Source: Heterodontus francisci
Taxonomy: Eukaryota
NCBI RefSeq assembly: GCF_036365525.1
Contig: NC_090376.1
Location: forward strand, 43,519,075 to 43,583,074
Length of the DNA: 64,000 nucleotides
Reading direction: 5' to 3'
The translations under genes and the position numbers were made by a program. Below the pieces are notes generated by a model that was given only the letters and a program-made list of their open reading frames with translations, made no database searches and was not told where the DNA came from. This document shows positions 1-64,000 of this stretch, in pieces (within the stretch, counting starts at the first letter, position 1; every line of letters starts with the position of its first letter).

Positions 1-1514
1 GAGGGAAGTGAGGGTGGAAATCGCGGAGACACTAGCCATGATTTTTCAGTCTTCCTTAGACTCAGGGGTGGTGCCAGAGGACTGGAGAATTGCAAACGTT
101 ACACCCTTGTTCAGAAAAGGGTGTAAAGATAAGCCCAGCAACTACAGGCCAGTCAGTTTAACTTCGGTGGTGGGGAAACTTCTAGAAAAAATAATTCGGG
201 ACAAAATTAATAGCTGCATGGACATATGCATGTTAATTAAGGAAAGCCAGCATGGATTTCTTAAGGGAAAATCATGTTAAAGTAACTTTCTGGAGTTTTT
301 TGAGGAGGTAACAGAGAGGGTTGATGACGGCAATGCTGTTGTAGTGGTGTACGTGGACTTTCAAAAGGCGTTTGATACAGTGCCACACAACAGACTTGTG
401 AGCAAACTTGTAGCTCATGGAATCAAAGGGACAGTAGCAACATGGATACGGAATTGGCTGAGTGACAGGAAACAAAGAGTAATGGTTAATGGATGTTTTT
501 TGGGCTGGAGGAAGGTTTGTAGTGGAGTTCCCCGGGGGTCAGTGTTGGGACCCTTGCTTTTCCTGATATATATTAATGACCTAGACCTTGGTGTACAGGG
601 CATAATTTCAAAGTTTGCAGATGATACAAAACTTGGAAGCATTGTGAACTGTGAAGAGGATAGTGTAGAACTCCAAAAGGACAAAGGCAAGTTGGTGGAA
701 TGGGCAGACAGGTGGCAGATGAAGTTCAATGCAGAGAAATTTTGGTAGGAAGAACATGGAGAGACAATATAAAATAAAGGATACAATTCTAAAGGGGATG
801 CAGAAGCAGAGGGATCTGGGTGTATATGTGCATAAGTCATTGAAGGTGGCAGGGCAGGTTGAACGAGTGGTTAATAAAGCATACAGGATCCTGGGCTTTA
901 TTAATAGGGGCATGGAGTACAAGAGTAAGGAAGTTATGTTGAACTTGTATAAGACACGAACCTCAACTAGAGTATTGCGTCTAGTTCTGGGCACCGCACT
1001 TTAGGAAAGTCGTGAGGGCATTGGAGAGAGTACAGAAAAGATTCACGAGAATGGTTCCAGCAATGACGAACTTCAGTTATGAAGATAGATTGGAGAAGTT
1101 AGGACTGTTTTCCTTGGAGAAGAGAAGGCTGAGAGGTGATTTGATAGAGGTATTCAAAATCATGAGGGGTCTGGACAGAGTAGATAGAGAGAAACTGTTC
1201 CTACTCGTGAAAGGATCGAGAACGAGAGGGCACAGATTTAAAGTATTTGGTAAGAAAAACAAAAGTGACATGAGGAAAAACTTTTTCGTGCAGATAATGG
1301 TTAAGGTCTGGAATGCACTGCCTGAGAGTGTGGTGGAGGCAGGTTCAATTAAAGCATTCAAAAGGGAATTCGACTGTTATATGAAAAGGAAGAATGTGCA
1401 GGGTTATGGGGAGAAGGCAGGGGAATGGAACTGAATAAATTGCTGTTTCGGAGAGCTAGTGCAGACACGATGGTCTGAATGGCCTCCTTCTGCACTGTAA
1501 CGATTCTGTGACTC
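1..1514 (+). mobile_element. CR1 LINE, 3' part of ORF2 (RT) and 3' tail, degenerate; continues upstream of window
   Basis: ORFs 8-280, 344-748, 729-1004, 1012-1434 give PEDWRIANVTPLF, NYRPVSLTSV, DFQKAFD, GVPRGSVLGP, SKFADD, RRLRGDLIEVFK across stops and frameshifts; CR1 tail at ~1470-1514. Confidence 0.95.
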
Positions 1515-3264
1515 CACACAAAGGTTTACTTCCAAATATTTTTAAAAACTTACATTTTGTTGGCAGCCGCAGGGGTTGTTTTCCATTCATTTCAGTGGAA
1601 AAGAAAATTGTGTGAGGTGTGAAACAGACTGTTGATTCACTGCCCCCCGCCCCCCAAGTTCTTTGGTACTGCTCAAGACCAACTTCTCCCATTATATTTA
1701 CTGTATGCACATGGCAAATATTAACATGTTATCTGAAGGGCTCTTGGAATGGTTGCAAATTCAGGTTTAGGTTCCAGGTCTGCTCTGCATATTTGTTCCC
1801 AATTCCAGCTCTGTTGAGTGGTTAGTCACCATGCTAAGGTTGAAGTGAAGAATGAAAACCAGGTCAGAGAGGTGGGGAGCTACAGAGAATGCTTTAGCTG
1901 AGCGCATGTCGTTTTGGATGCTAGTATCAGGCCAGGCAGATGAAGAAAAGGGTTTGGGAGGATGCCATGGGAAATCGCGGCCAGGATGTCAGTATTATTG
2001 CTTACTCTTTTATTAGTAACTCCTGCAAACAAGTCCTCAATATTTGGATACCACTATCTTTATCCATACAGTTCAAAGGCATGGACAACATATGATGCAC
2101 AGTACAAACATATTTGATAACAATAGTAAGCAATTCGTGTTCTAAAATAAGGTCCTTAACATTGATGTGAAAAATATCCAAATTTCTGCAATATAGCTAG
2201 ACCCTGAACCTTCTCAGGTCACAATCCTGGTGGTTATGCTAGGATCACATCCATCAGTGTCCTCTAGCACTGACCCCTCCAGACATTATGGGGTCAGTGG
2301 GAGTGGACCTAATTTACATGGGGTAGGCAGACACAAGTGCCACCATGTACATCTCCAGCACACATCTGCACTATGGACTGCTACTGAAAGTTCCAACACC
2401 TGTCTGTCCAGGCCCCCTTTGACCCTGGCCATGTTCCCCCCTTGGTCCCTACGTATAGGGGCTGATCAGTAATTTTCTTAAAATTGTTCCCCTTTTATGG
2501 GTATCCAGGCTGGACCACACTGGTGGAGGCCCACTTCAGTCTAACTGTAGGATGGTATGCGTCAACTCACTTGGTGTACTGGCCTCCAGAGATACCCTGT
2601 GTCCTGATTGTGCTCAGCTAGCAAGAACCCTCGGTTTAGCGTACCCCTGTCTCAGCTCTGTCCCTCCCCCACCCTTTTCTCCATGTAAGAGAGGAACAGA
2701 AATGTAGCATTGCATAGCCATTCCCTCCCAGATTGCAGGTCCCTAATTTAAAAAATAATATATAAGCCAATTTTTGTTTAATATCTTCTAAAGCAAATAG
2801 TTGGCTTCTCAATCAGATGCCTTGGGTTTTGCAGGATATCTGAGATTGAGCACTGAAATATGGTTTCTCTGCTTAGTTTTGGAACCCAGAATCCACTCCA
2901 GTTCCACTTCAAGAGTTGAGCAGCTGAGGATGCTGAGTGTAAAAGTGGAAGGAGGAAGCTTCTATGTATCAGAGCCTAGCCTCAGAAACATAAGGGACCA
3001 TAAAATACATTGAAATACATTTAAAGTAAGAATAGTTTTTAGATGTTGAAGTGCTGATTGAATTTGTGATGCAGGCAGAGGGCCTGTCTAGCCAGTTGTG
3101 CATTCTGTCAAATCATAGGGGGGATACTCAGTTTGCTGATGGGTGCAAATGGCAGACAAGGCTTCCTGAAATGCAAACTTGAGGAATTACTCCATGTCTT
3201 ATCCACGAGTATTATTTAAAAGAGTTACATTTGATTGATGTTGTGCCTTATTTTCTATACACAG

Positions 3265-3353
3265 GTCCTTTGATGGTGATTGTTGAATACTGTAAATATG
3301 GAAATCTCTCCAACTACCTCAAGAGAAAGAGGAATAACTTTATGCTGCACAAG
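3265..3353 (+). CDS. FLT1: VEGFR1-like exon, kinase N-lobe/hinge
   Basis: acag|GT..AAG|gt, 89 nt; (G)[29 protein letters not shown] vs recalled human FLT1 [23 protein letters not shown]. Confidence 0.88.
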
Positions 3354-4495
3354 GTGACTGCACCTTAAAAGTCTTTTTTTAATACTGAATTATTGAGATT
3401 CCAGCTGAATTAATGTTATGAATGAAAAATCGATGTCCATGGGCAGTATTTTCATTCTCAGCAGTGCAATTCTCCGTAATGCATCTGTTTCTGGGTTGCC
3501 ACTTATCAGCAATTTTAAAACTTAAAATATGACAACAAAAAGCGACTGAGGGCCAATAGTAAATATTGAAAATTGACTGATTCTAATTTCTTTTCTATTC
3601 AGCACCTGTTATTGGTATGATTAGGAATTCACCACACGGAGAATCACGTGGAAGGACTTGTGTCCTACCACTTTGAAGCACAGGCCTAGAAATTTGTTTA
3701 AGCAGCTTTCAGGCATCTCATTGTCACATGGAACAATCCTGCATCCAAAGGTAGAGGCATGTGGATTGCGAGAAATGGGTCCTCAGGCCTAAATAATTGA
3801 GGGCCCGGTCACTGCTGGCTGCAGCTGTCATGTGTGTTGTGGAGCCACGAGGAGCACTCCTGCTCCCTCTGGCTCCACGTTAATTCAAGACAAAAATGAT
3901 ACTCATCATCTCAGTGGCAGTTGCTAGCTAGGCCACATTCACATCTAGAAAACCTGAGCAGTACATGCCTTATGCCTGTTCCACTCAAGGTAGCCTAAAT
4001 TCTTTGAGTGATCCTAAAACAGATATCAGGCCACCTTTAGTATATATAAGGGGCTAAATGCCTGTTCCAGGTGGCTTCCTTGAACGCCTCAAAAATGATC
4101 CGAAATTGGGTCTCATTCACACTCATGTTCTGTGCTGTCCACAACTAGAAATGCTTCAGCGGTGCTGAAAAACAACTAATATTACCATAATAGATCGAGT
4201 TGTTTATCAGGTAAAATTATGTGGTTGGTTGCATATAGTATCGACTTTTTGGAAACTGCATTTTCCTTCCTAATGTGAGATCTTTTCAGTAAGTTTAGTA
4301 CTGGCATCACTGAAGGAGTTAGTTCTCGATTTAACTGCTTCTCTTGGCTTAGTAGTGAGATGCCATGTCTAAGGAGGGATGGGGATGGGTAAACCACACT
4401 AAAATGTAAGACGTTCACTTTAATCAAGTGCTGCTGTGTATTTTCAAAACATATTGTTTTTACAAGTTTTCTTCCTGTGTTCTATCTGTGTGTAG

Positions 4496-4646
4496 GAAAC
4501 TACACTGCAGGCAGATCCAATTCAAGAAAAGGCCTCAATGGAGGGTAAAAAGAAAAGGCTGGCTAGTGTCACCAGCTCTGAGAGTTCCACTAGCTCTGGG
4601 TTTGATGAAGATAAAACTCTAAGTGATGTTGAAGAGGAAGAGGAGG
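4496..4646 (+). CDS. FLT1: VEGFR1-like exon, kinase insert
   Basis: tgtag|GAA..G|gtaag, 151 nt; ETTLQADPIQEKASMEGKKKRLASVTSSESSTSSGFDEDKTLSDVEEEEE vs FLT1 GKKPRLDSVTSSESFASSGFQEDKSLSDVEEEED. Confidence 0.88.
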
Positions 4647-5061
4647 GTAAGAACTGATTCCTTCCTGATTTCTTCCTGATTTACAGCCTTCAAAGTTATT
4701 TTTACACCAGACTGAGTATCTTTGATGTCCTTGCTGATTATCTATGTAATAAACATCCGTGGGATATTCTTAATAGGAGGAGGCACACCTTTCAAGTTTG
4801 GAAAGGAATAAAAATACATAGTGTAGCATGAATGACAATTATAGTTCTTATCAGTCTCTCACTAGGTTTTCAGAACAGTAGGGAGGAAACCTCACATTAT
4901 TTTGTCACTAATTATCTGTGCAAGGTGAAAAGGTTTTGCAGGGAGTTAGCAAACATAGCAGGAAGAAAAAGAGAACATCATCAGTAGTTGTAGCTTTAGT
5001 GCTGTCTTATTCTGGCTGGAGTTTCACTAAATGATTATTGAAATTTTACCACAGTAAGGCA

Positions 5062-7225
5062 CTTCTTAGGCAGTCCCTCGGGAATGAGGATGATTTTCTT
5101 CAACTCCAGGGTGTGGGTCCTGAGGTGACTGAATAGTCCAATTCTGGATCTGCACAATGCCATAGGTAGGGCAGGTGGTGTTTGGTGAGGCGAGTTGAAT
5201 GGGATGCTAGAAATTCCATGCGCTCCTTCCGCTGTTTGCACTTGGTCGCTGCCTGAGCATGTCAACATTGTTCGAACTGTCTGGCACTGTCGCAGATGCT
5301 TCTTCTCCATTTTGGGTGGGCTTGGACAAGAGATTCCCACAAATCGGTAGCAATGTCACATTTTTTCAGGGAGGCTTTAAGGACGTCCTTGTCGTGTTTC
5401 CTCTGCCCTCCTGGTAGCCTCTTGCTATGATGGAGCTTGGAGTAGAAAGCTTGTTTTGGGAGTCTTGTTCAGGCATGCGGACAATGCAACCTGCCCAGCG
5501 CGACTGACTAGCCATGACCAGTGTCTCGATACTGGGGGTGTTGGCCCGAGAGAGGATACTGATATTGGAGTGCCTGTCCTGCCACTAAATTTGCAGGATC
5601 TTGCGGAGGCACCGCTGGTGCTATCTCTCCAGGCTTTGAGATGTCTGCTGTACAGTGTCCATGTTTCCGACGCATATGGGAGGGCAGGTAACACTGTGGC
5701 CCTGTAGACCATGAGCTTGGTGCCAAGTTTGAGGTCTTTGTCATCAAACACTCTTTTCCCCAGATGACTGAAGCCTGCGCTGGCACACTGGAGCGATGCT
5801 GAGTTTCATCGTCGATGTCTGCCTTTGCTGAGAGGAGGCTCCGAAGATATGGGAAGTGATCAACATTGTCCTGTGGTTCGCCATTGATCTTGATAGTCAG
5901 GGGGCAGTGTTGCACTGCGGGAGCAGGCTGATAGAGGATCTTTGTCTTCCGAATGTTTAACTTAAGGCCCATTCTTTCATACGCTTCCATGAATGCATTG
6001 ACAAGGGTTTGAAGCTTGGCCTCTGAGTGTGCACATACGCAAGCATCGTTAGCATACTGCAGCTCAATGACAGAGGTTGGAGTGGCCTTGGTTCTGGACT
6101 GGAGGCAATGTAGGTTAAATAGTTTGCCGCTCGTCCTGTAGAGTAGATCTACTCTAGCAGGGAGCTTCAAGGAGATGAGGTGGTGTGTTGCAGTGAGGAA
6201 GATGGAAAAGAGCATTAGTGCGATGACACAGCCTTGCTTGACCCCAGTTTGCACGCGGTTTGGGTCAGTGGCAGATCCGTTGGCAAGGATTACAGCTTGC
6301 ATGTTGCCATGCAGCAGGTGGAAGTTGGTGACGAATTTCTCCGGGCAGCTAAATTTGAGCAGGATGTTCCATAATCCCTCCCAGTTGATAAGAGTCGAAG
6401 GCTTTTATGTGATAAAGGAAGGACATGTATAAGGGTTGCTGCTGCTTCCTATATTTTTCTTGGAGTTGTCTTGCTGTGACAATCATGTCCACTGTGCCTC
6501 TTGATGGACGGAATCCACATTGTGATTCCAGTAGGAGCTCTTCAGCCACAGGGAGGAGGCGGTTGAGAAGGACTCTGGCGATGACCTTCCCTGTGGCGGA
6601 CAGCAGGAATACTCCTCTGTAGTTACCACAGTCGGTCTTGTCGCCTTTTTTGAAGATGGCCCCAATTATGGTGTCTCGGAGATCCCCTGGCACGCTCTCC
6701 TCCTTCCAGATGAGGGAGATGAGACCATGTATTTGTGTCAAGAGTGCCTCGCCAGCGTATTTTAGAATTTTGGCGGGAATCCCGTCTACACCAGCAGCCT
6801 TATTTTTTTTAGCTGCCCGATGGCCTTTGCGATCTCGTGTTGGGCTGGGGTTGTGCTGAGGTCGTGACGGGTAGCATGCTGTGGAATATGGTCGACGGCG
6901 CTCGCATCGAGGTCTGAGCCGCGATTGAGAAGATCTTCAAAGTGCTCCTTCCAATGAGTGCTGACTGCCTCTCTGGCCTTGATCAGCGCCACTCCATTCT
7001 TTGCTCTCAGTGGGGTAGGTCCTTGGGTACTTGGACCGTAAATGGTCTTGACTGCACTGAAGAATCAACGCATGTTGTGGCTGTTAGTGAGTTGCTGTAC
7101 GTCCTGTGCTCTTTCAGCCCACCACCTGCTCTTTAGGTCATGGTTTTTTGTTGAACCTGCTTTGTCTATATAGCTGCTTTTTTTCCCTCGAATTTTGGTG
7201 ATGCTTCCAGTTCAGGAACGTTCTA
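5062..7225 (-). mobile_element. RTE-clade LINE, 5'-truncated and frameshifted
   Basis: Minus ORFs with WKEHFEDLLN, IFKKGDKTDCGNYRG, GVKQGCVIA, LQYAND, KLMVYRATVLPALPYASETW, SRIGLFSHLRTH; 3' end GAGGGACTGCCTAAGAAG. Confidence 0.9.
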
Positions 7226-7599
7226 GCTTGTCAGTGATGACAACATACTGGGAAAATTCAGATGGGGATCTTCATTGGGTCCACCAAAATATACACAGTA
7301 ATTTATGCTTCCTAAGTCACACATGATCATTGCAAATCTCTACAGTTTTTGAGAAAACGGGTGTTTCAGCTAAATTGCACTATTTGTATCAAAAGACAGC
7401 AGGGAGATAATGAGTGTTCAAACTCCGGTGATATCTGGCATCGCAGAAAAGAGTATTATACGTGATCACAGTGAAAAGGTGATATTGATTGCCAAACATT
7501 GCTAATTACTGCTCGCTTTCATATGTGAGCCTAAGGCAGTGAGTGTCACAGGTCTAGATGGTTAAAATATGACACTCACTGCTTAGGCTCACACATGAA

Positions 7600-8820
7600 G
7601 AATGGTTTGCAAGCATGACCCTGAGCTTCTGGCCGCTTGCCACTTTGATTCTCCATCCCACTCCCACTCCGACCTCTCCGGCCTCCTCCTCCTGCACTGT
7701 TCCAATACAATTCAACCCCAGTTGAAGGAACAACACCTTGGGTTAAAATTTATAATCTCGCTGCCAAAATGGGCGGCGGGTGAAAACAATGCGAGCTGCA
7801 CATCGTGGAGCTGCCGCAATATTAAGTGCGGCAGCTCATTTAAATAGCTGGGGCAGACCGCCACCCCCCCCACCCGATGACACGGAGTGGGCAGGCTGTC
7901 CGTCCCGGCAATGGCATCAGCTGCCTATGCGCAGGTGTTGACGCCATTTTTAAAGGGCTTCGCACCCAACTGTTCCATTTAAATATTTTAAAACATTGAT
8001 GTAAAAAAATTACATTAATTTATTTTGCCCCCTCCCAACCCCCCAATTACCAGAGAATTAATTACTTGTCCTTACCCCCAAAACACTTCCCTTGTCCAGC
8101 TGACCTGTCCCACCCAAGTGCATAAACTTTACACTACATCCCTTCCCACCATCCACCACACCAATAATATGACTTTGACCCTGCTCTCCCCTCCCCGCCC
8201 CCCCGCACTGAGAAACGTACCTGCTCCCCCCTCCCCGCCTATGTTCCCCCTTGGTTCGCCGGACGGGGATCCGAAGGCACGGGAGTGCTGGCGACCGGCA
8301 CATTGATCGCTCTGGACAGGTGGTGGGAGCAAAACAGTAATTAATTTGTTTATATGAATGAATTTAGATATTTAAATTGGGCTCCCGTTGCTGAGTGGTG
8401 GGGGGCCGCCATGAGGTCTCTCCGCCACCGGCAATATCGGGCCGGGCCTTCCCGGTGTCAAGGTCCGTGGCGGGCCTCTCCCAGAGGCATTTTCTGGCCA
8501 CGACCCTCAATGTTGGGGGGGCGGGGGGGAGTCTGTACAATTCAGTCCCTCATCTTTCTGCTAAGCATTTTACAGCCTTCCAGCCTTAACATTGAGTTTA
8601 ACTACTTTAGATCTTAATCACCCATTTTCTCTTGGACATCTTATATCGACATCGCCTGTGGTTCTATCTTTTGTTTCCATTGTTGTCACAATATCAGCTC
8701 TTTTTACCTTGCACCATCATCACTTTTGTCAATTACCACTCCTATCTTCCATCCTTTCACAGATATTTCCCTTTTGTTCTTCCCCTGCCCCCTTTTTATC
8801 TGGCTCTAGACTTGCTTGAA
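7600..8820 (+). mobile_element. Penelope-like element 3' fragment (GIY-YIG endonuclease C-terminus and pyrimidine-rich 3' region), split by MITE 7740-8549
   Basis: HDPELLAACHFDSPSHSHSDLSG..EQHL (7602-7739) joins IFLLSILQPSSLNIEF (8550 onward). Confidence 0.8.
7740..8549. mobile_element. Harbinger-type MITE
   Basis: Termini GGGTTAAAATTT / AATTCAGTCCC; similar to 25125-25979 in the opposite orientation. Confidence 0.7.
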
Positions 8821-8822
8821 AA

Positions 8823-9305
8823 GGCTGCGTTTGCTGACAACTCAGTCTCTAGGTGGTGCAGTACTGGCACATGCACAAATGCAGCTTCATTCACTGAAAA
8901 GTCACTGTCTGCGACGTCTCAGGCAGCTGCCAGTAATAAAGATGGCACTGCTCAATTTGTCACAAAAAGCAAACGCAGCCTTAAACCCAAATCCCCAGTG
9001 GCTGCGATTGCCGCCTCCATCCCACCTCCAACAGTACCTGTGCTCATACAGAACCAAATAACCTCATTGTAAAGCACCTTTCAATTCGCTCTTTGTATGA
9101 TGCTTATTATTCTCACATATTGATTTTGGAAATAAATTCATGTGGCTTATTCGCTTGTACAATTACAGCAGTGCATGTGGATTCTGGGCTATAATATTCA
9201 TATAGAAGCCATTGCGTTTCTCTTTGCCTCTCCCTCCCACATGTGCGCAGATGGGAACACACTGATGACATCGGCACGTGGCTGCGATGTCAGGAGTCAC
9301 TTTGT
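8823..9305 (+). repeat. Unclassified interspersed repeat with terminal inverted repeat and hairpin (copy 1)
   Basis: First ~150 nt and last ~60 nt similar to 54262-55078. Confidence 0.7.
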
Positions 9306-9454
9306 TATTTTTATTATACCCTGTCTTTTCTGTGCAGTGACAAGTTTGTTAATCAGAATAATTCCTTGATTTATAATCTCATTTGTTGAAGGCCAGTTGT
9401 CTGAATAAAGTAAGTGGAAAATGTTTAGGAAAACATCATTTGTATTGGATATTT

Positions 9455-9834
9455 TTATTTATTCATGGGATGTGGGCGTTGCTGGCTAGGCCAGCATTTA
9501 TTACCCATCTCTAATTGCCCTTGAACTGAGTGGCTTGCTAGGCCATTTCAGGAGGCACTTAAGAGTCAGATGTGGGTCCAGAGTCATACGTAGGCCAGAC
9601 CAGGTAAGGAGAGCAGATTTCCTTCCCTAAAGGACACCAGTTGGGTTTTTACAACAATCAACAATGGTTTCATGGCCACCATTAGACTATGTTTTTTTTA
9701 AATTCCGGATTTATTAATTGAATTCAAATTTCACCATCTGCTTTGGTGAGATTCAAACCCATGTCGCCAGAGCATTAGCTAGGGCCTCTGAATTTCTCGT
9801 CCACTGACATTACCACTATGCCACCGCCTCCTCC
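9455..9834 (-). mobile_element. tRNA-derived SINE with tail shared with the LINE family at 14495/41415/59470
   Basis: Minus strand: A-box-like GTGGCATAGTGG, B-box-like GGGTTTGAATCTC; tail GGGCAATTAGAGATGGG..CCCATGAATAA. Confidence 0.75.
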
Positions 9835-10144
9835 TGATGCATGTGAGTTAATTGGGACAGATATACAATAGTAGTGTAGGAAATGGTGACAGAACTGCTG
9901 AAAAGGGATGTCATGGGAAAATGAAAGGTTAATGTTCACTAGAGATACAGGAGAGAATAGTGTCAGAAAGAACACCAATGTCACATGTGAACCACATTGA
10001 ATGGCAAGGAAAGATTTAGTTGAATGCTGTTTGGAACCATCATGTTGAGTAAGTTTAGGGGCATACGCCAAAGGTGTGTTTGAGTTCTTTATGGCAATAC
10101 TGACCCCATGCTCCCTGCTAGATCAACCAACATTACTTAATGCT

Positions 10145-10277
10145 AAAAAATAAAATACTGCAGATGCCTGAAATCTGAAACAAGAACCGAAAATGTTGGA
10201 ACCATCCAACAAGCCAGGCAGTGTCCGTGGGGAAAGGAAAAAAGCTTATGTTTCAGGCATATCCCTTCATCTGAACA
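10145..10277 (-). mobile_element. Degenerate PLE terminal fragment
   Basis: Similar to 29097-29330 unit; decayed CAGATGA..GAAAC core on minus strand. Confidence 0.6.
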
Positions 10278-10551
10278 TTTTGTCAGAATTATTTTTGGTC
10301 ACATCCTGGTTCAAAGGAACAATGGTGTACAATGGAATTGGTGAGGTTTTCCTGCCAGTCTACTGCCTGTTAATATACAATTAACTGCTAATATAGATTT
10401 CTTCAGTTTCCCATATTAACTGAAAATTTACGAGTACTAAAGAGTTAAATCTTATAGCTCTCTATATGGTGACTGCTTTATTACTGAACCATTAATTGCA
10501 GCAACAATCAAATTTAATAGTGCACTCCTTTTTTAAAAAAATAATTTATAG

Positions 10552-10649
10552 ATGCCGATGACTTGTACAAACAACCGATTACCATGGAGGACCTGATCAG
10601 TTACAGTTTCCAGGTGGCCCGAGGCATGGAATTCCTGGCATCAAGAAAG
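10552..10649 (+). CDS. FLT1: VEGFR1-like exon, end of kinase insert
   Basis: tatag|AT..AAG|gt, 98 nt; [33 protein letters not shown], phase-compatible with neighbouring exons. Confidence 0.88.
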
Positions 10650-10785
10650 GTTTGGATACAATGCTAAGTGAAATTCTGAAACTCTGGTTCAGTGAGATTA
10701 GAAATCAATAATCATCTATCATATCTGTCACATTAATGTAAAGACTGGTAAAATATAGCAAAATCCAGAATGTTATAATGAATAT

Positions 10786-13700
10786 TCATTCATAGAACAT
10801 AGAACAGTACAGCACAGTACAGGCCCTTCGGCCCACGATGTTGTGACGACCCTTTAACCTACTCTAAGATCAAACTACCTACATACCCTTCATTCTACTA
10901 TCATCCATGTACCTATCCAAGAGTCGCTTAAATGTCCCTAATGTATCTGCTTCTACTACCACCGCTGGCAGTGCATTCCACGCACCCCACCACTCTCTGT
11001 GTAAAGAACCTACCGCTGACATCTCCCCTAAACCTTCCTCCAATCACCTTAAAATTATGCCCCCTGGTGATAGCCCTTTCCACCCTGGGAAAAAGTCTCT
11101 GGCTATCCACTCTATCTATGCCTCTCATCATCTTTTACACCTCTATCAAGTCACCTCTCATCCTTCTTCGCTCCAATGAGAAAAGTCCTAGCTCCCTCAA
11201 CCTTTCTTCATAAAACATGCCCTCCAGTCCAGGCAGCATGTTGGTAAATCTCCTCTGCACCCTCTCTAAAGCTTCCACATCCTTCCTATAAAGAGACGAC
11301 CAGAACTGAACACAATATTCCAAGTGTGGTCTAACCAGGGCTTTATAGAGCTGCAGCATAACCTCGCGGCTCTTAAACTCAATCCCCCTGTTAATGAAAG
11401 CCAACACCCCATACGCCTTCTTAACAACCCTATCAACTTGGGTGGCAACTTTGAGGGATCTATGGACGTGGACCCCAAGATCCCTCTGTTCCTCCACACT
11501 GTCAAGAATCCTGTCTTTAAGCCTGTATTCTGCATTCAAATTCGACCTTCCAAAATGAATCACTTCACACTTTTCCAGGTTGAACTCCATCTGCCACTTC
11601 TCAGCCCAGCTCTGCATCCTGTCAATGTCCCGTTGCAACCTACAACAGCCCTCCACACTATCCACAACTCCAGCAACCTTTGTGTCATCGGCAAACTTAC
11701 TAACCCAGCCTTCCACTTCCTCATCCAAGTTATTTATAAAAATCACAAAGAGCAGAGGTCCCAGAACAGATCCTTGTGGAACACCACTGGTCACCCAGCT
11801 CCATGCTGAATACTTTCCATCTACTACCACCCTCTGTCTTCTATGGGCCAGCCAATTCTGTATCCAGACAGCCAGATTTCCCTGTATTCCATGTGTCCTT
11901 ACTTTCTGAATGAGCCTTCTATGGGGAACCTTATCAAACGCCTTGCTAAAATCCATATACACCACATCCACTGCTCTTCCTTCATCAATGTGTTTTGTCA
12001 CATCCTCAAAGAATTCAGTAAGGCTTGTGAGGCATGACCTGCCCCTCACAAAGCCTTGCTGACTATCTCTAATCAAACTATGCTTTTCCAAATAATCATA
12101 AATCCTGTCTCTCAGAATCCTCTCCAATAATTTGCCCACCACCGATGTAAGACTGACTGGTCTGTAATTCCCAGGGTTATCCCTATTCCCTTTCTTGAAC
12201 AAGGGAATAACATTTGCCACTCTCCAATCATCTGGTACTACTCCAGTGGACAGTGAGGACGCAAAGATCATCGCCAAAGGTGCGGCAATCTCTTCTCTCG
12301 CTTCCCGTAATAACCTTGGGTATATCCCGTCTGGCCCCGGGGACCTATCTATCCTCATGTCTTTCAAAATTTCCAGCACATCCTCCTCCTTAACATCAAC
12401 CTGTTCAAGCATATCAGCCTGTTTCTCGCTGTCCTCACAAACGTCTGGGTCCCTCTCATTAGTGAATACTGAAGAAAAATATCCATTTAGGATCTCTCCT
12501 ACCTCCTCCGACTCCAGGCACAAGTTCCCTCCACTATCCCTGATCGGCCCTACCCTCACTCTGGCCATCCTCTTGTTCCTCACATAAGTATAGAACGCCT
12601 TGGGATTTTCCTTAATCCTACCCGCCAAGACTTTTTCATGTCCCCTTCTAGCTCTCCTAAGTCCATTCTTCAGTTCCTTCCTGGCTACCTTGTAACCCTC
12701 TAGAGCCCTTTCTGCTCCTTGCTTCCTCAACCTTAAGTAAGCTTCCTTCTTCCTCTTGACTAGCTGTTCCACGTCTCTTGTCATCCAAGGTTCCTTCACC
12801 CTACCATCCCTTCCTTGCCTCATCGGGACAAACCTATCCAGCAGTCGCAGCAAGTGCTCCCTAAACAACCTCCACATTTCTGTCGTGCATTTCCCTGAGA
12901 ACATTTGTTCCCAATTTAAGCTCCCCAGTTCCTGCCTAATAGCATGGTAATTCCCCCTCCCCCAATTAAATATTTTCCCATCCCGTCTGCTCCTATCCCT
13001 CTCCATGACTATAGTAAAGGTCAGGGAGTTGTGATCACTATCACCGAAATGCTCTCCCACTGAGAGATCTGCCACCTGGCCTGGTTCGTTGCCAAGCACC
13101 AAATCCAATATAGCTTCCCCTCTAGTCGGCCTATCTACATATTGAGTCAGGAAACCTTCCTGGACACACCTGACAAAATCTGCTCCATCCAAACTATTTG
13201 CACTAAGGAGGTTCCAATCAATATTAGGGAAGTTGAAGTCACCCAGGACAACAACCCTGTTACTTCTGCACCTTTCCAAACTCTGCCTCCCAATCTGTTC
13301 CCCCGTGTCTCTGTTGCTATTGGGGGGTCTATAGAAAACTCCCAATAAAGTGACTGCTCCTTTCCTGTTTCTGACTTCCACCCATACTGACTCAGTAGAC
13401 AAACCCTCCTCGACGACCTCCCTTTCTGCAGCTGTGATACTATCCCTGATTAGCAATGCCACTCCCCCACCTCTTTTACCTCCCTCCCTATTCCTTTTGA
13501 AACATCTAAACCCCGGAACATCCAACATCCATTCCTGCCCCTGTGATATCCAAGTCTTCGTAATGGCCACAACATCGTAGCTCCAAGTACTGATCCATGC
13601 TTTAAGTTCATAACCCTTATTCCTGACACTTCTTGCGTTAAAATAGACACACTTCAACCCATCATACTGGCTGCAACTTTGCCCTGTCAACTGTCTAACC

Positions 13701-14185
13701 TTCCTCGGAAACTCTCTGCACTCTGTATCTGCCTGCTCAACAGCTACCCCATCCACTGATCCGTAGCTCCGGTTCCCATCCCCCTGCCAAACTAGTTTAA
13801 ACCCTCCCGAAGAGCTCTAGCAAACCTCCCGCCCAGGATATTGGTGCCCCTCTAGTTCAGATGCAACCCGTCCTTCTTGTACAGGTCCCACCTTCCCCAG
13901 AAGGTATCCCAATGATCCACATATCTGAAGCCCTCCCTCTTACATTGGCTCTGTAGCCACGTGTTCAGCTGCACTCGCTCTCTGTTTCTAGCCTCACTAG
14001 CACGTGGCACCGGTATCAATCCTGAGATTACTGCTCTGCTCGTCCTGCCTTTTAGCTTCCAACCTAACTCCCTATATTCGCTTTTCAGGTCCTCATCCCT
14101 TTTCCTAGCTATGTCATTGGTACCGATGTGTACCACAACTTCTGGCTGCTCCCCCTCCCCCTTAACAATCCTGTAGACTTGATCA
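10786..14185 (-). mobile_element. Young CR1 LINE: ORF1 esterase fragment, near-complete ORF2 (APE endonuclease + RT) and 3' tail, 5'-truncated
   Basis: 873-aa ORF 11135-13756 (YFNARS, GDFNFP, SDHN, NYRPVSLTS, GVPQGSVLGP, FADD); ORF 13852-14136 HIGTND..DGLHLN (SGNH/GDSL esterase); CTATGTT-type tail repeats. Confidence 0.97.
11135..13756 (-). pseudogene. CR1 ORF2, endonuclease-reverse transcriptase, premature stop near C-terminus
   Basis: Open 873 codons; TAA where Tyr expected (DLIEV*KMMRGIDRV continues in frame). Confidence 0.93.
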
Positions 14186-14494
14186 GTCTACAGTATATCA
14201 TTTTAGTTATAATTTTGAACTAAACAAATTGGTTTTTAACTTGTCTTTTGTTATGCTATAGTTTGACTTACTGATATGAGATTATCTTTTCTGATAAGTT
14301 CTCTTCAATGCAAATCAATTTGATATGAACACCAGTTATACTCTAGATGCTCTGTCAGTGGAGTGAGAAAAGTTTTGAACTCATTCAATATTATTTAAAT
14401 AATAGTTGCAATATCCTAAGATTTCAATTTAAGATGGAAAAATCAAATGGAGTAGCTATTGAACAGTAGCAGATAGACAACAATTCCAGAGCAC

Positions 14495-15352
14495 TTTTTT
14501 TATTCATTCATTGGATGTGAGCATCACTGGCAAGGCCAGCATTTGTTGCCCATCCCTAATTGCCCCGATGGTGATGGTGAGCGGTCCCCTTGAACCGCTG
14601 CAGTTCAGGGCGAGTAGGTACACCCACAGTGCTTTAAGGAAGGAAGTTCCAGGTTTTTGACCCAGCAACAGTGAAGGAACGGTGATATAGTTCCAAGTCA
14701 GGATGGTGTGTGGCTTGGAGAGGAACTTGCAGGTGGTGGTGTTCCCATGCGTCTGCTGCCCTTGTCCTTCTAGTTGGTAGAGACCACGGTCTGGAAGATG
14801 CTGTTGAAGGAAGCTTGGTGAGTTGCCGCAGTGCATCTTGGTGATGATACACACTGCTGCCACTATCCATCAATGTTGGATAGGAGGCCGATCAAACGGG
14901 CTACTTTGTCCCGGATGTTGCCGAGCTTCTTGAGATTTGTTGGAGCTGCCCTCATCCATGAAAGTGGAGAGTATTCCATCACACTCCTGACTTGTGCCTT
15001 GTAGATGGTGGACAAGCTTTGGGAAGTCAAGAGGTGAGTTACTCGCTGCAGACTTCCCAGCCTCTGACCTGTTCTTGTCGCCATAGTACTTTCATGGCTG
15101 GTCCAGTTAAGTTTCTGGTCAATGGTAACCGCCAGAATGTCGATAGTTGGGGATTCAGTGATGGTAATGCCGTTGAATGTCAAGGGGTTATGGTTAGATT
15201 CTGTCTTGTTAGAGATGGTCATTACCTGGCATTTGTGTGACATGTATGTTACTTGCCACTTATCAGCCCAAGCCTGAATATTGTCCAGGTCTTGTTGCAT
15301 GCAGGCACAGAGTGCTTCAGTATTTGAGGACTTGCAAATGGTACTGAACACA
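14495..15352 (-). mobile_element. CR1-group LINE (second family), 3' RT fragment
   Basis: QQDLDNIQAWADKWQV, IYKAQVRSVMEYSPL; tail CCAATGAATGAATAAAAAA. Confidence 0.85.
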
Positions 15353-16333
15353 GCGATACTAACTGCTACAGTGAGAAAAATAACTTCTACAGCATGAGTA
15401 AGATGATAAAGTACAAACATCAAAAGCTCAGGGATTGCTTTCACAAAACAAATATAGCTTATATGATTAATCAGTTAATAAAAATGTATTTTAATTAAGA
15501 AACTCAGTGATGAAAATGTACATAGGCCAAAAGTCATTGAGAATATCAATATCAATTGCATATTAATGACCGCAATGTGATTTGTATGAATTGTATCAAT
15601 TAATCAACAAGGTAATTTTTTAATAGAATCATAAAATTAAGAACAGAAATGCTGCAAATGAACAGATGAAAATGATCATGAATGAAAATCTCAATTAAAA
15701 CATAAAATGCTGATCTATTATGCTTCCAGCATTTATAACTTTCACTTTTGAAACCTTAAAATAGTTAAAGCTAATAAATAATTTATTACCATGTACCTAC
15801 AGATCTCAGTAGTTTGGAACAAATCTGAAAATGCAGTTTTTCCCCCATAATTTAATTAGTACAGTTAAATCAGGAAGCTAATAGTCGGTGGAATGAATGC
15901 TCTGCTCCGCTCAGTATCTGCTGTATCATCCTGTGTCCATTGCTTTACTTCGTGTGTGGGAGATCCTGTGCTTTGTTCTGGAACACTATGAAAATGTCAT
16001 GGAAAGATCACAGTGCAAATGTTTGCATTTGTTTTCTTACCTGTTGTCCGTTTGCCAATTTGGAACGTTCATGTAAACTAAGCTGAAACATTTGTTTCAA
16101 CCATTTAGAGGCACAGTGTGAGGCTGGACATGTGACGCCCAGCTCTTCCTCACATCCAGACCTGCATTGAATGATCATTACATTTAATGACTTACTTTCA
16201 AGCTGCGATTTCTGAAAACAAATACATTTCTTACGCATGTTCTAAGGAACTCAGGCAGACTTCCTAGTTACTTCCCCAGGAAAAATGTTAAATTATTATT
16301 TTTTTTGTATCATTAAGGAAGAGGTTTTACTAA

Positions 16334-16775
<442 letters not shown>

Positions 16776-16994
16776 TAATATCTACATCTATCACTGTCAT
16801 TGAGATACAGGATACCTCATGGCTGCACGTGCGATTGACATACATGGATGCTCATTTTAAAATCGGCTTTATAAACATGATATATAGTTTGATACATGAA
16901 AGATTTTGTTTTGGTTTGGCCGTTGTCTGACCCACGTAGAACCCCTCTCCCCCACTGTGCTTAAGGGCATACAAATCAAGCAATTGAAAAATCT

Positions 16995-17503
16995 TCACAA
17001 GTAGAGTTTCTGCTTGCTTGATACGGAACGCACACCTCCTCCTTGCAGTGACACACATCCCTATGCTCAATGACCTACATTGGCTCACTGTTCAGTAAAA
17101 CCTCGATTTTAATATTTTCATCCTCATTTTCAAATTCTGCCATGCCCTCACCTCTCCAAATCTCCGAAACCTTCTCCAGCCCGACAACCCTCCAAGATAT
17201 TTGTGCTCCTTCAATTTGGCCTTTGGTGCATCACAGATTTTCTTCGCTTCATCATTTGTGACTGTGCTTTTTGTGGCCTAAGCTCTGGATTTCCCTACCT
17301 AAAGTTCACCACCTTCATGCTGCCTTCCCTTCTTTTAAAATGGCCCTCAAATCAAGTCAAAGCTTAACTAAACTTTTTGGTCACCTGTCCTAATATATCT
17401 TATGTGGCACGGTTTCAAATTTTGTTTGATGATCATTCCTGTGAAGTTCTTTAGGAGATTTTACTACGTCAAAGACGCTATATAAATACAAATTGTTGTT
17501 GTT
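16995..17503 (+). mobile_element. L2-type LINE 3' fragment
   Basis: HIPMLNDLHWL-like segment; tail GCTATATAAATACAAATTGTTGTTG. Confidence 0.65.
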
Positions 17504-17578
17504 ATCCAAAGTAATAACAATCCAAGCAGTCCAAAAGCCTTAGCTGAAGGTTGGCAAGTGGCAAGGTCCAGGGCCCTT

Positions 17579-17705
17579 GAAAGGTCACTGATCTGAAATG
17601 TTAACTCTGCTTCTCTCTCCATAGATGCTGCCAGACCTGCTGAGTTTTTCCAGCACTTTGTTTTTATTTCAGATTTCCAGCATCCACAGTATTTTGCTTT
17701 TATTT
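17579..17705 (+). mobile_element. PLE terminal fragment with 16-bp TSD
   Basis: TSD AAGGTCCAGGGCCCTT (17563-17578) / AAGGTCTAGGGCCCTT (17706-17721). Confidence 0.8.
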
Positions 17706-17799
17706 AAGGTCTAGGGCCCTTATGTGTAAGGATATTGCTAAAGGTTAACCAGCTAAAACTGCACAGCTTCCTCCTGCTTACCTAGCCAGGAACTCCATA

Positions 17800-19160
17800 T
17801 AGAATCATAGAATAGTACAGCACAGAGGAGGCCTCTTTTGAAGAGAAATCCAGTTAATCCCACTGCTTGGCTCTTTCCCCACATCCCAGCAGTTTTCTTT
17901 CCTTCAAGTCTTTATCCAATTCTCTTTTGAAAGCTGCTATTGAATCTGTCTACGCCACCCTATCAGGGAGTGATTCAAAATCCTAACCACTCATTGCTAA
18001 AACAAAAGATTTTTCCTCATATTATCTCTTGTTCTTTTGCCAATCACTTTAAATCTGTGCCCTCTGGTTATCAACCCTTCAGCCATTAGAAACAGCTTCT
18101 TTTTATTTACTCTATCTAAACACTTCATGATTCTAGACACCTTCACCAAATCTCCTCAACTTTTTCTGCTCTAAGGAGAGCAACCCCAGCTTCTCCAGTC
18201 TATCCAAATTAACTGTAATCCCTTATTCCTGGAACCATTCTAGTAAATCTCCTCTGTATCTTCTGAAAAGCCTTCACATTCTTCCTTAAGTGTGGTGCTC
18301 AGAATTGGGTACAATACTCCAGCTGGGGCCAAACTAGTGTTTTATATAGATTTAGTATAACTTCCTGGCTTTTGTACTCTTTGCCTCTATTTATAAAGTG
18401 CAGGATCCCATAGGCTTTTTTAAATGCTTTGTTAACCTGTGCTGCCACCTTCAAAGATTTGTGCTCAAACACCTCACAGAACTGTTACACACAGAAGGCC
18501 ATTCTGCCCATCATGTGTGCACTGGCTCTCCAAGTGAGCAATTCACTTAGTGCCATTTCCCAACTTCTCCCCATAACCCTGTACATTCTTTCTCTTAAAG
18601 CAACTATCCAATTCCCTTTTGAATGCCTTGATTGAACCTGCCTCCACTGCACTCTCTGGCAGTGCATTCCAGATCCTAACCACGTGCTGCATGAAAAAGA
18701 TTTTCCTCATGTCACCATTGCTTCTTTTGCCAGTTACCTTAATCTGTGCCCTCTCGTTCTTGATCCTTTTATGAGCGGAAACAATTTCTCCCTATCTACT
18801 ATGTCCAGACCCCTCATGATTTTGAATACCTCCATCAAATCTCCTCTCAGCCTTCTCCTCTCTGAGGAAAACAGTCCCAACTTCGCCAATCTATCTTCAT
18901 AAATGAAGTTCCTCAGAGTCTCTCTGTTCTTGCACCCCCTTTAAATATGCGCCATTTAGATTGTATTGCCACTCTTCATTCTTCCTACTAAAATATATCA
19001 CCTAAGACTTTTCTGCATCTCATTCGCCATGTGTCCATCCATTCCAACAGCCTGTCCATGTCCTCTTGAAATCTATTACTATCTTCCTCACTGTTTACTA
19101 CACTGCCAAGTTTTGTGTCATCTGTAAATTTCAAAATCGTGCCCTGTGCCCCCAAGTCCT
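17800..19160 (-). mobile_element. CR1 3' fragment with a second CR1 3' fragment nested at ~18471-18915
   Basis: Reverse-complement similarity to 1-1514; two CR1 tails in series. Confidence 0.85.
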
Positions 19161-19845
19161 ACACCTCAATGTGTTAACTTGCAAGATTATTTGGAAGCAA
19201 GTGTGAAGAATCCCTACCCCCATGTGTCCTGGAGTACTATGGTATTGGAATAGGTATTGGATTACTGTGTTTGCCGTGGAAGGTTGATTCAGATCTGATC
19301 TTCAATCACCAGGCATGGAATCTAGGAGCTAAAGAGTCATGAAAGAGACTCCTCTTACCTCCTCCACCCCCCGCTTTGTAGGATGATAGTCATTAGCAGG
19401 TTATTAAACAGCTAATAGGTGCAGGTTTGAACTCCTGATAAGTGGAAAGCAGGTAACAAGAAGAAAATCATAAGCAAAATTCACCAAAAATCCATCCAGA
19501 TATTATTAAAAATTTGGGTTAAGTGACAATTGATGGTGTTAAGTGTAATGCATTATTTATTCCTGGTGAGCTGATCCCGCAGCACATAGGCAGGATTAAA
19601 AGCCTGTGAATTTTCAGGCCCCATCTAACAGTTCATAAATACAAAGAATAATTCACTGAGACTGGGTCTAAATGTAAAATAATTCATAATCCAGGTGCAA
19701 CAGACTAAGCATAGAATAATGCATTATTACTGAGTAAAATGTAAATGTGGAACAATTATTGATTCTGACAGTCTGTTCTATATGGCTCAGTATTGTTGCC
19801 AGCTGGCAGCTTTTTAAGCAGATAGCCAGCTGTTTCAATTCACTT

Positions 19846-20504
19846 GGCATCTACTAATAGCTTTTCTGTCTTGTGGATAGAGCATTTCCTGGTCTATGGG
19901 GTACTGCGTGTTGCATGGGTCTCCATTGTTCTCCATTTTAAAATGACAAACAGTAACTGCAGCTGGAATCATCCAATCCTGTGAAGTAGGTTGGCTATTT
20001 GGCCTGAGACATGGATGATTACCACTCATCAATGGAGCGTGAGACAGAGAAGAGATTGGAGCAGGTTTGGGATGAAGGGTGGGAATTATAAAAGTATTTG
20101 TGGAAGAACCAAGTAAATTAGGCCATGAAATACAATTAGAGACAGTATAGTTATTGATCAATCCTGTTTCTGTGTATCAAGGGCCTGGTGCATTCATTAT
20201 CCTTCATATAAGTGTATCCCAGGGCCTGGTTTACTTGGTCCTTCCCAGAGGCTTGCCAACAGCCCTCATCTGTCCCGCTTTCTCCTTTGCTTCATTTTCT
20301 ATTGATCAGCGATGCATAATCATGATCCGGACCAAACGTCTGCCCCCACCTCATGGGATTGGAGGACCCCAGCTGCCAGTCAATGCATGTCATTTTAAAA
20401 TGGAGAATAATGACGGTTCATTCTACCGACAATCCTCTGTATGATAGAAACTGCTGAATTCATCAGATTCATCCAATGCCAGAAAAGTTATTTTAGTAGA
20501 TGCC
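19846..20504. mobile_element. MITE-like element with ~130-nt imperfect terminal inverted repeats
   Basis: GGCATCTACTAA..TTCTCCATTTTAAAATGACA mirrored by TGTCATTTTAAAATGGAGAA..TTAGTAGATGCC. Confidence 0.65.
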
Positions 20505-21089
20505 TCAAGAGAGACTCAAATGAAGGTGGGTGGGATGAGTGGGCAAAAACGTGGGCTAGCCTGCAATAAAAGCAGTTGCTTAGCAAATATGCATTTTAGT
20601 GTTCTTGAGTACAACTGGTAGAATATTGGGTATAGTTGTCGTTTAAGTTGTGACAAGTTCATGTCCTACTGCACTCCCAATGTAGCTACTTCTTTTCATG
20701 TCATAATTAAGGCCTTTGCCGTTCAGTTTTCACAGAAAAACAAATTAAATTGTGGTATGTAATGCTAAGCATGGCTAAAAATCCAGAATCCAACATACTA
20801 TAAAGGACTTAACTTATTCAGCTGTCTTGAAGCAGTGGCCATGGTCTTAGGCCTTAATTCAGGATTGTTTTCCATTTATATGTTATTATTTGAGTTGCCT
20901 TCTGTTTTGCAGCTGCTTGTCAGTTTTTCTGGGTTTATAGGTTGGCACGTGTGGGTCTGTACAGTAGGACATTGGGTGGTGCAGGTCTACATTAAGCAAC
21001 AAGAAAGCATTATTTCTTGACATTTCTATATTGGATTCTTGAAATTCAGCAATTTTACTGCAGTGTTCGCTGCACTTAACATCTGCATA

Positions 21090-22322
21090 TGCGAACATTC
21101 ATACAAACATCCAAATTAGGCCCTTCGAGCCTGCTCCGTCATTCAATAAGTTCATGGCTGAACTGATACTCCACATTTCCACCTACCCCCGATAATCTTC
21201 CACCCCCTTGCTTATCAAGAATCTATCTACCTCTGCCTTAAAAATATTCAAAGACTCTGCTTCCATTGTCTTTTGAGGAAGAGAATTCCAAAGACTCACG
21301 ACCCTCAGAGAAAAGATTTCTCCTCATCTCTGTCTTAAATGGGCGATCCCTTATTTTTAAATAGTGACACCTAATTCTAGATTCTCCCACAAGGGAAAAC
21401 ATCCTTTCCACATCCACCCTGTCAAGACCTCTCAGGATCTTATATGCTTCTATCAAGTCGCCTCTTACACTTCTAAATTCCAGCGGATACAAGCCTAGCC
21501 TGCCCAAAATTTCCTCGTTAGACAGCCCACCCATTCCAGGTATTAGTCTAGTAAACCTTCTCTGTACTGCCTCCAACGCATTTACATCCTTCCTTAAATC
21601 AGGAGACCAATACTGTACACAGTACTCCAGATGTGGTCTCACCAATGCCCTGTTAAGCTGAAGCATAACCTCCCTATTTTTGTATTCAATTCCCCTCGCG
21701 ATAAATGATAGCATTCTATTAGATTTCCTAATTATGTGCCGTACCTGCATACTAACCTTTTGCGATTCATGGACTAGGACACTCAGATCCCTCTGCATCT
21801 CAGAGCTCTGCAATCTCTCACTGTTTGGATAATATGCTTCTTTTTTATTCTTCCTGCCAACGTGGACAATTTCCCACTTTCCCACAGTATTTTCCATTTG
21901 CCAGGTATTTGCTTACTCACTTAACCTATCTATATCCCTTTGTAGCCCCCTTATGTCCTCTTCACAAGTTATTTTTCTACCTGTCTTTGTGTCATCTGCA
22001 AACTTAGCAACTATACCTTCGGTCCCTTCATCTAAGTCATTTATATAAATTGTAAAAAGTTGAGGCCCCAGCACAAATTCCTGTGGCACACCACTCGTTA
22101 CATCTTGTCAACCAGAAAATGACCCATTTATGCCTACTCTCTGTTTCCTATTAACTAGCCAATCTTCTATCCATGCCAATATGTTACCCCCTACACCATG
22201 AGCTTTTATTTTCTGCAATAACCTTTGATGTGGCACCTCATCAAATGCCTCCTGGAAATCTAAGTACAATACATCCACTGGTCCCCCTTTATCCACAGCA
22301 CATGTAACTCCCTCAAAGAACT
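21090..22322 (-). mobile_element. CR1 LINE 3' fragment
   Basis: ORFs 21238-21897 and 22108-22470: YLDFQEAFD, LVRPHLEYCVQYW, GDLIEAYKIL. Confidence 0.92.
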
Positions 22323-22522
22323 TTTCTTGATGGGTGATAATGATGAGGAGAAATGTTGGCATTTGTGCCACCCCACCCACCAGTTTCACTGAAATCCATT
22401 TCTGGAGCTTGTCAGATCTGACACTGAAAATAAAATCAGTCCAAAGGTAATTATAACAGACAGATCTCACTTTATGTAGTATTCTTATCAGCTGGCATTT
22501 ACAGTGAAAATGACAGAATTAA

Positions 22523-22678
<156 letters not shown>

Positions 22679-23212
22679 TAAGTTGACTGATAGGAACATA
22701 GGAATTGCTAGACAACAAAAAAACAAGGTCTATTTTGCATCCTGATAGTTGCATGATACAACCTCTGATTCACAACTGTCCTCTGAACAGAATTATAACC
22801 TTCCTACTCATGGTAATCCATCTGAATTAGTAACTAAACTTAAACTGAATGGTTCCAACAAATTAACGATTGGCAAAGATAGAAATTAGACCATTAATTT
22901 ATTGTTTCATGTGTATGTGTGTGAGGGAGAACGATCTAACCCTAATGAAAATAATCTTGATTATTGTTCACTTAATGTAATGTGGTTTCATAACACTGAA
23001 TAAGGAAATTATTGGCTAATGGTGGTGTTCAGTACATATCTGCTAAATGAGTTAACAAGTTGAGTTTCTTCTGCATTCAAAAATTTCAAAAATTGGGGTT
23101 GTTTTCATTAAAACAGAGGAGTTATATGGGGTGATTTGATAGTCATGTTTATAATTATGAACGGTTACGACAGAGTAGGTAGAGACAGACTTTTCCAGTG
23201 CTAGAGTATCAA

Positions 23213-23380
23213 CCATGGTACAGTTCATAGCACCTCTCGTCTCTGAGTCAGGGAGTTGTGGATTTAAGTCTCACTACAGGATTTGAGAACAACAATTTAG
23301 GCTGTCACTCCAGTGCAGTACTGAGGAAGTCTGCACTGTCAGGAATCGGCTTTCAGATAAGACATTAAACCGAGCCCCTA
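23213..23380 (+). mobile_element. Deu-domain SINE (SacSINE1-like), 5' fragment
   Basis: CAGTGCAGTACTGAGG..CACTGTCAG..TTTCAGATAAGACATTAAACCGAG, same as 57911 copy. Confidence 0.65.
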
Positions 23381-23436
23381 CTTGGCATCCTTCCATCTAC
23401 GAAAGATGATGGACATGCAGCAAACAATCCATTTAG

Positions 23437-24000
23437 GTGGGGACCGCCTATTTCCACCTCACTAACATTGCCCGATTTCACCTTGTCCCATCTCATCTGC
23501 TGCTGAAACCCTCATTCATGCCTTTGTTACCTCTAGATTTGACTATTCTAATGCACTCCTGGCTGGAGTTCCACATTCTACTCTCCACAAACTTGAGGGC
23601 ATCCAAAACTGTGCTGCCCATGTCATAACTCGCACCAAGTCCCCATCATCCCTATGCTCGCTGACCTAATTGTCTCCCAGTCAAACAACATCTTGTTTTA
23701 AAGTTCTCTACCTTGTTTTCAAATCTCTCCATGGCCCCAAGGCCCCAAGCTCTGGAATACCCTCCCTACACCTCTCTGCCTCCCCACCTCATTTTCCTCC
23801 TTTAAGGCACTCCTGATCTTATATATCCTTTTGTGGCTCTGTGTCATACTTTGTTTATGTTCCTCCTGTGATGTGCCTTGGGATATTTTATAATATTAAA
23901 GGCGCTATATAAATATAAAAGCAAAATACTGTGGATGCTGGAAATGTAAAATAAGAACAGAAAGTGCTGAAATACTCAGCCGGTCTGGCAGCATCTGCAG
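23437..24000 (+). mobile_element. L2 LINE 3' fragment followed by PLE terminal fragment (23917-24000)
   Basis: TAYFHLTNIAR, LIHAFVTSRFDYSNALLAG; GCGCTATATAAAT tail; then AAAAGCAAAATACTG..GGCAGCATCTG. Confidence 0.75.
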
Positions 24001-24734
24001 CTCAACACCAACATTCCTTGGGCTTAGAATCAATAAAGGAGACTTTTCAGAGGGTGATTGAAATGACAGCACAGAAATAGGTCATTTGACTCCCAGAGCC
24101 TGTACTAGTGTTGGTGCTCTCTCCTTTACATCTATTCCTTCCAGATGATTTTATACTCCTCATTTTCAAACATTGATCCCATTCCCTTTTAAATAATTTT
24201 CTAGTTTCTGCCTTTATAGCCATTTTTGGTGAAATATCCCATGACCTAATAACCCCCAATTCAAGACCCTTCCTTTCTCCCTTGGTTTTTCCAGTGAGTA
24301 TCCTCGGCTTTCATCCCCTTGTCCCCATTCACTCACCAGTGGAAACAATCTTCTACCGTTTACCCACAGTAAAATCCACAGGTTTCGCTTACCCTTTTAC
24401 TGGCTGTTCCTCTCTCACCACTGCTTCCAATCACCACGTTGCTGCTGCTGCTCCTCCCAGTCCTGCCGAAAATGTCCAGGACCAGATGCACTGTCATTGC
24501 TAATAAATGATTCAATTGTTGCATGTTGGATCGATAATATGTTTATGGCTGGTGAGATTATTAGGAAAAAAAGGCTTGCTTGGGTACTTTATCTAAGAAT
24601 CGACATGCTTCTGTCGCCTCTAGACTTAACTGCTTCAACACTTTTCTCAACCCTTCGATTCTCAACCCTACATAAACTTCAACTTGTTTAAATTTGTACA
24701 CATGTATTCTGTCCTGCTCTTTACTTATCTCATC

Positions 24735-25032
24735 CTTATTTCCTCTGCTGTGGGAGTTCACAACAAGGGGGCATAACATTAAAATTAGAGGTGTGATGTC
24801 AGAAAACACATTTTTACATAACGGATAATGGAAATGTGGAACTCTGTCCCTTTAAAAGCTGCTGAGGCTGGGTCAATTGACCAATTCAAAACTGAAATAG
24901 ATTTTTGTTAGGTAAGGACATTAAGGGATATGCAGCATAGGTGGGTTGTTGGAGTTGAGATACAAGTCAGCCATGATCTCATTGAATGGCGGATCAGGCT
25001 AGAGAGGCTGAATGCCCTACTTGTGTTCCTGT
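24735..25032 (+). mobile_element. CR1 3' end fragment
   Basis: ACAAGGGGGCATAAC..TGTGGAACTCT..ATGATCTCATTGAATGGCGG tail. Confidence 0.7.
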
Positions 25033-25124
25033 GTAGTGGTGCATAGCAGATTTTCTCCAACCTTTTAATGCCATTAAAATATGGGGATATCAATTAAGAC
25101 TAAAACTACTTAAATCAACTCTTT

Positions 25125-25979
25125 GGGGCGGATTTTGCAGACCCCCCAGATGTCAGGGGTCGTGGCAGGGCTAGGGGTGTGGGGGGTGTGGAAAATGCCT
25201 CTGGCAGAGGCCCACCATGGGCCTCAACGCCAGGAATACCCGGCCCAGTATTGCTGGCGGTGGTGAGGCCTCATGGCAGCCCCCTACCCCCCCCCCCCCC
25301 CACCCCCGCCGCTTGGAGACAGGAGCCAAATTTAAAAATGTAGATTAATGCAAATGAACGAATTAAGTACCGTCACGCTCTTGCTGTCCAACCCAGTGCG
25401 ATATTTGTGCCGGTGGTCGGCACACCTGCGTCCTCGGATCCCCAGATGGGGATCCGAGGTGGAACACTGGTAGGGAGGGGGGAGCAGGTGTGTTTTTCAG
25501 TGCGGGGTCTGGGGGTGGTGAGTGGCGTCAGACTCATCTCATTGGTGTAGGGGATAGTGGGAAGGGCTAGAGTGTAAAGTGTATGAACTTGGGGGGAGGA
25601 AGGTCATGTGCACAAAATGAATGATTTGGTGGGGGGGCAAGAAGGCAGGTAATTAATTCTATAGTTATTGAGGGTGGTGAGAGAGGGGCAAGATAAATTA
25701 ATTTAATTTTTTCAAATCAATTTTACATCAATGCTTCTTTATATATTTAAATTGAAATGTAGGACTCAAAGCCCTTTAAAAATAGCGTCAACGCCTGCGC
25801 AAAAGCTGCAGACGCCATTGCCAGGGACAGACACCCCGCCCCCTCCACATCATCTTGGCGGGCGGTCCGCCCTGACTATTTAAAAGAGCCACCGCACTTA
25901 AGATCACGGCGGCTCAGCGACGTGCACCTGCGCGGGCGGACCGCCATTGTTTATGTCCAGAAGTATAAATTTCAGCCCC
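25125..25979. mobile_element. Harbinger-type MITE
   Basis: TIRs GGGGCGGATTTT / AAATTTCAGCCCC. Confidence 0.75.
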
Positions 25980-26138
25980 TTATCTGGCAAATAAAATGCA
26001 ATCTGAAAAGAATCAACTATATAAAATAGTTTGATTTCAGTATTTATTTTACATTGTCACTAAACACATAATTAACATCATGAAACAATTGTTTATTTTA
26101 AAGTCTGACAATCTAATTACTTGTTGGGTCTATTCTAG

Positions 26139-26244
26139 TTATCAGACGTTACTTGACTGTTGGCATGGTGATCCCAAAGAACGGCCTACTTTCACTGAGC
26201 TTGTGGAAAGGCTTGGAGATTTATTGCAAGCAAATGCTCAACAG
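26139..26244 (+). CDS. FLT1: VEGFR1-like exon, end of kinase domain
   Basis: tctag|T..CAG|gtaat, 106 nt; [35 protein letters not shown]. Confidence 0.88.
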
Positions 26245-26965
26245 GTAATAAGGCTTTTCTGCCAATGGACTGGAATTCTTTCACAGTTAGATATAATTTT
26301 GAAACATTTCAACTTAAAGGTTTGTTATTAAGTTTCAGGTTCAAATTGTCTTAAAGTGAAAAAGTGATATTCATGTCACGAATTATTTTTAGTGATTTTA
26401 ATTACAGTAATTTTCATGCACCTTAGGTTTATCCAGACAAATGGATTTTCTGTATTTTGCAAAGTATATGCCAGGAAAAATATAATTTTGGGAAAACTCA
26501 TAGAAGTATTGGAATAATTGATAATCATCTCAGCCACAAGACATTGATATAAAGTTATCATATTTGAAAATTAACTCTTTATCAATAATTTGCTTAACTC
26601 TCCCAATGTATTGCAGTTTTATTTCAGTGTACAAATTTATGTTAGAGCTTTCAGGATTCGCAGGCTAGATATTACAGTCTTCACCTATTCAAGCAATATC
26701 TCTTTGATCTTATTAAATGGTACAATAAAGAAATTATAATGAGCCAGTATTGTGTATTTATTGAAATGGCTCTTGATAACACTTGTGTTTACAATATATA
26801 AAACAATTTAGTATTTTAAAGTTATCATTGTTCAAAACATTGGATGGTGTAACGAGTAAGAACACTCCATTTGCACTTCTGGGACCTGAGCAGAAACCTA
26901 GCCCAGAATGATGGAATGATAAAACCTTCCTCCTTTGTAAGAGTCCTATATTAAGTGAATATATG

Positions 26966-27693
26966 GGGCTGGATTTTTTAAAAGAGGTCGAGGTTCGGAT
27001 TGGAGGCGGGCAAGCCCACATTTTGGCAATGCCGGCCTCCATGCCAGTTCCCCGCCGCAATCTCAACCCCGAACCATTTTGAGAGAGGCCGCTTGGGGTC
27101 AGAACGGGTGCCCACTAGCAAGAGGTGGATAGCCAACTTAGGTTAATTAGATACGATTAAGGAGCCTATAAGGCCCTGTTCCTGCACCGACTGGGATTTC
27201 CAATCGGCAATACGCGCAGCCCACATTGGTCTGGACCATGTCCAGGCCAACATATGGGTTCAGGATGGGAAGGGGTTGTGGAGGGAGCAAGATGAATCAA
27301 GCGAGGAACCCCCCCCCTCCACCCTGCACCCATAATGGCCACTGAGCCACAGTGGCGGCTGCTGACCATCCCAGGGATTTTCCCTTCCAGAATCATGGCC
27401 AGCCAGCTGTGGCATGTTAAAAATTAAAATAAACCTACTTGCCCTTGACCCTGCTGTCTGCATCCTCGCATCGGCAGCTCCCACCTCAGCCAGTGGGGCT
27501 GCCAATCTCTCAATGCTAGAGGACCTCACATTGGCCCTTCAGCATCAGGAGCCTGCCCACCATCCCTGATTGGATGGCAAGCCCGCTGCTTGCCTTTAAT
27601 TAGCCGAAGCCTTGAAAATTGCATGCTGTGCGGAGCCGGGACCCAGAACAAACCCCATGTCCGGTTCCTGAACCCTGGTTAAAAATTCAGCCC
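26966..27693. mobile_element. Harbinger-type MITE
   Basis: TIRs GGGCTGGATTTTT / AAAAATTCAGCCC; flanks ATG/AAG; related to 53505-54195. Confidence 0.8.
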
Positions 27694-29096
27694 AAGTAGT
27701 CTCAATTAGTTCCTAATGCTATAAGCTCACAATACAAAATTTCTATTAATTTACCAAAAATGTGCCATTCTCACTCAGAGAGAATGGCCAATATGAATGA
27801 TGAAAATGTTGCATTGGTTCAATAGAGGGTGTTAATCTGAGGATTGGATTATGCAACACTGGGGAATATTTCCCCTGCTATTTCTAAATAAGTCATAAAA
27901 ATGGATGCAAAGAACACAGTTATGAGCTTGCTTCACATAAGGGGCTGGAGTTTGTAGTCCCGCATACGGGATGAACACATTCAAATAGAGACAGAGGAGA
28001 AGAAAGAAGGGGAAAGGTTTGAGGTAATAGCTGGAGTTCAGTTACTGGCTTTGGGTTTGATGTAAAGTCTTTGATTGAAGTTAAGTCTTGCAGTTCTCGT
28101 TGGGGCCCAGTGCACACTTACAAACTTCTTTGGCTGTTCCTCTGCCTTGAGGCTTGAGTTACTTCCGTGGGTCCCTGGAACTTCGTGAGAGAGAGAGAGA
28201 GAGAGACAGGGTGAGACCTTCCTTCTCTTTTGTCTTCAAATTGCAGTCTGTTTTCAAAACTGTTCTAAGTCAGGCACAATTCAAAAAAATACTGGGTCAG
28301 CAGGTTCTTTGGGGGGGTGGGATTTGCTGGACTTCAAAGCTTGCTGGATGCACTCGGTGGAGGGTGAAGTGCTGTCTCTTACACAGAGATGTGAATCATC
28401 ACTGTTGTCCAGACCAATCTTGTTAATTGAATCAGTGAGCAGTTCCATTGTCTCTCTTATTCAGCTGTCTTTTAGAATGCAAATGTGCAGCCATGTTTTC
28501 AGCCACTGTTGTGGTCTGTTCAAACAAGTTATTTCAAGTCCTGTAACAGTTTAAAATAATGTTCCATATGATGAAATTAATATGTCCCATTTTTGGCAGG
28601 TGTGATTTCTACCTCCACATCCAGTGGAATGAAATGCAATATTAAGACATCATTTCATTATAAAAATAGAAAGGAGAGAAAGTACAGGAAAACACACATG
28701 CATATCTCTCATTCATTCTCATTCATTCAGAAATCCTAAAAATTGTTACAGCCTGTCTTTCCTTTGTAGCAGTGCTGCTTTAAACTGCCCCTTTTCCCTT
28801 GAGGTGGATCTGAGATAGTTATGTGTTGCCCAAAGGGGGTTGAAGTTTCTTCACTATCAGCCTGCAATACGTTGGGAATGGGCATCCCAATAAACATGTG
28901 ATTTTTGGGAAGTTTGCAGTTTGCATATTTCCATGACCGCCTAGGGTGCATTTATTCCTGTTGAGGTCTGCAGAGGGAGGGTTAGATTTAATTAGCCCTG
29001 GTTTGGCTCATGAGAATCGGCAGTGGGTGGATCCACTCTGAACTCTCTTGCAGTGGTCTGATGAGGCATGCAAGGGCATTTCACTTTAGGGTATAT

Positions 29097-29330
29097 AAAA
29101 GCAAAATACTGCGGATGCTGGAAATCTGAAATAAAAACAAGAAATGCTGGAACCACTCAGCAGGTCTGGCAGCATCTGTGAAAAGAGAAGCAGAGTTAAC
29201 GTTTCGGGTCAGTGACCCTTCTTCGGAGTTCCGAAGAAGGGTCACTGACCCGAAACGTTAACTCTGCTTCTCTTTTCACAGATGCTGCCAGACCTGCTGA
29301 GTGGTTCCAGCATTTCTTGTTTTTATTTCA
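29097..29330. mobile_element. Palindromic PLE-end insertion with hammerhead-like core, inside the Gypsy element
   Basis: Perfect 101-bp arms 29127-29227 / 29230-29330; duplication ATTTCACTTTAGGGTAT at 29078-29094 and 29325-29341. Confidence 0.88.
29226..29264 (+). ncRNA. Putative minimal type I hammerhead ribozyme (PLE-type)
   Basis: GAGTT-CCGAAGA-A-GGGTC(ACT)GACCC-GAAA-CG-TT-AACTC: stem I, core variant, stem II, palindromic ACGT for stem III. Confidence 0.6.
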
Positions 29331-30553
29331 CTTTAGGGTATGGTTGGTTCCCTTTTTTCCTGACTGTGGGGTTGATTCTATGCTAATCTTCCCTTTGTCC
29401 TCTGGGACACTCATGCATGCAGGTATTTGTCCAGATTCTACTGCACTCCCCTGCGGCACTTCGACTAGTTGAGGCAGCACCCTCACGGTTTCTCTGCTCT
29501 CTTGAGGACTTTCTTTGTCTCTGAAGGTTTCTGTAAATGATGTTAGTAACTCGAGCGGGGTGCTTCTGGTGTCTGTATTTACATAGGAGGATGTGGGGTC
29601 TAATCTTTCCAACATTTCGAGATTGGCTGTAGGGGAGTTCATTTGGGAATCCTCCAGAAATTCCTTTAACCTGTCCTCTTTGTCCCTTTTTTCCCCTTTC
29701 CTTTCTAACTTCTTGCCAGTCCTGTGCCTGTCTGTCCCCTTTTGTTCTCGGTGGGGGTCCCTGACAATTCACCAGCCCTCTGCTGGAGGATTTCCCAAAA
29801 GCCGATATAGGACTTAGGGGTGTACATTTCACTGTAGGATGGGGTTTCCTCTCAACCTGGCACATGTGGCAACTCCTACAGTAGTCCACCACATCTTTGT
29901 GGAGTTTTGGCCAGTCAAACTGCAGTCTTATGCAGGCTTTGCTTTTTCGTATACCAACATGTACAGACATTGTAATCTCATGGGTCATTCTTAATATTTC
30001 TCTCCGGTACCTCTGTGGCACCACTAACTGGTGAACCACTGTCCTCTTTGTCCTCAGGTCTATGAGGAGAACTCCACTTCCACCTCATTCTTTAAATAAT
30101 AGCAATCAGGGACTCCCTCTACTTAAGTTTCAAACTGTGCTAACTCTCTCGATACTGGGTCAGCTTGCTGAGCCTCAGCTGGCGAAGAGTCATTTAATTA
30201 ATTCCCTGGGTCCGCTAACTTTCCAAAGAAAGTCTCAAACAGACAGACCTCATGGTCATCTGCCTACAGTGCCAATTCAGTCTCCTCTGGGGGAGCTGGT
30301 TTGGTCATGGCCTGATTCACTACACATCCAGGGGGACTGTCTCCTGCCACTGCCCTGTCTTTCTGACCTTCTGCTGTCTCTCTTTCACTACTGGGGAAGC
30401 TACCACCTTCGTCCCCGCCAGATCATTACCTAGGAGCAGGTCAACCCCATCTACAGGCAAACTAGGGACAATCCCTACAGTCACCGGTCCCAAAACTAGA
30501 TCGCATTCCAAGTGCACCCCATGTAAAGGTACAGGCATACACTGCCCTCCAAT

Positions 30554-30906
30554 GGGCAGCACAGTGGCACAATGGTTAGCACTGCAGCCTCACAGCTCCA
30601 GTGACCTGGGTTCGATTCTGGGTACTGCCTGTACGGAGTTTGCAAGTTCTCCCTGTGACCGTGTGGGTTTTCGCTGGGTGCTCTGGTTTCCTCCCACAGC
30701 CAAAGACTTGCAGGTTGATAGGTAAATTGGCCATTGTAAATTGCCCCTAGTATAGGTAGGTGGTAGGGGAGTTAAGGGAAGGTGAGGATTTAGTAGGAAC
30801 ATGGGATTAATGTAGGGTTAGTATAAATGGGTGGTTGATGGTCAGCACAGACTCAGTGGGCCAAAGGGCCTGTTTCAGTGCTGTATCTCTAAAATAAAAA
30901 TAAAAT
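30554..30906 (+). mobile_element. HE1-like V-SINE inserted in the Gypsy protease region
   Basis: tRNA-like head GGGCAGCACAGTGG..GGTTCGATTC; V-domain GTGGGTTTTCGCTGGGTGCTCTGGTTTCCTCCCACA; CR1-like tail. Confidence 0.9.
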
Positions 30907-32551
30907 ATCATTCACCACCATTTTGGTGTTCACTGCACTCTCTGGGGGAAAGGTCAGGCCTTTTCCCAATAAAAGGGATCTAGTGGCCCCTGAGGGTTAC
31001 TATGGGCTTGCTTACCCTACTCGAGAGGTATGGGGTTACTCTCCCTTCAGACACAAAATCCTGATAACCCTCAGGGATCCTATTAAAGTTACCTGCTCCT
31101 ACAGCAGTATGTTTTTGGGCCTTACTACTGCTGCAGTTAAAGCCACAGCTTGTTCAGCTGTGCTTTCCATCAGGGTCCCTCCTCCGTCACTGAGCGGGTA
31201 TGCCCTGATTAACCCTACAGCCTTTCCCCATAGTTTCCAGCAGTCAGCTCTCAGATGACCTGCTTTATTACAATGGAAGCACACAGGTCTCCAAGTCTCA
31301 CTCCTACTTACAGCACCTTCCTTTTTGGCTCGAGGAGGGCCCCCTGTGTCTCCTGCTTTTCTCACTCTCCCAGGACTGCTTGGGCTTCTATCACTTTCCC
31401 ATCCTTGTCCTTTTCGAATTTGTGGGGGTGACTAGGAAAGGTTTTTCCCTGGGGAACCGACTTATATATTAGGGCAAACTTATCAGCCAAAACTGCAGCT
31501 TGCCTTGCTCTATGAACTGTTTATTCTTCCACATGAGTCTTTATGGAGAGTGGGAGCGAGTTTTAAAATTCCTGTAGCAGAATTACCTCTCTGAGGTTTT
31601 CATAGCTGGGCTGCACTTTTAAGAGCCCTCAACTACCTGTCGAAAGCCAGCTGCTTACTTCTCTCAAACTCCAAGTAAGTTTGATCAGCTTGCTTCTTGA
31701 GAGTTTGAAACTTCTGGAGGTAGGCTTCTGGTACTAACTCATGTGCCCGAGGATAGCACTGTTTGTCAGTTCATAATTTGATGAACTCTCATCTGGCAAC
31801 AGGGAATAAACCTCATGGACTTTTCCTGTTAGCTTACTTTGCATCACAAGAATCGAAGTTTCAACTGGCCACTTTAACTGCAAGTTTTCAAAAGATACAA
31901 AAAATACTTCCACGTCTCCCTCATTGAATTTGGGATCAGTTGGGAAAATTTTAACAATTTGGTACACAGCCCCGAATTACTATTCTCCATATTGGCCATG
32001 CTTTCACTGGGGTTACTCTATTGTCCCCTAGCTAACTCAAGCCACCTCAGCTCTCTTGCCTCATGTTTCTTCTGGAAGGTTCCTTCTTTCTCTCTCTGCT
32101 GCCTTTCTTTCTCTCTTTCCTCTCTCTTTTTCTTTCCTCTGTCTCTCCCTTTCTCTCTCTCTTTCCCTGTCTTCTAATTCAAGTTTCCTCTGCTCCAATT
32201 GTATCTTTGCTAGCAATACCCTGTCGGATTCTATTTCTAACCCTGTCTCTGCTTCTTCAGATTCGAGGGAAAAATGGTTGGCCACCAGTCTTAGCAGTTC
32301 GGACTTTCTAGCCTTGGAACAGAAAGTGATCACAAACCACTCAGCTATATTTCTCAACTCCTCCATAGATAGTGTTTTTAACTTACCCCAAGTTACTTCA
32401 CCCTGGCTTGGGTAGTTACTGGCTTCAGTCACAGACATGTTAGTTTTCTAGCACACACAACCACAAGAAAGCCTGTATTGAAATCTTTTCTCTTTTTGAT
32501 CAGGATCAATTTGACTTCCCATTTCCAATTTCTTGTTTGTCTGTGGGTCCA

Positions 32552-32571
32552 ATCCTGGATGCTAGCCCCCA
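32552..32571 (-). other. Primer-binding site, tRNA-Pro-like
   Basis: TGGGGGCTAGCATCCAGGAT, 6 nt after the 5' LTR, resembles tRNA-Pro PBS TGGGGGCTCGTCCGGGAT. Confidence 0.75.
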
Positions 32572-33670
32572 AATTTCTGTTATCACCAGGTGAAAAGGGG
32601 TCTCGGGTTCCCTCTCAGCCTTTTCCTGGTTTGACCGTAACAGGGTTTAATTTTTAAAACACTGTGTTTTAGCTTCCCTCTTAGTGAGCCCTTGTTCACT
32701 GCTCTCTAATTGTTATGGAAAAGAAATCAACCAGACAGGTTTTCTCATATTTAAACAAGAAAGGTGTAAGTTTATTAACCTTAAAACTCTAATTCAGTTA
32801 AAACTACTAAAAATACACCAAAACAACCACACTAGCATGCATACCTGATTAACACACACGCAAATAGAGACAGAGGAGGAGAAAGAAGGGGAAAGGCTTG
32901 AAGTAATAGCTGGAGTTCATTTATTGGCTTTGGGTTTGATGTAAAGTCTTTGATTGAAGTTAAGTCTTGCAGTTCTCGCTGGAGCCCAGTGCACACTTTC
33001 AAACTTGTTTGGCTGGTCTTCTGTCTTGAGGCTTGAGTTACTTCCGTGGGTCCCTGGAACTTTGCGTAAGAGAGAGAGAGACAGAGAGAAACTTTCCTTC
33101 TCTTTTGTCTTCAAATTGCAGTCTGGTCTCAAAACTATTCTGTGTCAGGCACAATTCAAAAAAAAAACTGGGCCAGCAGGTTCTTGGTGGGGTGGGGGGG
33201 GGGGGGGGGGGGGATGCGGTTGCTGGACTTCAAAGCTTACTAGACGCACTTGGTGGGGGGTGGAGTGCTGTCTCTTACATAGACAAGATGTGGATCACCA
33301 CTGTTGCACAGACCAATCTTGTTATTTGAATCAGTGAGCAGTTCCATTGTCTCTCTTATTCAGCTGTCTTTTAGAATGCATGTGCAGCCATGTTTGCAGC
33401 CACTGTCCTTTCGAATGTAAATATGAAGCCATGTTTTTAGCCACTGTTGTGGTCTGTTCAAACAAGTTATTGCAAATCCAGTAAAAGTTCAAAATAATGT
33501 TCCATATGATGAAATTAATATGTCCCATTTTTGGCAAGTGTGGTTTCCATCACAACACCAAAAATACATATTTGCCATGTTCCCCCCCACCTCGCCAACT
33601 ACACTACCAATGCAGAGTTGACCCTTCCCCCCCCACCGCCCCCCCACAACCACACTACACTAAAGATGCA

Positions 33671-34500
33671 GGGCTGGATGTAGTTCTCCTCCCAACACTG
33701 GGCTATGCGGCGGGGTGGGTGGCGGAAGATCGGAGTGGCAGCGGCCCACCACGGCACCCGACGCAGGGATTCCCAGTCGGGAAGATCCGTGGCGGGCCCT
33801 CCATCATTCTACAACAGGACCTGACTTTACATATTTAAATTAGCTGTTTGCATTAGTTAAAATCTAATCTGCAGCGCTCTTACCTGCAGATCTGGATCTT
33901 CAGTGCGACAGGCGGCACTCATGCACCTTTACTTTCCCGTCCAGGGAAAGCTGGCACTACCGAGGTGGGGAAGGGGAGAACTCAGCATTTGTACAGTAGT
34001 GGTGGGGGGGGGTGGGGGGACGAAACAGGGTGAACGCTACATGTTTAGTGTAGTGGGGCGGGGAAGGGGTGAACTCTGCACTTTGTGCAGTTGTGGAGAG
34101 GGGTAAGAGGTCAACTCTGCACTTAGTGCAGTTGGGGGAAGAAGGGGTCAACTCTGCATTGGAGTGTAGTTGTGGAGGGGACAGGGCAAATATGTATTTT
34201 TGGTGTAGTTGTAGGGGGCGGGGACGCAACTCGGCAGTTTATTCGCAGGGCTGGCAGTCCTTTAAAAATGGCACCAGCTGCTGCGCAGAAACAGTTGACG
34301 CAGTTCACGGCATTGCCGAGGCCGTCTTGCCACATGAGTGAGGGGGCGGGGTGGGTGGTGGCCGCCCTGCATAAGATAATGAGCCACTGGGATCAAGCTC
34401 ATGGCGGCACGGCAGCACGGCGGCACGCTGCCCGTGGATGCCGGCCGCCATTTTTTACACCCGCCGTAGCTCCCGATGACGGGACTACAAAATCCAGCCC
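33671..34500 (+). mobile_element. Harbinger-type MITE, complete, 3-bp TSD
   Basis: GCA|GGGCTGGATGTAG ... CAAAATCCAGCCC|GCA. Confidence 0.88.
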
Positions 34501-35045
34501 GCAGAGTTCAACCCACTACACGACAAATTCAGAATGGCCCCCTTCTCCGCCTCAGTGGTGCCAGCTTTCCCAGGATGGGAAAGTGAAGGCATGTGAGTAC
34601 TGCCTGTCGAGCTGAAGATCCGGAACTGCAGGTAGGATTACTCACATTAGATTTTAATTAATGCAAGCTGCTAATTTACATATTTAAAGTCGGGTCCCTT
34701 TGCAGAGCAGCGGAGGGAGCGCCACAGAGCTTCCCCGCCGCTGGGAAGATCAGGCCCGGCAATCCAGGCCGTCGGGTTCCATGGCAGGCCGCTGCTGCTC
34801 TGATCTTCCGGCACCAACCCCCTCCCCCCCAGCATGGAGCCTGACGTCAGGAGGAGAACAAAATTCAGCCCTAGGAGTGGAGGAAATCTTCCATTTTTAG
34901 ACAGCCCTAGATTGAACCTAACCAACTCTGCTCCCGGCTAAGTTCATCTAAAGCCATTATTGGCTGCAAAGAGGAAAATTTTTCACCACTTTTAAATACA
35001 AGCTTTTTTTTATATTTAAAACAAATGAAATGTTTTAATTTGCAG

Positions 35046-35185
35046 GATGGAAAGGAGTACATCCCACTGAGTACAATGCTGGTGTCGAATAGCTTTCGTT
35101 TTTTGGTCCCAACGTCACCAGATTCCTGCTTGGGAGAAGAAATGGAGAATTCAAAATTTAATTATGAACGTACAGGAAGCTTTGG
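35046..35185 (+). CDS. FLT1: VEGFR1-like exon, C-terminal tail with YIPL (Y1169-equivalent PLC-gamma site)
   Basis: tgcag|GAT..GG|gtaag, 140 nt; DGKEYIPLSTMLVSNSFRFLVPTSPDSCLGEEMENSKFNYERTGSF(G). Confidence 0.85.
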
Positions 35186-37243
35186 GTAAGATATATTACT
35201 CTACATCTGGAAAATGGAAGTATTTACTGAAAAGATTACCTTTGCCAAAAAGTGAAACTGCTATTGTTGTAAGTGCAGAGGTAATTTACAAACTGCACTC
35301 TGCACAGTCCCCGAGCATGTCTTAAAATTCAACAAATTAAGATCCATTTTAATCCATCTGCAATTATTTTCCTTGAGACAGAAATAAGATTTAAAAATTG
35401 CCATCTTTTTGTGCTGCCAACAATTGTTTATAGCAGCTACCTTAAAATGTTAACTGCAAAGAACTGCAATGTAATGCAGGAAATAACAATTATTTAATCA
35501 GAGCAAAGGGATAGAACTCAAATCAGCACAGTCATTTTTTACTTAAAAAGGTGTGTATACATTAGACAGAGAGAAACTGTTAATCTTACCCTCTGCTGGA
35601 CTCTTGGGTTGTCTGCTGCGTTACTGACTAGAGATAAGGTGCTGGGCTGAAAAGAATGAGAAAAAATTGTTACGTCCATATACTTCCTGGTTGTCATATA
35701 TCAGCATTGACAGGGTTATGTTTGCCAGCTAGGTGTCTCTTCATTTTGGTTGAAAAAGGCTGCATGAGTGCAGAAGATAGTTAGGGAGAAAAAAAACTAA
35801 GCCTGTATTTCTGCAATCTTTGTTGAATCTGGATTTTAAAAAATATTGTTTGAACTTTGTTACATTTACTTTGCTAGTCGGCAGTCTATCCCATAGATCT
35901 AATCTAAGTGCTAAATTGTTTCCCCACTTACTTTTAGCTTTTGGTTTTGGCAACTTATAATCATGTCATCCAGTTTTTCTGATTTAGTGCAACAAAAAAA
36001 CACTCCAACATCCAATAATTTGCTTCATGATTTGTAAAACCTAACTTGTACCTCCCTTTAGTGTTGCATCAGCCTCCCTTCATTGATTTAAGAGCTAGTT
36101 TCATTCTCATTGGCCATTTTCCCAATGTCTTTATATCTTTCATAAGTAGAGCATCCCAACTGGCTCAGTACTGCAGATGGTGAGGGAGATTTTAATGGGA
36201 GGGCAAGATCGGCAGATAGAAAGCCTGAGGTGGGCAGCACACTGTTCTGAGGGAGGCCAGGCCTGGCTGGTTTTAACTGATAAACCTCATTTTAACATTT
36301 GAAATCTGTCGCCTATCTGAAGCTGGCAAGAATGACGTGAAGGCTGTGCCAAACAGATGCTGGTGTGGACAGGGAGCGGAAGGGGAAGGGCAGAGCCATG
36401 GATTCCCACCAAAGAACAAAAAATATTGCTTACTTTAGCTTCTTCTGGCCACTCTGCTGCTTCCCACCAAGTTTTTTCCAGCAGGTTTGACTGCGGGTGG
36501 GCCTCCCTCTGAGTTGTAAAAATCATGTTTGATGCCGATGATGTCACAGGGCCCTGGCTTAGGCCCTCACCTGTCTGCAGCAGGAGCCTTGACTGACTTC
36601 AAAGTGGGTGAAGATAAAATATTGCTGGATGGAACTGGTACAACCTCAGACTCGATGGATTTTAACCCCTCCCATTCACCATAGGGTATGGGTACAGTTA
36701 AAATCAATCCCATAGTCTTGCAATTCTTTTGAGATATTATGTAGCTAGATATATGGATTTACTTGTAACATTCAAGATTGACAATTACTGCCAAACAGTG
36801 CAGTAGAATTTAGTGAACCCACATTTTTTTTCCCTACTTCAGATTACTAAATGATATAACTGGATTTGCTATTTTTAGCACTGATAGTCCTTACTTTACA
36901 TTTTAATATTAAATGCCATTTCCCATTTTGTCTGCTCAGTGTAGGTCTGTTTTCAGTTAAATGCAGAAAGGTCCAGCATCCATCTAGGTTTGGGCAATTG
37001 TCGACATTTTTCTTCTGTACCTATATTGATGGCATGATTAAATATTCTGCAAAGGACATTAAAGTCAAGTTGTAATTCTTTGGATCATTAAACAGAATCC
37101 AATGACAAGATTTTGCTTATATTTAAATCCTTTTCATGTTTCCACTATTGTAAAGAGAGTTATGAACGATGAGATTTTTTGCCTTTACTTAATCTCTGAC
37201 TTGCAGTTCCATTTTAATGTGTAACATATTGCCGTCACTGCAG

Positions 37244-37328
37244 ATATATTAACACTTGTATGAAGAAACAACCGCAGAATTTAAAGACATTTGAAGAGTT
37301 ACCACTTGAATTTACAACTTTAACAGAT
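37244..37328 (+). CDS. FLT1: VEGFR1-like exon, C-terminal tail (Y1213-equivalent)
   Basis: tgcag|A..GAT|gtaag, 85 nt; YINTCMKKQPQNLKTFEELPLEFTTLTD vs FLT1 YVNAFKFMSLERIKTFEELL. Confidence 0.85.
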
Positions 37329-39009
37329 GTAAGTTTTCTTATGAACCTGAAGACTGTCGTGCATTGTTGATAACTTTGGCTCCATTTCAAAACTTAAGAG
37401 TTACAATACAGCTTTGCAAGCATCCTTCCCCACATTACAATGCATAGATGTTATCTACCATGTTATGACAAACTTCACAAAATCACCTTTTGGCTTCTCT
37501 CTGAATCTTCTGGGGGTATAAAAATCTTTGCCTTTTCCCTTTTGAATTTTTGAACACCTTAAGCTTTATGATAATGATGAAATAACAGGATAAGATATGA
37601 TTGTAAATATATCTGGAAGTGAGAACCAGTATTATCTCTAAAATTGTTGCACTTTTATGGATTAATCTCATGCTTTGAAAGTTAGTTTTAATCAAACAGA
37701 AAAAGACAGGACAATTTGAGCTTAAGTCAAGCTTAAACTCCAAAAGTTCTTCTGAAACAAATCATGCTTTCCTTTGTTCACTTACTTGAGTCAAGTGTGA
37801 GTATTTGTTTTGGGATGGATTTGATTTCCATACTTATTAACAACAAGCAAGGAACTATTAAAACCAATTAATTCTTAGCAATAACATTCAAGTTTTCCTC
37901 TGAAAATTTAATCTGCTTCAGTTGAAACTGGACCAAATGAAGTCTGGAGTCAAAATTATCATAAGGTACAAAAAACTGAAAGATGTAAAATGACAGAGGG
38001 AAGGAACTGAACCAGACATAACAACATCCCAGGATGGCAGGTTAATGAGAGAAATGTAAATCAAAGGATCTGCACAGTGGAATAGAACAGAGAGGAAGGA
38101 GAATGGGGGAGGTGGGGGTGGGGGTAGGAGGGAGAAACAGCAGCATATCATTAGGCAACTTTTAATTTTGTTGTTCAACCTCAACCTCTTCCAAAAATAC
38201 ACTGCTCAGTCTGGATAGTACTGATAGAAGATTAAAATAAGAGGAAAGAAAATGTAAGAAGGTTATTATCCAGATGCAGATTTTTGAAATTATTACTCAT
38301 AGCTGCGCCAGTTAATATACAATGTCCTTCATGAGGATGTACTGTAATTCTCTGGTAAATACCTAGTGAATCCTTTACACAGTGGGCACTGTCATTTAGG
38401 AACCATTGCAGAACTGTTACAAATAGACACCTACCTTTGTTGCAGCAAGGACTTGATCTTTGGGTATCTGCCAGATGAAGTACACAACCTTAAAATGGAT
38501 CTGAATATTGATCAAATTTGCAGATGATAGAAAACTAAAAAGGGCAATAGAATCGAAAAAGAAGCCCAGAAATTACAGAATGAGTTAAACAAATGTATGA
38601 GTGGCCATAACAATGGTGAAAGAAACTTAATACAGGCAAAGTTAAAGTACTGCACCTAGGAAGAGAAAGGGATTCACACATGTACAGCATGAATGGTGTT
38701 GAAAGAGCTAAGGATGACATTGAAAGAGATCTAATAGACTTAGTGGACTCAATGCTCAATATGTCCAACCAATGCGGAGCAGTAATCAAAAAAGGCAGAA
38801 TGTCGAATTACATGACCAAAAACAGTAAAGTGTTGTCCAGTTCAAGTCTGGTGTAGATACCTTCTTGGGTTCAGTGATATCAGTTGTTTCCTTAGGTGGC
38901 CTGAGCATCTTACTTTTCTGGGAGTTGGCTCACACATCCCTATACCTACTGGAGTGATAGTATAACCCAGCAATGTATAGCATCCCCTTGCAATCTGGAC
39001 AGAATACTC

Positions 39010-39270
39010 AACAACAACAACAGCTTCTATTTATATGGCACCTTTTTTAAAAGAGTAAAACGGCCCAAGGCGCTCCACATGAGCATTATCAAACAAAATT
39101 TGACACTGAGTTACAAAAGGGGATATTAGGGTAGATGACCAAAAGCTTGAACATCTTAAAAGAGAAAAGACATGTAACGAGATGGAAAGGTTTAGGGAGG
39201 AAATTCTAGAGCTTATAGCCTTGACAACTGAAGGGATGATTCCCAATAGCGGAGAAGTTAAAATCAGGGA
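39010..39270 (-). mobile_element. L2-type LINE tail fragment
   Basis: Reverse complement of the 17330-17503 tail, ending (GTT)n. Confidence 0.6.
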
Positions 39271-39447
39271 TGCTCAAAAAGCAAGAATTGTCTTTTGTGC
39301 ATTTTATTTCTTCAGTTTTCTCCAGTGTTGTCATTGGGGTTAGCATTGGTATATGGACACCACAGTGTCCATGGTTAAAAATGTTGAGGTACGTGGTAAT
39401 TTTAAATTCAGGGTTTAGAAATTTCTGCCAAATTGCAGAGCGAGGCT

Positions 39448-39802
39448 CAGAGAGGAGGGACACTGAGGGGGGCTTGGAGGGGACACAGAGAGAGGGATAC
39501 ATAGAAAGAGGATAAGAGAGAGAGAGACTCAGACAAAGGAAAGAGAGAGAGATGAAGAGAGAGAGACAGACAGACATGGGGAGAGAGACAGACAGACAGA
39601 CAGACATGGGGGGAGAGAGAGAGTGGAAGACAGACCTGGAGAGGGAGACAGACAGAGAGAGAGAGAGAGAGAGAGGGAGACAGACACGGAGAGACCAATA
39701 GAGAGAGAGAAAGAGAAAGACAGAGAGAGAGAGGGGAGCGAGAGACAGAGACACAGAGAGGGGTAGGGGAGATGAGAGAGAGAGAGAGAGAGGAGGGAGA
39801 GA
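39448..39802. repeat. Compound (GA)n/(GACA)n low-complexity tract
   Basis: Directly visible. Confidence 0.95.
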
Positions 39803-39995
39803 GCGAACAAGATCATTCCTGACAGATGGGCATGTATCTGGAATACTGCACATTGCTATATCAAGTGTGTGCGCAGACATTGACTACTGGTGCAAGTAAA
39901 AACAATGCCAGGTATCTCACTAAATGTGTTTTAAATCAGACTGTGTTTTGATGGAATTAGGTTGGCTCGTCCCGGACGAGCCCCCCCCCGTGTTA

Positions 39996-40355
39996 GGGCG
40001 GCACAGTGGCGCAGTGGTTAGCACCGCAGCCTCACAGCTCCAGCCATCTGGGTTCAATTCTGGGTACTGCCTGTGTGGAGTTTGCAAGTTCTCCCTGTGT
40101 CTGCGTGGGTTTTCTCCGGGTGCTCCGGTTTCCTCCCACAAGCCAAAAGATTTGCAGGTTGGTAGGTAAATTGGCCATTATAAATTGCCCCTAGTATAGG
40201 TAGGTGGTAGGGAAATATAGGGACAGGTGGGGATGTGGTAGGAATATGGGATTAGTGTAGGATTAGTATAAATGGGTGGTTGATGGTCGGCACAGACTCG
40301 GTGGGCCGAAGGGCCTGTTTCTGTGCTGTATCTCTAAACTAAACTAAACTAAAAA
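39996..40355 (+). mobile_element. HE1-like V-SINE, full length
   Basis: GGGCGGCACAGTGGCGCAGTGGTTAGC head; (CTAAA)n tail. Confidence 0.92.
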
Positions 40356-41414
40356 TATACAGATTAATTGTCCCCATGTCCGTGGCTGAGTCAATAATTT
40401 TGTCAAATGTCCATGGTGCAACATGTTGGTGCCTATCCCTGGTTATAATTGAGGTGACAGTTGATGCGAATTGTTAAACTGTTTTAGTTATCGTAAGATA
40501 AACATTCAGAACAATAGTTATAACAAGTTTCACTTATTTCTAACAGAACAACTAAAATAATGAGCATACTGTGCTACCCCACTTCAATTGGTCATCCTGT
40601 TTAACTTAAAGCTAATTTCCTAACTCTCCTCTTCTGTCTTCCATTCTTCTTCCAGACCTTTGCTATCTGATAGTTTCAAAAAGACAATCTTTATGTAAAG
40701 GTTAATAGTAATTTTAATTTACTTTAAAAATCACCTCAGCATTCTAAATGAGGCCTAATCAAAGCCCAAGGCAAAGACAGTAAAGTATTTTGATTTGTAT
40801 TTAATTATCCTCATAATTCATCCTAATACTCGATTTTCTTTAGCTATAGCTTTGCAGCACTGTTCATGCATCTTCAGAGCATTGAGCATGCAATCCTGCA
40901 CTGTGTACAAAGTTTACAATAGGCTCTACCCAAATGAAAAACACTACATTTATCTATATTAAATGACATCTGCCAGACAAATGACAATCTACCACTACAT
41001 TTAGATCTGCCTGTAATGTATTTTTCTCATATAAACTCCTAACACTTGCACAAATTTTTGTATCATCTGCAAACATGCAGACTGATCTCCTGGTAACTTC
41101 ATCCGGATCATATATGAAGATGGTAAAACAGACCTATTACCAATCCCTGGACTAGTGACTGGTCCTTAGACAGAACCACTACAATTCATAACAACCAATT
41201 TCTTATCCAAATCCAAATCTTCTCACTAATTCCACAAGACACTATCCTTTCCTAATATTGTGTGACACCTTGTCAAAGACTTTTTGAAAATCAAGGTACA
41301 CAATGTCAACTCAGCTACCTATGTTCATCAACCTAGTAAATTACTTAAGATTTAAATATTACTATCACAGTCCATGAGATAATGGCTTGCATTTGTTCTG
41401 GGCAACTGTCGATT

Positions 41415-42352
41415 TTTTTATTGGTTCAGGGGATGCGAGCGTTGCTGGCTAGGCCAGCATTTGTTGCCCATCTCTAATTGCCCTTGAGAAGGTGGTGGTG
41501 ATCTGCCTTCTTGAACCGCTGCAGTCCATTTGGTGTAGGTACACCCACAGTGCTGTTAGGAAAGGAGTTCCAGGATTTTGACCCAGCGACAGTGAAGGAA
41601 CAGCGATCTAGTTCCAAGTCAGGATGGTGTGTGGCTTGGAGGGGAACTTGGTGGTGTTCGCATGCATTTGCTGCCCTTGTCCTTCTAGTTGGTAGAGATC
41701 GCGGGTTTGGAAGGTGCTGTCGAAGGAGCCTTGGTGCATTGCTGCAGTGCATCTTGTAGATGGTATACACTACTGCCACTGTGCGTCAGTGGTGGAGGGA
41801 GTGAATGTTGAAGGTGGTAGATGGGGTGCCAGTCAAGCGGGTTGCTTTGTCCTGGATGGTATCGAGCTTCTTGAGTGTTGTAGGAGCTGCACCTATCCAG
41901 GCAAGTGGAGAATATCCCATCACATTCCTGACTTGTGCCTTATAGATGGTGGACAGGCTTTGGGGAGTCAGGAGGTGAGTTACCTGCTGTAGGATTCGTA
42001 ACCTCTGACCTGCTCTTGTAGCCACAGTATTTATATGGCTACATCCAGTTCAGTTTCCGGTCAGTGGTAACCCCCAGGATATTGAGACAGGGGGATTCAG
42101 CGATGGTAATGCCATTGAATGTCAAGGGGAGATGGTTAGAACCTCTCGTTGGAAATGTCATTGTCTGGCACTTGTGAGGCATGAATGTTACTTGCCACGT
42201 ATCAGCCCAAGCCTGGATATTGTCCTGGTCTTGCTGCATTTCTACACGGACTGCTTCAGTATCTGAGGGTTCGCGAATGGTGCTGAACATTGTGCAATCA
42301 GCGAACATCCCCACTTCTGACCTTATGATTGAAGGACGGTCGTTGATGAAGT
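41415..42352 (-). mobile_element. CR1-group LINE (second family), 3' RT fragment
   Basis: SEVGMFADCT, QQDQDNIQAWADTW, IYKAQVRNVMGYSPL. Confidence 0.87.
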
Positions 42353-42379
42353 AATATCTGCTTTTAATATACAAAAAAG

Positions 42380-42850
42380 AAAGACTTGTGTTTATATAGC
42401 ACCTTTCATGACCACCAGACATCTCAAAGCATTTTACAGCCAATGACGTACTTCTGAAGTGTAGTCACTGTTGTAATGTAGGAAATGCTGCAGCTAATTT
42501 GCAGACAGCAAACTCTCAAAAACAGCAATGTGATATTAACCAGATAATCTGTTGTTGTGATGTTGATTGAGGGATAAACATTGGCCAGCGCACCAGGGAT
42601 AACCCCACTGCTCTTATTTGAAATAGTGCCATGGAATCTTTTATAGCTACCTAAGAGGTCCGGTAGAAGCCTAAGTTTAACATCTCATCTGAAAGACAGC
42701 ATCTTGAACAGTGCGGCACTCCCCCAGTACTGCTGGTATTGCAGGGAATTTCAGCATTCACTTTTATACTCAACTCCTGGAGTGAGACATGAACCTAGAA
42801 CTTTCTGACTCAAGGGTGAGAGTGCTACCAGCTGGGTCACAGCTGACACA
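42380..42850 (-). mobile_element. Deu-domain SINE, near full length
   Basis: Reverse complement of 57911-58345. Confidence 0.75.
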
Positions 42851-43121
42851 ATACATTCAGCAAATGCCAGCAGCTTAGAACTATGGCAATCCATTTTGTT
42901 TTTAAAACCCAACACGTAAAATTAACTTTTTCCGAAAACCTTTCTGTAAGAAAAATGATCAAAAGATCCTGAAATGTCACATGTCAGAGGAAGCTATGAT
43001 CAAACCGTACAGTTTTCTAGTCAGACCACACTTGAGTATTGGGTCCAGTCTTGGTTGCCAAGAAACAGAGACATTCAGTCACTGAAGGCAGTACAGAGAA
43101 GGGCCAAAAGACTGATCCCTA

Positions 43122-43853
43122 GGGCTGAATTTTCCGAGGCCTTTGGGGATGGAATGGGAGGGCTGCCAACATGGCAAGGGAAGGCATTGGGAGGGGAGTC
43201 CAATGTCTTCCCACCGCTGGCAATATGGCATGGCGTTGGGAATGTTGGTGGCTCAGATGCCGATTCAGATGCCAATTGAGCAACTTAAGTGGCCAATTAA
43301 GGGTCACCTTCCACCTCTGCAGGCATTTTTTCTGCGTTGGAAGGGCCCACCACCATGTGGGGAGACTGCCCAGCGAAACTAGGCAGTCTCCCAATGGGTT
43401 CCAGGGTGGGGGTTGGGGGGAACTCCATGCCCACAGAAGGGCCCTTTGATGGCAATGGCCGCTCTGGCAGCAACAGCATCGCCGGCGCTCAGCAACCCTC
43501 TCTCCCCCCACCCCAATCCCACCTCCCCCATTGCCGGGGCCTGACTGCCTGGCTCCGGCGTCACCCAATCCAACTTACCTGTGCCCCGCCATTAAAGCGC
43601 CCTTTTCCTGGAGCTACACCTCAGCATTAGAACCGCTAACAGTAGCGCTGCTGAGCTGCCAACGCTCTGATTGGGCCAGCAGCTCTTGGGGGCAAGCCAC
43701 CATCCTTAATTGGACGGCTGCTCTGGCGGCCGCCTCTTAATTAGCCGCCGGTGGCAATATGCCACCCAGGGTCCCGCTGCCAGCTGAAGCGGGGTCACCT
43801 CCTGCTTTTGGCCCCAGTGGTAGGTCTTGCCCATTAAGGGCAAAATTCAGCCC
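43122..43853. mobile_element. Harbinger-type MITE inserted in an old CR1 fragment (~42960-44210)
   Basis: CTA|GGGCTGAATTTT ... AAAATTCAGCCC|CTA. Confidence 0.88.
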
Positions 43854-44293
43854 CTAGTGTCAGGGTCTGATTTATGAGTAAAGGACTGGAGAGGTTTGGG
43901 CTTTTCAGTTTAGAAAACAGGCATCTGAGAGGTAATCTTTTAGAGATATATAAAGTAGTAAATCAGTTAAGCTGAAATACTACTATAAATTAAACTGGAA
44001 GCAGGACAAGGAGACACAGGTTCAAAATGTAAATGATAGTTTTAGGACTGATATCAAGAAGTTCTTCACACAAAGTGATCAACACTTGGAATGGACTTCC
44101 AGGCAGAGCGATGGAGGCAAAACCCTACAACCATTTAGAAACAATTAGATGAGCAAAGAGGAGAGTGTAAGGTCATTCAAGATGGGTTGAATGTCCTTCT
44201 TCATTTGTATCTTTTGATGATAGTGAAGCAAATATACTGTTCTAAATAAATAAGTAATTCATTCCATGTGCTGTATACAAGCCCAAAGTACAC

Positions 44294-44886
44294 TGTCATG
44301 CTCGGTCCCCACCTGCCAAGAATGAGGCACATCAGTTTTGTCATGAACATTGATTTTTAACTGTTTTTGGAGTGAGGAAATGACTTGTTAAACAAGTTAA
44401 ACAAACCGTGGCTGGAAAAAATTATTCACATGCTAACAGACATCGAAAGTGAGGAAGCGCATTCCGGGCCTACAATCCACAAGGGCCAGGACTGGTTAGA
44501 CCAGCTACTCACATAACTACCTGGCTGTTCCAGGGTTTTTTTTTGAACTGGCCACAGAGAGTTTGAAGGCAGAGTGTCTGTTTGCTCCTGGACTGAGAAG
44601 ATCTCTCCTGTCTGCTCCCATCTCTTTCTCACAAGCCTCTGAATCCACTGAAGACACAAGAACCCCAAGAGAGAAAAGTCTCCTACAGCGAACAAGGCTT
44701 AAGAACAATACGGGGTCCCAATGAAAAACAAGATCTACCTACAATCAAGGACTTTACAGTGAGCTTGAAGACCCGAAACAAAAACTCTTCAGATATTGCC
44801 TCAAATTTTTCACTTTATTTTTCTTCTGCTCTTTTCTGTCTGTATTTGCATGTGTGTATTGCGTATGCATGCTAGAGTGGGGTGCG
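44294..44886 (+). mobile_element. LTR 5' portion, same family as 46364 and 48391
   Basis: TGTCATG..CCCCACCTGCCAAGAATGAGGC start; ends abruptly at a MITE fragment. Confidence 0.8.
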
Positions 44887-45309
44887 GCTTTTCCCAGGTG
44901 GCTTTGCCTGGCTCCAGGACGTCCGCTTGGCACGCGTAAAATCCGCGTGGAGGCAGGAGAAGGCTCTTAAGTGGCCATTAAGTGGCCAGTTAAGGGTCTT
45001 GATTGGCCTGGGGTAGGTGGGCTGTTTTTCACTCCCCACTGCCCCCCCCTCCCGGCCCTACGTAAAGGGAGGCAGAGATGGGAGCGGTTTGGGAAAGCCT
45101 CCCGGAGCCTCCCCGCTCCATTTTACACCACCCCCCGGCTACCAACCAGCTCATTGGGGTGGCGTAAAATTCCAGCCTATGTGTGTGTTGTTACGACCAG
45201 GTGAGAAAGGTGTCTAGGGGTCCCTCTCAGCCTTCACCTGGTCTCACTTAACAGGATTTAATTTTAAACACACCGTGTTTTTAGCTCCCCCTTGGTGAAT
45301 CCTTGTTCC

Positions 45310-45968
45310 CCCCTCGTCAATCAAGAATCTATCTAATTCAGCCTTAAAAAATATTCAGTGACCCTGCCTCCACTGCTCTCCGGGGAAGAGAATTCCACAG
45401 ATCAACAACCTTCTGAAAGAAAAATTTTCTCCTCATCTCCATGTTAAATGGGAGACCCCTTATTTTTAAACAGTGTCCCCTAGTTCTAGTCTCTCCCATA
45501 AGGGGAAACATCCAGTCAGCATCCACCCTCTCAAGTCCCCTTAGGGATCTTATATGTTTCAATAAGATCACCTCTCATTCTTCTAAACTCCAATGGATAC
45601 AGGCCCAACCTGTCCAACCTTTCCTCATAAGATAACCCCTTCATCCCAGGAATCAGTCGAGTGAACCTTCTATGAACTTCTTAGAATCATAGAATCATGC
45701 AATTATATCCTTTCTTAAGTAAGGAGACCAAAACTGTACACAGAACTCCAGATGTGGTCTCACCAATGCCCTATACAACTGTAGTAAAACTTCCTTACTT
45801 TTATGTTCTATTCCCCTCTGAATAAACAATAACATTCCATTTGCCTTCCTAATCACTTGCTGTACCTGCATACTAACTTTTTTGTGATTCATGTATCAGA
45901 AAACCCAGATTGTACCACAGAACTCTGTACCAAAGAGTTCTGCAATCTCTCTCCATTTAAATAATATA
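45310..45968 (-). mobile_element. CR1 3' fragment
   Basis: LYRALVRPHLEFCVQFWSP, LWNSLP. Confidence 0.88.
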
Positions 45969-46363
45969 ATATACAACACGGGTGACCATAGAGCAGGTCA
46001 TTGTTCTGCTGAAGCTGAGGTTCAGGTGCCTGGATTGTTCCGGTGGAGCCCTTCAGTACGGCCTAGCAAGGGTCTCACATATTGTGGTGGTCGACTGTGC
46101 ACTGCACAACGTGGCACTACAGAAGGAACGGCAATGAACAATGGGGAATGTGAAGAGCGTGCTGCCTCCTCGGATGATGAGGATGCGGAAGAGGACTAAT
46201 CCCTGGGATGGCGGGATTGTCTTATAAGGAGAGATTGAAGAAACTGGGCCTGTATCCTCTAGAGTTTCAAAGAATGAGAGGTGATCTCATTGAAACTTAC
46301 AAAATTCTTACAGGTGTGCAGGGTGGATGTGGAGAGGATGGTTCCCCTGGCTGGTGAGTCTAA

Positions 46364-47282
46364 TGTCATGCAGGCCCCCACCTGCCAAGAATGAGGCATG
46401 CATTATTTTGCCACATAAACATTAAAACTTAAAATTGCTGCTGGGAAGAAAAGAAGGCCTATTACAAGTGGTTGCCAAGCCCCTGACTGGAAATACATTT
46501 GCATAGTAACAAACAGTACTTGGAACAGACAAAGGGGCCACTTCATGCTCCAATTTAATCTACAATGGACTTTTGATTACCAGATGTTGAAGGTGGAGAG
46601 GCTAGCATTTCAGGTTAATTGCTAAAATGGCCGAATATACAAACATACGTGGTCAGACCAGTTTAGTCACATGACTAACTGACTGTTGGAGTATTTTGAA
46701 TTTGAACTTACCACAGAGAATTTGAACTCAGAAAGCTGTTTGCTCCTGGACTGAGAACACCTCTCTCCTGTATGCTCCCATCTCTTTCTCACGGAACTGA
46801 AGACCCATTGAAGACACGTGAACCGCAGGAAAGAAAAGTCTCCTACAGTGAGCAAGATTTAAGAAGAATACTGGGCCCCAACGAAAAGCAAGACTACCTA
46901 CAAAAGGATGACAGTGAGCTCAGAGCACGGTAACAAGAAACTCTTCTGATATTGCCTCAAACCTCTTTTTTTTCTTCTGCTTTTTTCTGTCTCTATTTGC
47001 ATGTGCGTATCGCGTATGCATGCTAGAATGAGGTGCGGTGTGTATCCGTAGGCGTTAACCGAATTAGAGTTTAAGTTTAAGTTTTAATAAATTTCACTTT
47101 ACTTCTTTAAACCTAAGAGAACCTGATTGTGCTCATTTATTTGCCTTATAATTGGAAAGCAGTGAACAAGGATTCTCCAAGGGGGAGTTCAAAACACAGT
47201 GTGTTTAAAATTAAATCCTGTTACAATAAGACCAGGTGAAGGCTGAAAAAACTCTAGACACCTTTCTCACCTGGTCATAACA
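46364..47282 (+). mobile_element. Solo LTR (~919 bp) inside a CR1 3' fragment (46199-47570)
   Basis: TGTCATG ... CATAACA termini; 3' end similar to the Gypsy LTR at 32578. Confidence 0.85.
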
Positions 47283-48390
47283 ACTTAGTTTCAGAATAAG
47301 GAGTAGGCCATTTAAAACTGAGCTGAGGAGGAATTTCTTCACTCAGAGGGTGGTGAATCTTTGGAATTCTCTACCTCTGAGAGCTGTGGAAGCTCAATCA
47401 TTAAGCATGTTCAAGACAGAAATCAATAGATATCTGGATATTAATGACATCAAGGGATATGGCGATAGCATGGGAAAGTGGCGTTGAGGTAGATGATCAG
47501 TCATGATCTAATTGAATGGCGGAGCAGGCTCGATGGGCTGAATGGGCTACTCCTGCTCTAATGTTCCTATGAAATTGGCCAAGCATCGCCAGATGAGGGA
47601 TCCCAGGGACAACAGGACAAGGGAGGCTTGCAATGCCCTTATGAATTCATGTTTCCTTTGATCTTTACTGCCAGTTGTGCATTGACCAATAAAGACTTAC
47701 CTTTATGCAGTCCTGTTGTCACCTTCTTTCCTCCGGGGAACAATTACTCATTGATCAGTTGTGCAGTACTCAGCTGGCAAGGCTCCAGACTGGACCCCTC
47801 ACAGCGTGATCCATCACCTCACGCCTCTTCACAGAGGCAGGGCTGAAATGAATCACCAAAGGCCATACAGAATAGGAAGGAGATATTGTTTGTTGGAAAA
47901 AATTCGTTATTGACTGTGACAGCAAACATTACCCTTTCCATCTAAATACACATTCATTCGTGAATACCCCGTGCTTCTAGGTGCTCTTCTTTATTCTTTT
48001 GCCTGCACTACTACGAGGTACTTCCCCTATGCTGTCAGGTGAAGTGGAGGCTGGCTGCTTACCTTGCTGCCCCTTGGCTAGGGATGACCTTGGCGGTCGT
48101 CCTCTGGATGCCTTAGATCTGGTGGGCCTCGGCTTGTTGAGGTTCCTCCTGCACAGAAGCAGAGGCACCCTCTGTCATCAGGGATGAGGCCGTGGCGTCA
48201 CTGGCAGAGGGGCAGAGGAACTGCTGGCCACACCAGGACCATCCTGACAGGAGCACCCAGCAGCATGGGGCAGCCACCCCTCCTCCCTTACAAGCCATAC
48301 TTGTGCCTCCCATCTGACCTGGGAGGGTAGAGGACCTGGTGGTGACTCCAGGTTCCCTGTGTCCTTCTCACCTTGCCACTGCTGCCTTGA

Positions 48391-49682
48391 GCTCATGGTT
48401 ACCCCACCTGCCAAGAATGAGACAGTGGCGCAGTGGTTAGCACCGCAGCCTCACAGCTCCAGAGACCCGGGTTCAATTCTGGGTTCTGCCTGTGCGGAGT
48501 TTGCAGGTTCTCCCTGTGTCTGTGTGGGTTTTCGCCAGGTGCTCCGGTTTCTTCCCACCACCAAAGATTTGCAGGTTGATAGGTAAATTGGCCATTGTAA
48601 ATTGCCCCTAGTATAAGTAGGTAGTAGGGGAATATAGGGACAGATGGGGATATGGTAGGAATGTAGGATTAGTATAAATGGGTGGTTGATGGTCGGCACA
48701 GACTCGGTGGGCCGAAGGGCCTGTTTCAGTGCTGTATCTCTAAATAAATAAAATTTCGCCACATGAACATTGATTTTTAAACTATTACTGGAGTAAAGAA
48801 AGAACTTGTTTCAAAAAAACCTCACCAGACCCTTGACTGGAAAGTCATTTGCATAGTAACAGACAGTACTTGGAAAGAACAAATGGGCCACTTCCTGCTC
48901 CAATTTAATCCACAATGGACTTTTGATTACCAGATGTTGAAGGTGGAGAGGCTAGCATTCCAGTTTAACTACTAAGATGGCCAAATACACAAACAGACAT
49001 GATCAGACCAGTTTAGTCACATGACTAACTGGCTGTTGGAGGTTTTTTGAATTTGAACTTGCCATAGAGAATTTGAAATCAGAAAGCTGTTTGCTCCTGG
49101 ACTGGAAAAGACCTCTCGTGGCTGGCTTGTGACCGCCTCTCTGCTGTCTGCTCATCTCTTCCTCACTAGCTTTGGAATCTGTTCAAGACACAGGAACCCC
49201 AAGAGAGAAAAGTCTCCTACAGTGAACAAGGTTTAAGAAGAATACTGGGCCCCAACAAAATGCAAGAATTACCTACAAGCAAGAACTACCTACAAAAGGA
49301 CTACAGTGAGCTCGAAGCTCAGTAATAAGAAACTCTCCTGATATTGCCTCAAACCTCTCTATTTTATTTTTTCTTCTGCTCTTTTCTGTCTCTATTTACA
49401 TGTGTGTATTGCATATGCATGCTAGCATGGGGCACGGCGTGTATCCATAGGCGTTAACCGAATTAGAGTTTAAGTTTAAGTTTTGATAAATTTCACTTTT
49501 CTTCTTTAATCCCAAGAAGGCCTGTTTGTGCTCATTTCTTTGCCTTATAATTGGAAAGCGGCGAACAAGGATTCACCAAAGGCGAAGTTCAAAACACAGT
49601 GTGTTTAAATTTAAACCCTTACAATAAGACCAAGAGAATGTTGAACAAGACCCGTAGACACCTTTCTCACCTGGTCGTAACA
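48391..49682 (+). mobile_element. Solo LTR interrupted by an HE1-like SINE (48421-48753)
   Basis: Colinear with 46364-47282; ends CTGGTCGTAACA. Confidence 0.85.
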
Positions 49683-51331
49683 CAAGGGTATGTAGGTCTG
49701 CACAAATATCCTGCAGACACTAAATGCTCTGCTGCATGTGGCTGTCCATCAGAGCCGCAAATCTATCAATGGAGGACGCCAGTCATGCACCAGTCAGAGA
49801 CATAGCATCACTCAAGGCCTGGATGGGCTCCTCTATCATCCACACTTGGGCAAACATTGCCTCAAACATCGCTGCCAGATATTTCCTGACCTCTCGCTGC
49901 AGCTACAGCATTTCCCATTATGCTGTCGACACCAGAGACATGTCATGAGCCTGGGGCTCAGCATGGGCCTCGCCTCCCACAGTCCTCTGACTGTCAGGCC
50001 TAGACTGTCGCAGCCTCCATCAGCTGCTTGGGTGCGTGTATGATGTGGTCACCAAATCTAACAGTGAGCGCATACCCACCAACGTGCGGGTATCTGTGCT
50101 GGTTGAGGGTGCAGGGGTATGAGGTTTGCTGATGGACCCCCTGATGCTCAATCGTCCCCCTCAGAGATGACAGGCTCTCTCACAGTCCCGGAAACTCTGT
50201 GGGTAGGTTCTGCGTGACCTGCAAGAGAGAACAGAGACATTGAAGGGTTGCGGGCCTACCATCCTGACATTGCACACACCCTTACGATGGAGATCCCTAA
50301 AGGCACTGGGAGCCTGATGAGCAGCATGGCTCCATCGCTGCAGATGCCTTGTGCCCCATGACAACCTTACTCGCTGTCTTAGGAAGGTGCCCTAGTCTCT
50401 CTGTCCACAACATTTCTTCGATCCTGCGGTTCAGCCAGCTCCATGGCCTCCTCCTCCATCGAGCTCAGGACATGGAGAATCGGCAGCCCACCATCAGTTT
50501 TGGCCTACTCTCTGTGATTTTTTTGCAGTCTTCTCCTGCAGACAGAAGGATGAATGTTGTTGGTGTCCCAGCAAGAATAATCCCAAGACGTGTGCTGGTG
50601 CTTGTCCATAAGTGACAGATGGGGGCGCACAGATGCCTCCTGCATCCAGCCCCTTTCCAGGGACGGTCTCCAATGACAAACGGCCTCCTTTCAGAGCCAT
50701 TTTTCCATGCCTCAGGCAGTTTGTCTGCCTCCCTTGACCCTTTGCCCATGTCTGGTGGGCACCCACTCCCCACCCAACGCACTCTCCTCCTCTAACAGAT
50801 GCAAGACCCAACAACTGAAGGCTTTAAAAGATACTGACCTTTGCTGTCCAGATGAGGTTATTGAGCCACTTACAGCAGTGTATCTGTGTGTTTGGGTGAC
50901 CCCACGGCTGCTGACCTCCTCCACAACCTGCAGCCAGGCTTGCTTGGTCAGGCTCCCAGCTCTCCTCCTCTCAGCCCTAGGGAAGAGAATCTGCCACCTT
51001 TCCCTGGCAGCTTGTAAGTGCACCTGGAGAGAGGCATCACTAAAGCACGGGGCCACCCGGGTTCTACTGTCCACCATAACTCTGCAGCCTTTCAGAACTC
51101 TAGAAATCCTATCACTGCAGACAGCAAGATTGAATGCAGGTCTAGCAGCCCTTTAAAAATGGCCTTTCTGTCTCTGCTCCTGCCACCATCCACATAATTG
51201 GCCAGCGCCCACACCTCATTCGCCTTAAGCCCCTACATCCCATTCCCCGCTGGATCGTCTACAGCTGGCCGCTTATGGCCCTGACATAAGCCTCACTCAC
51301 TTCTGATCCCAATGGTGGGACCGGCGGCTTC

Positions 51332-51665
51332 ATCACAAAATACGGCTCATAGGTAACGGGAGTAGGACATTTAGCCTCTTGAGCCTGTTGCTCAAGTCAG
51401 TGAAATCATGGCTGATGCCTTGATGAGACCCAACTCGATGCCTTTGCCACATTTGCCCCATATGACTTAATACCTTTGGATAACAAAAATCTCTCAATCT
51501 CGGATTTAAAATTGACAAATGGTCTAGCATCAATTGCCGTTTGCGGAAGAGAGTTCTAAACTTGTACCACCCTTTGTGTGTAGAAGTGTTTGCAAATATC
51601 ACTCCTGAAAGATCTGGCCCTAATTCTTAGCCCCCAGTCCCAAACTCCTAAACCAGCGGAACCAT
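51332..51665 (-). mobile_element. CR1 3' tail fragment
   Basis: Similar to 21090-21400. Confidence 0.7.
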
Positions 51666-51940
51666 TTTACACATGAATATTGGTTTACTTATTCTTTGCC
51701 TTACTGTAATTTACTGTAATTTTTTTCAGTGTTCATTTAATATGGGGCATTGGTCAAAAGGACAAGAAAACCCAATGAATACTACTTTCAACTCCAGAAT
51801 GATACCAATGTACCATTTAAAACTGAGTCTGTATTTAACAATGAGTTAATCATATTTCAAAATGTTAATAGTATTTTCTAGTTTATACAGCTGATAACAA
51901 AGTTAAATAGCAATCCTGTATGAACTTGCTGTTTTTCCAG

Positions 51941-52035
51941 GATTATCAGACTGATAGTGGAATGGTTTTAACGTCAGAAGAACTGGATCGTCCAATGTGG
52001 ATGGATGGCAAACCAAGACATTCACAGTCTTTTGG
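51941..52035 (+). CDS. FLT1: VEGFR1-like penultimate exon
   Basis: tccag|GAT..GG|gtaaa, 95 nt; DYQTDSGMVLTSEELDRPMWMDGKPRHSQSF(G). Confidence 0.85.
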
Positions 52036-53076
52036 GTAAAGCAGCACAATATAAAATACGTAATATATTTGTTAAAAGGAGTAATTATAACAGGAAACTG
52101 GAACCAGGAAAAAAAAGAGACATGGTTCAGAAAATGAAATGGACCAGAGCAGGGAATACATGCAGTTTGGCACTCTGTGTTTGTCTGCACTAAATTTGCA
52201 GGAAAGTGATTAAGTAGGAAGTCCTTTTTGTATTGAAATGCTTTTTAAAAGTATGACTAAATTTGTGCAGCATAAACATCATTTCAAATTGTGATGGCCA
52301 AGCAAACTTGCTGTAGCAGCTTAATTCCTGAGTAAACCTTTGCTATTTACGACTATTCCATTAATTATCTGGTGTCTTTGTCATTCATTTTAACATAATT
52401 AGGTTGCAAAATTTAGAATAAAAATACTGGCAGGTTTTTTTACGTGAAATCCTTCCTGCTCTTTCCTGTTTCCTAAAGCATTTTTCTGAACTTTATTTGC
52501 AAAACAGAAATAGATCCAGCTTGTAGAGTTTTTTTTAACAGCTGTAACTGCTATAGATTGACATAAATGGACTTTTAATAACAAAATATATGTGCAGAGA
52601 CTGAACTGAAAAGAGTAAAGTCGTCAAATATGGTGAGGAAAGATCAATGTTAAGTAACAATAATTTTTTCAAAAGAAAAGAGAAAGGGAGGTTGGAAGAA
52701 ATGGTATAAAATGATTCATAAGTGATTCACAACAGAAGTAAAAGTAATACAGTGAGTACAGTCAAAGGACGTAATGTTCTTGCCTGTATTTGGCGAAAGC
52801 ATACATTTTGGTGCATAATCCTATATGTTGGTCCCTGGTGTAATAAAAAATTGGCTTTGTACACATCGCACACCATTAGTAAAGCAACTTAAACATTTTT
52901 ACTTTCATGTTTTGGCTAGCGTTGTACCATGAATAGGAACTAAACATGAAATAGAGGATATCCTAACAGGTTGTTCTGCCAATTGATTTTTTTTCTCTAA
53001 ACTAATTTATGCAAAGAAACAAAGCACAGCACATAACAGGAGAATGAGAAATGAAGGTAAACTCTAATGATAAGGT

Positions 53077-53274
53077 AAAAGCAAAATACTGCAGATGCTG
53101 GAAATCTGAAATAAAAACAAGAAATGCTGGAAATATTCAGCAGGTCTGGCAGCATCTGTGGAGAGAGAAGCAGTGCTGATGAAGGGTCACTGACCTGAAA
53201 CATTAACTCTGCTTCTCTCTCCACAGATGCTGCCAGACCTGCTGAATATTTCCAGCATTTCTTGTTTTTATTTC
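53077..53274. mobile_element. Palindromic PLE-end insertion with canonical CTGATGA..GAAAC core (53176-53201)
   Basis: Inverted arms; TSD TCTAATGATAAGGT / TCTAATCTTAAGGT. Confidence 0.85.
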
Positions 53275-53504
53275 TAATCTTAAGGTTTTGTGTTTATGCA
53301 AGGCAATCTATAATAAGAAAGTGTTTGCATTTAAAAAAGTACTCATAGAGTCCCAACTTGTTTCATAAGCCATGGAACAAAAACAAAATACTGCAGATGT
53401 TGGAAATAAAAACAGAAAATGCTGAAAATACTCAGAAGATCTGGCAGCATCTGTGGCGAGTGAAACAGAACTGTTTGGAGGAAACGTCATTGACCTAAAA
53501 CATT

Positions 53505-54195
53505 GCGCTGAATTCTCGGACCTGACTGAGGTTGGGAGCAGAGGCAGACAGGGCCAGAAAATTACGAGACCGGCCGACATGCCATCTTATTGATGTCAAT
53601 GGATTCAGGACCCAGAAAGGCCGCCTGCCCCACAAGCCTTATTAAGCAGCGATTACGGAGATGGACTAGGATTTTCCAGTTGACCTCCAGTTTTCTGACG
53701 CAACAGGGGCAGGTTTACTGCCTGACGGCAGGTACCCAGTGGTAGGCTGGGATGCCAGTAACTTCAGGCAGGCCTACAGGCCCTCCTGCCTTCCTGGGTG
53801 AGGGTGCATCCAAAGGCCACCCTGCAGAGGGGCTCCCCCTGCCACCACCCCGCCCCCCACCCCCAATCCCTGCCAGTGGTGGCCTGGCTGCTTTTTGTAT
53901 TTTTAATTAATGGTTCTAAAAAGTGGCTGAAAGGGCAACTTCTTATTGAACTGCCCTCTCAATTACTAACCAGTTACTGCAGTGGGGTGCTTCTCTGAAG
54001 CTGGAATGCCTCTCATTGGCCCTACAGCTTCGAGAGTCCATCCACCATCCTTAATTGGACAGGGAACCTGTCTCCATGACAATTAAGAGGGCACCCTGGT
54101 CAAAATTTCAGTGACTGTTTCCCCCCGGGAGTGGGTTCGGGACCCGGAAACAGTCCTGGCTCCTGTTTCCTGCTCCCGAGGCTAAAGTTCAGCCC
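53505..54195. mobile_element. Harbinger-type MITE inserted into a PLE-end palindrome (53377-53504 + 54196-54261)
   Basis: ATT|GCGCTGAATT ... AAGTTCAGCCC|GTT. Confidence 0.8.
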
Positions 54196-54261
54196 GTTAA
54201 TTCTGTTTCTCTCTCTATAGGTACTACTAGATCTGCTGGGTATTTCCAGAATTTTCTGTTT

Positions 54262-55078
54262 GGCTGCGTTTGCTGACAATGCTACCACTAGGTGGCGCTG
54301 TACTAGCACATGAGCAAATGCAGCCTCATCCACTTAAATGTCACTGTCTGTGACGGTCAGGCCGAGATTTAAAGATGGCGCTGCTCAATTTATCACAGAA
54401 AAACAACTTCAACCCATGGCAGCACGCAATTGACATGTTTGATACACGGAGAACATTGTACGGTTTAAAGTCTTAACAGAAGAACAGCACCTCTGACTGT
54501 GCTGCACACCCTGCGTAATTCTGTGAGGTTTCAGTGCCATCCCGCTCTCCAGCCGCTCACTTCCCCTCGCCCACCATCCCGCTCTCTGGCCGCTTACTCT
54601 CCACTTCCCCCCTCCCATCCCTCCAGACGCTAGCGCTAGGCCGCGCCACTTCCCTCCTCTTGGCCACTCGCTCTTACATTGCCCCGTCACCCCTGACAGT
54701 CCACTTTGTTTCTTGGGACAGAGCGAATGGCTAAGAGGAAGGAAACGACCCATGGCCTAGAGCTAGCATCTGGAGGGATGTGGGGGGGAAGAGGGGAGCG
54801 AGCGGCTGGAGACCGGTCGGAGAGGGAGCGGGAGCAAGGGGCCGGAGAGCAGGAGAGGGTGGGGGGGGGGGGGGGGGAAAGCAAGGAGCGAGCGGTCTGG
54901 AGTGAGTGGCCAAGGGGGGAGAGCATTTTTCTGCGCATGTGCCTGTTAGTCCTGGCAAGGCAAGATGTAGGCTGCGCATGCGCAACATCTCAGCGCGCAG
55001 GAGACCGTTTGTGCATGTGTGCAGCTTGGAGAGCTCTGATGACATCAGCGAGCTGCTGCGTTGTCAGGAGTCACTTTG
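54262..55078 (+). repeat. Unclassified interspersed repeat (copy 2)
   Basis: Both ends similar to 8823-9305. Confidence 0.7.
54285..54298 (+). promoter_or_regulatory. CTCF consensus motif
   Basis: CCACTAGGTGGCGC fits CCASYAGRKGGCRS; binding not shown. Confidence 0.5.
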
Positions 55079-55094
55079 TTTCTGTTTTTACTTA

Positions 55095-55470
55095 ACTAAT
55101 GGATTGCTTTTGAAGTGCAATTACTTCTGTTTTGCAGATAAATTTGGTAGGCAATTTCTGGACAGCAAGGCCCTTTAAATAACAAATGAATGAATGACCA
55201 GATAGTCTGTTTTGGTTGAGGGAGGAATATTGTTCAGAACACCAGGAGAATTCCCTGCTGTTTCTTGAATTATTGTCATAGGTTCTTTTACATTCACTTG
55301 AGTGAGCATGCAGGGCCTTGGTTTCAAATCTCATCTGAAGGGCAGCACCTCCAACAATACTATCCTTCCTCAGTACTGTGCTGATACATCAGTCTAGATT
55401 ATATGCTCAGCTCATAGTGCTGCTTGAAGTCAAATCTTCTGGCGTAACTGCTACTGAGCAAAGCGAACAC
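55095..55470 (-). mobile_element. Deu-domain SINE, degenerate
   Basis: GGCCTTGGTTTCAAATCTCATCTGAAGGGCAGCACCTCC..CTCAGTACTG. Confidence 0.65.
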
Positions 55471-56503
55471 AATTTTATAGAGTTAAACGACAGATGCATT
55501 ATATTATATAAGATGACATTTTAGGGAATGGCCTTTAGGGAAGGAAATTTGCTGTCCTTACCTGGTCTGACCTACATATGACCCACAGCAATGTGGATGA
55601 CTCTTAACTGCCGTCTGAAATGGCCTAGCAAGCCACTCAGGTCAAGGGCAATTAGGGATGAGCATCAAATGCCAGCAACGCTCCCATCCCATGAAAGACT
55701 AAACAAAATTGTTTATTTATGCTTCCCAATAGGATCATACCAAGTAGGATGGCACACAAATACAGAAGTTCCACACTTCTCATCTCTAATTAGGACTAGC
55801 AGAGAAAATTCAGAGGGATATTCAGGGTCCTGATCGGAGACTTATAGCCAACCGAACCACATACCAATTTTTAAGGACTGGAAAATGACATTTGACCAAA
55901 TACACTCTTTGAACCTCATCTAATTATGTTCTCATCAAATCTTGCAATCTGTTCTCTGTTCAAAAGCACCTCATTACCTAATTTATACTATTCACTTTAA
56001 TGGCATTTATGATAACTTATACATAAGTCTGTTACCATCATGCATAAAAAAAGTTCTGCTAATTTCCCTTCTTACTCATAACTTCCTGATTCTTAGGAAG
56101 AGGTGCACATTTCTCTGCAACTGATGCACATTTCTCTGCAACTGAGTTTTATTTCAAGACATTTTGACCCACAGCACTGCCTCACACCACAAAATTAGAA
56201 ATACAGTAATGCACTACAACAAGGAGGTGGTTTATTTAGATAACTCCCATGGAAGTATCAAGGAGGCCAAATCAGGATATAATGGAGTTAGTTAGGTCAA
56301 CCATTATCTTAATGATAAACTTCACCAAGTCAAGAAATATGCACCAATATGGTCAAACCAATGACAGCAACAAAATATGTGGGAGAATCACTAGAAGCCC
56401 AGCAACCTTGCCTCCACCAATAATGTATGATGATACACTACATTTGGTTGAGAATTAGCCCTCTCTATTTTAAAACAATTAAGAAAGACATGGGGTGGGG
56501 GGT

Positions 56504-57561
56504 GTGCTGAATTTTATGAGCTCTCCGCGTCAGGGGTCATGACGGGGAGGCCCGGAAAATTCTTCCGGGAGAGGCCCGCAATGACCCGGCAGGGCCTTCA
56601 TTTAAATATTGAAATTAAGTTAAATAAATGCAAATTAACGTACCTTGTCCCGGCGGCCGTCCCACACCGATATTTTGGCTGCCGGCCAGAACTCGCGCGT
56701 CTTCGGAACTCTGTGGGAGGGGGGAGGAGTGAGAATTTCAGGGCGGGAGTCGTGGGGGGGTGGGGTAGTGGGAAAACCACTCTGATTGGGTGTGGGGATG
56801 ATGGGAAGGGGTTGAGGGTCAAAAGTGCTGAAATTGGGGATTGAAAGTTCATAACTTTACAAATTGGTTTTCCAGGGAGATGGGTTATTTTATTAATTTA
56901 GAGATACAGCACTGAAACAGGCCCTTCGGCCCACCGAGTCTGTGCCGACCAACAACCACCCATTTATACTAACCCTGCAGTAATCCCATATCACCTACCT
57001 ACACTAGGGGCAATTTACAATGGCCAATTTACCTACCAACCTGCAAGTCTTTGGCTGTGGTAGGAAACCAGAGCACCCGGCGAAAACCGACGCAGTCACA
57101 GGGAGAACTTGCAAATCCCACACAGGCAGTACCCAGAATCGAACCCGGGTCCCTTGAGCTGTGAGGCTGCACTGCTAACCACTGCGCCACTGTGCCACTG
57201 TGCCGCCCAATTGATAACTCAGTGGGGTTGGGGATGGGGGAAGGTGGTTGGAAAGGGGATTGAAAGTATTTCAGAAATTTTATTTGTGATTTCTAGGCAG
57301 CGGCACCTTTAAAAATTTGATTGTACCTGAAGGGCTTGAAGCCCTTTAAAAATGGCGCCTGCGCGGTGGCACCAGATGCTGTTGCCGGGAACAGAGTGGC
57401 CGCCCCCTTTACATCATCAGGGGTGACTGCTCCGCCCCCTCCATTTAAATGAGGTCCGTGCAAAATATTGCAGGGGCTCAGCGACGGCGCATCCTCAACT
57501 GAAGACTGCCGAGATGAGAGCACGCCATCGTGATTTGCGGCACGCTCATAAAATTCAGCCT
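56504..57561. mobile_element. Harbinger-type MITE containing an HE1-like SINE (56886-57208, minus strand)
   Basis: TIRs GCTGAATTTTATGAGC / GCTCATAAAATTCAGC; SINE is the reverse complement of the 39996 copy. Confidence 0.85.
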
Positions 57562-57910
57562 TGGAATTCCATAAGAAACCATTTATAGGGAACATCATAA
57601 GTATCCCATAGCTGATTGATATGCAAAAGAATCTGTCTAGCCAGACTCATATGACCATATAATAAGTTGCTGAGACCAACATTATAGAAGATACTATATA
57701 GGGCCCAATTAGGGATAAGGGACGTAAATTGTTAAGTATCCTGATTCCTTCACCATTCAACACACACACAAAGTATTGATCCAGCATAGATTTGAGACTT
57801 AGTTGTCTAATAATGAAAAAGATAGTTAGAGTGCCACAGCTACTAAATTTCTGTTGATACATAAGCTTGCTATTCCTTGAATTGAATATATTTGCAGTGA
57901 GTTTGGTATG

Positions 57911-58345
57911 ATCCTTGGCTCAGTGGTAGCTCTGTTGCCTCTGAGTCAAAAGGTGTGGGTTCAAGTCTCATTTCAGAGACTTGAGTGCATAATCGATGTT
58001 GGTACTTCAGTCCAGTACTGAAGAAGTGCTGCACTGTCAGAGGTACCATCTTTCAAATCAGCTGTTAAACTAAGGCCCCATCTGCCCTCTCAAGTGAATA
58101 TAAAAGATACCAAGGCATTATTTAAAGAAGAGATGGGGAATTCTCCCAGTGTTCTAGCCAATATTTATTGCTCAACCAACACCTAAAACAGATTATCTGG
58201 TCATCATCTCATTGCTATTTGTGGGCCTTTCTGTGTACAAGTTGACTGCTGCATTTCTCTACATTACAGCCAAAGTACTTCATTGGCCATGAAGAGTATT
58301 AGTACATTCTGAGGTTATGTTGGGCATTATATAAATGTGAATTCT
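57911..58345 (+). mobile_element. Deu-domain SINE (SacSINE1-like), full length
   Basis: tRNA-like head TGGCTCAGTGG..GGTTCAAGTC; CAGTACTGA..GCACTGTCAGAGGT; L2-like tail ATTATATAAATG. Confidence 0.75.
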
Positions 58346-58969
58346 TTATGCCTTTTCTGATTTCAGTATTTGAATAAGGGCCATTGATGGAGCTCCTATT
58401 TCAATGTGGACAGGAATCTGCACTTTAAAAAGTTTTTTTTTGAAAAACATGTCCAATCCCTAATACACAGAGCTTAGACCTTGGTTCACAAAGGTCTTAA
58501 ATGCATATATTGAATTTTAATACCCTGTAGGAATGATGAGTTGAACAATATTTAGGCATACCTTGAAACAAATCACCTTAAGTCACTGTTCTCAGAATCC
58601 ACTTATCTGAGTTTACCTCGTTTCATTATAATAAAAAAAAAATACAATATTCCCCTGACCAGAACTTTACATGTCAGGTGTCCTGGCACCAAGCACTGAA
58701 AAAGGACGCTGCTTTAGCAGAGTTCTGCCAGCCAGAGGTATTAGAAGGCTTAGGGATCAAAGCTGACCTGTCAATGATAACCAGGATCACAGTAAAATTG
58801 AACGGTGTTACCAATGATCCTGAAGTTTAACCACGTTCTTATGAAGATTCATTATGAACATATGTTTCATCTCTGGAATAGCAAAGCTTAAAAATAGCGT
58901 TGCCTCCTTAAATTAAGATAAAGCTCCAATTTAGGACAAAAGACCTGGACATCCACGATGGTGCCAAAA

Positions 58970-59105
58970 CAGTTCTGCTGAAGGGTCACTGACCTGAAAC
59001 ATTAACTCTGCTTCTCTCTCCATGGATACTGCCAGACCTGCTGATTGTTTCCAGCATTTCTTGTTTTTATTTCAGATTTCCAGCATCTGCAGTATTTTGC
59101 TTTTA
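58970..59105 (+). mobile_element. PLE terminal fragment with mutated hammerhead-like core
   Basis: AGTT-CTGCTGA-AGGGTCACTGACCT-GAAAC-ATT-AACT. Confidence 0.8.
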
Positions 59106-59469
59106 TAAAGATCTAGGCACTTGGATCCAACTTGGAGGCTCTGGAAATAGCTTTACAGTTTAACCAATAGGGATACTGATAACACATAAGCCTGATAAAT
59201 TGACACATATTTACAGCATGGACAACGTTTTTTTTTGATAACTTCAAGAATCAAACTTACTAAAATTCGTATGAACAGGCTTTTCAGCATTCTGTTCTGC
59301 CTTCCTCCAAATTTATTGAGGCTATTAATTTCACCCCTCAAGAGGGATATAACCTGAGCAGAATAGGCCAAAAGGTACCAGAGTTTTTCTACACTGCTTA
59401 TCATAATACAAGGAATAAAGTGATAGGCTGAGTACCAGATTCTGGAAGAATCTACTTAATCTTACTCCC

Positions 59470-60265
59470 CAGCAAGATCTGGACAATATCCAGGCTTGGA
59501 CTGATAAGTGGCAAGTAACATTCGCGCCACACAAGTGCCAGGCAATGACCATCTCCAACAAGACAGAATTTAACCATCTCCCCTTAATGTTCAATGGCAT
59601 TACAATCACTGAATACCCCACTATCGACAACCTGGGGGTTACCATTGACCAGAAACTGAACCGGACCAGTCACATAACTACTATGGCTACGAGACAGGTC
59701 AGAGGCTGGGAATTCTGTGGTGAGTAACTCACCTCCTGTCGCCCCAATGCCTGTCCACCATCTACAAGGCTCAAGTCAGGAGTGTGATGGAATACTCTCC
59801 ACTTGCCTGGATGAGTGCAGCTCCAACAACACACAAGAAGCTTGACACCATCCAGGACAAAGCAGCCCACTTGATTGGCACCCCATCCACCACCTTCAAC
59901 GTTCACTCCCTCCACCACTGATGCACAGTGGCAGCAGTGTGCAGCATCTACAAGATGCACTGCAGCAACTCACCAAGACTCCTTCGACAGCACTTTTCAA
60001 ACCTGCGACATCTACCACCTAGAAGGACAAGGGCAGTAGATGTATGGGAATGCCACCACCTGCAAGTTCCCCTCCAAGCCACCCACCATCCTGACTTGGA
60101 AATATATTGCCGTTCCTTCACTGTTGCTGGGTCAAAATCCTGGAACTCCCTTCCTAGCAGCACTGTGGGTGTACCTACACCACATGGACTGTAGCAGCTC
60201 ACCACCACCTTCTCAAGGGCAATTAGTGATGGGTAAATTGCCAGTGACGCCGTGAAAATTTCTTT
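59470..60265 (+). mobile_element. CR1-group LINE (second family), 3' fragment
   Basis: QQDLDNIQAW, HLPLMFNGITITE; same family as 14495 and 41415. Confidence 0.85.
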
Positions 60266-60704
60266 TTTTTAAATCTTTAATAGCTGGGAGTTGGGGGTAA
60301 GCATTCACAATAGAAACGATTGAATTATTATAGGAAAGACAGCACTATGACTATTATTAACTTAAAATAAAAATCTTGTAAATGAAGAAACTTCATCTAC
60401 AAATGAAATATATACAGAATACATGAAATGTATAGGTACTTGCACTGATGAGGGCATTGAGAGATACATAAATTCTGTTTTCACTTGGATTCTGATAGGT
60501 TTCTCCTGATGCTGGTCACAATTTATACTATTGTTATTTTTAATCAATTTGCTTCAGTATTTTAATGAGACATTTGCATGCAGATATTAGGAATTTGATA
60601 TCTTATAGTTGTTATGTCATGGTTTCTTTGACTGCATGCATGAACTAAGCACGCATTCTTAGATTGTATCTAACACTGAATGTACTTTGTTCTTTTTTTT
60701 ACAG

Positions 60705-60990
60705 TTTGAAAGCAGCAAGCAAGAGCAAAGAGTCAGTATTATCTGAAACTGACAATCGGCCAAGCAGTAACAGTTCTGGTTACCACCTTGGAGATGAAGG
60801 CAATCAAGCACCAGCATGTGGCAGTTTGGGTCTGCTGAATTCCTTTGAGTCAAAAATGAGTTGCTGCACACCTCCACCAGACTACAGTTCACTGGCATTT
60901 ATAACTCGCCACCAGTTCAAAGAAGTGCCATGTCATCAATATGGCAGTGTAGATAATCTGCACATTCAAACAGATACAGCACACCTTTAA
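60705..60990 (+). CDS. FLT1: VEGFR1-like terminal coding exon (stop as assembled 60988-60990; see frameshift finding)
   Basis: tacag|T; LKAASKSKESVLSETDNRPS...FESKMSCCTPPPDYSSLAF vs FLT1 SKSKESGLSD...KIACCSPPPDYNSV. Confidence 0.85.
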
Positions 60991-61384
60991 AGAAACCTTT
61001 TCCTTATTGTGTGCTACTCACCCACAGTAATCAGATGTTAAATGTATCCAAACACTGATGGCCTGACATCAAACATAATGACCCAGATTTCACGGTCAGT
61101 AGCGAAGCGACAGACACTGACCTTGAAGAAAGCTTCCCACAAAGATCTAGCAATCTCTATAGCATGGATTTCCCCTTTCCTGATGCCAGTTTGAATCTGG
61201 CGCCAAGTCAAAGGGGTCTTCAGGCATCCAGTGTCAGTGATGTCATCACACGGGGTAAGCAGCCAATCACACTGAAGTATTCTCACAGACAACAAACCAA
61301 AAATGAAAATGCACTAGTTATCCTTCATTTTTAATTAAATTTAACAGAGAAAAATAAATGATTGGGCTATACACATGGAATTTA

Positions 61385-62528
61385 GGGGTATGGTAGCACA
61401 GTGGTTAGGTTATTGGACTAGTAATCCAGCGGCCCTGCCTAATGTTCCGGAGATATGGGTCAGAATTTTATGTGGCGGCGGAGGTCCCACCCACCTGCTT
61501 AAAAGTCGGGGGGACTGCCCGCTTTTGCTGGTCCTGAAAGCCACGCAGCAATTTTGCGTGGCCCAGATCCTTAATTGGCCTCAGGCTGGACTTCCGCCTC
61601 TCTGAGGCAGGAAGTCTCAGCTCCAAGCACTGCAGGCCGGCAGCTCTTCAATCCCAACAGTGTCACTGGGAGCAGTGGCCTCTGCTGGGACTGCACCCAG
61701 CATGAGGAGCAAGAGGGAAGCTGGCTGCAAAAAAAGTAAGTAGGATTTCGGTCCTTGGCAGGGACAATTGGCTGGGCCTGGCGAGGGGGCTGGGGGTCTA
61801 TCAGGAGGGCATGGGGAGGTGCTCCAGTGGGGGCAGCTTGTGCTGCTGGGGGGCCCTCTGTGGGGCACAGAGTGCCCAATCAGGAGGGCCTCCCTTCAGC
61901 CCACAAGGAGGCCACCAATGGTAATATACCAATGGTGGTGAGAGGAGGCCCTTAAGTGACAATTAACTGGCCATTTAAGGGCCTCAGTTGGCCTGGAGTG
62001 GGTGAGCCATTTGCCACCTCCCCTGCTGCTGGTAAAATCGAAGCAGGGGCAGATAGGCGACGGGAATTGCACCCCCTGCTTCCCATTCAAGTTTACGCCC
62101 ACCATTCCCCCCCTCCCCCGGCCTTCAGCCCAGTCCTGGGGTGGGGCGGGGGGGAATGTAAAATTCCAGCCATGAGTTCAAATCCCATCATGGCAGCTGG
62201 AGAAATTAAATTCAATTAATTAAATAAATTGAAAATAAAAAGCTAGTGTCAGTAATGGTGACCATGAAACTACCAGATAATTGTAAAAACCCATCTGGTT
62301 CACTAATATCCTTTAGGGAAGGAAATCTGCTATCCTTACCTGGTCTTTCTTGTATGTGACTCCTGACACCACATGTGCAGCAATGTGGATAACTCTTAAC
62401 TGTCTTCAGAAATGGTCTAGCAAGCCATTCAGTTGCATTCAAGATGAGGGCTCACCACCACCTTCTCAAAGGCAATTAGGGATGGGCAATAAAGAGCAAA
62501 GCCGCATCCCATGAGCGAATACAAAAAA
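61385..62528 (+). mobile_element. tRNA-derived SINE (family of 9455) split by Harbinger-type MITE 61458-62171
   Basis: MITE: ATG|GGTCAGAATTTT ... AAAATTCCAGCC|ATG; SINE tail GGCAATTAGGGATGGGCAATAAA. Confidence 0.8.
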
Positions 62529-63574
62529 GTAGAAGGTGAAAGATCATAAATAAGCTTAATAAAAATGTGAAATTATCATTATGGAGAAATTTGACATGCC
62601 ACAAATATAAAATTAGTTTTCTAGGGTCAGAGAGGCTTTTCAGAAGTAATTATGAACTTATTACGTCAATTAAAAAAAAGTTATGCTTCATTCAACAAGG
62701 TGTAACTTTTTCAAGGGATTTTACAGCAAGACTAACAGCAGGAAAGGACAAGGATTTGTTAGTTCTGTGATTTCTACTTCATTGCAGTGATGATGATACC
62801 TGTGGGTACCTCAATAACGCATTCTATTGGGAAGAGTAGAATCACTGACAGCAACTTCTGGATTTCCATATTTAACTGTGCATATGTAGACTCCAGAAGT
62901 TGCTGTCAGTTTCAGAGGAGTAATGACAGCAAATGCTGATAGTTTTGCTGTCATTGTTGCTGCAAAATCCAGGCCAATTTGGGGAAATATTGTGCTCGTT
63001 AAGGTGAACCCAACACTACTAGGAATGGAATTTTATTCTCTTTCCACCTCATGGACTGAACATTTCCTGGTTAATTACTGTATAACTGCAACAACTACAA
63101 TAACAACCTGTAGGGTTTCCAACTATTTTTACACTATCCCAAATATTGTGTTTATAAGAGTATCCAAAACAGCATTAAAATGTTAATTTCCTGTACCAGA
63201 CATTGACAAGCCTTATCTGTGTTAATACAGGTAATTAGTGGCATGTCAAAGACAGTTTGGATCTGTGACCCCTAATAACTGCATTTCAGCTGTCCAGTCT
63301 AATCTCATTAAAGTATCCACTTCATTTTTATTCCAGATATCTAAATAAATGTAAAATGTAGGTTCTCTTTAATCCATACAATGCATATTAATAAGGCTGC
63401 TGTCAATATAAAGCTCAATTACTGATTCCATAAAATGTGACCTGTTCAGAAATATGGCAGAAACTGTCCTTCAGTGCTGCCTGCTAGATTTATTTTTAAA
63501 GTATTGCTTATTTGCTTTGTACAAATTGCAAATCAAACAGCCTGAAAGGCTCTATGAATTGACAGAAACGACTT

Positions 63575-63945
63575 GAATTTATCTTGTGCCTTGCATCTCC
63601 CCAGAAAGGTTTGAAACACTTCACAGCCAATTAATTACTTTTGAGATGTCGCTGTTGTAGTCAAACATCTAAGTGACCAGATGATCTGGCATTTTGATGG
63701 TGGTGTTGGGTGAGAAATAACAATTGGCCAAGGCACCAGGGAAACTCCCTATCTCTTCAAATTGTGCAAGTTGATCTTTTACATCCAGCTGAGGAGGTGG
63801 ATGGTGCCTCTGTTTGACATTTCATCTGAAAAATGATGCACTCCCAGTACTATACTGAGCTATCAGCCGAATTAAGGGCTCAGATCTTCAGTGAACCTGC
63901 TGATTCAAAGGCAAGAGTGCTACCACTGAGCCATGTCTGCCACTA
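63575..63945 (-). mobile_element. Deu-domain SINE, degenerate
   Basis: Colinear with 42380-42850. Confidence 0.65.
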
Positions 63946-64000
63946 TATGTTATTGTTTATTTTGACACTGTAACTTCCCTTTTATTCTGATGTGCACATT

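Follow-up and report, generated by a model that had tools for sequence, protein, structure and literature searches.

A perfect palindrome with a hammerhead-like motif in Heterodontus francisci reads as a young, head-to-head insertion of Penelope-like element ends

The window analysed here, a stretch of 64,000 nucleotides of Heterodontus francisci DNA, contains an exact palindrome with a hammerhead-like motif at its centre. The locus raises the question of whether such a palindrome is a mobile element in its own right, copied as a unit, or the footprint of a larger retroelement. Inverted-repeat comparison gave two arms of 101 nt each, 100% complementary and spaced by 2 nt, exactly as described in an earlier reading made from the letters alone (hereafter the sequence-only reading); the runner-up inverted repeat within 5 kb was 20 nt long with 80% identity. 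The palindrome is flanked by a 17-nt direct repeat with 100% identity. The first 6 nt of the right copy overlap the arm, which explains why the duplication had earlier been given as 11-17 bp. A 32-nt tail between the left copy and the left arm also belongs to the unit and has no mirror copy on the right. Parent coordinates take the opening base of hammerhead stem I as +1. When aligned to an intact parent copy from a tandem array, each arm showed 4 differences; the right arm corresponds to parent +1 to +104 and the left arm, including the tail, to parent +4 to +136 (Table 1). These alignments support the Penelope origin proposed in the sequence-only reading. Its proposal of a recent insertion with a target-site duplication is also supported, as is the explanation it held in reserve, a 5'-truncated, inverted end of a Penelope-like element (PLE). 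The locus is a young insertion of an abundant, apparently Neptune-type PLE, not a discrete mobile element, and is ordinary in being one among tens of thousands of PLE stubs.

Table 1 Features of the palindromic stub and its surroundings (positions in the window)
Feature	Position	Strand	Basis or remark
VEGFR-family gene stretch between two motif-found exons	26140..37310	+	approximate; stub inside
Target-site duplication, left copy	29078..29094	+	17 nt, 100% identical to right copy
One-sided PLE tail, 32 nt, parent +105 to +136	29095..29126	-	alignment to intact parent copy
Left arm, parent +4 to +104	29127..29227	-	inverted repeat and parent alignment; most of stem I 5' strand missing
Head-to-head junction	29226..29230	+	A 29227 common to both arms (right arm's parent +1)
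Minimal type I hammerhead-like motif	29227..29263	+	matches the minimal hammerhead description in PMC4209133; predicted cut after 29259
Right arm, without tail	29230..29330	+	with 29227-29229, parent +1 to +104; last 6 nt within target duplication
Target-site duplication, right copy	29325..29341	+	17-nt direct repeat
Integrase zinc-binding domain frame, part of an old LTR-type retroelement	29383..30084	-	PF17921, E 9.9e-16

Copies that reach upstream of the motif continue into a 3' UTR and then into an open reading frame. The junction between tail and ORF was found as an exact pattern at 1,555 sites genome-wide, tandem arrays among them, and the tandem period was 3,288-3,296 nt (3.29 kb) in all five stretches examined (four arrays). 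The array ORF encodes 916 aa with a reverse transcriptase (RT) followed by a C-terminal GIY-YIG domain (RVT_1, E 6.3e-06; GIY-YIG, E 0.0018; both below the Pfam curated cut-offs). A single ORF with RT and GIY-YIG, tandem pLTR-like arrays and a one-sided 32-nt tail mark the family as an EN+ PLE. The parent translation carries a CxxxCxxC motif between RT and EN; a CX2-5CxxC linker motif is given for the Neptune and Nematis clades in the accessible text of PMC8557442, and on this motif the parent would be classed as Neptune type. Parent arrays (L201-L205) lie at C1:104.04 Mb, C1:23.22 Mb, C2:19.30 Mb and C2:53.33 Mb; a 924-codon open frame is present in three of them and a late stop in one. In L203 a short upstream ORF (parent +56 to +149) lies in frame and stops about 7 codons before the ATG of the long ORF, which is preceded by an acceptor-like stretch. 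An intron spanning the tail is possible in the parent; assembled contigs gave no splice joint.

Family copies were counted by exact patterns in a genome of 6.0 Gb. Exact 25-mer hammerhead cores numbered 38,418, a longer core pattern was found 32,021 times, and the arm pattern spanning +51 to +85 gave 54,905 matches, whereas the exact centre of the locus occurred 195 times. The sequence-only reading had proposed a discrete, non-autonomous, ribozyme-bearing unit. On that view, a palindromic retroelement of about 235 nt would be passed on whole by master loci. A whole-unit search seemed to agree with this: the best 40 of 1,053 candidates were full-length with 95-100% identity, and the same centre was present in 24 of the 28 scored pairs among 30 copies from that search, in keeping with the existence of 195 exact centres. 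These matches, however, had been sorted by how closely they resembled the query, and the fixed boundaries that they suggested were rejected as ranking bias after junction-blind samples. Among 145 candidate head-to-head pairs, scored where at least 30 positions were shared, 89 were adjacent and 41 of these junction-blind. The 41 junction-blind pairs contained 36 junction types, and the centre of the locus was found among them only at the locus itself.

The position of the tail and the make-up of the arms also bear on the discrete-unit reading. Of the 89 adjacent pairs, 86 had the tail on one arm and not on the other, as did 39 of the 41 junction-blind pairs. For the exact-centre pairs (n=7, from 30 loci picked by their centre letters and blind to the tail), the tail lay on the +1 arm five times and on the +4 arm twice, and the exact-centre copies belonged to several subfamily haplotypes, with both arms of a copy showing the same one. 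Copies of one master would all carry the tail on one side and inherit the master's asymmetries; neither was seen, and the discrete-unit reading therefore fails. The unit, moreover, lacks the upstream TATA-like block described below, its RNA is predicted to form one long hairpin, and the fixed internal structure expected of copies from master loci, as in SINEs, was not found. We consider a discrete element of this kind very improbable. Random breakpoints had been named in the sequence-only reading as evidence against a discrete unit, and this held in part: breakpoints were variable (36 types in 41 pairs) but not fully random, as 5' ends are concentrated at the base of stem I.

The arms of a pair tend to share their variants. 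At +78/79, subfamily variants were concordant between arms in 26 of 30 young junction-blind pairs, whereas 10,000 shuffles averaged 8.6 and reached 19 at most, and private variants were common to both arms in several copies. Because one centre occurs with the tail on either side and in several subfamilies, and because the arms are concordant, the mirror half is likely to be made anew at each insertion. Concordance could instead arise from homogenisation of the palindrome after insertion. The four discordant pairs of the 30 need two templates or later mutation. At five loci (L033, L072, L115, L212 and L264) the head-to-head arms differ at subfamily sites, and these are possibly two-template or two-event insertions.

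Other family members were observed in the window. An older head-to-head stub at 53076-53274 has a different junction, arms from about +38 and +1 that are identical over 58 compared positions, and a one-sided tail. Solo fragments with 76-92% identity lie at 10146-10229, 17579-17703, 23915-23997, 53379-53469 and 58980-59106. In 340 kb of blind-picked DNA 29 arms were counted, which suggests roughly half a million arms genome-wide.

The ends of the arms were analysed in the first 100 arms carrying the +51 to +85 pattern in the first 10.8 Mb of contig C1, a sample that includes at least one duplicated locus. The outer ends were bimodal, near +99 to +103 and near +135 to +141. Of 30 copies, 28 had a target duplication, which measured 13-16 nt in 22 of them, and short templated extras resembling fold-back products were present at many head-to-head joints. 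We are confident that the unit consists of two head-to-head hammerhead-to-tail ends of a Neptune-type PLE, likely from one insertion event and likely immobile as a unit. In the proposed mechanism, the GIY-YIG nuclease of the element would make a staggered cut in the target, and both target 3' ends would prime reverse transcription at internal starts, at about +99 to +103 and +135 to +137. Both cDNAs would be templated by the same RNA, or by RNA of the same source, and would extend to the RNA 5' end at +1 to +5. Short microhomology or fold-back would then link them head to head, so that the perfect 2-nt centre would be one of many possible joints. In vitro, reverse transcription by a PLE of Anolis begins at two internal sites that delimit the tail, with cleavage and extension of both target strands (PMC11167929). 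By analogy, the two classes of outer ends appear to match these internal starts. PLE steps beyond first-strand synthesis remain unvalidated (PMC11167929).

An alternative origin of the inverted arm is self-priming, by fold-back, of a single cDNA or on an antisense template, with no second priming at the target. Such a route was put forward for the Adineta Penelope elements, whose head-to-head junctions are ascribed to self-priming on an antisense template in the accessible part of PMC3846280. It would account for the high arm concordance (26/30) and for the fold-back-like templated insertions at many junctions. However, in the copy at the locus a tail-less cDNA cannot supply the tail on the other arm, the outer ends coincide with the two known start classes and a duplication lies on both flanks, and a few pairs have discordant arms. 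Self-priming without a second target priming is accordingly judged improbable. A mixed route, in which a fold-back meets a second short cDNA, is possible and is counted within the preferred explanation, priming from both target ends.

The palindrome might also have been created during amplification or assembly. Long-read libraries can yield perfect palindromes, and the assembled contigs of 8 public runs included none that bridged the locus or an empty allele. Arguing against an artefact are the one-sided tail, the target duplication, the many similar insertions elsewhere and the adjacency of the flanks in related host elements; its probability is close to negligible. The stub was inserted within an old LTR-type retroelement, and the sequences on its two sides adjoin each other in L020 and L022; in L022, a related host element, they are adjacent with an overlap of about 12 nt and 64-66% identity.

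Among the 100 sampled arms, 40 ran more than 30 nt upstream, 31 were short with an inverted neighbour and 29 were short and solo. Of 80 arms reaching +7, 34 ended inside the following 10 nt, a rate of 4.2% per nt; the rate was 0.45% per nt in the 44 nt on the downstream side and 0.47% per nt in the 28 nt on the upstream side. These 5' ends scatter over +1 to +5. Genome-wide, 17,060 of the 38,418 cores extend 10 nt upstream, compared with about 33,000 predicted from the per-base loss downstream. Only 2 of 96 arms stopped around the predicted hammerhead cut site; with no pile-up there, hammerhead cleavage was rejected as the source of the template 5' ends.

By familiar consensus motifs, the hotspot resembles an initiator and has, 29-30 nt upstream, a TATA-like block; in 19 old copies this block is more conserved than the bases after it. 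The base before +1 was G in 2,760 copies genome-wide and A or T in 2,927, a clear excess of G, and 47 of the 100 A/T copies listed had A. In the sample the excess of G before +1 was weak (21/48 vs 9/38, p=0.07). The excess could reflect cap-directed additions; joining can also supply a G. Hotspot-ended arms are likely to be complete cDNAs of the RNA 5' end, and the balance tips slightly towards a transcription start at +1. Against such a start, 7 arms from 4 loci continue into the ORF for 1.6 kb or more, and not one of them begins at +1. It is conceivable, though short of probable, that about half of the ribozyme-bearing copies are 'strong-stop' cDNAs of an RNA that starts at the first base of stem I, with internal reverse transcription from both target ends beginning 100-135 nt downstream and running off at the capped 5' end.

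At the foot of stem I, the hotspot could instead reflect a block to RT, a block to an exonuclease or a splice acceptor, a choice that bears on the mechanism only. The upstream bases resemble a branch point and acceptor and are conserved in old copies, 5' ends spread over several positions rather than one, and a D. virilis intron ends at helix I (PMC4209133). Among 30 loci picked for the commonest upstream letters, however, no upstream exon was held in common, and none of six canonical donor patterns was found in the unit. In the same 30 loci the upstream letters were varied fold-back products or target DNA, and a spliced exon 1 giving a longer stem I was rejected. Copies that run from the tail to the ORF stop at the hotspot in 2 of 20 cases, compared with the 34 of 80 above (p=0.008), which argues against an intrinsic RT block. 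A block or acceptor is possible but doubtful. The D. virilis element has a TATA-less promoter with a start upstream of the intron ending at helix I (accessible text of PMC2377424 and PMC4209133), and this arrangement, taken as an analogue, does not appear to match a start at stem I.

The hammerhead-like motif reads as it had been laid out in the sequence-only reading, with the core at 29231-29237, an extra A at 29238, stem II at 29239-29243/29247-29251, GAAA at 29252-29255 and the GUU triplet at 29257-29259, after which the cut is predicted. It combines the 4-bp stem I of the parent, a U4C core, a 5-bp stem II and a self-complementary 4-mer in place of helix III. The 5-bp stem I reported previously was right for the four parental pairs. 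The parent has C before +1, so that G 29226, and with it the fifth pair, is a product of the junction. The complete stem I noted for the host-sense strand is therefore not special: it includes one junction-made pair, and the 101-bp hairpin should, by prediction, prevail over the ribozyme fold. For the palindromic RNA the folding model gives a single hairpin of -213.6 kcal/mol; stems I and II can be imposed only at a cost of +55.1 kcal/mol, and the predicted probability of stem I is about 1e-38. As the hairpin is favoured by this margin, the motif is likely silent at the locus, a passenger locked in the 101-bp hairpin according to the folding model. A perfect hairpin of this length in a pre-mRNA could draw ADAR editing. 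In the parent, a further long hairpin is predicted 3' of the hammerhead, from +53 to +127; one class of outer ends lies inside it and the other just beyond its foot. This predicted hairpin is a candidate binding site for the protein of the element.

The Rfam scan suggested for the motif gave no hammerhead family at E<=10, and its 11 matches to other families were all below the gathering scores. In 23 distinct copies, stem pairing was kept in 95.7% of cells, only the helix II foot shifted (AU 7, GU 12, GC 4), and covariation over the whole structure was not above shuffles (124/500 and 103/500). The canonical U4 is present in 16 of 19 old copies and the young subfamily carries C4. Across subfamilies, U4 gives way to C4 in the young, ORF-intact subfamily, and the helix II foot passes from AU through GU to GC. 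U4C lowers activity in vitro yet leaves a viroid infective, according to the accessible text of PMC3088659. Minimal PLE hammerheads cleave weakly as dimers (PMC4209133), and PLE hammerheads cleave with the help of protein and are dispensable for insertion in vitro (PMC11167929).

The host gene had been named FLT1. The window does contain a VEGFR-family gene on the + strand, with kinase exons found by motif between 10587 and 60900, at about 10.6, 16.4, 16.7, 22.6, 26.2, 37.3, 52.0 and 60.9 kb, and by their positions the stub is likely intronic. The scores of one exon were nearly tied (VEGFR1 79.0, VEGFR2 78.9 bits) and another favoured VEGFR2 (61.0 vs 53.3 bits), so that FLT1 is not established; given this mixed likeness, the gene is possibly KDR-like. 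Elsewhere in the window, an 893-codon open frame with LINE endonuclease and RT domains lies on the - strand at 11135-13816. A 70-bp tandem repeat array of more than 3 kb was observed at L113:31-3457.

The architecture of the locus is already published, and the locus adds another member. An inverted, 5'-truncated copy with a one-sided tail and a duplication is the standard PLE footprint in the accessible text of PMC3846280, PMC8557442 and PMC8969392. EN+ PLE insertions, as represented by Pen2a_Av (PMC3846280) and the scheme in PMC8557442, likewise have a head-to-head inverted 5'-truncated copy with a flanking duplication, a 30-40-nt tail at one end only, a palindrome at the inverted junction, and a putative TATA and initiator in the pLTR, as far as the available parts of both sources go. 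Compared with Pen2a_Av of Adineta, both copies are here cut to about 100-135 nt without ORF, and the duplication is 13-16 nt in the present family but 8-10 nt in the Adineta examples in the available text of PMC3846280. Poseidon of Anolis carolinensis (PAc) likewise has two internal RT starts at the borders of the tail and extends both target strands, and nothing reported for it points to hammerhead cleavage as setting the end of the template (PMC11167929). Unlike PAc, the present parent has the CxxxCxxC linker, and its long ORF begins about 172 nt after +1 and not inside stem II. The pile-up of 5' ends at stem I found in the present family is not described in the main text on PAc (PMC11167929).

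The motif itself resembles the minimal hammerheads of metazoan PLEs, which likewise have a 4-bp helix I, an extra base before helix II, a G-C at the helix II foot and self-complementary bases (15.2-16.2) for helix III, and are mostly single, sometimes in close pairs on opposite strands (PMC4209133). It differs from them in the U4C and GUU triplet of the young subfamily, and its helix II has 5 bp as against 7-8 bp in Schistosoma (PMC4209133). Non-LTR retrozymes are likewise short, non-coding and PLE-related with a type I hammerhead. They are head-to-tail tandem repeats, however, with one hammerhead per unit and processing to circular RNA, in the accessible text of PMC7229834 and bioRxiv 10.64898/2026.07.22.740005, whereas the locus is a single head-to-head pair; identity with a non-LTR retrozyme was therefore rejected. 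No description of twin priming or of a strong-stop product for PLEs was found in the accessible literature searched.

If the strong-stop account is true, roughly 17,000 truncated copies bearing the promoter could act as non-coding masters of fixed-size stubs, and strong-stop synthesis with internal priming would account at once for the inverted head-to-head pairs, the tail on one side only and the surplus of solo minimal hammerheads across animal genomes. The locus is useful as a clean read-out of PLE insertion, and the lasting part of the analysis is the counted 5' hotspot together with the arm concordance. The family is young, its source arrays are intact and its datable junctions number tens of thousands, which makes twin priming and strong-stop synthesis testable.
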